Shown here piece after piece: positions 1 through 64,000 of a stretch of DNA of 64,000 nucleotides. Source of the stretch: Trueperaceae bacterium (GTDB lineage Bacteria > Deinococcota > Deinococci > Deinococcales > Trueperaceae); contig DASSXV010000044.1 of the NCBI GenBank assembly GCA_035703635.1, positions 1 through 64,000 on the forward strand. Reading direction: 5' to 3'. The first letter of the stretch is position 1; each line of letters starts with the position of its first letter. Below the pieces are notes generated by a model. It worked only from the letters and a program-made list of their open reading frames with translations, made no database searches and was not told the DNA's origin. A program made the translations under genes and the position numbers.

Positions 1-287
1 GCATCAACGAACGCCGCCACCCCACCAGCAGCCTGCGCCTCAGCCACCACATGCAAAGCCAAAGTCGTCTTACCCCCAGACTCAGGCCCATACACCTCAA
101 CAACCCGCCCCCGCGGCAACCCACCAACCCCCAACGCCACAACAACACTCAAAGAACCAGTAGAAATAACCCCAGACCCCAACACCCCAACCGGCTCAGC
201 CCCCAACCGCATGATCGCCCCACGACCAAACTGCCGCTCAATCTGCGACAAAGCCGCATCCAAGGCCTTAACGCGTTCCTTATCCAT
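1..287 (-). CDS. recA: Recombinase A, N-terminal part (runs off window edge; not in ORF track)
   Basis: Manual translation from ATG 287: [29 protein letters not shown]...ISTGSLS...[45 protein letters not shown]; Walker [14 protein letters not shown] upstream. Confidence 0.97.
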
Positions 288-350
288 GATCCTGCCTCCA
301 GTCGGGCGTGGGCAGGGCGGTGTGCCCGCAACTCCACTACCTCAGTGATA

Positions 351-365
351 CCTTAAATACTAAGG
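351..365. promoter_or_regulatory. AT-rich inverted repeat CCTTA-N5-TAAGG upstream of recA (candidate operator/promoter)
   Basis: Perfect 5-bp arms overlapping TAGTAT/TAAGGT -10-like hexamers on the minus strand. Confidence 0.4.
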
Positions 366-406
366 CACCGGGGTGGGGTCGCGCAAGCGCCAATTGCCTA
401 GAAGCG

Positions 407-1429
407 CTAGGCAGTCAACACCCGTCGTACGGCAGCAAGAACGCGTTGCGCGTCGGGGCGATAGTGGTGCTCGAGCGTGGTGAACGGCGGGTAAGGAGCG
501 TCCCAACCAGCCACCCTGACGATGGGCGCCTCCAAGTAGTAGAGCGCCCCCTCCGCCAGCCGCGCGACGACCTCGGCTCCGAAGCCACCGCTGCGCGGCG
601 CCTCGTAGACCACTACCACTCGCCCCGTGCGTTTGACGGACTCCAAGATGGTCGCCTCGTCTAACGGCACCAACGTCTCGAGGTCGATCACTTCTAGCGC
701 TACGCCCTCGCGGGCCGCGACCTCGGCCGCCTTCAAACACACCTCGACCATGCCGCCGTAACTCACGAGGGTGACGGCGTTACCTGCTCGCACCACGCGC
801 GCCTGCCCAAGGGGGTGGGTGTAGTAGTCGGCAGCGATCACCTCGCGTCGTGAGCGGTAGAGCTTGATGGCTTCGAGGAAGAAAACGGGGTCCGGGTCGG
901 CGATCGCGGCCAACAGGAGTCCCTTGGCGCGCGCAGGCGACGACGGGATGACGACCTTGACGCCAGGCACGCTCGCCAACACGCCCTCAGGTGAGTCGGC
1001 GTGTTGCTCAGGCGTGTGAACACCGCCTCCGTAAGGTGCGCGCACGACGACGGGCAGCGAGAAGCGGCCGCGCGTGCGGTGCCGGTAACGGCCGAGGTGC
1101 GACATGATCTGGTCGAGAGCGGGGTACAAGAAGCCAGCGAACTGGAGCTCGGCAACCGGCCGCATGCCGCCTAGCGCTAGGCCGATCGCGAGCCCCATGA
1201 TGCCTGACTCCGCCAACGGCGTGTCGAAGACGCGCTCGGGTCCGAAGCGTTCCTGAAGCCCGTCGCTGGCGCGAAAAACGCCGCCGAGCAACCCGACGTC
1301 CTCGCCGAAGAGGAGCGTGGTTGGGTCGCGTTCAAGGGCGAGGGCCAAGGCGTCGTTGATGGCCTGCACCATGGTCACGCCCGTCTGCGCACGGTCTGGG
1401 AGCGGCGTAGTGGCAGCTTCAGGCGCCAT
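407..1429 (-). CDS. pdhB: 2-oxoacid (pyruvate/branched-chain family) dehydrogenase E1 beta subunit
   Basis: [32 protein letters not shown] motifs; ATG 1429 overlaps end of the alpha gene; substrate not determinable. Confidence 0.9.
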
Positions 1430-2447
1430 CGAGGGCCTCCATGGCACGGCGCTGGTCCGGCCACGGCTCCGCGAACACGTGCTCGACGATGCTGACGGCT
1501 CGCGGTTCAGGCGTGGCGTCGGCCACCGCCAGCGCCGCGCCCAGCTCCTCGTCCAGTTCGGCCATGAACGCCGTTTCGCGCTCGACGTCCCACAACCCGC
1601 GCGCCGACAAGACGGCACGCAGCCGGCCAAGCGGCTCCTCCGCCTCACGCCTTGCCGTCTCCACCTCGTCGCGATAACGGTGCGGGTCGTCGCTGGTGGT
1701 ATGGGGCGCCAAGCGGTAAGTCACCGCCTCGATGAGGGTCGGCCCGTCGCCCGCCCGCGCACGAGCGACGGCGGTCCGGGCCGTTACGAGGCAGGCCACG
1801 TAATCGTTGCCGTCGACCCTCACACCCGGCATGCCGTAACCAAGCGCACGGTCAGCAACGCGCACGTTGGCCATCTGACGCTCCGTCGGCACGCTGATGG
1901 CCCAGCCGTTGTTTTGCACGACGAACACCACTGGCGCGCGGAGAACGGCCGCGAAGTTGAGCGCTTCGTGGAAGTCCCCCTCACTAGTGCCGCCATCACC
2001 CACGTACGCCATCACGACCCACGGCTCGCGGTGAAAGCGTCCGGCAACGGCGAGCCCGACCGCCTGGGGCAACTGCGTGGCGATCGGGATGTAGAAAGGC
2101 AGGACCCGCACGTCCTCCGGGTAGCGCCAACCCTCGGCGTGCGCCCGCCAATAGAGCACGAGTTGACTTAGCGGCAGGCCGTGGGTGAGGGCGGCAGCGC
2201 TCTCCCTGTAGCTCGGCACAAGCCAATCGTGCGGGGCGAGCGCCATCGCCGTTCCGACCTGGGCGGCCTCCTGGCCGCGGTACGGGGCGTAAACCCCAAG
2301 CCGACCCTGGCGCTGCAACACCACCGCACGCTCGTCGAAGTGGCGCGCACGCGCAACGGCCTTGTAACCGGCCAGCAGTTCTTCGTCACCGAGCGGCAAC
2401 GAGCCAGCGACCTCCCCGTTAGCGGGAACGAAGCGGACCGTATCCAT
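1419..2447 (-). CDS. pdhA: 2-oxoacid dehydrogenase E1 alpha subunit
   Basis: QRQGRLG, GQEAAQ, TPP motif [15 protein letters not shown]...QNN, YR..HTTSDDP. Confidence 0.9.
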
Positions 2448-2778
2448 TGGCCCCTCCCTACCTGCCGCCGGTAGTCACACGACCAGGTGCATCCGAACTG
2501 GCGCACCTCGGGTAGGTACCCGCGGCCACGAATCAGTAACGTCAAGCTACCGCGAGTCGGCCCGCGAAGGCAGCCTCGCGCGCACGGTGAGGGTCGGCGC
2601 GAGCTCGCGCGTGACGATGCGCGGCGCCGTAGCGACGGCGCTGACTTACGCGCTAGGCGCGTTGTCCTGCGCCGCGGCAGGGTGAGTGTTCCGCGGCGCC
2701 ACCTGTGTACTTTCCCGCGGTATCACGTGACCTCGACGCCCGCGCGGCCACTGCCGTTGCGGTAGCGTGACAGGCACG

Positions 2779-3726
2779 ATGACCGAGGTGCAGGCCGCTC
2801 AACGAGCTGCGGCTTTCGAGGCGCGCATCGCTGCGGGCGAGAAGATCGAAGCTGGCGACTGGATGCCGGACGAATACCGCCGCCAGCTCATCCGCATGAT
2901 CGGGCAGCACGCGCACAGCGAGTACGTCGGCATGCTTCCCGAGGGCGCCTGGATTGACGCGGCCCCAACCCTCAGGCGCAAACTCATCCTAGTGGCCAAG
3001 GTCCAGGATGAGGCCGGCCACGGACAGTACCTCTATCACGCTGCGGAAACGCTGGGCGCTACCCGCGCCGAGATGCTCGACGCCTTGCTCGAAGGCCGCG
3101 CCAAGTACTCCTCCGTCTTCAACTACCCTACGCTCACCTGGGCCGACGTCGGCATGATCGGGTGGCTAGTCGACGGCGCAGCCATCAAGAACCAGCTGAT
3201 GCTCGCCCAATGCTCCTACGGCCCGTACTCGCGAGCGATGGTGCGCATCTGCGCCGAGGAGACGTTCCACCACCTGCAAGGCCGCGAGATGATCCTGACG
3301 TACGCCTCCGGAACGCCGCACCAGCGCGCCATGGCGCAAGACGCCCTCGACCGCTGGTGGTGGCCCGCGCTCATGATGCTAGGACCGCACGACGCAGACT
3401 CGCCGAACTCCCCGCAACTCAAGGCGTGGCGCGTGAAGACCAAGAGCAACGACGAGGTGCGCCAAGAGTTCCTCGACGAGCACGCACCAGAACTACTGGC
3501 GGCCGGACTCACCATCCCGGACGACGACCTGCGCTTCGACGAGGAAACCGGCCACTGGCGCCACGGACCGATCGACTGGGCGGAGTTCTGGCGCGTAGTG
3601 AAGGGCGACGGACCGTGCAACGCGGAGCGCCTCGCCGCGCGCAGGGCCGCGCACGACGACGGCCGCTGGGTGCGTGAAGCGCTCGCAGCGCACGCCGCGC
3701 GCGCGTCGCAACGGGCAAGCGAATGA
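2779..3726 (+). CDS. paaA: Phenylacetyl-CoA 1,2-epoxidase catalytic subunit A
   Basis: [32 protein letters not shown] di-iron motifs; ATG 2779 (GTG 2767 alternative). Confidence 0.96.
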
Positions 3727-4253
3727 CGGTCGACGGTCAGCTCCCCCGCTGGGAGGTCTTCAAGCAAGACGCCAGCAGCAAGGCGCACGCTGCCGTGGGC
3801 TCGGTTCACGCCGCAGACGCAGAGCACGCGCTGCTCATGGCCCGCAGCGTGTTCGCGCGGCGGCCTTCCGCCGTGAGCTTGTGGTTGGCCCCGCGCTGGG
3901 CGGTGCATGAGTTCACGCGTGAGCAACTAGCGGAAGCGCTCGCGACCCCAGGCACGCAGCTGGCGGCCCCCATGCGCTACCGCGTCTTCATCAAGTCCTC
4001 CGATCGCCGCAGCATGGCGGCGTACGAGCACAGAGGAGAGGTAGTCGCCAGCGGCACGAGCGCTGCCTTGCGGGCGGCCACGCCAGACGAGCTGCCGCTC
4101 GGCGTGTGGCTCGTCGAGGACGCGGCCGTCATAGCAAGCGCCCCAGCTGACGCCGAGGCTTGGTTCGCGCCGGCCAGCGACAAGCGCTACAAACAGCAGT
4201 CTGAGTACGCCGTTAGCGTCAAGCGCCACCCTGCAAGGCGCGAGGGGTCATGA
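3723..4253 (+). CDS. paaB: Phenylacetyl-CoA epoxidase subunit B (long form, apparent tandem PaaB domain)
   Basis: WEVF...[18 protein letters not shown]...SLW; ATGA overlap with paaA. Confidence 0.9.
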
Positions 4254-5017
4254 CCCTCACCCCCGAGCTCAGCGCCGCCCTCGTCGAGCGCCTGACGGCG
4301 TACGCGGACGACGAGCTCGTGCTCGGTCACCACCAAGCTGGCTGGACCGGCCACGCGCCGCTACTAGAGGAAGACATCGCCATCGCCAACGTGGCGCAAG
4401 ACGAGATAGGCCACGCCGTTGCGTGGCTCGAGCTGCGCGCCGCACTTGACGGCTCCGACCCCGACCGGCTTGTGTTCTTCCGCGCAGCAAGCGACTACCG
4501 CAGCGCCTGGTTGAGTGAGCAGCCTCGCGGCGACTGGGCGTTCACGATGCTGCGGCAGTACCTGTTCGACGCCTACGAGGCCGAGCTCCTCGCGCGCCTC
4601 AGCGCCAGCTCCTACCGGCCGCTCGCAGACACGGCAGCGAAAGTCGCGCGCGAGGAGCTCTTCCACCTGCGCCACTCGCGGCTGTGGGTCGAGCGCTTGG
4701 CGCACGGCACGGACGAATCACGCGACCGGTTGGTTTCAGCGGTTGCGGTGGCGTGGCCACTCATGGCGCAGCTCCTAGCGCCGTTGCCTCAAGACGCGGC
4801 GTTGGAGGCCGCCGGCATCACCTACTCGTCGCGTGACTTGGAGGAGTCCGTGGTGGCCGCTACTAGCGCAGAGTTGGTTAGGCACGGCTTCGCCTTGCCG
4901 CCCTTCGCGCCGGTGCCAGCCGGCGACCCGCGCGCGCTGCGAACCGAGCACCTCGCGCCCACGCTTCTCGTGATGCAGTCGGTGGCACGGTCCGACGCAG
5001 ACGCGCAGGCGTGGTGA
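4250..5017 (+). CDS. paaC: Phenylacetyl-CoA epoxidase subunit C
   Basis: ADDELVLG...W.GHAP.LEEDIA..N.AQDEIGHA, EELFH; ATGA overlap. Confidence 0.95.
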   Translation: MTLTPELSAALVERLTAYADDELVLGHHQAGWTGHAPLLEEDIAIANVAQDEIGHAVAWLELRAALDGSDPDRLVFFRAASDYRSAWLSEQPRGDWAFTMLRQYLFDAYEAELLARLSASSYRPLADTAAKVAREELFHLRHSRLWVERLAHGTDESRDRLVSAVAVAWPLMAQLLAPLPQDAALEAAGITYSSRDLEESVVAATSAELVRHGFALPPFAPVPAGDPRALRTEHLAPTLLVMQSVARSDADAQAW

Positions 5018-5520
5018 TGACACCGCTGCCGGACGACGGCCGCACCGCGCTGGCATGGGAGGCGCTTAGCACCGTGCTCGACCCGGAGCTGCCTGCCGTC
5101 AACATCGTCGAGCTTGGCCTCGTCCGCGAAGTAACCGCCACTTCGGCTCCTGATGGGGTGCTGGTGGCGATCACGCCTACGTTCTCAGCGTGCCCGGCTT
5201 GGCACGTGATCGAACGTAACGCTGTTGCCGCACTGGAAGCGGCCGGGGTCGGGCGGGTCGTGGTCGAGAAGCGCATCGCGCCCGCCTGGTCGTCCGACGA
5301 CATGACAGAAGGGGCGCGCGCGAAGCTGGAACGCTTCGGCATCGCCCCTCCTGCCGTGCACGGTGGCCTCGTCCAGTTGGCTATCGAGGCGCCCGTACGT
5401 TGCCCGCGGTGCGGTCACCCTGACACGCGACTACGCAACGCCTTCGGCTCCACGTTGTGCCGCGAGATACGCACGTGCGCCGCCTGCCACGAGACCTTCG
5501 AGCGCTTCAAGCCCCTGTGA
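5017..5520 (+). CDS. paaD: Phenylacetyl-CoA epoxidase subunit D (PaaD/PaaJ)
   Basis: V.DPELP..IVELG, ITPTFSACPA, CPRCG...FGSTLC....C..C.E.FE.FK; TGATG coupling. Confidence 0.95.
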   Translation: MTPLPDDGRTALAWEALSTVLDPELPAVNIVELGLVREVTATSAPDGVLVAITPTFSACPAWHVIERNAVAALEAAGVGRVVVEKRIAPAWSSDDMTEGARAKLERFGIAPPAVHGGLVQLAIEAPVRCPRCGHPDTRLRNAFGSTLCREIRTCAACHETFERFKPL

Positions 5521-5528
5521 CGCCGCGG

Positions 5529-7283
5529 TTAGCTCAGCGGGTACCCTTCCGCGGCATAGACGGCGTCCGCGGCGCTGCGCCGCAACTCGATGAGGTCTAC
5601 CCCATGATCCTTCAAGTACGCCTGGAACCGCGGCATGGCCTCGTTGCCGCGTGGGATGCGCCGCAACGCCTCCGTGCCGAGGTCGCGCGCCCGGTCGACG
5701 GCCGCGAACGCGTAGAGCCGCGCCATGACCGCCGCCGCCTCTCCACTGCCTGCGCCCGCTAGGCGCTCCGCGCGCAACAGGCCAGACTCCGCCAGGTAAG
5801 TCAGGCCAACCATGTCTGCCACGCGCGCCAGTAGTTCCTGCTCGCGCGCCAACCCCTGCATGTACGCCATCGCTCCCATGCCGGCCACCATCAGGGTGCC
5901 TAGCTTGAGGTTGGCGAGGGCGAGTTCTGCGTCCGCAAGGACGCCAGTGGCCGCCACCGAGGTCACGGGGCTGCCCATCATGGCCTCCTGCGCCGGCCCT
6001 AGGAGGTCGAGGTCGCCGCGCATGGCGCGCTTCAGCAACTGGTCGACGGTTAGCTCGCGGTTGATCTCGTTCGTGCCCTCGAAGATGCGGTTGATACGGC
6101 TGTTCCGGTACGGCAGTTCGATGGGGTAATCGGCGGAGAAACCGTAGCCGCCGTAGATCTGCAGCGCCTCGTCCACGACGTAATCGAGGATCTCGGAACC
6201 GAACACCTTGATGAACGAGTACTCGACCGCGTAGTCGTTGAGGGCGGCGAGCTGCGAGACGGCGTCGTCCTTGCCACGCAGGGCGGCGTCCATGCTCCCG
6301 CCGAGGCGGTAGACGGCGCTCTCAAGCGCGAAGGTGTCGGACGCCATGCGCCCGATCTTCTCCTTGATGAGGCCGAAGGTGGCGATGGGCGCCTTGAACT
6401 GGATGCGTTCCTTCGCGTACGCCTGGCTGAGACCGATGAGTTGCTTGGCGCCACCGGAAGCACCGACGGCCAACTTGTAACGTCCGATGTTGAGGATGCC
6501 GAAGGCGATGTGGTGGCCCTTGCCGACCACTCCAAGCAGGTTGGCGCGTGGCACCCTCACGTTCTCGAGGATCACTTGGCGGGTGCTCGAGCCCTTGATG
6601 CCCATCTTGTGTTCCTCTGCCCCGAAGCTCAGCCCCGCGGTGCCCTTCTCGACGAGGAAGCAACTGAACTTATCGCCGTCGACTTGCGCGAACACGGTGA
6701 AGAGGTCCGCGAAGCCCGCGTTCGAGATCCACATCTTGGTGCCGTTGAGGACCCACTCGTCGCCCACTAGGTCGGCGCGCGTCTTGGCGGCAAGCGAGTC
6801 GGAGCCGGAGCCCGGTTCGCTCAGACAGTAGGCCGCCACCCATTCACCCGAGGCAAGTTTGGGCAAGTAGTGCGCCTTCTGCTCCTCCGTGCCGAAGTAG
6901 ACGAGCGGCAGCGTGCCGATGCCGGCGTGAGCGTTGAAGGTGACGTTGAACGAGCCTGAGGCCGCGATGGCCTCCGTGACGACCGATGACGCCGCCTTGC
7001 CCTGGCCGAGGCCGCCGTACGCTTCTGGGACCTCGACACCCAACAGACCGAGTTCACCTGCCCTTGCCATCTTGGCACGCGAGAGTTCGTAATCCAGACC
7101 CTCCAGCTTGGCGAAGTCTGGCAGGATCTCGCGTTGCACGAAGGTCCGCGCTGTCTGCGCGAACATCTTGAGGTCGTCGTCGAACGCCTCGGGGATGAGC
7201 ACCGTGTTGGCGTCCTGGCGCTCGATCAGGAAGGCGCCGCCCGTGGGCGCAACGACCTGCGGGTTGCTGTTCGCATCTGCCAT
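5529..7283 (-). CDS. fadE: Acyl-CoA dehydrogenase (FadE-like, long type)
   Basis: YCLSEPGSGSD, LNGTKMWISN, KMGIKGSST, YGGYGF, RIFEGTNEINR; strong AAGGAGG RBS. Confidence 0.93.
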   Translation of the reverse strand: MADANSNPQVVAPTGGAFLIERQDANTVLIPEAFDDDLKMFAQTARTFVQREILPDFAKLEGLDYELSRAKMARAGELGLLGVEVPEAYGGLGQGKAASSVVTEAIAASGSFNVTFNAHAGIGTLPLVYFGTEEQKAHYLPKLASGEWVAAYCLSEPGSGSDSLAAKTRADLVGDEWVLNGTKMWISNAGFADLFTVFAQVDGDKFSCFLVEKGTAGLSFGAEEHKMGIKGSSTRQVILENVRVPRANLLGVVGKGHHIAFGILNIGRYKLAVGASGGAKQLIGLSQAYAKERIQFKAPIATFGLIKEKIGRMASDTFALESAVYRLGGSMDAALRGKDDAVSQLAALNDYAVEYSFIKVFGSEILDYVVDEALQIYGGYGFSADYPIELPYRNSRINRIFEGTNEINRELTVDQLLKRAMRGDLDLLGPAQEAMMGSPVTSVAATGVLADAELALANLKLGTLMVAGMGAMAYMQGLAREQELLARVADMVGLTYLAESGLLRAERLAGAGSGEAAAVMARLYAFAAVDRARDLGTEALRRIPRGNEAMPRFQAYLKDHGVDLIELRRSAADAVYAAEGYPLS

Positions 7284-7345
7284 CTGTGGCCTCCTTGGCG
7301 CTCCCGGCGAGCCGCGGTGCGCTTCGCCGGGCCAAGCTACAACTC

Positions 7346-7360
7346 TTGGACTGAGTACAA
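7346..7360. promoter_or_regulatory. Candidate TetR-type FadR operator TTGGACTGAGTACAA
   Basis: Fits the TTRNACYNRGTNYAA palindrome I recall for Thermus FadR at every fixed position; 63 bp upstream of the acyl-CoA dehydrogenase start, next to -10-like TAGCTT (7339-7334). Confidence 0.7.
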
Positions 7361-7404
7361 GTTTACCTCAGGCCGCGGCCAAGTTGCGCCCCAGCGCTCG
7401 CGGC

Positions 7405-8985
7405 TCAGGGCAGGTGCGGCCCGACGCTCGTGATGGCGCTCACGATAGCTAGGAGCAGCAGACCGACGCAGAACCAACCCGTCGCCTGAGCGAAGCGGCG
7501 CCCTAGCCCAGAGCGCAACCGCACCACCCCGTAGAGGAAGCCGCCGACTAGCCCGCCGACGTGACCCCACAACGAGACGCCGGGCACGGCAACGCTGAAG
7601 ACGATGAGGAGCGCGACCCACTGTAAGAGACCGCGCAGCAGCAAGCGGTCGGAAGGCGCCCTGCTCAGGGCCGCCTCGGCCAGCAGAGCGCCCGCCACGC
7701 CAAGGATGCCGCCCGAGGCGCCAACGAGCACAAGCTGTTGGCCGGCCTGGAACACGGTGGTGGCAACCGCGCCGAGCGCCGTGCCAGCCGTGAACGCCGC
7801 CAACAAGTCGCCCCAACTACGCCGCCGCTCGTACAACCGCCCGATGTCGAAGAGCACCCACAGGTTGAGGCCGATGTGCAAGATGCTCCCATGGAGGAAC
7901 GCGTACGTGAGGAAGCGCCACCAGGCGCCCGCGTCAGGCACGCCAGGAATGCCTTGAACGAACGCGGCAACGATGCTGCTCGCGTGCATCCCTTGGCCCC
8001 TCACCGACAGCACCCCGTAGTACTTGTCCGCCAAGACCTGCGCGAGGTACGCGGACGCGATCACCGCCGCCAACAAGTACGTGGCGAGCGGCCTGCGCGC
8101 GAGCGTTGCCGCAGACGTTGGCGGGGTGGCGCCAAGCGCACGCAGCCGCGCCGCGTAACGGGTGCGTTGCGTCCCACTCGACGACATGTACGCCGCCGCG
8201 TACGCCTTGACCGCCGCAGAAGGCCGCCCGCCACGCTCGGCTGCCGTCCCCAAGATGTCGTAGAGGGTTGCGGGCGTCACCCCCGCCAAAGGCTGCTCGA
8301 GTAGGCTCCTGGCGCCGTCGAAGTCGCCCTCGCGAGCAGCTAGTCGCGCTTGCGAAAGCACGACGGCGCGGAAGCCTAGCGGGCCCTGCTTGCCTGCCTC
8401 GAAGCGCGTCTTCAGGTTGGCCGTCTCATGCCGCGCCTGCTCGACGTGTCCGAGCGCCAGCAACGCCTCGATGCGCGCGGCGGCAAGGAGGTGCGCGTTG
8501 TCGGCCTCCCACGCGCTTGGCGGCTGCTCGAGCTCGAGCACCTTCTGGTAGTCGCCGCTCAGGAGGTACGCCTGACCAAGTAGCACGGGGTCGTGGCGGG
8601 TGGTCAGCGCGAGCGCCGCCTCACCCTCACCGCGTTGCAGAGCTGCCTGCGCGAGGAGCCGCCCCACCGCCGCCCTACCACCCGCCGTCCAGTAGAGCAG
8701 CAGGTTGAGGACGCGGGCCACGCGCCAGGCGCCCGCACGCACGAGGGCGAGGAGCGCGACGGGCCCGAAGACGAAGAGCGGCGTCAACACCAGGGTAGCC
8801 GCCAGGAGCCAGGTTGGCGCGCGCCACGCGCCGTAAGTCGCGTAAGCGACTACGGCGGCGGCGACGGCGGCGAGCAGCGTCTTGGCTGGGAACTCGTTAG
8901 GTAGTGGAGCTAGGCGCGTGGCCCAGCGCATCGACGAGACGCCCGCCACCGCCACTACGATCAGGAAGAGAGTCGCCGTTGTCAT
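7405..8985 (-). CDS. Rhomboid-family intramembrane serine protease with N-terminal TM segments and TPR-like helical region
   Basis: WRFLTYAFLHG..LHI..N, catalytic GASGG and GHVGG; TACCAT 7 nt before ATG 8985. Confidence 0.88.
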   Translation of the reverse strand: MTTATLFLIVVAVAGVSSMRWATRLAPLPNEFPAKTLLAAVAAAVVAYATYGAWRAPTWLLAATLVLTPLFVFGPVALLALVRAGAWRVARVLNLLLYWTAGGRAAVGRLLAQAALQRGEGEAALALTTRHDPVLLGQAYLLSGDYQKVLELEQPPSAWEADNAHLLAAARIEALLALGHVEQARHETANLKTRFEAGKQGPLGFRAVVLSQARLAAREGDFDGARSLLEQPLAGVTPATLYDILGTAAERGGRPSAAVKAYAAAYMSSSGTQRTRYAARLRALGATPPTSAATLARRPLATYLLAAVIASAYLAQVLADKYYGVLSVRGQGMHASSIVAAFVQGIPGVPDAGAWWRFLTYAFLHGSILHIGLNLWVLFDIGRLYERRRSWGDLLAAFTAGTALGAVATTVFQAGQQLVLVGASGGILGVAGALLAEAALSRAPSDRLLLRGLLQWVALLIVFSVAVPGVSLWGHVGGLVGGFLYGVVRLRSGLGRRFAQATGWFCVGLLLLAIVSAITSVGPHLP

Positions 8986-9118
8986 CGCCCCGATGGTACC
9001 GCCGCGCGCATGGTCGCTGCGTGGTACACCCTCGGGCGCGCGGCGCTCAGACACACTTCATGGCGACCGTTACAATCGAACACGGCCGCCACTCAGTGCC
9101 GGCACCTGGAGGCGTCAC

Positions 9119-9733
9119 GTGCTCGACGTAATACTGGGGGCGGTAACCACCCTGATCGCCTACTTCCTCGGCACCATCCCATCTGGCCTCCTCGTCGCCA
9201 GGCTGCGCGGCGTGAACATCCAGCAAGTAGGTTCTGGCAACATCGGCGCGACTAACGTGCTGCGCGCACTCGGTGTCGTGCCGGCAGTCATCGTGGTCAT
9301 CCTCGACCCACTCAAAGGCGCCATCGCCACCCTCATCCCCTCCCTCCTCGGGATAGGGCCGTGGGGCGTCGCGTTGGCTGGCCTCGCCGTAGTGCTAGGC
9401 AACAGCTTCAACATCCTGCTGCGCCTGCGTGGCGGTAAGGGGATCGCCACCAGCATCGGGGTGTTCCTCGTCATCGACCCGCTGGTCGCACTGATGTGCA
9501 TCGTGCTCGGCGTCTTCACGATCCTCGTGAGCCGTTACGTTTCGCTCGGGTCGTTGGTCGGCATGGTGGCCCTGCCGCTCTTCATCATCGTTTCGGCCAC
9601 GTGGGCGTGGCCTGAGATGCTGCTAGCCGCCGCCCTCGCCGCGTTGGCCATCTACCGGCACCGCGACAACATCCGCCGCCTGCTCGCCGGCGAGGAGCGC
9701 AGGCTTGGCGAGAAGGTCGCCGCCCGCCACTGA
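9119..9733 (+). CDS. plsY: Glycerol-3-phosphate acyltransferase PlsY
   Basis: GSGNIGATNVLR, D.LKG, GGKGIAT, RYVSLGS, RHRDNI.RL..G.E; GGAGG before GTG 9119. Confidence 0.95.
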   Translation: MLDVILGAVTTLIAYFLGTIPSGLLVARLRGVNIQQVGSGNIGATNVLRALGVVPAVIVVILDPLKGAIATLIPSLLGIGPWGVALAGLAVVLGNSFNILLRLRGGKGIATSIGVFLVIDPLVALMCIVLGVFTILVSRYVSLGSLVGMVALPLFIIVSATWAWPEMLLAAALAALAIYRHRDNIRRLLAGEERRLGEKVAARH

Positions 9734-10606
9734 CCGAGCGGCAGCGCCCTTGCCAAGGTTGACCATGACGATGCCGCCGATGGCGATCGCGCCACCGACG
9801 ACCGTGATCAGCGCGGGCACCTCGCCGAGAAGCAGCCACGAGGACGCCAGGCCGAACACCGGTACGAGGTAGAGGAAGGCAGTCACGACGGTGACCCTGG
9901 CTTGCGAGAGAGCGAACGCATAGATGGTGTATGCGATGGCCGAGGGGAACACGCCGATGTAGAGCGTGGCACCAAGCGCCGCCCATGGGGCCGACGCCAC
10001 CGAGCTGGCCAAACCGGGTAGGAACACGAGGAGCGGCAACGTGCCTGCCCAGGTGGCGAACGCGGCGACCTCGATCGGCTTGTACTTAGCGAACAGTGGC
10101 TTCTGAAGCACCGTGTAGAACGACGCGGCCGCGGCAGCGAGGACGATGAGCCACGCCCAAGCGTTGAACGTGAGCCCAGTGCCGGAGTCGCCGAGCACGA
10201 TGAGCACGACGCCGAGGAACGAGAGCAGCGAGCCAACCCAGCCGAGCGGGGCGAGCCTCTCCCCCATCATGAAAACGGCGAGCAGCGCCGTCATGGCAGG
10301 CGCCGTCGCGATCACGAGGCTGGCGGCACCCGCACTGACGTGCAACTCGCCGAAGTTGAGAGCGAGGTGATAGACGGTGTAACCGAGGAGCCCGACTAGG
10401 AAGAAGTACGGCACGTCCGCGCGGCGAGGACGGAGCCGCCCCTTGAACACGAGGAGCAATGGCAGAAACGCTGCCGATGCCACCAGGTGGCGTAGCAGCG
10501 TCAAGTGAGGGGCAGTGAAGCCCGTCAACCCCAGCTTGATCATGGGGTAGGCGCTGCCCCACAAGATCATCTGGAACAGCAGTAAAACAACCAAACCTGC
10601 TCGCAT
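9623..10606 (-). CDS. DMT/EamA family transporter
   Basis: Two EamA repeats (WG..Y...K; GE.L; YLVPV.....S..LLGE), about 10 TM segments. Confidence 0.9.
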   Translation of the reverse strand: MRAGLVVLLLFQMILWGSAYPMIKLGLTGFTAPHLTLLRHLVASAAFLPLLLVFKGRLRPRRADVPYFFLVGLLGYTVYHLALNFGELHVSAGAASLVIATAPAMTALLAVFMMGERLAPLGWVGSLLSFLGVVLIVLGDSGTGLTFNAWAWLIVLAAAAASFYTVLQKPLFAKYKPIEVAAFATWAGTLPLLVFLPGLASSVASAPWAALGATLYIGVFPSAIAYTIYAFALSQARVTVVTAFLYLVPVFGLASSWLLLGEVPALITVVGGAIAIGGIVMVNLGKGAAARSVAGGDLLAKPALLAGEQAADVVAVPVDGQRGEGGG

Positions 10607-10633
10607 CCGAACGTCTCCTAATCACTCCGTAAG

Positions 10634-11626
10634 TCAGTTAGGCAGTTCGACCTTGCGACCGCAGGCGCATAGTTCCTGCTCGCGCACCATGCGCGTCTGA
10701 CCGTCACGGAACCATAGCGTTGCGCAGTCCGGGCAGCGTACCTCGTTGCTGCTGATGCCGAGGATGGCCTCCGGTCCGAGCCAGCGCTTGTCACCGCACC
10801 AGTGGCACACGATCTCGGCTCCGCCGTCTTCTGCGATCATGGCCGCCCGTTCGGCGGGCGTGAAGTAGGCGAGCGCTTCGAGCGCCTTCTCTTCACTACA
10901 GCGGCAGGCGAAGCGCAGCTGCAACGGCGGGTCGGTGAGGATCTCGAAGTCCATCCCCCACATGAGTTCGTTACGCACGATGTCCGTGAGGGGCGCGCGG
11001 TGCATGGCGCTCGTCAGCTGACCGAGCGCCTTGATGTTCGCCTCGAGCAGCGGCAACGCCGCCTCGTCCGCCCCAGGCAGCGCCTGCAGGATGACGCCCC
11101 CAGAGCTAGTTACGCGCCCCTTCGCGTCGAAGTGGACCCCGAGCAGTAGCGCGGAAGCGATCTGCTCTGAACGCGCGAGGTACGTGGCGATGTCCTCCGC
11201 GATCTCGCCGCTGACGAGGTCGCTCGAGCTGCCGTATGGCTCGCCGTACGGCGCGTGAGCGCGGATGACGCTGATCTCGCCAACGTGCCCAACGCCGCCA
11301 CCGACGTCAAGCTTGCCGTCTGGGCGCAGTGGCAGGTCGGCGTGAGGGTTGCTGACGTAGCCGCGCACGGTACCGTCGAGGCCGGCGTCTGCGATGACGC
11401 CGCCGAGGGGCCCGTCGCCGCGCAGCTTGAGGGTCACGCGGTCACGATGGTGCTTCAGGAGTACGTGCGAAAGCAGTAGGGCCCCAGTGAGGGTGCGGCC
11501 GAGGGCCGCGCCTGCCGTTGGGCTGGTGGCGTGCTTCTCGGTGGCGTGGCGCACCAACTCGGTGGTGTCTGCCGCCACCACGCGGATGCCGCCGCTGGCA
11601 CCAAGGCCGCGGATCAGGTGAGACAT
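10634..11626 (-). CDS. hslO: Redox-regulated chaperone Hsp33 with extra C-terminal Cys cluster
   Basis: GDGPLG, VRGY, SGEIAED...Y..SEQI.SA, CRC...CHWC zinc switch; ATG 11626 with GAGGA RBS. Confidence 0.95.
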   Translation of the reverse strand: MSHLIRGLGASGGIRVVAADTTELVRHATEKHATSPTAGAALGRTLTGALLLSHVLLKHHRDRVTLKLRGDGPLGGVIADAGLDGTVRGYVSNPHADLPLRPDGKLDVGGGVGHVGEISVIRAHAPYGEPYGSSSDLVSGEIAEDIATYLARSEQIASALLLGVHFDAKGRVTSSGGVILQALPGADEAALPLLEANIKALGQLTSAMHRAPLTDIVRNELMWGMDFEILTDPPLQLRFACRCSEEKALEALAYFTPAERAAMIAEDGGAEIVCHWCGDKRWLGPEAILGISSNEVRCPDCATLWFRDGQTRMVREQELCACGRKVELPN

Positions 11627-11696
11627 CTGTGGTTCCTCTCGTCGAACCGCTAGCGGGCGCCAGCGCCTAGCGCTCACGTCCTGCGGTACGCCCCCG

Positions 11697-11702
11697 AGTA
11701 TA
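11697..11702 (-). promoter_or_regulatory. -10 element TATACT for hslO
   Basis: Near-consensus hexamer about 70 nt upstream of hslO start in the coaD-hslO gap. Confidence 0.55.
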
Positions 11703-11755
11703 TGGGCGCGCCTCATAGCGCCGCGTGCCGCAGCTTGCGCCGCCGTGCGCTGCGC

Positions 11756-12316
<561 letters not shown>

Positions 12317-12320
12317 TCAG

Positions 12321-13241
12321 TCAGCCCCCGGCTAGGAGTTCGTCCACGACCGCGCCAGGGCTCATGCGTCCCGAGAGGACCGCAGCTATCGCCTCATCTT
12401 CGTGGGCGCTGAGCTTGCGCCTCAAGCGCTCGCCGAGGATGGCGCTCACCTCCGCGCGCACGCGGCGCCTGCGCGCGGCGACGATCGCCCCGCTCTCCTC
12501 TAGGTAGGCGCGGTGTTCGTCTAGGCGCTGCAGCAACTCGTCGACGCCTTCTTCGCGGGACGCGACCGTGCCGACGATGGGCGCCGCCCAACCCTCTGGG
12601 TGCTCGCCTAGTTCCATCGCGGCGCGGATCTCACGCCGCAAGCGGTCGGCGCCAGGGTGGTCGTACTTGTTGATGCAGAAGATGTCCGCTATCTCCATGA
12701 TGCCCGCCTTGAACGCCTGCACGCCGTCACCCTGGCCGGGCGTTAGCACGACGACTGTCGTGTCCGCCGCTTGCACGACGTCGACCTCCGACTGCCCTAC
12801 CCCGACCGTCTCGACGAAGATCGTGTCGCAGCCCGCAGCGTCTAGCAGTGCGACGACTTGGAGTGTGGCGGCCGCCAACCCTCCGAGGTGGCCGCGGGTG
12901 GCCATCGAGCGGATGAACACCCCAGGGTCGTCGTGCCAGCGCGTCATGCGGATGCGGTCACCGAGGATGGCGCCGCCGCTGAACGGTGAGGTCGGATCGA
13001 TGGCTACCACGCCAACGCGGCGACCAGTTGCCCGAACGCCAGCGATGAGGGCGTCGGTAAGGGTGCTCTTGCCGGCGCCTGGCGAGCCAGTGATGCCGAT
13101 CACGGCGCCGCGCCCAGTCCGCTCACGCACGCTGCGGAGGAGTTCCTGCCCCTCTGGCGCGCCAGCCTCGATGAGGGTCATGCCGCGGGCGATGGCCCGT
13201 TCGTTACCCGCTAACAGCCGTTCCCTGAGCGACTCCACCAT
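12321..13241 (-). CDS. meaB: Methylmalonyl-CoA mutase-associated GTPase MeaB/ArgK
   Basis: GITGSPGAGKST, DPTSPFSGGAILGDRIRM, ETVGVGQSE, KAGIMEIAD, NK.D. Confidence 0.95.
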   Translation of the reverse strand: MVESLRERLLAGNERAIARGMTLIEAGAPEGQELLRSVRERTGRGAVIGITGSPGAGKSTLTDALIAGVRATGRRVGVVAIDPTSPFSGGAILGDRIRMTRWHDDPGVFIRSMATRGHLGGLAAATLQVVALLDAAGCDTIFVETVGVGQSEVDVVQAADTTVVVLTPGQGDGVQAFKAGIMEIADIFCINKYDHPGADRLRREIRAAMELGEHPEGWAAPIVGTVASREEGVDELLQRLDEHRAYLEESGAIVAARRRRVRAEVSAILGERLRRKLSAHEDEAIAAVLSGRMSPGAVVDELLAGG

Positions 13242-13247
13242 CCGAGG

Positions 13248-14207
13248 CTAACCCGCGCCGCGCGCCGCGCTGCTCCAGCGCCGCGCTAGCCCGATGACGG
13301 CCGCTTCCAGTGCAAGGTCTTGGTCGCGGCCTGTTTTGGCGGCGACGTCGGCCGCGAGTAGTTCGCGCAGCGCACCCTTGACGGACGCCTCATCGAGCCT
13401 GGCGGCGAGGGTCAGCGCTTTGTCCGCCGCGTACGGCGCCGCACCGAGGATGCTGGCGGCTTGCCCACCGCTGATGCGCTTTCCGCCTTCTCGTCGCCGC
13501 AGGCCGGCGGCCTTGGCAACCAGCATGAACTGCCACGTCAGCGCCCCGAAGACGCGCGGCACGGCTTCACCGCTGTCGATGAGCCTGCGCGTTACGGTCA
13601 CGGCACCCGTAATGTCGCCTGCCGCTATCCGTTCGATGATGTCGAACGCGTTGTGGGTTGCCGCGCGGTTGACGACGGCCTTGGCGCGCTCCAAGCCGAT
13701 GCGTTCGTCAAGCGAGGCTAGTTTCTGGATCTCCGAGACTATGCCGGCAGCGTCCTCGCCGAAGAGTTCGGCTAGGTAACTCGGCACTTCGCGCTCGAAA
13801 TCGACGCCTGCGTCCTTCAGTTCCGCGGCGACCCAGTCGCCTAGGCGCTCCCTGCGTGGAAGCGCCTGGTGGTGGTGCTTGCCGAGTTGCTGTAGCGCCT
13901 TCTGCCGCGCAGGTGTGGCGTCGGGGTCGAGTACGACGATGGTGGCGTTCCCGCCAGCCTCCTCCAGTACCTTCATGACCTCGTTGCGGGGCTTGACGCC
14001 TGCCACGCCGTGGAAGGCCGCCTCGAAATCAAGCAGCAGCGCGGTCTGGCCGAATAGGCCGCCTTGAGAGGCCAGCTCGCTGACGCTCTGCGCGGACATG
14101 CCCTCGCCCAACTCCGTGACGGCGCCGGGGCCGAACCCGAGTTTGCCGAGTGCGGCGCGTGCGGCGCGGCGTGAGAGGAAGCTGTCTCCTGTGTAAGAGA
14201 TGATCAT
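13248..14207 (-). CDS. holA: DNA polymerase III delta subunit
   Basis: G.D.FL N-terminus, GLFG, EIQKL, PY...KA, D...KTG; downstream of comEC as is common. Confidence 0.85.
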   Translation of the reverse strand: MIISYTGDSFLSRRAARAALGKLGFGPGAVTELGEGMSAQSVSELASQGGLFGQTALLLDFEAAFHGVAGVKPRNEVMKVLEEAGGNATIVVLDPDATPARQKALQQLGKHHHQALPRRERLGDWVAAELKDAGVDFEREVPSYLAELFGEDAAGIVSEIQKLASLDERIGLERAKAVVNRAATHNAFDIIERIAAGDITGAVTVTRRLIDSGEAVPRVFGALTWQFMLVAKAAGLRRREGGKRISGGQAASILGAAPYAADKALTLAARLDEASVKGALRELLAADVAAKTGRDQDLALEAAVIGLARRWSSAARGAG

Positions 14208-14220
14208 GCTGGCTGCTGCT

Positions 14221-14979
14221 TCAGGCTACGGCTACCAAGCTGACCGCTCCCAGCGCTTGGCGGAACTCGTCTGCGCTAGCGAAGCGGTCATCCGGGTCGC
14301 GCGACAGCGCCCGCAGCAAGACTTCAGAGTAGGCGCTCGCTGCTTCCGGGAGGGGCTCGAGTGGCACGCGGTCGTCTCCTGCTAGCCATCTGACGACTTG
14401 GGACCCATATGGGGGAGCACCGGTGAGCATGTGGTAGATGACGGCGCCGGTAGCGTAGAGGTCGGAGCGGTGATCGGTGCGCACGCCCTTGAACTGCTCA
14501 GGCGCCATGAAGCTAGGCGTGCCAAGGAGCATGTCTGGCGCGGTGATGGCCGTGAGGCCCAAGTCTTTCGCGAACCCGAAATCGGTGAGGAGCGCGCGCT
14601 CGCCTTTTACGAGGATGTTGGCTGGCTTAACGTCGTGGTGGATGACGCCTTGGGCGTGAGCGTAAGCGAGGGCGTCTAGCACGTCGTGCGCGATCTTCAT
14701 GGCCCTGCGCGGCCGCAACGGGCCGCGGTCCAGTGCCGATTCGAGCGAGACGCCCGGACAGTATGCGTAGATGAGCGATGAGCCTTCCGCGAGACCGAGA
14801 AGTGGCACGATGTTGTCGTGCCGCAACCGGCCCACGACGGCTGCCTCGCGTTCCAGCCGCTGACTGGCGACAGGATGCGAGGAGCGCAGGCGCTTGACCA
14901 CCACTAGGCGGTCTCCCCAACGAGCAAGTTCCACTCTCACGGGACCTTGCTCGGATAACACACGCACCGTAAGGAGCAT
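14221..14979 (-). CDS. Stand-alone Hanks-type Ser/Thr protein kinase (non-RD, HHD)
   Basis: VVVK, ERE, HHDVKPAN, DFG, GTPSFMAPE, DLYATG; TAGATT 7 nt before ATG 14979. Confidence 0.9.
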   Translation of the reverse strand: MLLTVRVLSEQGPVRVELARWGDRLVVVKRLRSSHPVASQRLEREAAVVGRLRHDNIVPLLGLAEGSSLIYAYCPGVSLESALDRGPLRPRRAMKIAHDVLDALAYAHAQGVIHHDVKPANILVKGERALLTDFGFAKDLGLTAITAPDMLLGTPSFMAPEQFKGVRTDHRSDLYATGAVIYHMLTGAPPYGSQVVRWLAGDDRVPLEPLPEAASAYSEVLLRALSRDPDDRFASADEFRQALGAVSLVAVA

Positions 14980-15053
14980 TGTGAGCAATCTATCACGCCT
15001 GGCACGGTGTGAGTACCGCCTGAATGGTCATCTTGTACAGCCTTCCGCAACGC

Positions 15054-17459
15054 TCATCTGTTGGGCTGAAGTACTGTCCCGGCGCTGCCGCGGGAAGGCG
15101 CAGCTACGGCGGCGCCGCGCTCGCCGCTCGCGATTGCCTTCCAAGACGTTGGAGTTCCAAGCACTACCCTGATCGCGCCGTGCTCACGGGTCGTGAGGAC
15201 CTGAGCTCCGTGCTCGGTGAGGCGCTCTACGACTTCGGGGACCGGGTGCCCGTAGGTGTTGCGACCGACCGAGATGACGGCTAGTCGTGGCCCGACTGCC
15301 CTGACGAGCTCAGGGCTGGTACTGCCGCGAGAGCCGTGATGGCCAACCATGAGGACGTCGAGTGGCGGCACCGGGAGGTCTGGCTCGACGGCGACGCCGA
15401 GGTCGCCAAGGAAGAGGGCGCGCGCTTCCCCGGCGTAACGCAGAACGAATGCAACAGACCCGTCGTTGCTCCCGAGCTGGCTCGTCTGCGCTGGAGGGTT
15501 GACGAACTCGAGCAAGGCGTCGCCTACCTCGAGACGCTCTCCGCGCCGGGCCTCGTGGGTGGGGACCCCACGGGCCGCGGCGAGCGCCCGCAACTGCTCG
15601 TCAAGAGCGTTGCCTGGTTGGGGCGGCCCAGTGATGAACAGGCCGACCGAGAACGTCTCGAGTACGGCGATGAGGCCCTCTGCGTGATCGGCGTCGGCGT
15701 GGGTGTTGATGACTGCGCTGAGATGAGTGACGCCGAGCGCCCGCAGTGCCGGTACTACGACTCGTGCGCCGACGTCGTAGTCGGAGAAGGGCGACCCGCC
15801 ACCGTCGACCAGCACGGTGGCGCCGGGACCGACACGCAGGAGGACGGCGTCTCCCTGGCCCACGTCGAGGAACCAGATGTCTGGCTGCGAGTACCTTGCT
15901 GGCAGCGCGTAGGTCGTGCCCCCGACGACGAGGCCTAGCGCAAGGACCTGGGCGAACCGCAACCGCCGCCGCGACCAGGCGGCCAGCGCCACGGCGAACA
16001 GCGCCCACGCCACGTGCCCGACGGCGGTCACCTCCCCCCAGGCGAGGCGCGGTAAGCGCGCGCCAACCTCGGCCAGCCACACGAGGGCGCCAGCCAATGG
16101 CATGACGGCGAGGTTGACCATGCGCGCAAGCGGCTCGGCCACTAGGCCAACGAGGCCAGCCAGAAAGCCGAGCGGGACGAGCAGCCCCGCGATCGGCACG
16201 GCGAGCACGTTGACCAACGGCGAAGCCAGTGGGACTGAGAGGAAGGTGCCAGCGACCAGCGACAGGGTAGGGAGTTGAGCGGCGACGCTGACTAGGGCGC
16301 CGGTAACGGCGGCAGAGCCTGCAACACGCACCAACCGCCGCCAGCGGTCGAGCCCGATCGGGGCGGGACCGATGTGGGTAGCTATGCGTTCGGTCCAGGG
16401 CGGCAGGTAAAGGAGCATGCCAGCGACAGCGAGGTAGGAGAGCTGGAAACCTAGGTCGAAGACCATCTGCGGAGCAGTGAACACCCCAATGAGCAAGGCT
16501 AGGCTCAGCGTTGCCGTTGGACCTGCCCTACCCGCTCCGAGCGCGGTGGACGCTAACGCGGACAGCGCCATGGTGGCGGCCCTCACCACACTCGGTGACG
16601 GACCGACAAGCGCAACGAACGCCGCGGTGCCAAGCGCGATCAGTGGCAACCTGGCGCGCGGCAAGCGGCCAAGGGCTTTGCCGAAGAAGACGAGCAGCAC
16701 GCCGACGTGCAGGCCGGAGAGCGCCAACAGGTGCGCCATGCCCGCGGCCCCGAAGGTGTCGCGCAGGTCGCCGAGGTCGTCACGGCGCCCGATGCTCATG
16801 GCGAGCATGAGCGCGGCGCTGTCTGGCGGAAGGCCGGCACGAATCCCGCTAGCCAACCGCTCGGTGACGCTGACGCGCGCGCGGACGACGTTCACCTCGC
16901 GGACGAACAGCTGGCCGGCAACGCCGCGGCGAGCGAGGTGGGCCGCGTAATCGAAACCGCCTGGGTTACGCGCGCCAGGCGCGGCTTCTGCCGTGCCAAC
17001 GAGCCGCACCTGCCCGGTGGGTGGTCGCGCCCCTCCCGGCATGACGATCGCCAACCGGCCCTCGAACGGGGCGGTCGCGTGAAGCACCTCACCGTCGGAC
17101 CTACCTACCCATTCGCGCTCCTCGCCTACCCAATCGGCGGTTAGTTGGGCGCGCGCCCGCTCGCCTACGCCCGTCTGCCACGCCTGCCACCGCAATGCAC
17201 CGGCGCTAGCAGTCAGCAGGACGACGGGAAGGAACACCATCAGCGCCGCAGGGCGGATGCCGGTGAAGGCGTGTGGCCAGCGCCAACTGGCACGCCACCA
17301 CAGCCCGATGCCGAGGGCGCAGAGTCCAATGGCGAACGCGGGCACGAGCGCCGCCTTTAGTTGAGCGGCGATTACAACGCCAAGGCAGGCGCCGATGGCG
17401 GGCACTAGCGGCCAAGGCACGAAGACGGGCGCTGTTCCAGGCTCATCTGGCGCCGTCAT
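15054..17459 (-). CDS. comEC: DNA uptake channel ComEC/Rec2
   Basis: RNPGGFDY, HLLALSGLH, S..RA..M, GFQLSY, LDVGQGDA, THADADH, HHGS. Confidence 0.96.
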   Translation of the reverse strand: MTAPDEPGTAPVFVPWPLVPAIGACLGVVIAAQLKAALVPAFAIGLCALGIGLWWRASWRWPHAFTGIRPAALMVFLPVVLLTASAGALRWQAWQTGVGERARAQLTADWVGEEREWVGRSDGEVLHATAPFEGRLAIVMPGGARPPTGQVRLVGTAEAAPGARNPGGFDYAAHLARRGVAGQLFVREVNVVRARVSVTERLASGIRAGLPPDSAALMLAMSIGRRDDLGDLRDTFGAAGMAHLLALSGLHVGVLLVFFGKALGRLPRARLPLIALGTAAFVALVGPSPSVVRAATMALSALASTALGAGRAGPTATLSLALLIGVFTAPQMVFDLGFQLSYLAVAGMLLYLPPWTERIATHIGPAPIGLDRWRRLVRVAGSAAVTGALVSVAAQLPTLSLVAGTFLSVPLASPLVNVLAVPIAGLLVPLGFLAGLVGLVAEPLARMVNLAVMPLAGALVWLAEVGARLPRLAWGEVTAVGHVAWALFAVALAAWSRRRLRFAQVLALGLVVGGTTYALPARYSQPDIWFLDVGQGDAVLLRVGPGATVLVDGGGSPFSDYDVGARVVVPALRALGVTHLSAVINTHADADHAEGLIAVLETFSVGLFITGPPQPGNALDEQLRALAAARGVPTHEARRGERLEVGDALLEFVNPPAQTSQLGSNDGSVAFVLRYAGEARALFLGDLGVAVEPDLPVPPLDVLMVGHHGSRGSTSPELVRAVGPRLAVISVGRNTYGHPVPEVVERLTEHGAQVLTTREHGAIRVVLGTPTSWKAIASGERGAAVAAPSRGSAGTVLQPNR

Positions 17460-17956
17460 GGCGCCACCAGCGGCCGTAGCTGCTCTAGCTTCTTGGGACC
17501 GATGCCGGGAACGCGCAGCAAGTCGTCGATCCGCGAGTACGGCCTATGTTCCACGATGCGCTGAGCCGTGGCCGGCCCTACGCCCGGCAGTTCTTCGAGC
17601 TGGGCGCGCGTTGCACTGTTGAGCGAGACGCGCGGCACATGCGCAACGCTCGTCAGCGCCGGCACTTGCACGACCTGCCCGTCAGTAAGGGGTGCGGCGA
17701 GCGCCACCAGCGTGCGGGCAGCACCAGGGAGGAACCCGCCTGCCAGGGCGACTAGGTCCGAAACGCGCGCGCCGAACTCTAGTTCGTGCGCCCCTGGGGT
17801 GACCACCAGCCCCTCGATCGATACGCGGATGCGTGGTTGGACGACGGTCGCCACGGCCGGCCGCGACCAGGCGCCAGGAAACAGCACCGCCACTACCAAC
17901 GCAAGGCTGGCGCCAACGAGTATCTGCGTGAGGCGGTCGTGGCGGATGGCGCGCAT
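17456..17956 (-). CDS. comEA: Competence DNA-binding protein ComEA
   Basis: N-terminal TM, SLBB-like G.V..PG...L..G.RV.D...AGG, HhH LNSAT..L..LPGVGP..A and VPGIG.K; ATGA coupling to comEC. Confidence 0.92.
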   Translation of the reverse strand: MRAIRHDRLTQILVGASLALVVAVLFPGAWSRPAVATVVQPRIRVSIEGLVVTPGAHELEFGARVSDLVALAGGFLPGAARTLVALAAPLTDGQVVQVPALTSVAHVPRVSLNSATRAQLEELPGVGPATAQRIVEHRPYSRIDDLLRVPGIGPKKLEQLRPLVAP

Positions 17957-18093
17957 GCCTCAGGCTATGAGAACGCCCAGGCAGGGTTGACCCCCACCTG
18001 GGCTGCTGCCCAGTGATCCTAGGCGTTCGCCTACCTGCCCGCTATGGCCGGGCCTTTCTCAGTGCAAGCTCTAAGCCAGCCGAACGGACAGCG

Positions 18094-18705
18094 CTACTTC
18101 GCGGCGCTGTACTTGCCCGCTACCGCGTTCCAGTCAACTACGTTCCAGAAGGCCTTGGCGTAGTCGGGGCGGCGGTTCTGGTAATGGAGGTAGTAAGCAT
18201 GCTCCCAAACGTCGAGGCCGAGAATCGGCGTGTCGCCCTGCATGAGAGGAGAGTCCTGGTTGGCAGTCGAGTAGACCTTGAGCGCACCGCCGTTCGTCAC
18301 GACGAGCCATGCCCAGCCGGAACCGAAGCGCGTGGCTGCCGCTGCCGCGAACTTCTCCTGGAACGCCGCGAACGAGCCGAACGCTTCGTCAATCGCGGCC
18401 GCGAGGGCGCCGCTAGGAACACCGCCGCCCTTCGGGCTCATGACTTCCCAGAAGAGGTTGTGGTTGAGGTACCCGCCGCCGTTGTTCTGGACGGCGGTAC
18501 GGATGTCCTCAGGGAGGCCTGGCACGTTCTGCACGAGCTCTTCTGCGCTCTTGCCCGCCAGCTCTGGGTGCTTGTCGATGGCAGCGTTGAGGTTGTTGGT
18601 GTAGGCGGCGTGGTGCTTGTCGTGATGGATCTCCATGGTGCGCGCATCGATGTGCGGCTCCAGTGCGTCGGTGGGGTACGGCAAGTCGGGAAGTTTGAAG
18701 GCCAT
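18094..18705 (-). CDS. sodA: Superoxide dismutase (probably Mn)
   Basis: [40 protein letters not shown]. Confidence 0.97.
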
Positions 18706-18853
18706 GGTGTGAGGCTCCTTTCGATTTGCGTCGGCGACCGCCCTGACAGTAGGCGGCCCGAGCGCCCCGCACTCCCTAGAACTCAAAGGGGTGCGTTGGC
18801 TCACAGTTACTCATGGAGTCTAGCAGCGAACGGCGCCAACCCCCGTCTAGGCG

Positions 18854-19867
18854 TTACAGCTTCACCACCACGCGCCCAACGACTTCGCCAGCGAGGAGCT
18901 TGGCGATCCACAGCTCGAGCTCGTCGAGCGCCACCGTCCGCACGAGTTCTTCATCCGCGAGGAGTCCTCTCAAGTGCGCGTCGGCCACCAAGCGCCCCCA
19001 CAACGTGTCGCGCATCTCGGAGCTAGCGTGCTGCGAGTCGATCCCCATGAGTGACACGCCCCGCAGGATGAAGGGGAAGACGCTGGTGGTCAGTTCGGCG
19101 CCGCCGACCATGCCGCATGAGGCGACGGCGCCGCCGATGGTCGTGTACTTGAGGAGGCCAGCGAGGGTGTCGCCCCCGACCGTGTCTACCCCACCCGCGT
19201 ACTTCGCTGCCAACAGCGGCCGCTTGTCTGGCGCCGCCAGCTCCTCGCGCCGCAGGGTGCTAGCGGCTCCAAGCCGTGCCAGCAAGGCGGCGGCCTCGGC
19301 CTTCCCGGTGCTGGCGACCACCTCGAAGCCTGCGCCCGCCAGCAGTGCTACCGCCATCGTTCCAACGCCACCGGACGCACCGGTCACTACGACCGGCCCG
19401 AGGCGCGGCGCAACGCCAGCTACTCCCAAACGCTCGACCGCGAGCGCTGCGGTGAAGCCGGCAGTACCGAGCGCCATGGCGTCCCTGGCAGAGAGGCCGC
19501 TCGGGAGCTTCACCAACCACTCAGCTGGCGTCCTAACGTACTCAGCCAGCCCACCTGGGGTGCCCATGCCTAGGTCGTAGCCCGTGCACAGGACCTCGTC
19601 GCCCGGAGCGAAGCGCGCGTCCCGCGACTCCACCACCGTGCCGGCCGCGTCGATGCCCGGCGTGTGCGGGTAGTTGCGGCTAACGCCCCGGTTGCCGGTG
19701 GCGGATAGCGCGTCCTTATAGTTGACGCTCGAGTAGCTAACTCGCACGGTAACGTCGTGGTCCGGCAAGGTCTCCCACGGAACGCGAGTGACGCCGCGCT
19801 GCACGGCTCCGTCGGTAACCGCAACGCGCAACGCCCGAAAACTTGCGGGTGCAACGAACTCGCTCAT
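18854..19867 (-). CDS. YhdH/AcuI-family NADPH quinone/acryloyl-CoA oxidoreductase
   Basis: YSSVNYKDAL, PGIDAAG, GTAGFTAAL, VTGASGGVG, PFILRGV.L.GIDS. Confidence 0.9.
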   Translation of the reverse strand: MSEFVAPASFRALRVAVTDGAVQRGVTRVPWETLPDHDVTVRVSYSSVNYKDALSATGNRGVSRNYPHTPGIDAAGTVVESRDARFAPGDEVLCTGYDLGMGTPGGLAEYVRTPAEWLVKLPSGLSARDAMALGTAGFTAALAVERLGVAGVAPRLGPVVVTGASGGVGTMAVALLAGAGFEVVASTGKAEAAALLARLGAASTLRREELAAPDKRPLLAAKYAGGVDTVGGDTLAGLLKYTTIGGAVASCGMVGGAELTTSVFPFILRGVSLMGIDSQHASSEMRDTLWGRLVADAHLRGLLADEELVRTVALDELELWIAKLLAGEVVGRVVVKL

Positions 19868-19930
19868 GGCTAATGCTAGCCCGGAACCGTGAAACAACAG
19901 CCCTGGGGCCCGTTAGGTAAACTGACCGTC

Positions 19931-20572
19931 ATGAACTCTCAACGCCTAACGTTGATCACGGTCGTCATCGCTGTGCTGGTAGTGCTAGCCGCCGTAATCG
20001 TGCCCCGCCTCGGCCCGAGCGCAACTCCGGCCACAGCCGAGATCGATTACGCGTCACAGCCGCACATAGGCAACCCCGACGCACCTGTCAAAGTGGCCGT
20101 GTTCTTCGACTTCCTCTGTCCGCACTGCGCTTCCTTCAGCGAGTCAGAGGCGCCCGCCATCATCCGCGATTTCGTCGACACCGGCATCGCGTCTTACTAC
20201 TACGTCAACTTCCCCGTGATCGACCCGGCCGTCCGTTCGCGCTACATGGCGGTCCTCGGCGAGTGCGTCTACCAGCAGAGCAACGATGCGTTCTTCACGC
20301 TCGAGCCGATCTTCATGCGCGCGCAGAACGACATCGCTCGCAACACGAGCCGGGCCCTCGACCTGGCAACCCAGTACGCTCCCGAACTCAACGCCGCGCA
20401 ACTACGCACCTGCGTCTCGACGAGCGCGACGGGCCCAGACGTCAACGCAGACGAGGCCGCCGCCCGCGCAGCACGCATCACCGGCACCCCGTCCGTGCTC
20501 GTGAACGGCGTCCTCGTCTCCAACCCATCCTTCGCAGCGATCAGCAGCGCCATCGAGGCCGCAGCGAAGTGA
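19931..20572 (+). CDS. dsbA: Membrane-anchored DsbA/BdbD-type thiol-disulfide oxidoreductase
   Basis: N-terminal TM, G.PDAPV....F.DF.CPHC, cis-Pro loop GTPS. Confidence 0.88.
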   Translation: MNSQRLTLITVVIAVLVVLAAVIVPRLGPSATPATAEIDYASQPHIGNPDAPVKVAVFFDFLCPHCASFSESEAPAIIRDFVDTGIASYYYVNFPVIDPAVRSRYMAVLGECVYQQSNDAFFTLEPIFMRAQNDIARNTSRALDLATQYAPELNAAQLRTCVSTSATGPDVNADEAAARAARITGTPSVLVNGVLVSNPSFAAISSAIEAAAK

Positions 20573-20982
20573 CCCAGGGCCAGGTTGGCCGCCTCTACCT
20601 GGCCTGGCTGGTGGCCATCGTCGCCACGCTAGGCTCGCTCTACTTCAGTGAGATCAGGCATTTCGTGCCGTGTGTACTCTGCTGGTACCAGCGCATCCTC
20701 ATGTACCCATTAGTGCTGCTACTCGGGATCGCCACATTCCGTAAGGACGCCGGTGTCGTCAAGTACGCGCTGCCGCTGTCGATCCTCGGAGTTCTCGTCG
20801 CGGGCTACCACGTGCTCATCGAGCAGTTCCCGTCGCTAGGCTCCTCCGTGTGTTCTTCCGGCGTGCCTTGCAGCCTCAAGTACATCAACTGGCTCGGCTT
20901 CATCACGATCCCGACTCTGTCACTCGCCGCGTTCGTGATCATCTGCGTGCTGCTCATCACGGCAACACGCCGTTCCAACTGA
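20569..20982 (+). CDS. dsbB: Disulfide bond formation protein DsbB/BdbC
   Basis: GSLYFSE....[13 protein letters not shown], second Cys pair C....PC, GFITIP; GTGA overlap. Confidence 0.93.
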
Positions 20983-21026
20983 GTCGATCGCCTACCAACC
21001 GACAGGCGCCGAGGCCCGCACCGCAA

Positions 21027-21431
21027 CTAGGTGCGGGTCTTGCCGTGCTCATCGTCTCGGGTAACGAAACCGGCCGCCCACTGCCACCACAGCCACCAAC
21101 CCTTGACCGGTCGGTAGAGGACCACGACGAACAAGGTCCCGGCGCCAGCAAGCACCCACTCGAGCCCCTCGAAGAGGCCGTAATTGAGGATGAGCACTAG
21201 CGCGAGGACGAGGAGCAACATGGTGGCCGCTACGTAAGTAAGCACCCAGGAGCCAAGCCACGAACCGGACTCGCGTTCGAAGCGCACCCCGCACCGCGTG
21301 CAGGTTGGCCTCACGCTCCACAACGTGGCGAACGCCCCGGGAACGCCACAGTTCGGACAGCGGCCCAGCATGGCACCCCACATGGCGCCGAGGTCACGCC
21401 AGCGCGAGCTGGCTGGAACGCGCTCACTCAT
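21027..21431 (-). CDS. DUF983-like membrane protein with zinc ribbon
   Basis: RCPNCG...F......C..CG then two TM segments and RPVKG. Confidence 0.75.
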   Translation of the reverse strand: MSERVPASSRWRDLGAMWGAMLGRCPNCGVPGAFATLWSVRPTCTRCGVRFERESGSWLGSWVLTYVAATMLLLVLALVLILNYGLFEGLEWVLAGAGTLFVVVLYRPVKGWWLWWQWAAGFVTRDDEHGKTRT

Positions 21432-22309
21432 GGCTCTGGCGACGAACTGATCGTCTGTTCCATGATCGGGAGCGCGAAGCGCTCGGCACCGAGACGCTTG
21501 TACTCTTCCCAGCCGCGCCAATTGCGCTCCAGCCTGCCCTCCTCGCAACGCATGAGGAACGGCACCATGTAGGAGCGGGCGTGAACGAGTTCGTCGCGGA
21601 AGATGTGAGCAGAAAGGCCACCAGTGTCGAGCAGGCCCGTCGTGGCGTACGCCGCAACGGCGCTCTCGAGGTCGTACGGCACGCGCCTGAACTCCGCGCT
21701 CCACCCGCCGCCTTGCAGGGTGAGGACGAGATACTGCGCCCGCGGGTCGCCGTTGAATGGCGCCCCGACCGAACCGGTGTTCATGACGGTGTAGCGCGCC
21801 CAGCGCTGTAGGTGCGGCCGGTGCGTGTGTGACCCGATGAGCACGTCGGCTGGGTAGTCCTCGACTATCTCGGAGATCATCTCCGGCGTCAGCGACGGCC
21901 CGTAACCCTCGCGGTAGTGACGCGGGCTGCCGTGGGAGATGAGCAAGCTCGCAGAGTCAGGCTCACTGATCCTCACCGTCATCGGCAGCTCCTTGACGGC
22001 GGCAAGGTAGCCACCGGCGGCGAGGTTCTCAGCGGTCACGCGCGTCGCGGCCCAGAACGGGTCGTCCAACGTGTCACCGAGGTCCGGGTTGCGGTCATGC
22101 ACCATTACCATGAGGTCATCGTGGTTGCCGAGCGTGGCCTCTAACGCGCGCCCAGCCAACAGGCGTGCCACCTCCACGCTTTGGGGGCCACGATTGACGG
22201 AGTCGCCGTTTACGATCACGCGGTCTACCCCGATCCGCCCGATGTCAGCGAGGACAGCTTCTAGGGCGGGTAGGTTCCCGTGAACGTCGGCGAGGATCGC
22301 GATGCGCAC
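21428..22309 (-). CDS. Calcineurin-like metallophosphoesterase
   Basis: D.HGN, GD, GNHD, HGSP, HTH.P, NTGSVG; TACTAT 7 nt before GTG 22309. Confidence 0.9.
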   Translation of the reverse strand: MRIAILADVHGNLPALEAVLADIGRIGVDRVIVNGDSVNRGPQSVEVARLLAGRALEATLGNHDDLMVMVHDRNPDLGDTLDDPFWAATRVTAENLAAGGYLAAVKELPMTVRISEPDSASLLISHGSPRHYREGYGPSLTPEMISEIVEDYPADVLIGSHTHRPHLQRWARYTVMNTGSVGAPFNGDPRAQYLVLTLQGGGWSAEFRRVPYDLESAVAAYATTGLLDTGGLSAHIFRDELVHARSYMVPFLMRCEEGRLERNWRGWEEYKRLGAERFALPIMEQTISSSPEP

Positions 22310-22360
22310 GACCCCGATAGTACCAAGTTGCACAACCTCGGCCCTACCCTGGGCGACCTG

Positions 22361-23251
22361 CTAAGCGCGGTGGAGATCGGCCGCCAGCGCCTCTTCTACG
22401 GCGCTGCGCATGACGCCAACGGGTGCCGTCACGTTCGTCCACGCCTGGAACGCGAGCGCTCCCTGCCCCACGAGCATGGCAACACCGTTCTGGTGCCTGA
22501 GCCCGAGGGCGGCGGCGGCTGCCAGCAGCGGCGTGACAGCCGGGCGATAGACGAGGTCAGACACCACGACGCTCGGGGCGAAGCGCTCGAGGTGCGCGCG
22601 CGTCAAGAGGGGCAGATCCGCGGGCGCCTTGCCGCCTTCCATGCCGACGCTCGTGCTGTTGACCACCAAGTCGGGCTCGACATCATCGAGCGCGCCGACC
22701 TTGGCCTTGCCGCTAGGCAAACCCGCCGCGACCAGACCGGCGAGCAGGTCAGCAGCGCGGGACTCGTCGCGGTTGACGATAACGACGTCGCCGCCAAGCG
22801 CCACGAGCGCCCACACCACCGCCCGCGCGGCGCCGCCCGCGCCGAGCACCAGGGTCCTGAAGCCCCCGCTCCGGAACTCCGGGGCTAGTTCCAGGAGCCC
22901 CGAGACGAAGCCCGCGCCGTCGGTGTTGCTCCCTACGAGCTGGCCTCCCTCGTTGACGACCGTGTTGACGGCGCCAAGCGCGGTCGCCTCCGGCGTCATG
23001 CGATCGACTAGCTTCGTGATGGCCTGCTTGTGCGGAACCGAAACGTTGGCGCCAAGCACGCCGTCGCGCCTTAGGTCGGCGGCGGCCGCCGCCAGCGCGG
23101 CGGGCGCCACGTCGCGGGCAGTGTAGGTGGCGGCGATACCGACGGCAGCGAAGGCCGCATTGTGCATGGCAGGGCTAAGCGAATGGCCGGCGGGATGAGC
23201 GAGAAGGAACACCCGCTTGCCACGCCCCACCTCGGTTGGGTCAGCCGTCAC
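22361..23251 (-). CDS. aroE: Shikimate dehydrogenase
   Basis: HSLSP.MHN, G.NVS.PHK, GAVNT, NTDG.G, GAGGAA, DLVY.P. Confidence 0.96.
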
Positions 23252-24282
23252 GCCGCCAAGCCCATGGCCTGCGCCTCACGCGCTATCACCTCGATGGCCA
23301 GGTCAAGCTGCTCGTCGTTCACTTGATGGTGAGTAACGAGCCGCACCGTCGAAGGGCCCATGGTGTTGAAAGCGACACCGCTGGCGGCGCACCGCGCAAC
23401 CAACTCGTCCGCGCGCGCAACGCCAACGAACACCATGTTGGTCTGAACGGAAGCGAGGTCGATGGCCAGCCCCTGCACGCCGCCGAGCTCCTCGGCGAGG
23501 CGTCTAGCGCGGGCGTGATCGGCGTTCAGCAACGCCGGCATGCGCGTGAGCGCGATCAGGCCAGCCGCGGCCAGCACGCCGGCTTGGCGCATGCCTCCAC
23601 CTAGGAGTTTGCGGTAGCGGTGCGCCTCCGCGAGGAACGCGCGAGTGCCGAGCAGGAGGCTGCCAACGGGTGCGCCCAACCCCTTCGAGAGGCAGATTGA
23701 CGCTGAGTCGAAGCCGCGCGTCACGTCGCTGATGGGCACTCCAAGGGCGGCCGCGGCGTTGAAGGCGCGGGCGCCGTCGAGGTGGATGGGTAGCCCCTCG
23801 TCGCGCGCTACGGCCTGAATCTCGGCCGTGGTTGCCAGCGGCACGACCGTGCCGCCTGCCAGGTTGTGAGTGTTCTCTAGCGAGATCAGGCCGGTCGGTG
23901 CCTGGTGCACGCTGCGCCGGATGGCAGCGCGCACCCCGGCGGCGGAAGGGGCGCCGCCTGGCGCCTCGACCAGTCGGGGCAGGGCGCCAGAGATGACCGC
24001 CATGGCGCCGGGCTCGTACTCGTAGATGTGCGCGCCCATGGGCGCTATGACCTCCGCGCCACGCCTCACGTGAACGGCAAGCGCGATCTGGTTGCTCATC
24101 GTGCCAGTCGGCACGAACAGTGCCGCCTCGAAGCCGGTCAGCTCTGCGGCCGTCTCCTGCAAACGGTTGACGGTCGGGTCCTCGGCATAAACGTCGTCTC
24201 CCACGTCGGCGGCGGCCATGGCTGCACGCATCTCGGGCGTAGGGACGGTGACGGTATCTGAACGCAAGTCAACGGCGGGCAT
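23248..24282 (-). CDS. ltaE: Low-specificity L-threonine aldolase
   Basis: [44 protein letters not shown]. Confidence 0.95.
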
Positions 24283-24306
24283 GCGCCATTCTAGTTCCGG
24301 GCACGC

Positions 24307-25698
24307 CTACACCCCGCGGGCGGCCCCGTAGCTCGGCGTGCCGGCAGCCTGGGCCACCTCACCGTCCGGCGCCTGGCGCTCAGCGTCGGCAGCGGCTAGC
24401 CACTCCTTGAAGGCCGCCAGCCCGCGGTGATACATGGCCTCGCGGCGCTCGCGCTTGCCCTGACCCTTCGTCTTAGCAGTGTCTGGCACGAGACCCCAGT
24501 TGGCGTTCATCGGCTGGAAGCCGTCCGGGTTCGCGCTGGACAGGTAACGCACCAGCCCACCTAGCATGCTGTCGGCTGGTGGCACGGTGCCGCCCAAGCC
24601 AAGCGCCGCGCGGGCCGCGTTCGTGCCTGCCAACCAGCCAGTGGCGGACGACTCGAGGTAACCCTCGGTGCCCGCCAAGACGCCTGCTACGAAGAGGCGC
24701 GGCTGCTCACGGGCAGCTAACGTCGGAGCAAGCAGGCGTGGGGCGTTCAGGTAGGTGTTGCGGTGCATGACGCCGTAGCGGACCACCTCGGCGTCCTGCA
24801 GTCCCGGGATGAGTTGCACGATGGTCTTCTGGTCGCCCCATTTGAGGCCAGTCTGGAAACCCACGAGTGACCACATGCGACCGTCGGCGTCCTCCTGCCG
24901 CAGCTGCGCGACGGCGTGGTAGCGCTTGCCCGTCTCGGGGTGCTCGAGGCCCACGGGTTTCATGGCCCCGAAGCGCAGCGTGTCGACCCCGCGCCGCGCC
25001 ACCTCCTCGATCGGGATGCAGCCCTCGAAGAACTCGAGCTTCTCCCAGTCGTGCGGCGTGTGAGCACGCGCGTTCTCGACCGCGGCGTGAAAAGCGCTGT
25101 ACTCCGGCTCGGTGAACGGCAAGTTGAGGTAATCGGCGGCTTGGTCGTAGCGCCCCTTGCGGTATGCAACGCTCATGTCGATAGAGTCGAAGGTCACCAC
25201 GGGCGCCGCCGCGTCGTAGAAACCTAGGAAGTCGCCGCCGAAGACGCGCCTGATGTCGTCCGCTAGGGCGTCCGACGTCAAGGGTCCGGTGGCGAGTACG
25301 ACGATGCCGTCCGGCACTCGCTCGAGCTCCTCGGTGTGCACCGTGATGAGCGGCTCGGCGCGCACGGCCCGTGTCACGGCAGCTGAGAACGCCTCGCGGT
25401 CCACCGCGAGCGCGCCGCCAGCAGGAACGCGGTTGGCGAGCGCGTTGGTCATGATCACACCGCGCGCGGCCGTCATCTCGGCCTGCAGGAGGCCCTTGGC
25501 GTTGCTCTCGCTCTCGCCGCCGAACGAGTTCGAGCAGACGAGCTCGGCGAAATCACCGGTGTGGTGGGCGGGCGTCAACTTGCCAGGGCGCATCTCGTAG
25601 AGGTCGACTGCCACTCCTAAACGAGCGGCGGCCAGCGCGGCCTCGCTGCCAGCCATGCCTGCGCCGACGACAGTGATGCGAGCGGGGTTGCTGTTCAT
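24307..25698 (-). CDS. trmFO: Folate/FAD-dependent tRNA m5U54 methyltransferase
   Basis: GAGMAGSEAA, ELVCSNS, YDAAAP, FFEGC.P.E, RYGVMHRNTY, FQPMNANWG. Confidence 0.97.
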   Translation of the reverse strand: MNSNPARITVVGAGMAGSEAALAAARLGVAVDLYEMRPGKLTPAHHTGDFAELVCSNSFGGESESNAKGLLQAEMTAARGVIMTNALANRVPAGGALAVDREAFSAAVTRAVRAEPLITVHTEELERVPDGIVVLATGPLTSDALADDIRRVFGGDFLGFYDAAAPVVTFDSIDMSVAYRKGRYDQAADYLNLPFTEPEYSAFHAAVENARAHTPHDWEKLEFFEGCIPIEEVARRGVDTLRFGAMKPVGLEHPETGKRYHAVAQLRQEDADGRMWSLVGFQTGLKWGDQKTIVQLIPGLQDAEVVRYGVMHRNTYLNAPRLLAPTLAAREQPRLFVAGVLAGTEGYLESSATGWLAGTNAARAALGLGGTVPPADSMLGGLVRYLSSANPDGFQPMNANWGLVPDTAKTKGQGKRERREAMYHRGLAAFKEWLAAADAERQAPDGEVAQAAGTPSYGAARGV

Positions 25699-25703
25699 GC
25701 GCG

Positions 25704-27182
25704 TCAGCGTAGCACCGCGCCCCCAAGGCCCAGCCATGCCAAGGCGACGTGGAAGAAGGCGTCGCTCGACCAGTAGGCGCCGTGGGCCGCCAGCGGGTTG
25801 CGCAGCGGCAACGTCACACGCTCGTCGACGTAGTAATGGTCCAGGCGGTCTGAGAGCAGGTCACCGGTAGCGTGTACTTGCCACCAACGCAGGTCCGTGA
25901 AAGGAAGCGCGTAAGGGGCGGCTTGGTACGGCCCGTAGTCGCGCAGACCGGGCCTGCGTCTCACGCCGTGGAGGAACGAGATCAATTGACTGCGCAACGC
26001 CTCGTCCTCGCCAGGTCGTTGTCTGAAGAAGTACGCGACCTTGTCGAGCGGCGAACCGAAGGTAAGGAGGCCGCGCAGGCGGCGAAGGTCGGAGGCCGCG
26101 TGGGCGTCTGGCGCTCTCGCCAGACGGTCGAGAACGTCGAGCGCGATCACGCTCCCAAGGGAGTGCCCAGCCAAGTACACCTCGTGGTAGTCGGCCTGCA
26201 GGAGGTCGCGCACGACGGCCTCGCCGTCGTCGAGCACTGCGCGGCGCGTGCGCGCGCGGGCAGACACGCGGTCACTCGTCACGTAAAGGGCGATGTCTGC
26301 GACGTGGGTGAGGAGGTAGTTGCGCGCCACCGCCAGCGCCGCGATGGCTAGCAGCCCGAGGCTAACGCCGGGCTCGGCGAGCAGCCCACCGCCAGCGGCC
26401 GCGTACTCCGCCACGAGTGGCGCAGTAAGGGCCGCCGCCCAGGCGGCCAGGCCAACGACCAGCGCTAGCGCCAACAGCGCTGGCCCGCGCCAACCCCCCG
26501 ACGCACTACCGAACATGCCAGGCCAGCCGCTGGCGGAGCCGAACGCGGCGTGGCGTCTAGCGACTCGCGCAGACTCCCACCCTGAGAGGAACATGTCCCG
26601 CCCTAGGGCAACGGCAGTGGCCGTGAGGCACACGAGGGCAAGGAGCAGTGCCGCCTCGCCGATGCTTGGTTGAGGCAACGCCCTACCGGCGGCCCCAATG
26701 GCGGCGAGTGCGGCGTCCGCCCGCGCGAGCACCGTGAGCAAGGCCAAGAGGAGCGCCGCGGCGCCAGCGGCCAGCGCGGCCACCTGCACCACTTGCATGG
26801 CGAGGGCGCGCGCGAGCTTCCTACCCGACGCCGCGTGCGCCAGGTACGGCACTTGGCGCCTGAAGTCGAGGCCGGCCACGCTCACCGCCAGCAGCCAAGT
26901 GAACGCCTCCCAGGCGCCGAGCCGCCCCACCGAGTACTCCGCCCAGTGGTACTCGATGACGTCGAGGGTGCTCCCCTCCCACTCGAGGCGCACGGCTGGA
27001 CGCAGGCGCCCACCGAGCGGCACGGTCAGCAACTTAGCGGGTCGCGGGGCGGCACCAGCCAAGGCCGCAGCCCTGGTTAGGCCCTGCGCGAAGGTGCCGA
27101 GAGTCCTCAACGGCGCCTGCTTGCCGATGCCATGAACCACAACGAGCGCGCTGCGGCGCTCCCCCACCTCTAAGTCGTGCAT
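25704..27182 (-). CDS. Putative alpha/beta-hydrolase with inserted transmembrane segments
   Basis: VVHGIG.Q, nucleophile elbow GHSLG, TFGSPL, D.LS, AH..YW; hydrophobic central block. Confidence 0.7.
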   Translation of the reverse strand: MHDLEVGERRSALVVVHGIGKQAPLRTLGTFAQGLTRAAALAGAAPRPAKLLTVPLGGRLRPAVRLEWEGSTLDVIEYHWAEYSVGRLGAWEAFTWLLAVSVAGLDFRRQVPYLAHAASGRKLARALAMQVVQVAALAAGAAALLLALLTVLARADAALAAIGAAGRALPQPSIGEAALLLALVCLTATAVALGRDMFLSGWESARVARRHAAFGSASGWPGMFGSASGGWRGPALLALALVVGLAAWAAALTAPLVAEYAAAGGGLLAEPGVSLGLLAIAALAVARNYLLTHVADIALYVTSDRVSARARTRRAVLDDGEAVVRDLLQADYHEVYLAGHSLGSVIALDVLDRLARAPDAHAASDLRRLRGLLTFGSPLDKVAYFFRQRPGEDEALRSQLISFLHGVRRRPGLRDYGPYQAAPYALPFTDLRWWQVHATGDLLSDRLDHYYVDERVTLPLRNPLAAHGAYWSSDAFFHVALAWLGLGGAVLR

Positions 27183-27248
27183 GGCTAACGATAGGCCGGC
27201 GCGCCATGTCGCTCACACGGCGCCGTGAAGCGGCATTACACTCAGGAC

Positions 27249-28358
27249 ATGACCAAGCATCTCGACTACCTACTGCGCAGCTGCGGTCGTGGACTGGCTG
27301 CGCTCATCGTGCTGATCGGCGTAGGTAGCGCCGTTGCGGCAGATCTGGCTCCTTGGCGAGCGCTGTACGCAGGCAACCTCGGGACGGAGGAGGTCATCGT
27401 CGACCTGCAACTCATGGCCGGCGAGGTCGCTCACGCGCGCCTGCTCCTCAACGGGCGCGAGCTGGTGCTCTTCGGCACCGGCACGGTTGTCGACGACAAC
27501 GCCATCGAGATCGACCTCGCCGTGGACGCCGGCCAGTACTCGCCGAGCATCGCGCTCCTCTACCTGGCGCTGCTGAACATGGACGAGACCATGCCGACCA
27601 TCATCGGTCACCTAAGCGGCACGCTGAACCCAACCTGGCAGGACGACGGCGCGACCCTCGACCTAGTGTTGACGCTGCCTGACGCCACCTTGAGTGGCGC
27701 CATCCCGCGCGTCGCTCAGCAGGCGTACTTGCGGCTGGACGAGGGACGGTTGGAGGCCGGAGCCGCGTGGCCCCGCTTCGGCGCCCCTGTACTGCGCGTC
27801 GTGGCCAACAGTCTCGAAGCGCAGGCGTACGACCAGGTCAGCACGTTCATAGCGGAGGGGCGCTCGTACGTCGACGACGACGGCCTCGGTTGGGGCTGGA
27901 CGAACGACGACTACGTCGACGTGCTTGGCGCGGCAGGCAACTACTTGAGCCTCCTGACCAGCAGCACGAACTACACGGGCGGAGCGCACCCTAACTCCTT
28001 CTACACCTCTGCCCTCTACGAGATCGGGCCAGACGGCGCGTCGGTCGTCGACCTGGAAGACCTGTTCGCAGAGGGCGCCGACTGGCAGACGGCCGTATTG
28101 GCGCTAGTCACCGCCGACCTCTTGCGCCAGGAAGCCGTGTGGATCGAGAACGAGACCGCGGTCGCGGTCTCGGACCTCACGACATTTGGGTTGGGCCCTG
28201 ACGGGCTGACGTTCGTCTTCGACCCGTACGCCATGGGGCCATACGTTCAGGGGGCCTTCATCGTCACCCTGCCGTATTCGGAGCTGACGGCGTTGATGGA
28301 GCCACGTGGTGCGCTGGCGGCGTTCGTCGCCCACCTGCCCGCGCACTTCTTCCGCTAG
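27249..28358 (+). CDS. Secreted DUF3298/RsiV-like protein
   Basis: Signal-like N-terminus; YTGGAHPN, L.DLF, F.PY.MGPY..G...V.LPY. Confidence 0.8.
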   Translation: MTKHLDYLLRSCGRGLAALIVLIGVGSAVAADLAPWRALYAGNLGTEEVIVDLQLMAGEVAHARLLLNGRELVLFGTGTVVDDNAIEIDLAVDAGQYSPSIALLYLALLNMDETMPTIIGHLSGTLNPTWQDDGATLDLVLTLPDATLSGAIPRVAQQAYLRLDEGRLEAGAAWPRFGAPVLRVVANSLEAQAYDQVSTFIAEGRSYVDDDGLGWGWTNDDYVDVLGAAGNYLSLLTSSTNYTGGAHPNSFYTSALYEIGPDGASVVDLEDLFAEGADWQTAVLALVTADLLRQEAVWIENETAVAVSDLTTFGLGPDGLTFVFDPYAMGPYVQGAFIVTLPYSELTALMEPRGALAAFVAHLPAHFFR

Positions 28359-28363
28359 CGCGG

Positions 28364-29803
28364 CTAGCGGAACCCTCCACGTCGCGGGCGCACGCCACGC
28401 ACGAGCCATGCTACGAGAGCGAGCACGATGAGCGTTGCGCCAAGCAGCAGCAGCGCCACATGATCGCGGAGGGGAACCGTGATCACTTCGCGCGGGAGGC
28501 GCGCGACTAGGTACGCGACTAGCCCAGTCAGCGTGGCCGGCACGCCCTCGACGGCGGCTCCGGCTGGCAGTGCCGCTTCCGGGTTGACCCACAAGCGCAT
28601 GCGCTCTAGCAGGTAAGCGCCAGGTGCGGCGCCTAGGAGGATCGCGAGGCCCGGGTTGATCAAGCGCTTGAGCCCGCGGGAGAAGCCAACCACGCTAACG
28701 GCGAGCAGTAGCGCTATCACGCCAGCCAGGTAGGTGAACGCGAGGTAGCGGCCGTGAGCGGCCGACCCGAAGGCGTCGAGTAGCGGCGCCACGTTCCTCA
28801 CGCGCTGAGCTTGGTCGACGCGCGTCAGTTGGCTGGCAGCTAGTTCACCGCCTCCCTCGTACGCGCGCTCCGCGAGGGTACGCACGACGAGGGCATCTGC
28901 CTGCTCGGGGGTCAACCCCGCGAGGCTCGAGGCTGGCAGTAGGCCGCCTATGCCGCCGCTATCGGAGCTGGCACCAGCCAGTACGCTCTTGGCTTCGTCG
29001 AGGCGGGCGGCCATCTCGCTCATGTGGCCGCTGAGGATGGCGGCGAACAGCTCGTGAAGCTGCGCCCGAGCACGGGTGTCAACGCCGCGCACTAGGCGCG
29101 TGCGCAAGTTGTCATTGGTGATCAGGGCCGCCGCCTGATCGAGGCCGCCCTGCATGACTTGCGCGACGAGCGCGGCCACGACGGCGTTACCGATCTCGCG
29201 GTTGCTCGCCCCCTGCAGTTCGCGGGGCGGGAAGGTCACGAACACCCCGACGATGGGTTGCACGCGCTCCCCAGGGTTAGCCGCCGCCTGCGCAGGCCAG
29301 TCCGCCAGGCGGCTGCCGTCGTCTAGCCCGGCCGGGAGGAGTTCCCTGCCGACGTCCGCGTTGATCAACTCGACGATGGGTCCTGCGAGCGCCAGCTCTA
29401 GCTGGCGCCGCAACTCGGCGTTCTCGACGGCGGCGAGCAGACCGGCCTGCCCGGCGGTTATCAGCTTGGCGCTCAACACCCCGGCCGCGCGGTTCACGGC
29501 CGCGTCGAGGGTGAAGGAGGGGATCTCGGTGGCGTCGGCGTAAACGTCGAGTCCGGCTAACAGCATGAGCGGCTGACCGGCCCGGTACTGCGTGAGGGTC
29601 TTGACTCCGACCGCGGTGCCGCCCGCGCCAGGCAGGAGCGTGACCTCCAACAGACCCTGCGCGATGCCTTGGCCTGAGCGTTGGCTGCTCAACTGAGCGA
29701 GGCTGAAGAGGATAGCGCCGATCGCCACGGTGACGGCGAGCAGTACGGCACTGGCCCACGTGAGGTCGCGTTGCCAGGCCGGTTGTCGTTCGGTTCGGTA
29801 CAT
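28364..29803 (-). CDS. Uncharacterised membrane protein (one N-terminal TM, large soluble region, about 3 C-terminal TM)
   Basis: Long ORF; ATG 29803 with GGAG RBS; hydrophobicity pattern. Confidence 0.75.
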   Translation of the reverse strand: MYRTERQPAWQRDLTWASAVLLAVTVAIGAILFSLAQLSSQRSGQGIAQGLLEVTLLPGAGGTAVGVKTLTQYRAGQPLMLLAGLDVYADATEIPSFTLDAAVNRAAGVLSAKLITAGQAGLLAAVENAELRRQLELALAGPIVELINADVGRELLPAGLDDGSRLADWPAQAAANPGERVQPIVGVFVTFPPRELQGASNREIGNAVVAALVAQVMQGGLDQAAALITNDNLRTRLVRGVDTRARAQLHELFAAILSGHMSEMAARLDEAKSVLAGASSDSGGIGGLLPASSLAGLTPEQADALVVRTLAERAYEGGGELAASQLTRVDQAQRVRNVAPLLDAFGSAAHGRYLAFTYLAGVIALLLAVSVVGFSRGLKRLINPGLAILLGAAPGAYLLERMRLWVNPEAALPAGAAVEGVPATLTGLVAYLVARLPREVITVPLRDHVALLLLGATLIVLALVAWLVRGVRPRRGGFR

Positions 29804-29996
29804 TCGCTCCGTCCTAAAGCGGGCGCTACTCCCATCCTGCAGCGCCAAGCTGTGCGCGTGGCGTTCAGGAGTGCGCCGTGAGGTGCGCGAGTTCCGCGAG
29901 ATGGCTGGCCGCTGGCCTTGGGGTGGCGGCTCCATCCGGCGGTCGTTGCGCCACCTTACCGCGCCGCGAACGGGGGTGGGAACCGTAGCATGGAGC

Positions 29997-31067
29997 ATGA
30001 ACGTCTTGTCACAGATCGTGGTCGCGCCCCTAGTTGGCCCGTTCCACACGCGCTTTCCGCGCTACAACGCGTTCGACGTGCGTGACGCACTTAGAGCGGC
30101 AGGGGTTGAGGCCTTGGCGCTGGCGCCACTCGCGCCCGGGGCGCTCGAGGGCCAGGAATGGCGCGGCACGGACGAGATCGCGCTTCCACTGGCCGTAGTT
30201 CCGTGGGCGTTGCGAGCCGGCATAGCCCTTCATGAGGTAGGCAGCTTCGCTGGCGGCGAAGGCGAGCCTGGCGAGGCTGGCGCCGAACGCGAGTTCGAAG
30301 AGTTGCTTAGCCGCTTCGAGGCGGGCCAGGAGCGCCTGCGGCGGGTACGGCAGGCGGAGGAGCCCATCGAACGGCTCCTGGCCAGCCCACTCGACTTGCG
30401 GCGTGTGCGCAGCGAGCTCATGCCGGCCGTGGAGGCTTACCACGGCGTGCGCGCCGCCGAGTTCGGCGAGGGCCCAGGCACGGGCTGGGCGCAGGCGCGC
30501 GCGGCCGTCATGGCTGAACGCGTGCTGGCGCTTCCGCATCGGCGCGTGGCGTTGCTGGCCGGGGTCGACGATCTCGTCAACCTCTTGCCTGCCCTGAGTG
30601 GGCACGTAGAGCTCGAGCAGCTGACGCTAGCGCCCGAGCCCAGCGAGGAAGCGCGCGGCCGCGCCCTACTCGACGCAGCCATGCGCGGCGAGGTCGAGGA
30701 GCCCGCCGGTCTCCTCGCCGCGCTGCGGGAACTCGGCACGCCGGAGGCCGGTTACCTCGAGGCCAACATCTTGCTCGAGCACTCTCACCTCGCGGAGGCG
30801 CTAGAGGTACTGCAGCGCGTGCTCCGCACCGACTTCCAGGAGCCGTACTACTTGCCTGGGTTCATGCTGGCGCGCCTCGGGCAGGTGTACGACTTGGCTG
30901 GTAGGCGCGCTGACGCGCTGCGGTCTTACCGTGGCGTCCTGGCGTTGAGCTACTCGCCAGCCGAGGCCATCGAGGCCGCCAAGGCCGGGATGGAAACCCC
31001 GTTCGGCGCGGAGCTCGACGGCGCCGCGGAAGGCACTGACGGCCCGAGTGACGACCACGGTGGCTGA
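29997..31067 (+). CDS. Uncharacterised protein with C-terminal TPR
   Basis: TAGCAT 5 nt before ATG; LARLGQVYDLAG.R.DA...Y..VL TPR pattern. Confidence 0.75.
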   Translation: MNVLSQIVVAPLVGPFHTRFPRYNAFDVRDALRAAGVEALALAPLAPGALEGQEWRGTDEIALPLAVVPWALRAGIALHEVGSFAGGEGEPGEAGAEREFEELLSRFEAGQERLRRVRQAEEPIERLLASPLDLRRVRSELMPAVEAYHGVRAAEFGEGPGTGWAQARAAVMAERVLALPHRRVALLAGVDDLVNLLPALSGHVELEQLTLAPEPSEEARGRALLDAAMRGEVEEPAGLLAALRELGTPEAGYLEANILLEHSHLAEALEVLQRVLRTDFQEPYYLPGFMLARLGQVYDLAGRRADALRSYRGVLALSYSPAEAIEAAKAGMETPFGAELDGAAEGTDGPSDDHGG

Positions 31068-31779
31068 GCGCCCACTGCCGTACCGGTCTGAGCTTCCGTA
31101 CACTTACGCCTTCGGTCACTTCGCGGCCATCGAGGCCTTGACGCACCGGCCGCAAGCCGTGCAGGCGCTGTTCGCGCATGGTGGCCTGGCACCGCAGTGG
31201 CGTACCGCCCTCAGGGCCGTCGCCGAACGGGCCGGGGTGAACATCGTTTGGGACGACGCCACCGTCACGCGCCTACGGCGTCACGCTCAGGTGGCTTGCA
31301 TCGCCCAGGTCGCCAAGAGCGCCGAGGTAGCCGACCCTGACAAGGATCACGTCGTCCTCATCGCACCGAGCCACGCGGGTAACGTCGGCAGCGCGATACG
31401 CAGCCTGGTCGCGTTCGGCTTCACCGACCTCGTGCTCGTCGCGCCGCGTGTAGACGCGTGGGGTCCGCACGTCATCAGGGCGTCCGTTGGGTTGCGCTTC
31501 GCGCTCAGGTGCCAGATCGTAGCGAGCGCAGCTGAGTACTTGCTCGATCACCCTGGCCGCCGTCACTACTCGTTCAGCGCAGGCGCCACTGCCGAGTTGC
31601 GAGACGTAGGTTTCGAGCACCCTTTGGCGCTCTGGTTCGGTCCGGAATGGGCCCCAGACGGCGCCTTAGAAACGGCGCCGCCTACCGCCACCCCGGTAAG
31701 TATCGCGGTGCTGCCTCATGTAGAATCGCTGAACTTGGCCACCGCGGTCTCGTTGGCCGCTTATCACGCGAGGCGTTGA
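31048..31779 (+). CDS. TrmH/SpoU-family RNA 2'-O-methyltransferase
   Basis: P...GNVG..IRS, RAS.G, FGPE, VESLNLA.A knot motif; start GTG 31048 or 31060. Confidence 0.88.
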   Translation: MTTTVAERPLPYRSELPYTYAFGHFAAIEALTHRPQAVQALFAHGGLAPQWRTALRAVAERAGVNIVWDDATVTRLRRHAQVACIAQVAKSAEVADPDKDHVVLIAPSHAGNVGSAIRSLVAFGFTDLVLVAPRVDAWGPHVIRASVGLRFALRCQIVASAAEYLLDHPGRRHYSFSAGATAELRDVGFEHPLALWFGPEWAPDGALETAPPTATPVSIAVLPHVESLNLATAVSLAAYHARR

Positions 31780-31829
31780 GGGGCGTCTGGCCCAGCGCCT
31801 TGGTCCACTTCAACTGCGTATAGGGGAGT

Positions 31830-33500
31830 ATGCCGGAAAGAGCTAGAACGGGTCACCTCAAGGGGCGCATCATCGTTGTTACGTTCGCGGCCATCCTGGC
31901 TCTAGGCACGTTGGGCAATCAGTTCCTCTCGCTTGCGCTCGCGCTCGCCGCCATTGCCGTCGCGGTGATCCTGCTCGTGCGTCTGCCCCGCACTCTTTCG
32001 TGGCGCTTGGCCGCCATCGCAGCCTCGTTGTGGGCGGTGGAGGAAGTCTTCTGGTTCTTCCAACGCCTAACTGACGCCTCCACCACCCCGCTCATCACCG
32101 AGCTCACCTACTACTCTGGGCTCGTTCTATGGATCGCGGCCGTTCTGCTGATGCCAGGCAAGCGCATGCCGCGAACGCTGCTGATCGCGGCGCTGCCCGC
32201 CGTTGGGCTCCTCATCCTCCTCCTCTTCCTCGACTCGTCCTCCTCCATCACCCTCGCCTTCCCGTTCTTGGAGGCGGCGTTAGTCGTTGCTTCCCTACCG
32301 CTCCTCGGCGGCTCCATGACGGGCGGCGCGTCTGACGGCCGCGTGCTCGTGGTGCTTGGCTTCTACTTCAGGGCGCTTGGGGCGGGCTCGTTCGCGTGGC
32401 TGGCTGGCACCGATTCTGGCGCAGCGGCGGTGGTCTTGTGGCTCATGTCGTACGTGATGCTGGGGCTCGGCCTCTACTTGGAACTGGACGACCGTGACGC
32501 CGAGTTCCTTCCCGTCGGCGTGGCCGTCGTCAGCTTGCAGTTCGTGAGCGTCGGCTTACTCGTCGTTCTCTACCGCATGGGCACGATCAACGATCGTTAC
32601 GCTCTCGTCATCGTGTCCACCTTGGCTTACGTTCAGGTCGCGGTCGTGCTCCTGATCATCGCCACGAGCCGCGCAGCGCAGAAACTCGCTGCCTCAGAGC
32701 TGAGGGCATGGTCCCTTGCCCTCGATGCCGTTCAGCCTGCGCCTCACGGCGCCACCGCGCTCACTGGCGCACTAGGCCACGCGCTTGCTCGCGTGCCTCA
32801 CGCCCAGGGGATAGAGGTGCACGGCACAGCGTCCGTCGGCGTGAAGTCCGGTTACGCCTACCCGCTGGTGGCGGGCGGCGCCGAAGTCGGCAGGCTCTAC
32901 CTCGCCAAGCGACCGTCCGCCACGACTGTCATCGACACCTGCGCGCCGATCCTCGCGTCGCGCCTGCACCTGATGAGCGACCTGGATCGCTGGGCGGCAG
33001 CTGCCCTCACCGATCCGCTTACGGGCCTCCTGAACCGGCGCGGTCTAGAGCTGAGGGCCGACCTGTTGATGAGCGAAGCGAAGGCCAACGAGTCGCCCTT
33101 GAGCGTGGCCATGCTCGACATCGACCACTTCAAGCGCGTGAACGACGTCTACGGTCACGGCGTTGGCGACAACGCGCTCAAGGCCCTCGCGAACATATTG
33201 CGCAAGCATCTCAGGCCGAACGACCAGGCGGTCAGGTGGGGCGGCGAAGAGTTCGTCGTGGTGCTGCCCGGGGCCGATCAGGAGCAGGCCGGCGAGATCT
33301 TGAGGCGGGTGCGGCAAGAGTTGAGTTCCGCCGACATCAGCCCGGTCGCCTGGCCCATCGCCTTGTCGGCTGGCGTGGCCGGAACCGACGCGCCAGAGGG
33401 CGGGAGCGAGAGGCTAAGCGAGCTCATCGACGCTGCGGACGCCGCCCTAAACCGCGCCAAGCGCAGCGGTAGGAACCGAATAGTCCGCGCTGGAGGCTAG
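31830..33500 (+). CDS. Multi-TM diguanylate cyclase
   Basis: About 9 TM segments; D.LTGL.NRR, DIDHFK.VND.YGH..GD, RPND I-site, GGEEF. Confidence 0.92.
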   Translation: MPERARTGHLKGRIIVVTFAAILALGTLGNQFLSLALALAAIAVAVILLVRLPRTLSWRLAAIAASLWAVEEVFWFFQRLTDASTTPLITELTYYSGLVLWIAAVLLMPGKRMPRTLLIAALPAVGLLILLLFLDSSSSITLAFPFLEAALVVASLPLLGGSMTGGASDGRVLVVLGFYFRALGAGSFAWLAGTDSGAAAVVLWLMSYVMLGLGLYLELDDRDAEFLPVGVAVVSLQFVSVGLLVVLYRMGTINDRYALVIVSTLAYVQVAVVLLIIATSRAAQKLAASELRAWSLALDAVQPAPHGATALTGALGHALARVPHAQGIEVHGTASVGVKSGYAYPLVAGGAEVGRLYLAKRPSATTVIDTCAPILASRLHLMSDLDRWAAAALTDPLTGLLNRRGLELRADLLMSEAKANESPLSVAMLDIDHFKRVNDVYGHGVGDNALKALANILRKHLRPNDQAVRWGGEEFVVVLPGADQEQAGEILRRVRQELSSADISPVAWPIALSAGVAGTDAPEGGSERLSELIDAADAALNRAKRSGRNRIVRAGG

Positions 33501-33552
33501 GCGCGGCCAGCCAGCCGCAAGCGCGTCACTTAGTGCGCGGTTACAATGCCGC

Positions 33553-33987
33553 ATGCGCGAGCTCCTCTACAACGCCGCCAAGCACTTCAAACGCGGCAAG
33601 GCGCTAAGCGAACGCGGCGACTCACGTGGCGCGATGGTGGCGTACGAAGACGCCCTGCGTGACCTCCACGCCGTGAAGCCGCAACGCATGCGTGACGTGC
33701 TGCTCGCGCAGGTCTACTTGTCGCGCTACCTTCTCGGGCAAGCTAACGACCAAGTGAAGGCGGACAGCGACCTCCGCCTAGGCTACAGCTACGCCCGCAC
33801 GACCGCAGAGCCCACGGTCAGGCAACTCGCTGAGGCGTTGTGGGACGAGCGCCGTACGAGGCCTCCAGCCGTGGTGGCTCGCAGTCAACGTCAGGGCAGA
33901 GGCGGTCGTAGTGGTGACGGCCAACCCGCCCAACGCTCTGGTGGCCGCGGCCGTGGTGAGCGCCGAGGTAACAACCAGAAGGGCTGA
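33553..33987 (+). CDS. Small helical (TPR-like) hypothetical protein with Arg/Gly-rich tail
   Basis: TACAAT 5 nt before ATG; fills gap between two + strand genes. Confidence 0.75.
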   Translation: MRELLYNAAKHFKRGKALSERGDSRGAMVAYEDALRDLHAVKPQRMRDVLLAQVYLSRYLLGQANDQVKADSDLRLGYSYARTTAEPTVRQLAEALWDERRTRPPAVVARSQRQGRGGRSGDGQPAQRSGGRGRGERRGNNQKG

Positions 33988-34045
33988 GTCCGGCCCTGGT
34001 AGCGCCGCCCGTTGCCGTCAGACCGCCAGCGGGTAACATCGCGCC

Positions 34046-35179
34046 ATGAGCCACGCCCTCCTTACCGCCGCATACGCCGCAGAGGCCCCCTACCTTGACC
34101 TGCTAGCAGAACTCGTCAGCCTCGAGAGCCCGACGCATGAAAAGGCAGAGTGCGACGTCTTCGCGAGCCGCCTTGCTCAAGAGCTGACGCTGCGCGGCCT
34201 TAGCGTCACGCGCCACCCACGTGCTGACGCGGGCGACATCCTAGAAGCGCACCGCGCCGGCGGCAGCGGCCCAAGCACGCTGCTCCTCTGCCATTACGAC
34301 ACGGTGTGGCCGCTCGGCACGCTCGCCTTCATGCCCTTCCACCGCGACGGTGACAAGGTGTTCGGGCCGGGCACTGTCGATATGAAAGCCGGCATCACCA
34401 ACGCCCTCAGCGCGTTCACGCTCCTCGACGACCTCGGCCTGGCTCTGGTCGGCGACGTCACGCTGCTCGTGACTAGTGACGAGGAGACCGGTTCGCACGC
34501 CTCGCGCGAGCTCATCGAGGAGCTGGCGCGCAAGCACGACCGCGTGCTCGTGCTCGAACCAGGACGCGATGACGGGGCCTTGAAGGTAGGACGTAAAGGC
34601 GTCGGTACCTTCGAGCTGCGCTTCCGTGGTCGCTCGGCTCACGCAGGCAACAACCCGTCAGATGGCGCCAGCGCCTTGCGCGAACTAGCGCACATGCTCG
34701 TGTTCGTCGAGGACTTGGGCGACGACGTGGCTGGCACAACGGTCAACGTCACCGTCGCGCACGCAGGCTTCGCGACGAACGTCATCGCGGAAGAGGCGGT
34801 CGCGTTCGTCGACGTCAGGGTCCTCAAGATGACCGAGGCGCAGCGCGTGACGGGCGCCATCGAGGGTTACAGTCCGCGCGACGAGCGCGTCACCCTCACG
34901 GTCAGCGGCGGCCTGAACCGCCCACCGTTGGAGCAGACACCAGCAAACGCCGTCCTCTACCAAGAAGCGCTCGAGGTGCTCGACAGCTTAGGGCTGAGCC
35001 TCGAGGCGGGTGTCGTTGGTGGTGGTTCGGACGGCAACTTCACGTCCGCGCTAGGGGTCGCTACACTCGACGGCCTCGGCTCCGTCGGTGGCGGGCCGCA
35101 CGCCAGGCACGAGCACATCAGGGTGAAGGAGTCCCTCGAACGCGTGGCCTTACTTGCGGGGCTGTTGGCTGAGCGCTGA
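34046..35179 (+). CDS. M20 family metallopeptidase (glutamate carboxypeptidase-like)
   Basis: HYDTVW, GPG..DMK.G, DEE.GS, EP, HAG, GGSDGN, H...E. Confidence 0.92.
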   Translation: MSHALLTAAYAAEAPYLDLLAELVSLESPTHEKAECDVFASRLAQELTLRGLSVTRHPRADAGDILEAHRAGGSGPSTLLLCHYDTVWPLGTLAFMPFHRDGDKVFGPGTVDMKAGITNALSAFTLLDDLGLALVGDVTLLVTSDEETGSHASRELIEELARKHDRVLVLEPGRDDGALKVGRKGVGTFELRFRGRSAHAGNNPSDGASALRELAHMLVFVEDLGDDVAGTTVNVTVAHAGFATNVIAEEAVAFVDVRVLKMTEAQRVTGAIEGYSPRDERVTLTVSGGLNRPPLEQTPANAVLYQEALEVLDSLGLSLEAGVVGGGSDGNFTSALGVATLDGLGSVGGGPHARHEHIRVKESLERVALLAGLLAER

Positions 35180-35184
35180 AGCGC

Positions 35185-36747
35185 ATGGCTTACTTGATCA
35201 GCGCCGCTTGCGGCCTTCTGCTAACGCTAGCGCTGCCGCCCCTAGGGTGGTGGCCGCTTGCTTTCGCCATCTTCCCTGTCTTCGCGCTTACCGCGGTGGC
35301 CGCGAGCGCGCGGCGGGCGTTTTGGCTCGGCGCCGCCTTCGCAGCACCGTTCTTCGCGCTGTACATCCTGTGGCTACCGCGGTCGTTCGCTGAACTCTTC
35401 GGCCTGGGGTTCTGGGCCGTCTACCCTGGACTGCTCGCCATCCTCGCGACGTTCTGGGGCCTGACGACCTGGGCGGCTTGGCGCCTCGCGGCGTTGACGG
35501 GCGGAAACGACCAGGCGGCGCGCGCTACGCGCGTACTCATCTACTTGCCCATCCTCTGGGTGCTCGTCGAGTGGGCGCGCACCCAGGGCTATTTCGCCTT
35601 TCCTTGGGGCACCCTCGGCTACACCTGGCTAGACTCCGCCGTTGGACAACTCGCCGAGTACGGCGGGGTCTATGGTCTTAGCCTGCTGGTAGTCGCGCCC
35701 GCGGCCGTGCTGGCGTGGCCGTGGTCGCGGCCAGGCGGGCCACGAACCGTTGGCGTCGTCTCGTCGTTACTACTCGCCGCCGCCGTAATCGGTGCGTCGT
35801 TCATCGCTGGCTCGGGCGCTGGCAGGGCGGCGACGCAAGCTCCAACCTCCGGTGAGTACCGCGCCCTCCTCGTGCAAGGCGACGTCGACCCCTTCGGCCG
35901 CGCCGCGAGCGACACGCAGGACCTAAACACGCACTTACGCCTGACGGAGGAAGGCGCCGCGCTGAACGCCGAGGCTGGTGGGCCACGAATCGACCTGGTG
36001 GTATGGCCAGAGGGCGCCGTTCTCGGCTACAGCCTGGCAGCAGGCGACGCGGAACCGCTGCGCAGAGCCATAACAGACAGCGCCACTGGAGCGACCTTCA
36101 TTGTTGGCGGGCGCGTCTACGAGGCCGGGCGCAACTACAACTCGCTCCTCGCCCTCAAGGGCGGCGCGCTGATCGGCCGTTACGACAAGCGCTTCCTCGT
36201 GCCCTTCGGTGAGCGCTGGCCACTGTACGAGCAGTTGAACGGCTTGTACCGCGCCGTGTTCAGCGCCTTCGGCTTGCCTATGCTTGCCAGCACCGCGGCT
36301 GGCGCCGAGGTGCGGCCGCTAGCGACTGACGTCGGTCTCATCGGCGCCTTCGTGTGCTACGAGTCGGTCTTCCCTCAAGTCCAGCGCGACCTCGTCGCTC
36401 TTGGAGCTGAGGTGCTCGTGCTTGGCACGAACGACGCCTGGTTCGGTGTTGGCACGGGCGCGTGGCAGCACTTCGACATGGGGCGCCTGCGCAGCATCGA
36501 GACGCGGCGCTGGCTCCTGCGCGCAGGTAACGACGGCGTGACCGCCGCCGTCGACCCGTTGGGCAGGGTCACGGCCCAGGTGCCGAGGGGCGTTCCGACT
36601 AGCCTGGCGGTCACGTTCGAGACGCGCACCGACCTCACGTTCTGGGTGCGTTACGGCGGGCTGACGCCACTAGTGCTCGGCGTCCTGCTGCTCGTGGCCA
36701 TGGCCGTCGCAACGGCGCTACGCTCGAGACCAGCCCAAGTAGGATAG
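35185..36747 (+). CDS. lnt: Apolipoprotein N-acyltransferase
   Basis: FPW..LGY, WPE, YDK..LVPFGE, CYES.F, TNDAWF, N.G.TA. Confidence 0.96.
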   Translation: MAYLISAACGLLLTLALPPLGWWPLAFAIFPVFALTAVAASARRAFWLGAAFAAPFFALYILWLPRSFAELFGLGFWAVYPGLLAILATFWGLTTWAAWRLAALTGGNDQAARATRVLIYLPILWVLVEWARTQGYFAFPWGTLGYTWLDSAVGQLAEYGGVYGLSLLVVAPAAVLAWPWSRPGGPRTVGVVSSLLLAAAVIGASFIAGSGAGRAATQAPTSGEYRALLVQGDVDPFGRAASDTQDLNTHLRLTEEGAALNAEAGGPRIDLVVWPEGAVLGYSLAAGDAEPLRRAITDSATGATFIVGGRVYEAGRNYNSLLALKGGALIGRYDKRFLVPFGERWPLYEQLNGLYRAVFSAFGLPMLASTAAGAEVRPLATDVGLIGAFVCYESVFPQVQRDLVALGAEVLVLGTNDAWFGVGTGAWQHFDMGRLRSIETRRWLLRAGNDGVTAAVDPLGRVTAQVPRGVPTSLAVTFETRTDLTFWVRYGGLTPLVLGVLLLVAMAVATALRSRPAQVG

Positions 36748-36751
36748 GCGA

Positions 36752-38104
36752 ATGCAGATCGTCATCGTCGGTGGCGGGGAGATCGGCGCACTGATAGCGG
36801 CGGCGCTCCACCGGACGCACAGCGTCACCATCATCGACCAAGACCCGGAGCGCGAGGCGGCCTTCACTGCCATGGACGTGCAGTTCGTGCGCGGCAACGG
36901 CACGGACCCTGAGGACCTGCGCGCGGCGAACGCCGATCGCGCGAGGGCCTTCATAGCCTGCACCTCGAGCGACGACGTCAACGTGCTCGCCTGCCTGGCC
37001 GCCAAGGGCCTCGGCGCGAAGGAGACCCTCGCCTTCGTAACGCGCCAACGCTACGTCGATGCCTTCAAGCGCGATGGCGCCTTCGAATCCGTCGGCCTGC
37101 TCATCAACCGTGTGCTTTGGCCGCAACGCATCCTCGCGCACCAGATCGCTGACATCGTCAGGGTGCCACGGGCGATAGATAGCGCGCGCTTCGCGAACGG
37201 CCGCATCATGCTGCTCGAGTTCCTCCTCGAACCTCACGACCCGTTCCTTAACAGTAGGTTGGACGGCATCACCCTGCCGCCTGGCGTGTTGGCGGTCGGG
37301 GCCATCCAGGGCGACTCCTTCCACATCCCTACCGGCGCGACGGTCCTCGAGGCAGGCGACCGCGTGGTTTTCATGGGAACTAGCGAGAAGATGCGCGACA
37401 TGCAGCGGCGCTTCGCTCCCCAAAGACATTCGCAGAAGGTAGTCATCGTCGGCGGCGGCAACGTCGGCTTCATGGTGGCGCAACAGTTGACCAGCGGGCG
37501 TGCGGACCTGACCATCATCGAGCAGGACCAAGAGCGCTGCGAGAAACTGGCCCAGCTACTGCCCCGCGCGCTCGTCCTCAAGGGCGACGGCACCGACCTC
37601 GAGCTCCTTGAACAAGAGCGCGTCGAGGACGCCGACGTGATCGTCGCCGTAACGGATGACGACGCCAAGAACCTCCTGGTGTCGTTGTTGGGCAAGCAGC
37701 TCGGCATCCCCAAAGTCGTGACGCGCGTCGGCAGGACGCGCAATCGTAGGCTGTTCATGCGCGTTGGCATCGACTCGCCGCTCACCCCGCGGGCGGCCGC
37801 CGTCCAGGAGGTCCTCAACTGGCTGGGCGTTGACGAGGTCGAGCACCTCGCGACGATCGAGGACCGCGCGGAAGTCATGGAGGCTACGTACCCGCCTGAA
37901 TCCGCCGGCGGTCGCGTCATGGACCTCGGCACGCCAGGCGACATGCTGATCGGTGCCGTGCTGCGCAACGAGCGCATCATCGTGCCGAACGGTGAGACCG
38001 TCATCCAGCCAGGCGATCACCTCTACCTCGTTACGACTCCAGACTGCGTCGGGGAAGTCGAGGAGTGGCTGGACGAGCGTAGGAGCAGGAAGCCGGTCGG
38101 GTGA
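36752..38104 (+). CDS. trkA: Trk potassium uptake NAD-binding subunit
   Basis: Two RCK-N domains (GGGEIG, GGGNVG) each followed by RCK-C; 450 aa. Confidence 0.95.
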   Translation: MQIVIVGGGEIGALIAAALHRTHSVTIIDQDPEREAAFTAMDVQFVRGNGTDPEDLRAANADRARAFIACTSSDDVNVLACLAAKGLGAKETLAFVTRQRYVDAFKRDGAFESVGLLINRVLWPQRILAHQIADIVRVPRAIDSARFANGRIMLLEFLLEPHDPFLNSRLDGITLPPGVLAVGAIQGDSFHIPTGATVLEAGDRVVFMGTSEKMRDMQRRFAPQRHSQKVVIVGGGNVGFMVAQQLTSGRADLTIIEQDQERCEKLAQLLPRALVLKGDGTDLELLEQERVEDADVIVAVTDDDAKNLLVSLLGKQLGIPKVVTRVGRTRNRRLFMRVGIDSPLTPRAAAVQEVLNWLGVDEVEHLATIEDRAEVMEATYPPESAGGRVMDLGTPGDMLIGAVLRNERIIVPNGETVIQPGDHLYLVTTPDCVGEVEEWLDERRSRKPVG

Positions 38105-39600
38105 CGACCACGGCGCGCACGCAGCCGCAACGCACCCGGCGCGACACGAGCCGCGGCAAGTTCTTCCCGTACGTGCTAGGAACGGGCTTCATGGCGTTGA
38201 GCTTCGCCGCGACGGCGTTCGCCATCTACGCCCTCGCGGTTGGTGAGCCATTCCACGGCTTCGCGGCCACCGTACTCGTAGCGCTGCCCGCCGGACTTTA
38301 CCTCCGTAGGCTGGGCAGCCCAGATGCCGACCCTAGCAGACGCGAGGCACTGATCACCGTGCTCCTCTCCTGGCTCTTCCTCCCAGCGTTAGGCGCCATC
38401 CCCTACGTCTTCGGCGGGCAGTTGCCGCCACTCGACGCCTTCTTCGAGTCGATGAGCGGTTTCACCACGACCGGCGCAACGACGATCCAAGACTTCTCGC
38501 TCGTGCCTGACTCGCTGCTCTTGTGGCGGGCCGTCTCCCAGTGGGTTGGTGGCGTCGGCATCCTCGTGCTGTTCTTGGCCGTCTTCCCGCAACTAGCCAT
38601 CGCTGGCAGGCAGATGTTCCACGCGGAGATGCCGGGACCGAGCCAGGAGCGCTTCACGCCGCGCCTGCGCCAGACGGCGTTGGCCGTCGTGGCGCTCTAC
38701 GCTGCCCTTACCATCGCGTGCGCGGCGGCATACGCCGTCGCCGGCATGGCGCCGTTCGACGCCCTCGCGCACGCCTTTGGCACGCTGGCAGCCGGGGGCT
38801 TCAGCGCCAACGCCGCGAGCTTCGCGGACTACAGCGCACCCGCGCTTCAGTGGATCGCGATCTTGTTCATGACCCTGTCCGGGGCGAGTTTCATACTCGT
38901 GTTCAGGGCCGTCTCCGGGCAGCCAAGGGCGCTGCTGCGCGACGCGGAGTTCCGCGTCTACATCGGCATCCTCGTCGTAGGGGGCGGCATACTCGCCATG
39001 CTCCTTGCCGGCGAGTACGGCACGGCCGATGCCATCCGCCACGGCTTGTTCCAGTCGGTGAGCATCGTGACGAGCACCGGTTTCGCCTCGGCCGACTTCC
39101 GGGAGTGGGGCCTGCCCGCCCAGGGAGTGATCCTCGCCCTCCTGTTCGTAGGGGGTTGCGGCGGTTCCGCCAGCGGCGGCGTGAAGGTAGTCCGGTGGTT
39201 GATCATCGCCAAGCACACGGCGCGGGAAGTGCGTCATGCGATCCACCCGCGCGCCGTGCTGCCCGTGCGCGTCGGCGACCGTATCGTCTCCGAGGACGCC
39301 ATCAGGGCCGTGGGCGCGTTCATCACCCTCTACGTCGGCCTCTTCGCCTTCACGACCATAGCGCTCGTGTTCCTCGGCGCGGACTTCACGAGCGCCTTCA
39401 GCGCCTCCATCGCCTCCCTTGGGAACACCGGACCCGGCCTCGGGCCTTACGCGCCGATTGGCCAGCTCGACGAGCTGTCGGCGGTAGGGAAGCTCCTGCT
39501 CATGTTCGCCATGTACGCAGGGCGGCTCGAGGTAGTGACGGTGTTCGTCATCTTCACGCCCGGCTGGTGGCGCCTGCCTCGAGTCTGGTCACGCGGGTGA
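38101..39600 (+). CDS. trkH: Trk potassium uptake membrane subunit
   Basis: [41 protein letters not shown]. Confidence 0.95.
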
Positions 39601-39709
39601 GGCTCACGGCCTCCGGCCGGCCGCTTTGACGTGGGATATGCTGCCCCTCAGTAAACCATTCGCTGCCAGTCACGCCGCCTTGAGTGGCGCGCGGCTATTT
39701 GGAGGACCC

Positions 39710-41659
39710 ATGGCCGACACCATCGAATCCGTACTGCAAGAGGCACGCCAGTTCCCGCCTCCTAAGTCGTTCCAGCGCACCGCCCTCATAAAAAGTTCCG
39801 AGGAGTACGAGAGGCTGTACCGCCAGTCGCTAGACGAGCCAGAACTATTCTGGGGCGAGGCGGCCAAGCGTCATCATTGGTTCGAGCCGTGGACCAGCGT
39901 CATGGAGTGGGAAGAGCCGCACGTCAAGTGGTTCGTTGGCGGCAAGACGAACCTCGCTTACGACTGCCTCGATCGACAAGTCGCCGAGGGCAAGGCCAAC
40001 AAGGTGGCGTTCTTCTGGGAAGGTGAGCCTGGTGACAAGCGCACCATCACCTACGGCCAGATGCTCACAGAGGTCAGTCGCTTCGCCAACGTCCTGAAGG
40101 GCAAGGGCGTGAAGGTCGGCGACCGCGTCGCCATCTACATGCCCATGATCCCGGAGGCCATAGTTGCCATGCTGGCGTGCGCCCGCATAGGCGCGACGCA
40201 CTCGGTCGTGTTCGGAGGCTTCTCGTCTCACGCGCTCTCCGACCGCGTCAACGACGCTCAGGCGAGCGTAGTCATCACGGCAGACGGCGGCTTCCGCCGC
40301 GGCGCCGTCCTCCCGCTCAAACCGGCGGTCGACGAGGCCCTAGCTACGACGCCGAGCGTCAAGCACGTCATAGTCGTCAGACGCGCCGAGAACGTCGTAG
40401 ACATGGAGGCCGGCCGCGACGAGTGGTACCACGAGCTCATGCAGGGCGCCTCGCCAAACTGCCCGGCCGTGCCGGTCGATGCGGAGCACCCCGCTTACGT
40501 GCTCTACACTTCCGGCTCGACTGGCAAGCCGAAGGGCGTGCTGCACACGACCGGCGGCTACCTCGTCCACACTTCCCTGACGGCGAAGTACGTGTTCGAC
40601 CTGCAAGAGAACGACGTGTTCTGGTGCACGGCCGACATCGGGTGGGTGACGGGCCACTCGTACGTCGTCTACGGCCTCATGTCCAACGGCGCCACGCAGG
40701 TCATGTACGAGGGCAACCCGACGTACCCGGCGCCTGACCGCTTCTGGGAGATGATCGAACGCTACGGCGTGACCATCTTCTACACGGCCCCAACCGCCAT
40801 CCGCGCCTTCATCAAGCTTGGCAGGGAGTACCCGGAGAAGCACGACCTCTCTAGCCTGCGCCTCATCGGCACGGTCGGCGAACCCATCAATCCCGAAGCG
40901 TGGATGTGGTACCGCAGCGTCATCGGTGGCGACCGCTGCCCGATCGTCGACACGTGGTGGCAGACGGAAACGGGCGCCATCATGATCTCGACGTTGCCTG
41001 GCGTGCACACGACGAAGCCCGGCTCGGCCGGCGTTCCGCTTTTCGGCATCGACGCGGCCGTCGTGGACGCTGACGGTAACGACGCAGGCGTCGACCAGGG
41101 CGGTTACCTCGTCATGCGTCGCCCGTGGCCCGGCATGCTGCGCACCGTTTACGGCGACGACGACCGCTACCGCAACCAGTACTGGGGCGAGGTGCCACAC
41201 ACCTACTTCTCCGGCGATGGGGCGCGGAAGGACGCGGACGGCTACTTCTGGGTGATGGGCCGCGTCGACGACGTGGTGAACGTGTCGGGCCACCGCCTCG
41301 GCACCATGGAGGTCGAGTCTGCGCTCGTCTCGCACCCTGCCGTGGCCGAGGCGGCCGTCGTTGGCCGCCCCGACGAGCTGAAGGGTCAGGGGATCGTGGC
41401 GTTCGTGACGCTCGAGCAAGGTTTCGAGCCGAGCGACAAGTTGCGCGACGAACTGCGCAAGCACGTCGCTGCCGAGATCGGCGCCATAGCGCGGCCGGAC
41501 GAGGTGCGCTTCGCGGACGCGCTACCGAAGACGCGTTCCGGCAAGATCATGCGCCGCCTCCTCCGCAGCGTGGCTTCCGGCCAGGAGTTGATCGGTGACA
41601 CGAGCACGCTAGAGGACCGCGGGGTCGTCGAGCAACTGCAGCGCAGCGGGAACGAGTGA
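39710..41659 (+). CDS. acs: Acetyl-CoA synthetase
   Basis: [57 protein letters not shown]. Confidence 0.97.
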
Positions 41660-41701
41660 CGACGCAGGCTCGCCGTCACGCCAACGCGGGTTAGAGACCG
41701 C

Positions 41702-42499
41702 ATGCGAGGCTCTAAGCGCCTCAACATCGGCTTGCTCATGACTTATAACGAGCAAGACGTCATCGAGGAGATGCTGCGCCACAACGGGCCCGGCGTCGAC
41801 GCCATCTTCGCGCTTGACGGGTCAGACGACGCCACGCCCGCCATCTTGCGCGCGGACCCGCTCGTCAAGCTCGTGCTGCGCGACGAGGACGTAGCTGGCG
41901 TAGGCAAGGTGCGCGACTACCACCGCCAAGCGCTCTTAGACGCCGCCAGGGCCGAGTACGGAGTAGGACACTGGTACACGCTCATGCACGGCGACGAGTT
42001 CTTCCACGACGACCCGCGGGCAGTGGCGCAAGCTGCGCAGGCGCAGGGCGCGGGCCGCGTCAACTGGGCAGCCATGCAGTTCTTCTTGCACCCAAGCGAC
42101 CGCCCAGTAGTGGGCGCGGGTGTGCAAGAGAACGTGCGCTGGTACTCCCCGTTCTGGGTCGAGATCAGGCAGTTCAGGGACGCGCCGGGCGCCGGCTACC
42201 GCACCGGTGAGCACGGCCGCGTGTTTCCGCACGGCGTTAGTTGGGTGCCTTACTGGAAGATGCCCCTCTTCAAACATTACCCTTACCGTTCTGAGGCTCA
42301 GACGCGCGCTCGCCTCGAGGCCATGGCAGCAAGGGGATTCTCTGGCACGCGAGCGACGGACGACGTGTACCGCGACCGCTACGCCCCCGAGTACCGCGAA
42401 GCGGCCCGCTTCACTGGCGACTTCGGTGAGTTCGAGTTGGCGCGGCAGGGCAGTTTGTTGAACATGCTGCTGCGCTGGAGGCGGCTGGTGCCTAGGTGA
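41702..42499 (+). CDS. Glycosyltransferase family 2 protein
   Basis: TYNE.D.I, DGSDD.T, W....HGDEF (DxD-like), KHYPYRS. Confidence 0.75.
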   Translation: MRGSKRLNIGLLMTYNEQDVIEEMLRHNGPGVDAIFALDGSDDATPAILRADPLVKLVLRDEDVAGVGKVRDYHRQALLDAARAEYGVGHWYTLMHGDEFFHDDPRAVAQAAQAQGAGRVNWAAMQFFLHPSDRPVVGAGVQENVRWYSPFWVEIRQFRDAPGAGYRTGEHGRVFPHGVSWVPYWKMPLFKHYPYRSEAQTRARLEAMAARGFSGTRATDDVYRDRYAPEYREAARFTGDFGEFELARQGSLLNMLLRWRRLVPR

Positions 42500-42506
42500 G
42501 AGGCGC

Positions 42507-43385
42507 CTAGCTGCGGCCCAGGTCGCCACCGGGGCGCTGGGTTGCTGGCAAGCGCCCCTCGGCGAGAACCATGGCTACCAGGATGAGGCTGGCGCCAAGC
42601 CACCCGAGGGTGCCCAAGCGCTCACCTATGAGCAGCATGGCGAAGCCGGCCGCGAACACGGGCTCGAGTACGAAGATCAGCGCGGCGAGGTGAGCCGGCA
42701 CGACCCGTTGCGCGTACGTCTGGATCACGGCGACAAGGGCGGTGGCCACCACGGCCAGGTAGAGGATCGCCAAGTAGGTGCCGATCGGCACGCTCGCCAA
42801 CTTGCCGACTTCTGGCGCGGCCCACAACCACGCGAGGGCAGCCATCGGCAGGTGCTGCATCATGGCGAGGGACGTGCCCCTCACCTTGCCAGCCACCTCG
42901 CCGAGGTACACGATGTACATGGCGTAAGTGAGGGCGGTGACGAGCACGAGGAGGTCGCCGGCGTTGACGGCCGCGAAGCCGTTGCGCAAGGTCATGAGGC
43001 CGAGGCCAGCAAGCGCGACCGAGGCCGCGAGCAGTACGCGGGCGCTCAGGGCACGCTTCAGCCACACCCGCGCGACTAGCGGCGTGAGTATCACTGACAG
43101 GCCTGTAATGAAGGCCGCGTTAGAGGCGCTGGTGATGGCGAGGCCGGCCGTTTGGGTGGCGAAGCCGGCGAACGAGAGCAACCCGAGCACTAGCGCCGGG
43201 ACTAGCGCGCGCCTGTCCCACTTCGCCCAGGCGAGCAGCAACGCGGCGAGCGTGAAACGCACCGCTAGGAGTAACGCCACCGGGATGGTGTCGAGCGCCT
43301 CCTTGACTACGACGAAGGTCGTACCCCAGATGACCGTGACGAGTACCAGTGAAATGACGCCCACGGCCGGAGACACGAGCCTCAT
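42507..43385 (-). CDS. DMT/EamA family transporter
   Basis: IWGTTF..VK, RF, AAFITGL.V..P, GDLL, LEPVFA, GERL. Confidence 0.9.
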   Translation of the reverse strand: MRLVSPAVGVISLVLVTVIWGTTFVVVKEALDTIPVALLLAVRFTLAALLLAWAKWDRRALVPALVLGLLSFAGFATQTAGLAITSASNAAFITGLSVILTPLVARVWLKRALSARVLLAASVALAGLGLMTLRNGFAAVNAGDLLVLVTALTYAMYIVYLGEVAGKVRGTSLAMMQHLPMAALAWLWAAPEVGKLASVPIGTYLAILYLAVVATALVAVIQTYAQRVVPAHLAALIFVLEPVFAAGFAMLLIGERLGTLGWLGASLILVAMVLAEGRLPATQRPGGDLGRS

Positions 43386-43480
43386 TGTCACACGCCGCGG
43401 CTAGCACCTGCAGTCGCGAGGGTCGGGTCGAGAGAGTCAAGTCGCGGAGTCAACCAGACCCCAATTGTTACTATCGGCCA

Positions 43481-44014
43481 ATGATGCAGGAGTTCAGGGT
43501 TGGCCACGGTCAGGACGCGCACCGGCTGGTGGCGGGCAGGCAGCTAGTGATCGGGGGCGTGCCGGTGGAGAGCCAGCGCGGCGCGGACGCCCACTCAGAC
43601 GGCGACGTGCTCCTCCACGCGCTGGCGGACGCCCTGTTATCCGCTTACGCTCTCGGGGACATCGGTCGGCTCTTCCCGCCGAGCGACGCACGCTTCGCGG
43701 GGATGGACAGCCGCGACATCGTGGCGCAAGTCCTGGAGAAGCTGCGCGTGCATACGCCCGGCGTTCGCGTTGTCAACGTGGCCGCGGTCGTGACCCTCGA
43801 CACTCCGAAACTTGGCGCCGCCCGCGACGCGATGAGCACGGTCATCGCTGAGCTGCTCGAGCTGCAGGCTGACTCGGTCGGCATCACCTTCAAGACTAGC
43901 GAGGGGCTCGCGCCCGACCACGTGCAGGCGAGCGTGGTGCTCGGCCTGCTGCAAGCCGAGCTCACCTTATACGAGAGTGCGCCGCGAACCGCCAATGGGT
44001 TCGCGGCGCACTAA
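43481..44014 (+). CDS. ispF: 2-C-methyl-D-erythritol 2,4-cyclodiphosphate synthase
   Basis: RVG.G.DAH, HSDGDV..HA..DA, GDIG..FP, KTSEGLAP.HVQA; TACTAT 6 nt before ATG. Confidence 0.96.
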   Translation: MMQEFRVGHGQDAHRLVAGRQLVIGGVPVESQRGADAHSDGDVLLHALADALLSAYALGDIGRLFPPSDARFAGMDSRDIVAQVLEKLRVHTPGVRVVNVAAVVTLDTPKLGAARDAMSTVIAELLELQADSVGITFKTSEGLAPDHVQASVVLGLLQAELTLYESAPRTANGFAAH

Positions 44015-44028
44015 CAGCCGTCGTTGAA

Positions 44029-44376
44029 TCAGATTTCCTGCAGCGTCACCTGCACGCGGCCGGCCACTTCGGCCACCTGGAAGAGTTGGATCTTCTTGAC
44101 GGCAGGCAGCGTGGCGCGGCCGGTGGTCAAGTCGAAGGTGGCGCCGTGGTGAATGCAGCGGATCTTGCCTTCGAGCAACTCGCCGTCGTTGATCGGGTAG
44201 CGCTGGTGGGTGCAGCGGTCGGGGAGCGCGTAGAACGCGCCCCCCTGCCTGACGATCACGATATCGGTGCCGCCCACCACGCGGGCGGTGATGGAGTCCT
44301 CCGGGAACTCATCGACGGCACCCACGTCGAACGACGCCGCCGCAACGGCTGCTCCGGCCGCCTCCTCCTCGCTCAC
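44029..44376 (-). CDS. Rieske [2Fe-2S] ferredoxin
   Basis: CTH ... CIHHGA.FD..TG; GTGA overlap with sufD stop. Confidence 0.92.
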   Translation of the reverse strand: MSEEEAAGAAVAAASFDVGAVDEFPEDSITARVVGGTDIVIVRQGGAFYALPDRCTHQRYPINDGELLEGKIRCIHHGATFDLTTGRATLPAVKKIQLFQVAEVAGRVQVTLQEI

Positions 44377-45695
44377 AGCTTCTCCTTCACCCCTGGCACG
44401 CCGAGCTTGGCCTGCACGACGCGCTCGACGTACTCCGCCACCTTCGGCAGCGTCACGCGGCTCATGACCTCGTAGAGGAAGCCCGTGACGAGCACGTGCT
44501 CTGCTACTTCTGGGTGGAGTCCGCGGCTCATGAGGTAGAAGCGCTGGTCCTCCGGCACCGGGCCGGTGGTGGAGCCGTGTGAGCACTTGACGTCGTTGGC
44601 CGCGATCTCGAGTTGCGGGATGGAGACGACCTCGGAATCCTCGTCGAGGAGTAGGTTGCGGTTCGTCTGGTAAGCGTCCGTCTTCTGGGCGCCAGGGTCG
44701 ACGACGATCATGCCGGAGTAAACGGCTTGGCTGGCGTCACGGACGGCGCCCTTGAAGAGCACATCGGAGAACCCGCGCTCCGTGGCGTGGTGCTGGAGGG
44801 TGAACTGGTTGAAGTGCTGGCCCTCGTCCGCGAAGTACAAGCCCAGCATCTCGCTCTCGGAGCCTGGACCTTCGAGGCGGCTCTCGACTTCGGCGCGGGC
44901 GGCGTCCGCCCCGAGGCTGACGGTCACGGACTCTAGGCGAGCGTCGCGGCCGAGGTGCGCGCGGAGCTTGTTGATGTGCGCTACGTTGCGGCTCCAGTTC
45001 TGGAGGCTCACGTAGCGCAACTTGGCGCCATCTTGCAGGACGATCTCGGTGGCGGCGTCGAAGAACAGTCGCTCGTCGAACGGTTCGCTCGTGAACTCGT
45101 CGATGAAGGTGAGGCGCGCGTTAGCGCCGAGCACGATAAGGGCGCGCCCGAGCCCGATACCACCGGAGTCCGCCGTGGTGAACGCGCCTAGCGGCAGTTC
45201 GACCTCGACGTTCTTCGGGACGTACACGAAGGTGCCGTTCTCCCATAGCGCCGAGTTGAGCGCCGTGAACTTCGTTTGCGTGGCGTTGACCACGCTGTAG
45301 AGGTGCTCCTTGACGAGTGCCTCGTGCTCGCGTACGGCCGTGCGCAGGTCGGTGAAGATGACGCCTGACTCGCTGATGCTCGCCTCGTGCAACACGACCT
45401 GGTTGCCCTTGTGCACCATGACGCCTTCTGCGTCGGAGTCGGCGATGCGCATGCTGATGCGCTCCGACACTGTCGAGTCGCGCGGCGCCTTGGCAAGCTC
45501 GAGGCCGGCGTAAGCGAAGCGCGCCAGCTGCGTGTAGCGGTACTCCTCGGTGCGCTCTGTCGGGAACGGCTGTGCGTCGTAAGAGCGGAGTGCTGCCCTG
45601 CGCTCCTCAGCCAGCCAGGCGGGTTCGGCGTACGCGTCGATGATGTGTTCGACGGCGGCGGCGCTGATGACGGGGTTGTCTACCAGGGTCGCCAT
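44373..45695 (-). CDS. sufD: Fe-S cluster assembly protein SufD
   Basis: E.YRYT, GAQKT..YQ..RNLLL, P.LEI.ANDVKCSHG. Confidence 0.95.
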   Translation of the reverse strand: MATLVDNPVISAAAVEHIIDAYAEPAWLAEERRAALRSYDAQPFPTERTEEYRYTQLARFAYAGLELAKAPRDSTVSERISMRIADSDAEGVMVHKGNQVVLHEASISESGVIFTDLRTAVREHEALVKEHLYSVVNATQTKFTALNSALWENGTFVYVPKNVEVELPLGAFTTADSGGIGLGRALIVLGANARLTFIDEFTSEPFDERLFFDAATEIVLQDGAKLRYVSLQNWSRNVAHINKLRAHLGRDARLESVTVSLGADAARAEVESRLEGPGSESEMLGLYFADEGQHFNQFTLQHHATERGFSDVLFKGAVRDASQAVYSGMIVVDPGAQKTDAYQTNRNLLLDEDSEVVSIPQLEIAANDVKCSHGSTTGPVPEDQRFYLMSRGLHPEVAEHVLVTGFLYEVMSRVTLPKVAEYVERVVQAKLGVPGVKEKL

Positions 45696-45697
45696 GC

Positions 45698-47146
45698 CTA
45701 ACCTACGCTCCCTTCCATCTCGAGCTCGATGAGGCGGTTGAGCTCGACCGCGTACTCGAGCGGTAGCTCCTTGGCAACGGGGTCTAGGAAGCCGCGCACG
45801 ATCAACGACATGGCCTCCGCCTGCCCAAGCCCCCGCGTCATGAGGTAGAAGATCTGCTCGTCGTCTAGCTTGCTGACGGTGGCCTCGTGCCCCACGTGGG
45901 CGGTCTTCTCGTTGATCTCGATGTACGGGAAGGTGTCGGTGCGGGCGTTCTCGTCGAGCAGCAGCGCGTCGCACTCCACGTTGGAGCGGGCGTTGGTGGC
46001 GCCCTGATGGATCTGCACCAGACCGCGGTAGCTTGAGCGGCCCGTGCCCTTGCTGATGGACTTGCTGACCACGCTGCTGGTGGTGTTCGGGGCCACGTGG
46101 ATGACCTTGGCGCCGGCGTCCTGGTGCTGGCCGTCAGTGGCGAAAGCGATGGAGAGGACCTCACCGTGGGCGCCCTCACCAACCAGGTAGGTGCTCGGGT
46201 ACTTCATGGTGGTCTTGGAGCCGAGGTTGCCGTCCAGCCAGCCCATGCTGGCGTTGGCGTGCACCATGGCGCGCTGCGTGACGAGGTTGTAGACGTTGTG
46301 AGACCAGTTCTGGATGGTGGAGTAGCGCACGTGACTGTTGTCCTGGCACACGATCTCGATGACGCCAGAGTGGAACGAGTTGCTCGTGTACGCCGGGGCC
46401 GTGCAGCCCTCGATGTAGTGGAACTTGGAGCCTGGCGCCCCGATGATGAGGGTGCGCTCGAACTGGCCGATGTTCTCGGCGTTGAGCAGGAAGTACGCCT
46501 GCAGCGGCACGTCGACGTGGACGCCTTCCGGCACGTACACGAACGAGCCGCCAGACCACACCGCGGAGTTGACCGCCGCGAAGTAGTTGTCCTCGGGCGG
46601 GATGACCGTCGCGAAGTACTCCTTGAAGATCTCGGGGTGCTCCTTGAGACCGGTGTCGGTGTCGAGGAAGATGACGCCGAGCTTCTCCCACTCCTCCTTG
46701 AGCTTGTGATAGACCATCTCGGACTCGTACTGCGCGCCGACACCCGCCAGCGCGCGCTGTTCGGCCTCCGGTACGCCCAAGCGGCGGTAGGTCTCGCGCA
46801 CTTCTTCTGGGATGTCGTCCCATGAGCCCGCCGTGCCTTGCTTCTCGTTCGGCCTCACGTAGAAGAAGATGTCGTCGAAGTTGAGGCCGCCGAGGTCGGG
46901 TCCCCACTTGGGGCGGCCCTTCTTCTCAGCGATCTCGAACGCGCGCAGGCGGAACTTGAGCATCCACTCTGGCTCGTTCTTGAAGTAGCTGATCTGCTCG
47001 ACGACGCGGCGTGTCAGGCCGCGGTCTGACTTGAAGAAGTAGTCCTCGGTGAGCTTGAAGTCGTACTGCTTGGTGTGCTCCATCCCCTCGAGCTTGGCAG
47101 CGTCGGGGTGGACGTCTTTAGTAATTTGGTTCGTCAGGTCGGACAC
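45698..47146 (-). CDS. sufB: Fe-S cluster assembly protein SufB
   Basis: AQYESE, AVWSGGSF, GQFERT, YIEGCTAP, CDALL, HEATVS, LPLEYAVELNRL; no intein seen. Confidence 0.97.
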   Translation of the reverse strand: MSDLTNQITKDVHPDAAKLEGMEHTKQYDFKLTEDYFFKSDRGLTRRVVEQISYFKNEPEWMLKFRLRAFEIAEKKGRPKWGPDLGGLNFDDIFFYVRPNEKQGTAGSWDDIPEEVRETYRRLGVPEAEQRALAGVGAQYESEMVYHKLKEEWEKLGVIFLDTDTGLKEHPEIFKEYFATVIPPEDNYFAAVNSAVWSGGSFVYVPEGVHVDVPLQAYFLLNAENIGQFERTLIIGAPGSKFHYIEGCTAPAYTSNSFHSGVIEIVCQDNSHVRYSTIQNWSHNVYNLVTQRAMVHANASMGWLDGNLGSKTTMKYPSTYLVGEGAHGEVLSIAFATDGQHQDAGAKVIHVAPNTTSSVVSKSISKGTGRSSYRGLVQIHQGATNARSNVECDALLLDENARTDTFPYIEINEKTAHVGHEATVSKLDDEQIFYLMTRGLGQAEAMSLIVRGFLDPVAKELPLEYAVELNRLIELEMEGSVG

Positions 47147-47214
47147 TTACCGTCCCTCCGCCCTTCTAGTTGCATGAGTAGCCCGGTCGTTGCGTACGGG
47201 CGGCACGGGTGGGT

Positions 47215-47976
47215 TCAGGCGCCCACTGCTTCGCGGACCCACTCGTAGCCCTTCTGGTCGAGCTCCATCGCAAGCTCCTTCGGGCCGGTCTTGACGATGC
47301 GGCCGTGCACCATCACGTGGACGACGTCTGGCACGATGTGGTTGAGGAGGCGCTGGTAGTGGGTGATCACGAGGGCGCCGAACTCGGGCCCGCGGGCCGC
47401 GTTCACGCCTTGGGAGACGACCTTGAGGGCGTCGACGTCGAGGCCGGAGTCCGTCTCGTCGAGGATGGCGTAGCGCGGTTCGAGGACGAGCAGCTGCAGG
47501 ATCTCGGAGCGCTTCTTCTCCCCGCCCGAGAAGCCCTCGTGCAGGTTGCGTTCGATGATCGACTCGTCCCAGTTGAGTTCCTTGACCGCGCGCTGCAGCT
47601 TCTTGTAGAACTCCATGACGCCGATCTCGTCGCCGTCCTCACGCCTGGCGTTGAGGGCGAGGCGCAAGAAGTTGGCGATCGACACGCCTGGAACTTCTAC
47701 GGGGTACTGGAAGGCGAGGTAGAGCCCCTCGCGGGCGCGTTCGTCCGGCTCCATCTCGAGGATGGACTGGCCCTCCAGTAGGATGTCGCCCGCCGTGACC
47801 TCGTACTGCGGGTCGCCAGCGATGACCTTGGCTAGGGTCGACTTGCCTGAGCCGTTGGGACCCATGAGCGCGTGGACCTCGCCACGCGGCACCACTAGGT
47901 CTACGCCCCTCAGGATCTCGTCGCCGCCGACGATGCGGGCGTGTAGACCTTGGATCTCCAGCTTCTTGTCGCTCAT
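47215..47976 (-). CDS. sufC: Fe-S cluster assembly ATPase SufC
   Basis: [43 protein letters not shown]. Confidence 0.97.
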
Positions 47977-48071
47977 GTGCACACCTCTCGTGAAGGATCT
48001 CTGGTGTCGTTGATGGGCCGCGCCGCTTGCGCAGCTGCGCACGAACGGGCCCATAACTAGGACTCGTTCCG

Positions 48072-48077
48072 ATTCTA
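48072..48077 (-). promoter_or_regulatory. -10 element TAGAAT for the suf operon
   Basis: AT-rich patch about 95 nt upstream of sufC. Confidence 0.45.
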
Positions 48078-48184
48078 ACTCGTTAGCTTGAGACGGGGTG
48101 CTGCATACTTGACCGCCCAGCTAGGCGTTAAGGCTACCAGGTAGGCGGTTCACCGACTGTTCTGATGAACGCAAGCTGCCGCCG

Positions 48185-49144
48185 TCACTCGCGAGAGCGC
48201 TTCAACCACCCGAAGATGCCACCCTGCTTGCGCTCGGTCGCCTGCTCGTCATCCTTGCGCACGTCTGTCGGCACGGCCGTTGCGCGCCCAGCGCGGCCAG
48301 TGACCTTGGCAGCCGGCGCATCCGCCGCGCCAGCGCCGGCCACGACGGCACCGTTAGTGACGCCAGAAGCAGCCATCAGCGCGACCGCGAAGTCCCTGGC
48401 GGTCGCGTAGCGCCGCGCCGGGTCGCGCATCATGGCGTGAGACACGACGCGCACGACCTCGATGGGCAGCCCTGAACGCAACGAACGCAACTCCTTTGGC
48501 ACGCCGGTTCGGTGCGCGACCATCAGCGCGTCGTAAGAGGCCCCTACGAACGGCCGCTCGCCCGCGATCACCTCGTACGCGAGCACGCCTAGTGAGTAGA
48601 TGTCCGACCGCACCCCAGCCGACTTGCCCTCGAACACTTCAGGCGCCATGTAGAAGGCGGTGCCTACGCGGTCGACGCCCTCGTCGCCCATGAACACGCC
48701 AGTGCCGAAATCGCCTAGCTTCGCCTGCCCCTCCGCCGTGAGGAACACGTTGGCCGGCTTGACGTCGCGGTGCAGGACTTGGCGGTCGTGACTATGCATG
48801 AGCCCAGTTGCCACGTCGAGGACGAAGCGGTAGCACCGCTCGAGAGGCAAGCGGCCCTTCTCGAGCAGATACTGGTCGAGAGTACCGCCCTGGCAGTACT
48901 CCAGCGCGAGGAACGCGCCCTTGCCAGTGGGGAAGCCCTCGTACGCCGTCACGACGTTCGGCGAGGCGAGCTTCACGGTGATGGCGACCTCGTTCTCGAA
49001 CATCTTCTTGAGTACCGGCCGCTGCGCTAGTTCGGGACGCGGGATCTTGAGCGCCACCTCGCCGTAGACGGGGTGCCTCGCCAGGTACACGAACGCCGTC
49101 TGCCCCGAACCGAGGCGACTGATGACCTCGTAGCCCTCTGGCAC
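48185..49144 (-). CDS. Cytoplasmic Hanks-type Ser/Thr protein kinase (RD type)
   Basis: LGSGQTAFV, VALK, HRDVKPAN, DFG, GT..YMAPE, DIYSLG; GTG start. Confidence 0.92.
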   Translation of the reverse strand: MPEGYEVISRLGSGQTAFVYLARHPVYGEVALKIPRPELAQRPVLKKMFENEVAITVKLASPNVVTAYEGFPTGKGAFLALEYCQGGTLDQYLLEKGRLPLERCYRFVLDVATGLMHSHDRQVLHRDVKPANVFLTAEGQAKLGDFGTGVFMGDEGVDRVGTAFYMAPEVFEGKSAGVRSDIYSLGVLAYEVIAGERPFVGASYDALMVAHRTGVPKELRSLRSGLPIEVVRVVSHAMMRDPARRYATARDFAVALMAASGVTNGAVVAGAGAADAPAAKVTGRAGRATAVPTDVRKDDEQATERKQGGIFGWLKRSRE

Positions 49145-49170
49145 GTAGCTTGGTGAGCCGTTGCTGTCCT

Positions 49171-49845
49171 TCAGAACGCGGCTTCCTCACCGGGGGCGAG
49201 CACGACGCACGACGAGGACGTCGCTTCCTCGACGGCGAGCTTGAACGCTTGAGCGTCTTGCGCGATCAGGGGGAACGTGTCGTAGTGCACGGGAACGACG
49301 ACCTTGGGCTTCAGGAGCTTGACGGCCTCGACTGCCGCGGCGGGGCCCATGGTGAAGTTGTCGCCGATCGGGAGGAAAGCGAGGTCGATCGGCTCGCGCC
49401 CGATGAGGCTCATGTCGGAGAACAGCGCCGTATCGCCCGCATGGAGCACGCGCTTGCCCTCGACCTCGAGCAGGATGCCGGTTGGCATGCCGCCGTAACT
49501 GCCGTCTGGGAACGAGCTGGAGTGCCAGGCAGGCGTCAGGGTCACCCTCCCGAAGCCGAACTTCATGCTCCCGCCGATGTTCATGGCGTGGCTCTCGAGG
49601 CCTAGCCGCTCCGCGTACTTCGCTATCTCTGCCGTTGCGATCACCACCGCGCCACTGCGCTTGGCAAGCTCGGGGGTGTCACCCCAATGGTCGCCGTGGG
49701 CGTGGGTGATCAGCAGGTAATCGGGATCGAGTTCCGCTAGCGTCACGCCGGCGCGCGGGTTGCCGCTGATGAACGGGTCGAAGACGAACTCCGTGCCTCC
49801 AGCCACGATCTGCAGGGCCGAATGTCCTAGATAGCGCACCTTCAA
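49171..49845 (-). CDS. UPF0173 metallo-beta-lactamase-fold hydrolase
   Basis: LGHS, THAHGDH, HSS, HAGDT, PIGDNFTMG, PVHYDTF; TTG start with AAGGAG RBS. Confidence 0.92.
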   Translation of the reverse strand: MKVRYLGHSALQIVAGGTEFVFDPFISGNPRAGVTLAELDPDYLLITHAHGDHWGDTPELAKRSGAVVIATAEIAKYAERLGLESHAMNIGGSMKFGFGRVTLTPAWHSSSFPDGSYGGMPTGILLEVEGKRVLHAGDTALFSDMSLIGREPIDLAFLPIGDNFTMGPAAAVEAVKLLKPKVVVPVHYDTFPLIAQDAQAFKLAVEEATSSSCVVLAPGEEAAF

Positions 49846-49931
49846 CTAGCTCAACTCCTTAGGCCGCCGTCAACCGACGCGACCGCCTCACGACTACTCG
49901 CTGGCGGCTGCGATCGGTGGCGGGCCTTGCC

Positions 49932-50285
49932 TCAACGCACGCCGACGTGTAGCTGGACCAACGCGAGGTAGTAGACGATCACTAGCAGCGTCGGAAGTCC
50001 AGCCATGCCAGCCGCTTCCTTGAAGCGCTTGAGCATGAAGAGCCCGAGGGCAAGGACTACCGAACCTGCCGCAACTATCGGAAAGATCCAGAACAGGGTG
50101 TTCCAGATGCCCGTAAGGTGCAGCTGCACGATGAGGCCGCCGTTGTGCGTGGCCTTGAGCACCGCGCCCATGGCCCAGAAGATGCCGATCATGAAGGTGC
50201 CAAGGAAACCGGCAGCCATGCCGAAGGCGGCCAACAGGCGCTCGTTGTCTACCTCTCCGGTCGTCCTGATACTCACACTTGCCAC
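49932..50285 (-). CDS. Small 3-TM hypothetical protein
   Basis: AGGAGG RBS before GTG; three hydrophobic segments. Confidence 0.75.
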   Translation of the reverse strand: MASVSIRTTGEVDNERLLAAFGMAAGFLGTFMIGIFWAMGAVLKATHNGGLIVQLHLTGIWNTLFWIFPIVAAGSVVLALGLFMLKRFKEAAGMAGLPTLLVIVYYLALVQLHVGVR

Positions 50286-50440
50286 GTGACCCTCCTAGTA
50301 TGTGGGGCTTAGCTTAGCAGTCTCTGGCCCCTGGCGGCCCCGAAGCAACCGGCTTACAGTGGTTGCCCGCACCTCTGGTACACTGTCACGTTTGGCGCTG
50401 GCCAAGAGCGCCGCGCTGCGAAGCGTGTTAGGGAGGAACC

Positions 50441-53308
50441 TTGCAGGACCTGGTCATCCGCGGGGCACGCGCAAACAACCTCAAGAACGTCGACCTCGTA
50501 CTTCCCCGCAACAAGTTCATCGTCTTCACCGGCGTGTCCGGTTCAGGCAAGTCGACGTTAGCTTTCGACACCATCTACGCGGAGGGACAGAGGCGTTACG
50601 TCGAGAGCCTCTCGGCCTACGCCAGGCAGTTCCTCGGCATCATGGATAAACCAGATGTCGATTCGATAGAGGGCCTCAGCCCAGCCATCAGCATCGACCA
50701 GAAGACCACCAGCCACAACCCGCGGTCAACGGTCGGCACCGTAACGGAGATCCACGACTACCTGCGCTTGCTGTTCGCGCGCGTCGGCATTCCACACTGC
50801 CCGATCTGCGGTCGCGTCATCCAGCGCCAGTCGGCCAGCGAGATCGTCGACCGCCTCCTCGAGCGTTTCCCAGACAAACGCGCCATGCTCCTCGCCCCCG
50901 TGGTGAGGGGCCGCAAGGGCGAGTACCGCAAGCTGTTCCTCGACCTCAAGAAGGAGGGCTTCGCGCGCCTCCGGGTGGACGGCGTGGTGCTCACCATCGA
51001 GCAGGCCCTCGAAGCGGACCTCGAGCGTCACGAGAAGCACGACATCGACGTGGTCATCGACCGCATTGTGCTCATGGAGGCGGACCGCTCGCGCATAGCG
51101 GAGTCGACGGAGCTCGCGCTCACCAAGGGCGAGGGCCTCCTGCGCGCCTTCCTGCCTGACGAGGGCATCGACGAGCTCTTCAGCGAGAAGTTCGCCTGCC
51201 CAGAACACGGGACGTTCCTCGAGGAGCTCGAGCCGCGCACGTTCTCCTTCAACGCGCCTTACGGCGCCTGCGCGCACTGCAGCGGCCTCGGCTACCTGCA
51301 GCAGTTCGACCCAGAGCTCATCGTGCCAGACCCGACGCTGTCGGTATCGCAGGGTGCCATCGCGCCCTGGACAGGCAGCCGTGGAGACGGCGGCAAGGTC
51401 TTCTACTGGGACCGCCTGCGCGCGCTGGCCGACTACACGGGGTTCGACATCTCCGCAGCGTGGCAGGACCTGCCAGAGGCGGCACGAAAGACGATCCTCT
51501 ACGGGAGCGACGAGCCTATCGAGGTCGTATACGAGCGCGGGGGCCGTGAGACCATGCGGTTCAGGGCCGAGTTCGAGGGCGTCATCCAGAACTTGCAGCG
51601 CCGCCTCAAGGAGGCCGCTTCGGACGCCGTGCGCGAGCGCCTCGAAGAGTACATGTCGCTCGTGCCGTGCCAGGAGTGCGGCGGCACGCGCTACAAGCCC
51701 GAGGTGCTGGCGGTCACCGTCGGCGGGCGCAACATCGCGGAGGTCAGCCACATGACCGTGCGCGACAGCCGCGAGCTCTTCAGCGACTTCGGCGTCGACG
51801 GCGCCAGCGCGAACGTGGCCAAGCCCATCCTGCGCGAAGTGAACGCGCGCCTCGGCTTCCTAGAGGACGTCGGCCTCGACTACCTGAGCCTCGACCGTAG
51901 CGCCAACACGTTGTCTGGTGGGGAGGCGCAGCGCATTCGCCTCGCCACGCAAGTCGGTAGCGGCCTAACGGGCGTGCTTTACGTGCTGGACGAGCCCTCC
52001 ATCGGCCTGCACCCGCGCGACAACGAGCGACTGCTGCGCACGCTCCTCAACCTGCGCGACCTCGGTAACACGCTCATCGTCGTCGAACACGACGAGGAGA
52101 CCATGCGCGCCGCCGATTTCATCGTCGACCTTGGCCCTGGCGCCGGGGTTCACGGCGGGCACATCGTCGCAGCAGCCACGCCAGGCGTGTTGGCTGAGGA
52201 TCCGAACTCCCTAACGGCGAAGTACTTGCGCGGCGAACTCAAGATCGACGTTCCCAAGCGCCGCCGCGAGGGTAACGGCAAGAAGCTGACCATCCAGGGC
52301 GCTCGCGAGCACAACCTGAAGGACATCGATGTCGACATCCCACTCGGCACCCTCACCTGCGTGACGGGCGCTTCCGGGTCTGGCAAGTCGACGCTCGTTC
52401 ACGGGATCCTGCACGCCGCGCTAGCCAAGCAGCTCTACCGCGCCAAGGCGCAGCCGGGGCTCCACACGCGCATCAAGGGTGCCGAGAACATCGACAAGGT
52501 CATCGAGATAGACCAGTCGCCGATCGGCCGGACACCGCGCTCCAACCCCGCGACGTACACGGGCATCTTCACCGACATCCGCGACCTCTTCACCCGCGCG
52601 CCGGAGGCACGCAAGCGCGGCTACAAGCCTGGGCGTTTCTCGTTCAACGTCAAGGGCGGGCGCTGCGAGGCGTGCAAGGGCGACGGCACCGTCAAGGTCG
52701 AGATGTACTTTCTGCCTGACGTCTACGTGCCTTGCGAAGTGTGCAAGGGCGCGCGTTACAACCGCGAGACGCTGGAAGTGAAGATCCGCGGCAAGTCGAT
52801 CGCGGACGTGCTGGCCATGACTACAGACGAGGGCGTCGAGTTCTTCGAGAACATCCCGACCATCGCCCGCAAACTGCAACTCATGCAGGACGTCGGCCTC
52901 GGCTACCTCAAGGTGGGTCAGCCCTCACCGACGCTGTCCGGCGGTGAAGCGCAGCGCGTCAAACTCGCCAGCGAGCTCGGGCGCCGCGGGACGGGGCAAA
53001 CCCTCTACATCCTCGACGAACCAACGACAGGCCTGCACTTCGACGACACCCGCAAACTCCTCGACGTACTCCACCGCCTCGTAGAGCAGGGCAATACGCT
53101 CGTCGTCATCGAGCACAACCTCGACGTGATCAAGACCGCCGACTGGATCATCGACCTTGGCCCAGATGGCGGCGCGCGCGGCGGCACCATCGTAGCTACC
53201 GGCACGCCTGAGGACGTGGCCGCCACGCCGGCGAGCTCGACTGGTCAGTTCCTGCGGCACGTTCCTGAACTCAAGGAGCGCCTGCCGCGGGTGGCAGACG
53301 TTGCCTGA
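50441..53308 (+). CDS. uvrA: Excinuclease ABC subunit A
   Basis: Two Walker A ([16 protein letters not shown]), two LSGGEAQR, zinc fingers; TTG start with GGGAGG RBS; TACACT at 50379-50384. Confidence 0.98.
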
Positions 53309-53435
53309 TCCTGCGGTGGCTCCCGCCGCGGCGCGCGCGTCGCTTGCCGTACCGTACTCCTCGCGGTGCGCGGCACAGTAGGATGCCAACCAATGTCAGG
53401 GGGCTGCCCGGCCCCCACGCCGAACGGAGCGCAGC

Positions 53436-53978
53436 ATGATTCGCACCGCACCCATGCCACAACGCCTCTTCGCTGGGCTCTTCTTCCTCCTGGCGGCAGT
53501 GGTGTGCGCCGTTGCGCCGATGCCGGTACTGTTCCGCAGCCTCGGCATCGCGCTGTCCGCGTACCTCGGGTTCGCAGCGGCCGGCATGCCAGTGGCGTAC
53601 CTCTGCGCCCTCGTCGCCCCGCCCATCGGCCTCATCGGCGGTGACCCCGACTGGCTCGTCATGCTGCCGATCGTGTTGAGCGGAAACCTGCTCGCCATGC
53701 TCGGACTCGAGTTCGGGTGGCGCTACGGCTCCATCCTCCTCTCACCCATCCTGCTGGTCGCGCCAGCCTTCGTTTCGTGGCAACTCTCGCGCAAGCCGCT
53801 CTTCGAGGTCGTGCTGCCGTGGCACGCCAGTGAAGGCACGTGGGTGGCGCTTCACTTCCTCGTCGCCGCCTTCGGCGTCCTGGTCGCGCTCTACCTCGAC
53901 CGCCGCCGCGGTAACGCCACCGAGGCCCGCGCGACTGAGGAACCCCCCAGCCGCACCGCTCCCGCCCGGCCGCGCTGA
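53436..53978 (+). CDS. Hypothetical membrane protein, about 6 TM
   Basis: GGAG RBS; hydrophobic throughout. Confidence 0.75.
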   Translation: MIRTAPMPQRLFAGLFFLLAAVVCAVAPMPVLFRSLGIALSAYLGFAAAGMPVAYLCALVAPPIGLIGGDPDWLVMLPIVLSGNLLAMLGLEFGWRYGSILLSPILLVAPAFVSWQLSRKPLFEVVLPWHASEGTWVALHFLVAAFGVLVALYLDRRRGNATEARATEEPPSRTAPARPR

Positions 53979-53991
53979 GGCCACACTAGCC

Positions 53992-54594
53992 ATGGCGAGC
54001 GCCAAGCCCCCTTCCTTTCTGGAGCGCCTCTTCTCCCCCGTTTGGTTCATGCCGACGGCCATCTGGGTCGTGCGCGTGTTCGCGACGCTGTTCTACGGCC
54101 TGCGAGTAAGCGGCCTCGAGCACGTGCCTCAAGGCGTCGGGCTGGTGGTGGCGTGCAACCACGAGAGCAGTTGGGACCCGCCCATCGTTGGCGTGTCCAT
54201 CAACCGCAAGCTTGAGTTCATGGCCAAGAAGGAGCTCTTCCAGAAGCCGTTCTCGCGCGCGATCATGCGCGGCCTGCGGGCGTTCCCCGTCGACCGTGAG
54301 GGCCAGGACATCGGCGCGATCAAGGAGGCGTTGCGGCGCCTGAAGGCCGGCAGGGCCATCGGCATCTTCGTTCAAGGGACACGGAACTCAGGCGACGCCG
54401 GCGGGCTAGACGGTGCGGCCTACCTGGCGCAGCGCGCGGACGTGCCGCTGTTGCCAGCAGCGATATGGCGTGAGGGACGCAGCTTCCGCGTGGCGTTCGG
54501 TCCGGCCATCGTGGCGCATGGCAAGACGCGCGACGACGCCAAGGCGCTCACCAGCGAAGTCATGGTGGAGATACGGGCGCTGCTGCCACACTGA
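53992..54594 (+). CDS. plsC: 1-acyl-sn-glycerol-3-phosphate acyltransferase
   Basis: NHESSWD (HX4D), AKKELF, FPVDR, IFVQGTR. Confidence 0.92.
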   Translation: MASAKPPSFLERLFSPVWFMPTAIWVVRVFATLFYGLRVSGLEHVPQGVGLVVACNHESSWDPPIVGVSINRKLEFMAKKELFQKPFSRAIMRGLRAFPVDREGQDIGAIKEALRRLKAGRAIGIFVQGTRNSGDAGGLDGAAYLAQRADVPLLPAAIWREGRSFRVAFGPAIVAHGKTRDDAKALTSEVMVEIRALLPH

Positions 54595-54662
54595 TAGCAG
54601 TCAACCTGTGGACGGCCGGCTCGTGGGGAATCCTACAAAGCACGTGGCAGAGCGCATTTCCC

Positions 54663-54691
54663 TTGTCACCCTCCGCTTCGTCTGCTACAGT
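54663..54691 (+). promoter_or_regulatory. Sigma-70-type promoter TTGTCA-N17-TACAGT for HU gene
   Basis: Canonical 17-nt spacing with extended -10 TG; GGAGGAGG RBS follows. Confidence 0.7.
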
Positions 54692-54727
54692 GCCTCCAAG
54701 TTAGAAACTTGCTCGGAGGAGGTCAGC

Positions 54728-55054
54728 ATGGCGAAAGCCAAGGCAGCGCCTAAGTCCACGCCCTCGAAGTCCAAGACGGTCTCGAAGGCCGACCTTATCA
54801 AGGCGGTAGCAGAGAGCGCAGCTACACCGAAGAACGACGTCAAGTCCGTTCTGGACCACATGCTTCAGCGGATCAGCACCCACCTAGACAAGGGCAAGAA
54901 AGTGCAGCTGACGGGCTTCGGCACCTTCGAAGTGCGTAGCCGCAAGGCCCGCACGGGCGTCAGGCCCGGCACCACCGAGAAGATCAAGATCCCGGCGAGC
55001 AAGTACCCTGCGTTCAAGCCGGGCAAAGGTTTGAAGGACAAAGTCAAGAAGTAA
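54728..55054 (+). CDS. hup: DNA-binding protein HU with basic N-terminal extension
   Basis: K.DLI..VA, VQLTGFGTF, RKARTG.RPGT...I.IPA...P.FKPGK.LK. Confidence 0.95.
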   Translation: MAKAKAAPKSTPSKSKTVSKADLIKAVAESAATPKNDVKSVLDHMLQRISTHLDKGKKVQLTGFGTFEVRSRKARTGVRPGTTEKIKIPASKYPAFKPGKGLKDKVKK

Positions 55055-55080
55055 GCGGTCAACAACTCAAGCAGCCTGCT

Positions 55081-55115
55081 CGCGGGGCGCCAGACTTGGC
55101 GCCCCGCGCTTTCTT
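55081..55115 (+). terminator. Rho-independent terminator after HU gene
   Basis: 12-bp perfect stem CGCGGGGCGCCA/TGGCGCCCCGCG, 4-nt loop GACT, followed by CTTTCTT. Confidence 0.85.
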
Positions 55116-55184
55116 CGCGCCGTTCGCCGTTAGCGTCAACCGGGCACGGCGCAGCTCGCTGGGCCCGAGTAAACTTGTGACCAG

Positions 55185-55886
55185 ATGTCATTACTTGACC
55201 AGATCGGTCCCGTCATGGTGGGTCCCTCGAGTTCGCACACCGCGGGCGCCTGCCGCCTCGCCCTGCTCGCGCGCCATGTGCTCGGCGCTCAGCCGCGCCA
55301 GGCGCGTTTCGTGCTGCACGGTTCGTTCGCCAAGACGGCGCAGGGTCACGGCACCGACCTCGCGTTGGTGGCTGGCCTGCTCGGTTATCTCCCAGACGAC
55401 GAGCGCATTAGAGACTCCTTCACGCACGCCGCGGCGGCCGGGCTGGAGTTCGAGTTCGCAACGGCGGACTTGGGCGACATCCACCCGAACAGCGTGCGCA
55501 TGGAGCTTAGCGGCGGCCCGGACGACGAGGGCGTATCGGTGCTCGGCTCGAGCCTTGGCGCCGGCTTCGTGAAGATCGTGCAAGTCAACGGCTTCGACGT
55601 TCAGGTTTCCGGCGCGTATCACACGATCCTCGCGCTGCATACTGACCGGCCTGGGGTCATCGCACGCGTTGCCAGCGTGGTGGCCGACGATGACGGCAAC
55701 ATAGCCACGGCGTTCTCCGCACGCCAACGCCGCGGCGGGCACGCCATGATGTCCGTCGAGATAGACCGCCCATTGGCGGAGTACGCCGTCACGTACTTGA
55801 CGCAACTCCCGTACATCCACTGGCTCCGCACGCTGCCCGCCGTCATGGCCACGGACCCAGCTCCACAGGGCGGTGAGGCGCAATGA
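55185..55886 (+). CDS. sdaAB: L-serine dehydratase beta subunit with ACT domain
   Basis: [34 protein letters not shown]. Confidence 0.95.
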
Positions 55887-56725
55887 CTCTCGCAGACATC
55901 ATGCAGTACTCGGGTAAGGCGTCGGAGTTCGTGCTGGACGACGACCTGGGCAACGACGCGGTTGCTCGCGAGCACTTGCTCGCGACCATGCTGAGCCGCA
56001 TAGGCGAGATGCGCGACTCCATCCGCCGCGGCCTGGCCACCAAGGCGGCTAGCCGCACGGGCATGGTCGGCTGGAACGCCAAAACTCTCCTTGACGCCCC
56101 CGATGTGCTTGGTGCGCCGCTGCTGAAGCGCGTGCAGGAGTACGCCATGGCCGTCAACGAGGAGAACGCCCGCATGGGGCGCATCGTGGCAGCCCCAACG
56201 GCTGGCAGTGCAGGCACCGTGCCAGGCGCCCTGCTCGGCGTCGCAGACCACCTTGGCCTGCCAGACGAGGACCTCGTCATGCCGCTCGTGCTTGCGGCTG
56301 GCATCGGGCAGGTCATCAGCAAGAGCATGTTCATCGCTGGTTCGACGGGCGGCTGCCAGGCGGAGATCGGTTCGAGCGCGGCCATGGCCGCAGCCGCCGT
56401 GACGGAGTTGCTGGGTGGCAGCGCCAACGCTAGCGTGCACGCCGCCGCGCAGGCGCTTATGAACACCATCGGACTGGTATGCGACCCTGTCGGCGGCTAC
56501 GTCGAGGTGCCGTGCGTGTCGCGTAACGCGTTCTACGCCGTGCACGCGGTGGCCGCAGCGCAGTTGGCGTTGGCTGGCGTCGAGTCTGTCATCCCCCCTG
56601 ACGAGGTCGTGTACGCCATGGCGGCGGTCGGCCGCATGCTGCCTCCCGAGTTACGGGAGACGGGGGAGGGCGGCCTGGCCGACACTCCAACTGGTCGGCG
56701 CATCGCCCTCAAGATGGCGCGCTAA
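55883..56725 (+). CDS. sdaAA: L-serine dehydratase alpha subunit (Fe-S)
   Basis: [45 protein letters not shown]. Confidence 0.95.
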
Positions 56726-56774
56726 TACCGGTCGAACGCTGCGTAGCCGCGGGCACGGTAATCCGCCACGGCGC

Positions 56775-56792
56775 TTGTACAATGTTTCACGA
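56775..56792. promoter_or_regulatory. Candidate Rex operator TTGTACAATGTTTCACGA overlapping -10 TACAAT
   Basis: 11 of 14 informative positions match TTGTGAA-N4-TTCACAA; directly upstream of ndh. Confidence 0.65.
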
Positions 56793-56867
56793 GGGGCTTT
56801 TGTCCCGCTCCAAGGTTACTTGCCTGAGCGGCCAGACCTACCGCGGCCCCCGTGAAAGGGGGCGGCC

Positions 56868-58232
56868 ATGGCCTCCCGCCCACGAGTAGTGATCATCGGC
56901 GCCGGTTTCGGTGGCCTGCACGCAGCCAAGCAGCTCGCCAACGCACCAGTCGACGTGCTCATGCTCGACCGCAACAACTTCCACACCTTCCAGCCGCTCC
57001 TCTACCAGGTCGCAACGGCCGCGCTGGACAACACCGACGTGGCATATCAGGTGAGGGGCATCTTCCACCACCAGAAGAACTTCCGCTTCAGGCAGGCGGA
57101 GGTCATCGGCTTCGACCACGCCGCACGCGAAGTACTGCTCAAGGGCGGCGACAAGGTGGAGTACGACTACCTCGTGCTGGCCGCAGGGGCCGTGTATCAC
57201 GACTTCGGCACCCCTGGCGTTCGTGAGAACGCCTTCGTGCTCAAGAGCCTCGAGCGGGCCGGCGTGATGCGCTCACACATCCTCAAGCGCTTCGAGGCCG
57301 CGGCTAGTGACCATGCGCTGGTCGAGAAGGGCGCCCTCACCGTCGTGATCGTCGGTGCGGGCCCGACCGGGGTGGAGATGGCTGGGGCCCTCGTAGAACT
57401 CTTCGACCGCGTGCTTGGACGCGACTACCCCGAGCTAGACATGCGCCTCGCGCGCGTCGTGGTCGTCGAGGCGGGCAACGCGGTGCTAGCGCCGTTCAAG
57501 CCCCGGTCGCAACAGTACGCCGAGCGCGTGCTGCGGCGGCGCGGAGTAGACGTGCGCTTAGGTTCCACGGTGGCTGAGGTCCGCGGCGACGCCGTCGTGC
57601 TGCGCTCCGGGGAGGTCATCCCCACTCAGACGGTGGTGTGGGCCGCCGGGGTGCGCGGCCACCCGGTAGCCGAGGCCCTCGCGAACGACGTTGGCGACGC
57701 CATGGAGCGCGGCTGGCGCATAAAGGTGGAGCCAGACCTAAGCTTGCCTGACCACCCTGAGATCTTCGCCATCGGCGACGTGGCGGGGGCGTTCGGCGCG
57801 AACGGGAAGCTATTACCCCAACTAGCGCAGGTGGCCATCCAGGGCGGCAAGCACGTGGCCCGCAGCATCATCCGGCGCCTGCAGCAACGCCCCACCGCGC
57901 CGTTCAAGTACCGCGACCTCGGGAGCATGGCGATCGTCGGTCGCAACGCTGGCGTCGCCGAGTTGTCGCCTGCGCTCCTTGGACTGGAACTGCGCGGCTT
58001 CCTCGGCTGGTTAGGCTGGTTGCTCCTCCACCTCATCTACCTACCGAGCTTCAGGAACCGCTTCTCCGCGCTGTTCACGTGGGCGTACGAGTACCTGACT
58101 TTCGACAGGCACGCACGCCTCATCCTCACTCCGCGCCCGGACACCTGGAGCGCGGAGCCCATACCAACACCGGCTTCAAGAAGCGGCGAGGTGGCGCCGG
58201 ACGGTGAAGCGCTCGACGAGGTCCTCACGTAG
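56868..58232 (+). CDS. ndh: Type II NADH dehydrogenase
   Basis: GAGFGG, FQPLLYQVAT, GAGPTGVE.AG, WAAGV, IGD, AQVAIQ, Y.DLGSMA..G. Confidence 0.95.
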   Translation: MASRPRVVIIGAGFGGLHAAKQLANAPVDVLMLDRNNFHTFQPLLYQVATAALDNTDVAYQVRGIFHHQKNFRFRQAEVIGFDHAAREVLLKGGDKVEYDYLVLAAGAVYHDFGTPGVRENAFVLKSLERAGVMRSHILKRFEAAASDHALVEKGALTVVIVGAGPTGVEMAGALVELFDRVLGRDYPELDMRLARVVVVEAGNAVLAPFKPRSQQYAERVLRRRGVDVRLGSTVAEVRGDAVVLRSGEVIPTQTVVWAAGVRGHPVAEALANDVGDAMERGWRIKVEPDLSLPDHPEIFAIGDVAGAFGANGKLLPQLAQVAIQGGKHVARSIIRRLQQRPTAPFKYRDLGSMAIVGRNAGVAELSPALLGLELRGFLGWLGWLLLHLIYLPSFRNRFSALFTWAYEYLTFDRHARLILTPRPDTWSAEPIPTPASRSGEVAPDGEALDEVLT

Positions 58233-59288
58233 GGTCACGCCGAGACCGGGCCCAGTTGTCGGAAGTCGCTGCACGCCAGCCACGGCGTCGAGGCGCTCCT
58301 CGATGACGTCCTCATCGCCCCAGTAACGGCTCGCGCTGGAGGTATCGCCAGGCAGGGTGTAGTTCTCGAGGGTGCTCATGTGGAGGTTATGGGCGCGGCC
58401 GACGCCTAGCTCGAGCATGCCGCCACACCACACGGGCGCGCCGAAGGCCAAGGCCACGTCGTGGACGCGCCGCGCCTCCAGGTGACCCCGCACGCGGCCG
58501 AGCTTGACGTTGATGACCCTGCCAGAGTCGAGCGCCAGGCCCTTGCGAGCGTCGGCGGCGGAGTGTACAGACTCGTCTAGACAGATGGGTGTGAGGAGGA
58601 GCGACTGCAGCTTGGCGTGGTCAACCAGGTCGTCGTGCGCTAGGGGTTGCTCGATGTAGTCGAGTCCCAACTCGTCTAGCTCGTGGAACACGCGCGCGTC
58701 CGTCAGGCGGTAGGCGCTATTGGCGTCGACCGTTAGGGCAGTGTCCGGCAGCGCGGCGCGAACGGCGCGCAGGGGTACTACGTCCCAACCGGGCTTGATC
58801 TTGAACTTCAGGCGCTTGTAGCCCTCGGCGACATGCCGTTCGGCCTCGGCGACGGTGGCTTGGGCCGAAGGCTGGATGCCTAGCGAGGCGCCAACGGCGA
58901 TGCTCTCGCGCACCCCGCCGAGAAGCTGCCAGAGCGGCACACCGGCGGCCTTCGCTTGCAAGTCCCAGAACGCCATCTCGAGGGCGGCAACGGCCATGTT
59001 GTGGCCCCTAATGCCGCTGACGGCGTGTAACAACTGCGCGGGGGTGCTGAACTCCTTGCCGACGACGCGCGGCAAGATGAACTCCTCTAGGGCCGTCCAG
59101 GCGACAGAGGCGGTTTCGTAACTGTATCCGGGCACTCGGTTGGCCGTCACTTCGCCGTAACCGACCAAACCGCCCGAGCGCAGTACCAACAACACCTTGT
59201 GCAGGTCGCGCTCGACCCCGAAACTCGTCTCGAACCGGAACTTAAGGTCGACTGCGAGCTCTCGCAGCTCGACGCTCTCGATCTTCAT
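58176..59288 (-). CDS. menC: o-succinylbenzoate synthase / N-acylamino acid racemase (enolase superfamily)
   Basis: F.TSFG, KFKIKPG, DANSAY, EQPL, LDES, N.K.GRV.G, WCGGMLE, GD.S. Confidence 0.85.
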   Translation of the reverse strand: MKIESVELRELAVDLKFRFETSFGVERDLHKVLLVLRSGGLVGYGEVTANRVPGYSYETASVAWTALEEFILPRVVGKEFSTPAQLLHAVSGIRGHNMAVAALEMAFWDLQAKAAGVPLWQLLGGVRESIAVGASLGIQPSAQATVAEAERHVAEGYKRLKFKIKPGWDVVPLRAVRAALPDTALTVDANSAYRLTDARVFHELDELGLDYIEQPLAHDDLVDHAKLQSLLLTPICLDESVHSAADARKGLALDSGRVINVKLGRVRGHLEARRVHDVALAFGAPVWCGGMLELGVGRAHNLHMSTLENYTLPGDTSSASRYWGDEDVIEERLDAVAGVQRLPTTGPGLGVTLREDLVERFTVRRHLAAS

Positions 59289-59345
59289 GGGCAGGCCTCC
59301 GTTCGCCCAGCATAAGGCGGAACGGCCGCTCGAAGCTCATAGACC

Positions 59346-60341
59346 TCAGAACTCGTCAGGGAAGCGCATTTCCTCGCGCGACTTGGGTGGAGGCTGCTTG
59401 GGCGGTTGACGAGTAGCCCCGTTCCTCGCCCCTCCACTACTCCCCACCTCGGCTTCGGCCGCTGAGCCGGGCGGTTGGCGCCGCAACCAGCGCTCCCCCA
59501 TCGCACTCGTCACGGCCGCGTCAGACGCCTCCGCGGCAGCGTGGCTGCGCTGCATGCGCGACACGCGGTACTCCTCGACTTGCCGCTTCAGGCTGTCCGC
59601 CCGCTCCAGCGCGGCGCGCGCCAACTCCTTGCGCTTCTCGCGGCGCCTGGCGGCAAGGAACGCCTGGCGTTCGCCTACCTTGCGCGCTTGCGATGCGAGG
59701 CGCGCGACGCGCTCCGTCCGGCTCTTCAACGCCTTGACGCGGTAACTCTGCTCCCACGGCTCCCACTCGAGGGGCGCGACTAGGCGGAACGTCTTGCCCT
59801 TCAGGCGGTTGCTGTAAAGGTAAAGCTCTAGCACACCTGCCTCGCCTGCCAGGTCGCCGAGCTCCGCCGTAACGTCGACGGCCCCGTTCGGTGGCACGAC
59901 GGCGCCAGCCTCCGCCACGATCGGCAACTTGCCGCCGCGCGCGTGCACCGCCAGCTCGATGAGCTGCACCGGGTAAGGGTTCAAGTTCGAAAGGGCGAGC
60001 TTGAGGTGGTGAGGAACCCGCGGCGGCGTTACCGTTGTGGTGGCGCCAAGGGCGCCGGGAAAGGCGTAAACGCGGTCAACGCTCTCTTCAGGCCCGACCC
60101 GAATCTCGCCGTGCGAGATCATCATCTCCGGCAGCCCGCCGGTGCGCCCCCTCCGCCGCCTCTTGAACAACGGGATGGCGAGGATCACGACGAGCGCGAA
60201 CGCCAGCCATGTCAACGTCGTCCACTGCCGCGGGTCGAGAACGAGACCTTGCAAGCCGCCAAGTACGCCAGTCAGCCACACCGCGAAGGCGGCGAATGTA
60301 TCGGCCACGGCGTTCCAAGCTATCTCCAAAAAGCGCAACAT
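59346..60341 (-). CDS. Hypothetical membrane-anchored protein (TM, beta-rich domain, basic coiled coil)
   Basis: ATG 60341 after AGGTGG; TM followed by KRRRR; TAGACT -10 upstream. Confidence 0.7.
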   Translation of the reverse strand: MLRFLEIAWNAVADTFAAFAVWLTGVLGGLQGLVLDPRQWTTLTWLAFALVVILAIPLFKRRRRGRTGGLPEMMISHGEIRVGPEESVDRVYAFPGALGATTTVTPPRVPHHLKLALSNLNPYPVQLIELAVHARGGKLPIVAEAGAVVPPNGAVDVTAELGDLAGEAGVLELYLYSNRLKGKTFRLVAPLEWEPWEQSYRVKALKSRTERVARLASQARKVGERQAFLAARRREKRKELARAALERADSLKRQVEEYRVSRMQRSHAAAEASDAAVTSAMGERWLRRQPPGSAAEAEVGSSGGARNGATRQPPKQPPPKSREEMRFPDEF

Positions 60342-60446
60342 CCACCTACATTCTGACCCTAGTCTTCTAAACTTGGAGTCTAGCGGCGAACATCGTGAGA
60401 ACCTTGCGCGGCCCGCCACCCGCGCTCGCGGCGGTAGCATCTCACC

Positions 60447-61166
60447 GTGGGCCCGCAGCAGGTAAGCACTATCGTCACGGCGGACGGTTCCCGCACTCTC
60501 GTGAACGCGCGCGGCGAGGGCTACAAGTCGCGCCACGGCGCCCTTGCGGAAGCGCGCGCCGTCTACCTCGAGGGGAGCGGCGCCGCCGCGCGCCTAGCCG
60601 TCGGGCGGCCGCTGAGCGTGCTGGAGGTCGGTTTCGGGGCGGGCCTCAACTTTCTCGCCACCGCCGCCGCGGCCGAGGCCGGCACCGCCGCGCTCGATTA
60701 CCGTGCGCTCGAGCTGGCTCCTCCCCAGGCCGAGACCCTCGCCGCGCTGGGTTATGCGGAGCTGCTCGCCCCCTCGCCAGTGCCTGCCGCGCTCGTAGCT
60801 TGGCGCGCGAGTTTCGGCGAGACCATGGCGAGTGGGTGGCACGAGTTCGCGCACGGCAAGGTGACCCTGAAGCTGTTCGTCGGCGACGCCCTCGGCACTA
60901 CTTGGGGCGAGGATGACACTTGGCGCGTAGACGCCGTCTACCACGATGCCTTCAGCCCAGCCGAGCTGCCAGAACTGTGGACCGAGGCGTTCCTATCGCG
61001 CTTAGCCGCTCGCCTTACGCCGGGCGGCGCCATCGTGAGCTTCAGCGTGGCGGGACCCGTCAGGCGCGCACTAGCGGCAGTCGGCTTGAAGGTCAAGAAA
61101 GTAGCGGGGCCGCCAGGAGGCAAGCGTGAAGTGCTAGTAGCCAGCATGCCCGTCCCCACCCCATGA
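60447..61166 (+). CDS. mnmD: tRNA mnm5s2U34 methyltransferase (MnmD, stand-alone)
   Basis: T.DGS.TL...GE.Y.S.HGA..E...VY, LEVGFG.GLN, DAFSP...PELW, GPPGGKRE. Confidence 0.88.
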   Translation: MGPQQVSTIVTADGSRTLVNARGEGYKSRHGALAEARAVYLEGSGAAARLAVGRPLSVLEVGFGAGLNFLATAAAAEAGTAALDYRALELAPPQAETLAALGYAELLAPSPVPAALVAWRASFGETMASGWHEFAHGKVTLKLFVGDALGTTWGEDDTWRVDAVYHDAFSPAELPELWTEAFLSRLAARLTPGGAIVSFSVAGPVRRALAAVGLKVKKVAGPPGGKREVLVASMPVPTP

Positions 61167-62191
61167 CCGCCGCGACAACGGCACTCCACGACGTGATCGT
61201 GGTCGGCGGCGGCGTCGCGGGAGCCACCCTCAACCTCATGACCGCCCGCGCCGGCCTCGATACGCTGCTCCTCGACGAGGGCTTGACCCATGCCAGCGGC
61301 GCGTCCAGCGTTCCTGCCGCGCTTCTCAACGCGCACCGTGGCCGTAGCGGGCGCGCCTCCGCCGCGGACCTAGCCGGCCTTGCCGACTTCTGGGACCTCA
61401 CCAGGGGCTTGGAGGCGCTGGGCTTCGCCACCGGAGCGTTCACGAGCGGCGTGATCCGCATCGCGGACAACCCCAAGCAAGCGCGGGCCTGGCAACGCGT
61501 TGCCGCAGGGACCTGGCTCGAACCTAACGACGTGCCTGCCGCCTACCACGCACCGTTCGGGGCGCTACTGCTGGCCACGGGAGGTTGGGTGGCGCCAAGC
61601 AAGTTGCTAGCTGCCCTCGAGGCCGCAGCTAAGGGCTACGGAGGTGCAACGCGGCGAGGCGTGCGTGTCGACTCTCTCGTCGAGGAAGCCAGCTTCGTGA
61701 CCGTGGCTACGAGCGCGGGCCAACTGCGTGCGCGGCGCGTAGTCCTCTGCCTCGGTGCGGCGCGACCGCCGCACATCAGGCTGCCGCAACTCGAGACCAT
61801 CTGGGGCGAGGCGCTCGTGCTGACAGGCGCCGTGACCGCGCCCTACCCCGTAGCCGGGGCTGTCGTGGCCGCCTTCGAACATGGCACCGTCTACGTGAGT
61901 GGCGGCCACTCGAGCAGCGAGCCGCCAGAGCGCCAGGGCGCCGCCGCGCTGGGCGGCAACCGTCACCCCCTCCAACGCGCGTTGGCCTGGCAGGTGCCGG
62001 CGGTTGACGACGCCACCGCCTTCCGTCACTGGCAGGGCGCGCGGGCGAAGCGCCGGTCAGGTGAACCTGTCGCTCGGCGGCTTACGAAAGGGACTTACTA
62101 CTTCGGGGCGTTAGGCGGCAGGGGTTTCCTGCGCGCAGCAACCCTTGCCACGGCGTTGGCTGCCCGCCTGCACGAAGAGTTGACGCGCTGA
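61163..62191 (+). CDS. FAD-dependent oxidoreductase (DAO family, probable MnmC oxidase half)
   Basis: VIVVGGGVAG, ASGAS, GGWV.P, GALGGRG; ATGA coupling with mnmD. Confidence 0.75.
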   Translation: MTAATTALHDVIVVGGGVAGATLNLMTARAGLDTLLLDEGLTHASGASSVPAALLNAHRGRSGRASAADLAGLADFWDLTRGLEALGFATGAFTSGVIRIADNPKQARAWQRVAAGTWLEPNDVPAAYHAPFGALLLATGGWVAPSKLLAALEAAAKGYGGATRRGVRVDSLVEEASFVTVATSAGQLRARRVVLCLGAARPPHIRLPQLETIWGEALVLTGAVTAPYPVAGAVVAAFEHGTVYVSGGHSSSEPPERQGAAALGGNRHPLQRALAWQVPAVDDATAFRHWQGARAKRRSGEPVARRLTKGTYYFGALGGRGFLRAATLATALAARLHEELTR

Positions 62192-62192
62192 C

Positions 62193-62582
62193 TCAGGCGA
62201 CAGCGACTTCGAACAGTTCGTCCGCGAGGCGGAAGAGCATCTCCTTCGTGAAGCGCCGCGGTCCCTCGGCCAAGCCACTGCCGTCTTTGGCGAGCGTTAG
62301 CTTGCGGTAGACGTGCGACTCGAACGGGTGCAGCACGACTTCCTTGAAGACGGACGCGCGCTGGCTGGCGGTAACGACGAGCACGGGATCGTCCGCCTGG
62401 CTCGAGAGGCTGGCCGTCATGACTGTGGTTGGCAGGTCGTACGGGCGCGCCATGCGGTAGATGTAGTCGGTGAAGTCGGCCTGCTTCACGAACCTGACGC
62501 CCTCATTCTGGGCGGCGTACTCTCGCAACCACTCGAGAAGTTCGGCCCACGCCTGGTAGAACGCCTTGTCGCTCTCGGTCAT
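62193..62582 (-). CDS. nqo15: NADH-quinone oxidoreductase subunit 15 (frataxin-like fold)
   Basis: Y.AW.ELL.W.REYA...GVRF.K.ADF.D.IYRM.RPYDLPTT.MTASLS matches Thermus Nqo15 as I recall it; 129 aa. Confidence 0.88.
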   Translation of the reverse strand: MTESDKAFYQAWAELLEWLREYAAQNEGVRFVKQADFTDYIYRMARPYDLPTTVMTASLSSQADDPVLVVTASQRASVFKEVVLHPFESHVYRKLTLAKDGSGLAEGPRRFTKEMLFRLADELFEVAVA

Positions 62583-63256
62583 GAGGACATTGTACTCGGC
62601 TGCGCTAGCAGGCGGCCGACCTCGGCGAGGTCACGCGCTTGCGATGCGCCCCGTGGCAATGGGCCGTCTAGCCTGCCGACGTGAATGGCGCCCAAGCCGT
62701 ACTCGAGCGCGCCCGCCATGTCCGCGTCTAGGTCGTCACCCACCATGACGACGTCCTCCGGCACGACCTCGAGCGCAGTGCATGCTAGGGAGAACATGCG
62801 CGGCGCCGGCTTGCGCGCCGCAACGTCGCGGTCGCCAGACACTAGTACAGCCCGGAAGTGGCCCGCTAGACCAAGCGCTTCGAGAGCGGCCCGTTGCATG
62901 TCGTCTGGACCGTTGGTCAGAAGCGCGAGCTTCACCCCACTGGCGTCGAGTCGTGCCAGCAGCTCGGCCGCGCCAGGCAGCGGCCGGTAATCGGCCGCGT
63001 ACGCCGCCACGGCGCCGCTAGCGAGGTCGGCTAGGTCGCTCGGAGGGCGTTGCTGCAGGCGCTCGAGCACGCGCCGCAGCACGAGTTCGAACGTCAGGTG
63101 GCCATCTTGTTCCAACTCGGTCGACACGAGCCGCGTGAAAGCGTTCATGTCGCACTGATGGAGGCCAAGCTCGTTGCGCACTAGCGCTACGAAGGCGGAG
63201 AAGTCGGAGGCGTAGCGCCCCAACGTGTCGTCAAGGTCGAAACAGACCGCTTTCAT
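62579..63256 (-). CDS. HAD-superfamily hydrolase
   Basis: FDLDDTL, LLTNG, KP.P, VGDD...D..GA. Confidence 0.92.
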   Translation of the reverse strand: MKAVCFDLDDTLGRYASDFSAFVALVRNELGLHQCDMNAFTRLVSTELEQDGHLTFELVLRRVLERLQQRPPSDLADLASGAVAAYAADYRPLPGAAELLARLDASGVKLALLTNGPDDMQRAALEALGLAGHFRAVLVSGDRDVAARKPAPRMFSLACTALEVVPEDVVMVGDDLDADMAGALEYGLGAIHVGRLDGPLPRGASQARDLAEVGRLLAQPSTMSS

Positions 63257-63379
63257 GGTTCTTTCAGCCTACACCCAGACCGGCGCGCCGCGGCGCCTAG
63301 TGCGGCGGTATTGCCCATCCTGACGCAACGTCTCTCCCCGAGAGGACCGCCGTGCGAGCCTAGGTTATGCTCCGAACTC

Positions 63380-64000
63380 GTGTTGGAAGCCGACCTGCTA
63401 GCCCCCCTCAACGAAGAGCAACGGAGCGCCGTCGTGCACCTAGAGGGTCCCGCGCTCGTGCTGGCTGGCGCTGGTTCGGGCAAGACGCGCACTGTCGTGC
63501 ACCGCATCGCTTACCTCCTTAGTCACCACGGCGTGCTACCGCAACAGGTCCTCGCCGTCACCTTCACGAACAAGGCAGCTGGCGAGTTGAGGGAGCGCGT
63601 TCAGGAACTCATCGGCCCGCCCGGCCGCGACCTGTGGGTCAGCACCTTCCACAGCGCCTGCCTGAGGGTGCTGCGCACCTACGGGGAGCGTATCGGCCTC
63701 AAACCCGGTTTCGCCATCTACGACGACGGTGACCAGCTTGACATCCTCAAGGACATCCTCGGCACCGTGAACGGCCTGACAGAGGCCAACCCACGCGCGC
63801 TGCGCTCCGTCATCGACCGCGCCAAGTCCAACTTGTGGACGTCGGAGACTTTCGCCAGCGAGGGGCAACGCGTGTGGGGGCCGCTCGTCTCAGGCTTGCC
63901 TATCGAGTTGATCGCCGAGGTCTACCAGCGCTACCAAGCGCGCCTTGCTGCCGCGAACGCCGTCGATTTCAACGACATCCTCGGCCGCACCGTCGAGCTC
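63380..64000 (+). CDS. pcrA: UvrD/PcrA SF1 DNA helicase, N-terminal part (runs off window edge; not in ORF track)
   Basis: Manual translation from GTG 63380: LNEEQRSAV.H..GP.LVLAGAGSGKT, AVTFTNKAA.E, STFHS, DFND. Confidence 0.95.
   Translation, partial: MLEADLLAPLNEEQRSAVVHLEGPALVLAGAGSGKTRTVVHRIAYLLSHHGVLPQQVLAVTFTNKAAGELRERVQELIGPPGRDLWVSTFHSACLRVLRTYGERIGLKPGFAIYDDGDQLDILKDILGTVNGLTEANPRALRSVIDRAKSNLWTSETFASEGQRVWGPLVSGLPIELIAEVYQRYQARLAAANAVDFNDILGRTVEL

Follow-up and report, generated by a model that had tools for sequence, protein, structure and literature searches.

The window, i.e. the whole stretch of 64,000 nucleotides that was analysed, is the beginning of a contig (C56) in the genome of a Trueperaceae bacterium (G000). 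It opens with part of a recA gene: an open frame of 95 codons lies on the reverse strand (3..287, with its ATG at 287..285) and runs off the start of the contig. The translation, of which only these first 95 codons are present, contains the Walker A motif GPESGGKT and scores 117.9 bits with the Pfam RecA profile PF00154 (cut-off 27; positions 1-87 of 262). The features of the first 420 nt are as follows.

1..268, reverse strand: tract common to both recA copies of the genome (gene-conversion tract); 267 of 268 bases are identical between C56 and contig C36
1..263, reverse strand: skewed segment that starts near codon 9 (TTG) and reaches the contig end, with G or T in all third positions other than those of ATC and TTC
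3..287, reverse strand: 5' part of recA copy 'a', 95 codons (MDKERVKAL...[12 protein letters not shown]...AAFVD), from the PF00154 match and the translation
269..287, reverse strand: copy-specific first 6-7 recA codons, unskewed, from comparison with the C36 copy
288..420, reverse strand: leader and promoter region of recA copy 'a', not keto-skewed, from the sequence, the composition profile and the counterpart in the complete genome G003

An inverted repeat in the leader (CCTTA-N5-TAAGG, 351-365) is kept in G003 and may be an operator.

The codon composition of the fragment was described by GT3, the fraction of codons ending in G or T. The third bases are G in 53 codons, T in 37, C in 4 and A in 1, which makes 90 of 95 ending in G or T. 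Only GAA, CGC, GCC, ATC and TTC depart from this, and TTG is the codon of all 9 Leu residues. At the genome mean GT3 of 0.436 the probability of 90 or more such codons is 1e-26. The sense strand of the fragment consists of 45% G, 30% T, 14% C and 10.5% A, and G-runs occur in the skewed segment at 42 per kb of sense strand but are absent from the opposite strand (genome mean: 13 per kb on each strand). An earlier sequence-only reading had reported a RecA protein with the same codon counts, and our recount and the profile match agree with it exactly.

Second recA copy and the contig end

A second recA start is found at the beginning of another contig (C36:1-287). It is identical to C56 at 267 of the 268 bases, whereas the flanks are unrelated; the sole difference is at position 142, where C56 encodes Val and C36 encodes Asp. 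The first codons are specific for each copy (C56 ATG GAT AAG GAA CGC GTT, C36 ATG GAA GAC CAG CGC AAG), and the two N-termini are syntenic with two loci of G003, which belongs to the same genus. C-terminal pieces of recA occur at C30:12489-12677(-), at the end of contig C30, and at C82:3-161(+); save for the piece at the C30 end, the remainder of copy 'a' is absent from the assembly.

The first 141 bases of C56 and C36 are exactly the same, which looks like the k-mer overlap of an assembler at a collapsed repeat. Outward contig ends are shared in only three groups in this genome, i.e. recA 5', recA 3' and tuf 3'. At 142 the shared unitig of one run agrees with C36, and a loose end at 269 leads into the C36 flank in runs X11 and X15. 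Contigs of three independent runs (X1, X11 and X15) span positions 240-608 or more, short contigs cover 210-269, and half or more of the words were found in 17 runs. Contigs from an RNA library cover 240-900 and not 1-210; contig depth is no gauge of expression here.

In G003 both recA junctions are present and their flanks are syntenic with those of G000. The recA coding tract is about 94-95% identical between the two species. In other words, there are two loci with different flanks whose copies are closer within a genome than between species, which identifies them as concertedly evolving duplicates. The window begins a contig that is broken inside a two-copy recA repeat, and there is no mis-join. 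The position of the fragment at a contig end, together with the absence of the middle of the gene from the assembly, could also suggest a chimeric end, a read from another organism or a recent import from a skewed replicon, and two of these, the mis-join and the import, had been raised in the sequence-only reading. We see hardly any chance for such explanations. They are already contradicted by G003 and by the independent runs that bridge the junction, and the skew is kept in at least 10 genera (about a dozen) whose RecA proteins are nested within the family.

Skew in the rest of the genome

The skew of the window recA is confirmed as real, strand-specific and far beyond the range of the genome. 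GT3 was calculated for the 2537 greedy non-overlapping ORFs of G000 with 90 codons or more, a set in which a longer antisense ORF displaced the recA ORF itself; the mean is 0.436, the standard deviation 0.059 and the maximum 0.71. The other ORFs with the highest values look like wrong-strand frames. When keto skew was calculated in 57,603 sliding windows of 200 nt (sd 0.087), the extremes were C56:1-200 (-0.57) and C36:1-200 (-0.56), followed by 0.43. Highly expressed genes are unskewed (GroEL 0.28, rpoBC 0.39), and the GC skew of the genome is weak (mean |0.018| per contig).

The tuf gene shares the skew: in the fragment at C36:42445-42581 all 45 of 45 codons end in G or T. It is the only repeat besides recA that breaks the assembly, and nearly all of tuf and the middle of recA are absent from it. 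The sequence-only reading identified an outlier correctly, and none of the 2537 ORFs exceeds 0.71. It was mistaken in confining the skew to one locus, as both the second recA copy and tuf carry it; the comparison with tuf, which it had recommended, was the decisive one.

Replication strand was considered as a cause and rejected. With an origin near dnaA, the two recA copies of G003, which are inverted, would share a replichore. One would then be co-directional with replication and the other head-on, although the sense-strand skew is the same in both.

Duplication and skew in Trueperaceae

Both recA and tuf are duplicated across Trueperaceae. The recA pairs are 94.7-100% identical over 935-1019 nt in 23 of the 23 genomes with two assembled copies, and in the tree each copy groups with its partner from the same genome; tuf pairs within genomes are 97.1-100% identical. 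The fragment in the window is the end of one of two recA genes that are held nearly identical by gene conversion.

The skewed genes have GT3 values of 0.7-0.99, with C at about 1% of four-fold sites, and the skew of tuf in the family is equal to or above that of recA. The ranges at four-fold sites are 0.00-0.05 for C, 0.00-0.01 for A, 0.60-0.95 for G and 0.04-0.30 for T; C is higher (0.11-0.15) in G008 and in genus g40, and reaches 0.41-0.78 in relatives that have MutS. The genus of the window has a four-fold T of 0.20-0.30, and its two-fold pyrimidine sites are mostly T. Leu is encoded by TTG rather than CTG (546 vs 66), whereas the leftover C is found in ATC (241 vs 48 ATT) and TTC (146 vs 46 TTT). 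GC3 falls from about 0.8-0.9 down to 0.56-0.78. G or T at first codon positions rises from 0.53-0.57 to 0.61-0.69, so that the composition shift extends to the amino acid sequence. Skewed recA genes have 32-49 G-runs per kb on the sense strand vs 0-6 on the opposite strand. No specific motif, Chi-like or other, was found: among 5- to 7-mers of 10 genes none was enriched more than about 2-fold over synonymous-codon shuffles, homologous positions not being independent in this comparison.

The distribution of the skew along the genes follows the homology between the copies. In all of the 9 two-copy genomes compared, the homology tract of recA encloses the skewed segment, which begins 1-10 codons after the start of the tract and ends 9-71 codons before its end, so the match on the 3' side is not exact. 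In G003, for example, codons 12-308 of 351 are skewed and the homology covers codons 10-336. The 23-92 codons downstream of the skewed segment have GT3 values of 0.32-0.53. No skew is seen in the leader, in the copy-specific tails or in rny, which follows closely; recA and rny are probably on one transcript, because the start of rny overlaps the recA stop in G003. The recA skew is also graded, with 95-100% over alignment columns 20-180 and lower values toward the 3' end. The homology of tuf coincides with the ORF to within 4 nt, and the skew extends over the whole ORF and halts at its ends. Fifteen differences between paralogues were found within the tracts, of which 9 are losses of G/T, 1 is a gain, 3 are neutral and 2 unknown; polarisation by distant relatives favours the calling of losses. 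The recA region of G085 has masked bases and was left out of the interpretation.

The interpretation offered in the sequence-only reading is partly supported by these results. Repeated conversion between recA copies is directly tied to the skew, since two copies exist and the skew lies inside the tract that they share, and relatives, which it had proposed to check, show the same skew in about a dozen genera. As to strand-specific C-to-T pressure, the strand specificity stands, whereas C-to-T as the main description is not supported: the gain at four-fold sites is mostly G (0.68-0.95, with T at 0.04-0.30), and A is removed as well as C.

Mismatch repair genes

A prediction concerning NucS was set down before the repair genes were looked at. 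NucS_C scores over the cut-off in 88 of 128 genomes of the family and MutS_I in 35 of 128, and the two are nearly complementary. NucS of G000 (C34:13648-14403) has both domains, NucS_N with 55.2 bits and NucS_C with 78.6 bits, while the profile search gave no match for MutS_I or MutL_C in G000 or in the complete genome G003; in the metagenome-assembled genomes the absence of MutS rests on incomplete assemblies. G000 is accordingly of the NucS/EndoMS-only type. In the organism of the window and in about a dozen genera related to it, MutS/MutL have been lost and NucS/EndoMS serves in their place.

The skew is seen only in genera without MutS and with NucS/EndoMS. Among the 35 rows typed for both MutS and skew, 15 of the MutS-less ones are skewed and 3 are not, whereas 0 of the MutS-bearing ones are skewed and 17 are not. 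The three MutS-less rows that are not clearly skewed are G095 (0.61-0.65), G139 (tuf GT3 0.67, despite copies that are 99.8% identical) and G039, which also has no NucS match over the cut-off. A mildly raised tuf GT3 is found in some genomes with MutS (G133 0.65, G085 0.72, G097 0.73). The association of MutS loss with the skew is strong, yet it may rest on very few evolutionary events. The tree of a central rpoB fragment has a deep polytomy with only 2 independent, well-supported contrasts of MutS and skew, which are too few for a phylogenetic test of the association; on the same fragment a single MutS-less clade is weakly rejected by the AU test (p = 0.033).

Both duplication with conversion and the absence of MutS appear to be needed for the skew. 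In the MutS-less genomes G031, G033, G050 and G062 recA has a GT3 of 0.36-0.47; these recA genes are taken as single-copy from one match within a contig in assemblies that are 89-96% complete. The tuf of G062 has a GT3 of 0.88, while its single-match recA is unskewed. In G095, divergence of the recA copies (92% and 81% identity) goes together with a relaxed skew of 0.52-0.65.

Outside the family, the complete actinobacterial genome G140 (NucS present, MutS_I absent) has two tuf genes that are 99.1% identical, with GT3 values of 0.67-0.68; values of 0.41-0.51 were obtained for four tuf or tuf-like genes from three further actinobacterial genomes of the NucS-only type. The case of G140, a single genome at 0.68, is weak and only suggestive.

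Possible origin of the skew

We give an even chance to the following explanation: reliance on NucS alone makes gene conversion biased in a strand-asymmetric manner, and recA and tuf have thereby been recoded toward G and T on the sense strand within the tracts that their copies share. By analogy with the enzymes of C. glutamicum and M. smegmatis, NucS would recognise only mismatches of keto bases (G/T, G/G, T/T) and would be blind to A/C, A/A and C/C. The EndoMS of C. glutamicum is described as cutting G/T, G/G and T/T and no other mismatch (PMC6159521), and NucS of M. smegmatis is described as repairing G-G, G-T and T-T mismatches brought in by an assimilated oligonucleotide (PMC11551767). 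NucS has also been reported to limit homeologous recombination (PMC8228993), and a nucS deletion in H. volcanii to cause a severe defect of gene conversion (PMC11276520).

Let us assume that pairing takes place between the donor's antisense strand and the recipient's sense strand. A donor with G or T in its sense strand would then contribute A or C on the moving strand, which, on meeting A or C in the recipient, would escape NucS and be copied in. The opposite allele would give G/T, G/G or T/T mismatches and be cut or rejected. Repeated conversion would thus resemble selection, i.e. a drive toward sense-strand G/T that includes transitions and transversions alike, that could override the preference for C-ending codons seen in recA and tuf of MutS-bearing relatives, and that would meet resistance only at codons in which C is strongly required for translation (ATC, TTC). 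If the strand polarity in the NucS filter were random, no net bias would arise. The same sign of the skew in recA and tuf could be due to chance (1 in 2), there being only two gene families. The keto-only specificity reported for NucS and the keto/amino split of the skew together make strand-asymmetric biased conversion the best reading of the data.

A mutational origin would have the sense strand single-stranded in transcription bubbles, R-loops or recombination intermediates, where C would be deaminated to U and A to hypoxanthine, the G-rich R-loops making the process self-reinforcing. The sense-strand excess of G+T does have the direction of classical transcription-associated asymmetry, and the 5'-to-3' gradient of recA, the high T in the genus of the window and the dense G-runs, which would favour R-loops, all fit; the loss of MutS/MutL could in addition alter the mutation spectrum. 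We nevertheless consider this explanation unlikely, and with it the single-strand exposure proposed in the sequence-only reading, because the leader, the copy-specific tails and the probably co-transcribed rny are unskewed, as are GroEL, rpoBC and all other ORFs of at least 90 codons, and the seemingly single-copy recA of MutS-less genera is unskewed as well. Moreover, most former C sites are now G, which requires transversions. Deamination is faster in single-stranded DNA by a factor of about 100; the silent C:T ratio has shifted by roughly 50-150-fold on our estimate, which would seem to need near-permanent single-strandedness. It is quite unlikely that selection has favoured a strand that recombines well, i.e. 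a tract rich in G/T and G-runs that stabilises RecA filaments or forms G4 DNA and is thereby preferentially paired or repaired. The confinement of the skew to the homologous tract and the high G and T of the window's sense strand are in line with this, RecA is reported to prefer TGG repeats and to leave them slowest (PMC3763553), and the 32-49 G-runs per kb exceed the 27 (vs about 0) reported for the Borrelia vls locus (PMC3585125), which such a tract would resemble. But the skew of tuf, which has no special tie to RecA, exceeds that of recA, homogenisation works equally well in unskewed relatives (98-100% identity in both groups), no oligomer stands out over the shuffles, and the tie to MutS loss and NucS is left unexplained. 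The GT preference of RecA, which the sequence-only reading had offered as a speculative cause, cannot be the primary one, as tuf shows the same behaviour; it may still help to set the strand polarity.

Selection on the RNA or on translation is very unlikely. A message rich in G/U and poor in C/A might escape Rho or RNases, be less folded, or suit a special tRNA set under stress. The C-poor, G-rich composition is indeed the opposite of a Rho loading site, the predicted folding is weaker (-0.33 to -0.37 vs -0.458 +/- 0.034 kcal/mol per nt in 25 background ORFs), and the C kept in ATC and TTC shows that translation shapes these genes. However, only two duplicated genes are affected, while the chaperone, the polymerase and all other ORFs are not; the recA tails are unskewed in the same ORF and message, and so is the seemingly single-copy recA of sister genera. 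Finally, Rho avoidance does not explain why A is avoided relative to T.

Implications

Whatever the mechanism, a whole bacterial family has two recA genes that are kept alike by gene conversion; we found no report in the literature of two conversion-homogenised recA genes across a family. In about a dozen genera the converted recA and tuf are nearly devoid of silent C and A on one strand, and we know of no stronger strand bias in a bacterial protein gene. The skew coincides with the replacement of MutS/MutL by NucS. In practical terms, metagenome bins of this group systematically lack recA and tuf or have them in pieces, and as the shift in composition reaches the amino acids, trees of marker genes can be distorted.

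If biased conversion through NucS is the cause, a biochemical detail, the restriction to G/T-type mismatches, becomes visible as a genomic signature, and the skew would reveal which DNA strand moves in bacterial gene conversion, which is otherwise hard to measure. It is possible, at somewhat less than an even chance, that this is an undescribed force of wider scope: any pair of strand-exchanging sequences in organisms with NucS/EndoMS only would be driven to G/T on one strand, near saturation in essential duplicates. The mark would then be expected on converting paralogues in Actinobacteria and many Archaea, where it would bias amino acid content, mislead selection tests and phylogenies, and break short-read assemblies at such genes.

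Comparison with known systems

Concerted evolution of tufA and tufB by gene conversion is described in several phyla including Deinococcus-Thermus (PMC6053082). The genes studied here resemble that case in having two loci that are near-identical within a genome and diverged between species, with homology that ends at the ORF borders. They differ in that recA, which does not appear in the text of that survey, is involved as well and family-wide, and in that one set of genera has converted tracts with an extreme one-strand G/T composition.

The vls locus of Borrelia is likewise a gene-conversion locus with dense G-runs on the sense strand, almost none on the opposite strand, and otherwise rare codons such as GGG (PMC3585125); skewed recA exceeds about 20 G-runs per kb on one strand with nearly none on the other. 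The vls system has one-way donor cassettes, generates diversity and is reported to be independent of RecA, whereas here two housekeeping genes are homogenised and T is also enriched. Neither recA copy is a silent cassette: both are full genes with their own starts and ends, kept alike.

The sign of the skew relative to transcription is the same as in transcription-associated strand asymmetry. The latter is small, spans whole transcription units and scales with expression. The present skew is near-saturating, stops inside the recA ORF with leader, tails and rny unaffected, and spares other highly expressed genes (GroEL, rpoBC).

The similarity to GC-biased gene conversion is more general: both are selection-like, bound to heteroduplex, override codon preference and would arise from unequal handling of mismatches. 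GC-biased conversion favours G:C on both strands, so that G and C are enriched alike. Here C is removed and T gained on one strand (four-fold C about 0.01, G up, two-fold T up, GC3 down), i.e. the division is keto vs amino.

As in Actinobacteria and many Archaea, NucS_N and NucS_C are found in this lineage and MutS/MutL are not. Published effects of NucS concern mutation spectra and asymmetry between replication strands; NucS is also described as a barrier to homeologous recombination and, in one haloarchaeon, as taking part in conversion. We found nothing in the literature on Trueperaceae and NucS together, and in main texts no report of recoded duplicates tied to NucS, save for a remark in a 2026 M. 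tuberculosis preprint that recombination-associated repair asymmetries could reshape the composition of paralogous regions (PMC13061034). The specificity published for the NucS enzymes of other organisms shows the same keto/amino split that is seen in the skew of this family.

Composition of the recA fragment

The 64-kb window forms the start of contig C56 in a genome (G000) assembled into 88 contigs (2.9 Mb). The following feature lies at its start:

Window 287..3, minus strand: recA N-terminal fragment, a 95-codon open frame running off the contig start

The frame was identified as RecA by a profile match (PF00154 positions 1-87, 117.9 bits), and its best named relative comes from a Trueperaceae MAG. 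Counted over third positions, G occurs 53 times, T 37, C 4 and A once; the codons that do not end in G or T are GAA, CGC, GCC, ATC and TTC, and TTG is used for every one of the nine Leu residues. The figure of 90 of 95 codons ending in G or T, the five exceptions and the Leu codons given by the sequence-only reading were exact on recount.

Third-position composition was expressed as GT3, the fraction of codons ending in G or T. The skew of recA is extreme relative to its own genome, where the 2537 ORFs of at least 90 codons have a GT3 of 0.436 +/- 0.059 with a maximum of 0.71, and the highest-scoring ORFs look like wrong-strand frames. The start of C56 and that of contig C36, which carries the second recA copy, are the two most skewed of 57,603 sliding windows. 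In other phyla recA has a GT3 of 0.46 +/- 0.07, maximum 0.63 (61 genes; 80 loci were fetched, 62 were readable by extraction and one family member was removed). The opposite extreme in G000 is C4:6067-7605 (+), encoding a 513-codon collagen-like protein with G-P-Q/G-E-R triplet repeats and a tail-fibre-like C-terminus; it has many C-runs, and its GT3 of 0.16 is due to the repeat codons.

An inverted repeat, CCTTA-N5-TAAGG, is found at window 351-365, about 65-80 nt 5' of the recA start codon. It is kept in a second species, the complete genome G003 of the same genus (L028:1417-1431), and may be a candidate operator of the DNA-damage response. Beside recA are genes resembling 2-oxoacid dehydrogenase E1 beta and alpha subunits (407-2447, minus strand, and 2767-4253, plus strand, judged from translations), followed by a phenylacetate-CoA oxygenase-like gene pair, likewise named from translations; all are of ordinary composition.

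A collapsed two-copy repeat

The starts of C36 and C56 agree at 267 of 268 bases. Past this common tract the beginning of recA differs (MEDQRKK... in C36, MDKERVK... in C56) and the upstream DNA is unrelated. The two C-terminal ends of recA are found where C30 finishes and C82 begins; these contig ends have exactly 141 bases in common. Only three groups of shared contig ends exist in G000, namely the two recA ends (C56:1-141 = C36:1-141; C30 end = C82 start) and the 3' end of tuf (C29 start = C86 start). In each, identity is perfect over exactly 141 nt, a length that looks like the largest k-mer of the assembler. The assembly, from a bin that is 97.65% complete, lacks about 580 bp in the middle of recA and almost the whole of tuf; many sister MAGs lack the recA and tuf markers or are broken at them.

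Both recA loci have the same flanks in G003 as in G000. In G003 one copy is at 589.5 kb (+) and the other at 835.4 kb (-). They have 991 bp in common at 99.7% identity, and what is specific to each copy is limited to the first few codons and the last 11-15. The junction region, for which the sequence-only reading had named a mis-join as a refuting case, is spanned by contigs from three independent runs, and a loose end at 269 is the alternative, C36-type junction, present in two of the three bridging runs. The synteny with G003 and the bridging contigs rule out an artefact: the fragment is the end of a collapsed two-copy repeat.

Concerted evolution of recA and tuf

Two recA copies are typical across the 128 family genomes. 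Wherever both were assembled (23 genomes), the copies are in every case 94.7-100% identical over about 1 kb, and in the RecA tree they group by genome, which shows that recA undergoes family-wide concerted evolution by gene conversion. The skew is limited to genera g1, g14, g15, g17, g25, g27, g30, g33 and g40, and is weaker in g26; elsewhere in the family recA has C-rich silent sites, like GroEL in G000. GT3 is 0.79-0.95 in the genus of the window as against 0.33-0.57 in other families of the order. The skew is an old, lineage-wide trait.

At four-fold sites the skewed recA genes have C 0.00-0.05, A 0.00-0.01, G 0.60-0.95 and T 0.04-0.30. C is higher (0.11-0.15) in genome G008 and genus g40, and reaches 0.41-0.78 in unskewed relatives. 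The residual C is at weak codons that need a strong third base.

Table. Codon counts in recA pooled from 25 genomes
Ala: GCG 649, GCT 71, GCC 18, GCA 1
Leu: TTG 546, CTG 66
Asp: GAT 288, GAC 50
Ile: ATC 241, ATT 48
Phe: TTC 146, TTT 46

Codon positions 1 and 2 are also shifted to G/T. Along the gene the skew is maximal over the 5' two-thirds and declines toward the 3' end, where it stops before the homology does; in 9/9 two-copy genomes the skewed segment is contained within the homology tract. The codons downstream, copy-specific tails included, have an ordinary GT3 of 0.32-0.53, and neither the leader nor rny, the start of which overlaps the stop of one recA copy, is skewed.

The same pattern is seen in tuf, another multicopy gene that the sequence-only reading had proposed to check. 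The first 45 codons of EF-Tu, at the extreme end of C36, all end in G or T, and the 3' ends of the two copies form the starts of C29 and C86, outward ends in common. Full-length tuf of the skewed genera has a GT3 of 0.91-0.99 in 22 of 25 sequences (the others are G094, 0.77 twice, and G095, 0.65), typically with 5-15 of 405 codons ending in C and 0-3 in A. Values in other genera are 0.36-0.58, with intermediates in G133 (0.65), G085 (0.72), G044 (0.81) and G062 (0.88). The two copies are 97.1-100% identical across the ORF to within 4 nt, and the skew begins and ends with the ORF.

The skew is thus a property of converting duplicates and not of recA as such. Since tuf is equally skewed, a cause based on RecA function is ruled out; the tuf skew, taken with recA tails that are unskewed and with GroEL and rpoBC of normal composition, rules out a cause acting on whole transcripts or on all highly expressed genes. 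The skew first noticed in one gene was confirmed and is the visible tip of a larger, robust phenomenon. The interpretation given with it held in part: gene conversion is involved; confinement to one locus (given tuf), plain deamination and import did not hold.

Third copies with in-frame stops were found for recA (TAA, G053:C1:2391043-2392072, a MutS-bearing genome) and tuf (TAG, G093:C36:3192-4403, a skewed genome). These copies, now decaying, could reveal the pace at which the skew disappears after conversion has stopped.

Mismatch repair and the skew

A force confined to conversion tracts that beats codon preference looks like biased gene conversion. Its direction is strand-specific, keto bases (G, T) being favoured over amino bases (A, C). 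A prediction naming NucS/EndoMS, an enzyme that cuts only mismatches composed of G and T, was set down before the genome survey. Published work confirms this specificity: C. glutamicum EndoMS cleaves G/T, G/G and T/T mismatches and no others (PMC6159521), and the same three, introduced on an assimilated oligonucleotide, are precisely those that M. smegmatis NucS repairs (PMC11551767). NucS also limits homeologous recombination (PMC8228993).

NucS_C was above the cut-off in 88 of the 128 family genomes and the MutS mismatch-binding domain was found in 35, the two patterns being nearly complementary. All skewed genera have NucS and lack MutS, the absences outside G003 resting on incomplete MAGs. 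Profile searches for MutS_I and MutL_C gave no match in G003 or in G000, which has a two-domain NucS; G133 and G086 have both MutS_I and MutL_C.

Table. MutS and skew in the 35 genomes typed for both traits
MutS absent: skewed 15, unskewed 3
MutS present: skewed 0, unskewed 17

Three MutS-less genomes are without clear skew, and values are mildly elevated in a few that carry MutS. Where NucS and MutS occur together (G086, G097), the skew is absent or intermediate. Four MutS-less genomes have one recA match, inside its contig and unskewed (GT3 0.36-0.47), so that recA is probably single-copy there; in one of them, G062, tuf is skewed (0.88). The recA copies of G095 have diverged (92% and 81% identity), and its recA and tuf are only mildly skewed. 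The skew seems to need both duplicates under conversion and MutS-less repair. Few evolutionary events may underlie this association: the tree from the rpoB fragment is a polytomy in which just two supported contrasts are independent, and a single clade of MutS-less genomes is rejected only weakly by the AU test (p = 0.033).

Two further genomes are of note. G007 has the sole MutS_I match among 17 same-genus genomes (C81:3220-3555, 136 bits, 885-aa frame; bin 79% complete, 2% contamination), which may be a foreign contig or a true retention. In G086, with NucS and MutS, the GT3 of tuf (L220, L264) climbs along the gene, from 20-55% over the first half to 80-90% over the final third, and the recA codons end very largely in C or A (GT3 0.22, with 0-10% in the 5' part).

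Outside the phylum, two tuf copies sharing 99.1% identity, with a GT3 of 0.67-0.68 and G > C, occur in G140, a complete genome from the actinobacteria that has NucS and no MutS_I; four tuf or tuf-like genes of three other NucS-only actinobacterial genomes have 0.41-0.51 and C > G. The G140 case is in the predicted direction, of modest size, and n = 1.

A possible mechanism

Our favoured mechanism, to which we would give an even chance, is a strand-asymmetric biased gene conversion filtered by NucS. We assume that the donor antisense strand pairs with the recipient sense strand, as could happen when template-strand gaps are filled from the paralogue. Sense-strand G/T alleles would then move as C/A, giving A/C, C/C and A/A mismatches that NucS would ignore and the next replication would fix; the opposite alleles would give G/T, G/G and T/T mismatches and be removed, presuming for the family's own NucS the specificity known from other species. 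Under such a rule G and T should prevail over A and C whether the change is a transition or a transversion, and neither G nor T should be preferred to the other; the GC pressure of the genome could then tip the balance toward G, and the two together would yield the observed order G >> T > C > A. C would persist only where translation requires it. The preference of RecA for GT-rich DNA, put forward earlier, fails as a primary cause because tuf is skewed too, but better nucleation on the G/T-richer exposed sense strand might reinforce the polarity.

Comparison with known systems

No description of keto-biased recoding of duplicates, or of a link to NucS, was found in the literature, supplementary files being outside the scope. 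The nearest remark, in a 2026 preprint on M. tuberculosis, is that repair asymmetries accompanying recombination could alter the composition of paralogous regions (PMC13061034). Concerted evolution of tuf is already known, including in Deinococcus-Thermus (PMC6053082), in a paper that does not mention recA. GC-biased conversion is also known, but it is strand-symmetric, whereas the skew described here is strand-specific. The vls locus of Borrelia resembles the skewed genes in having G-runs on one strand at a conversion locus (PMC3585125), but differs from them in being a one-way generator of diversity.
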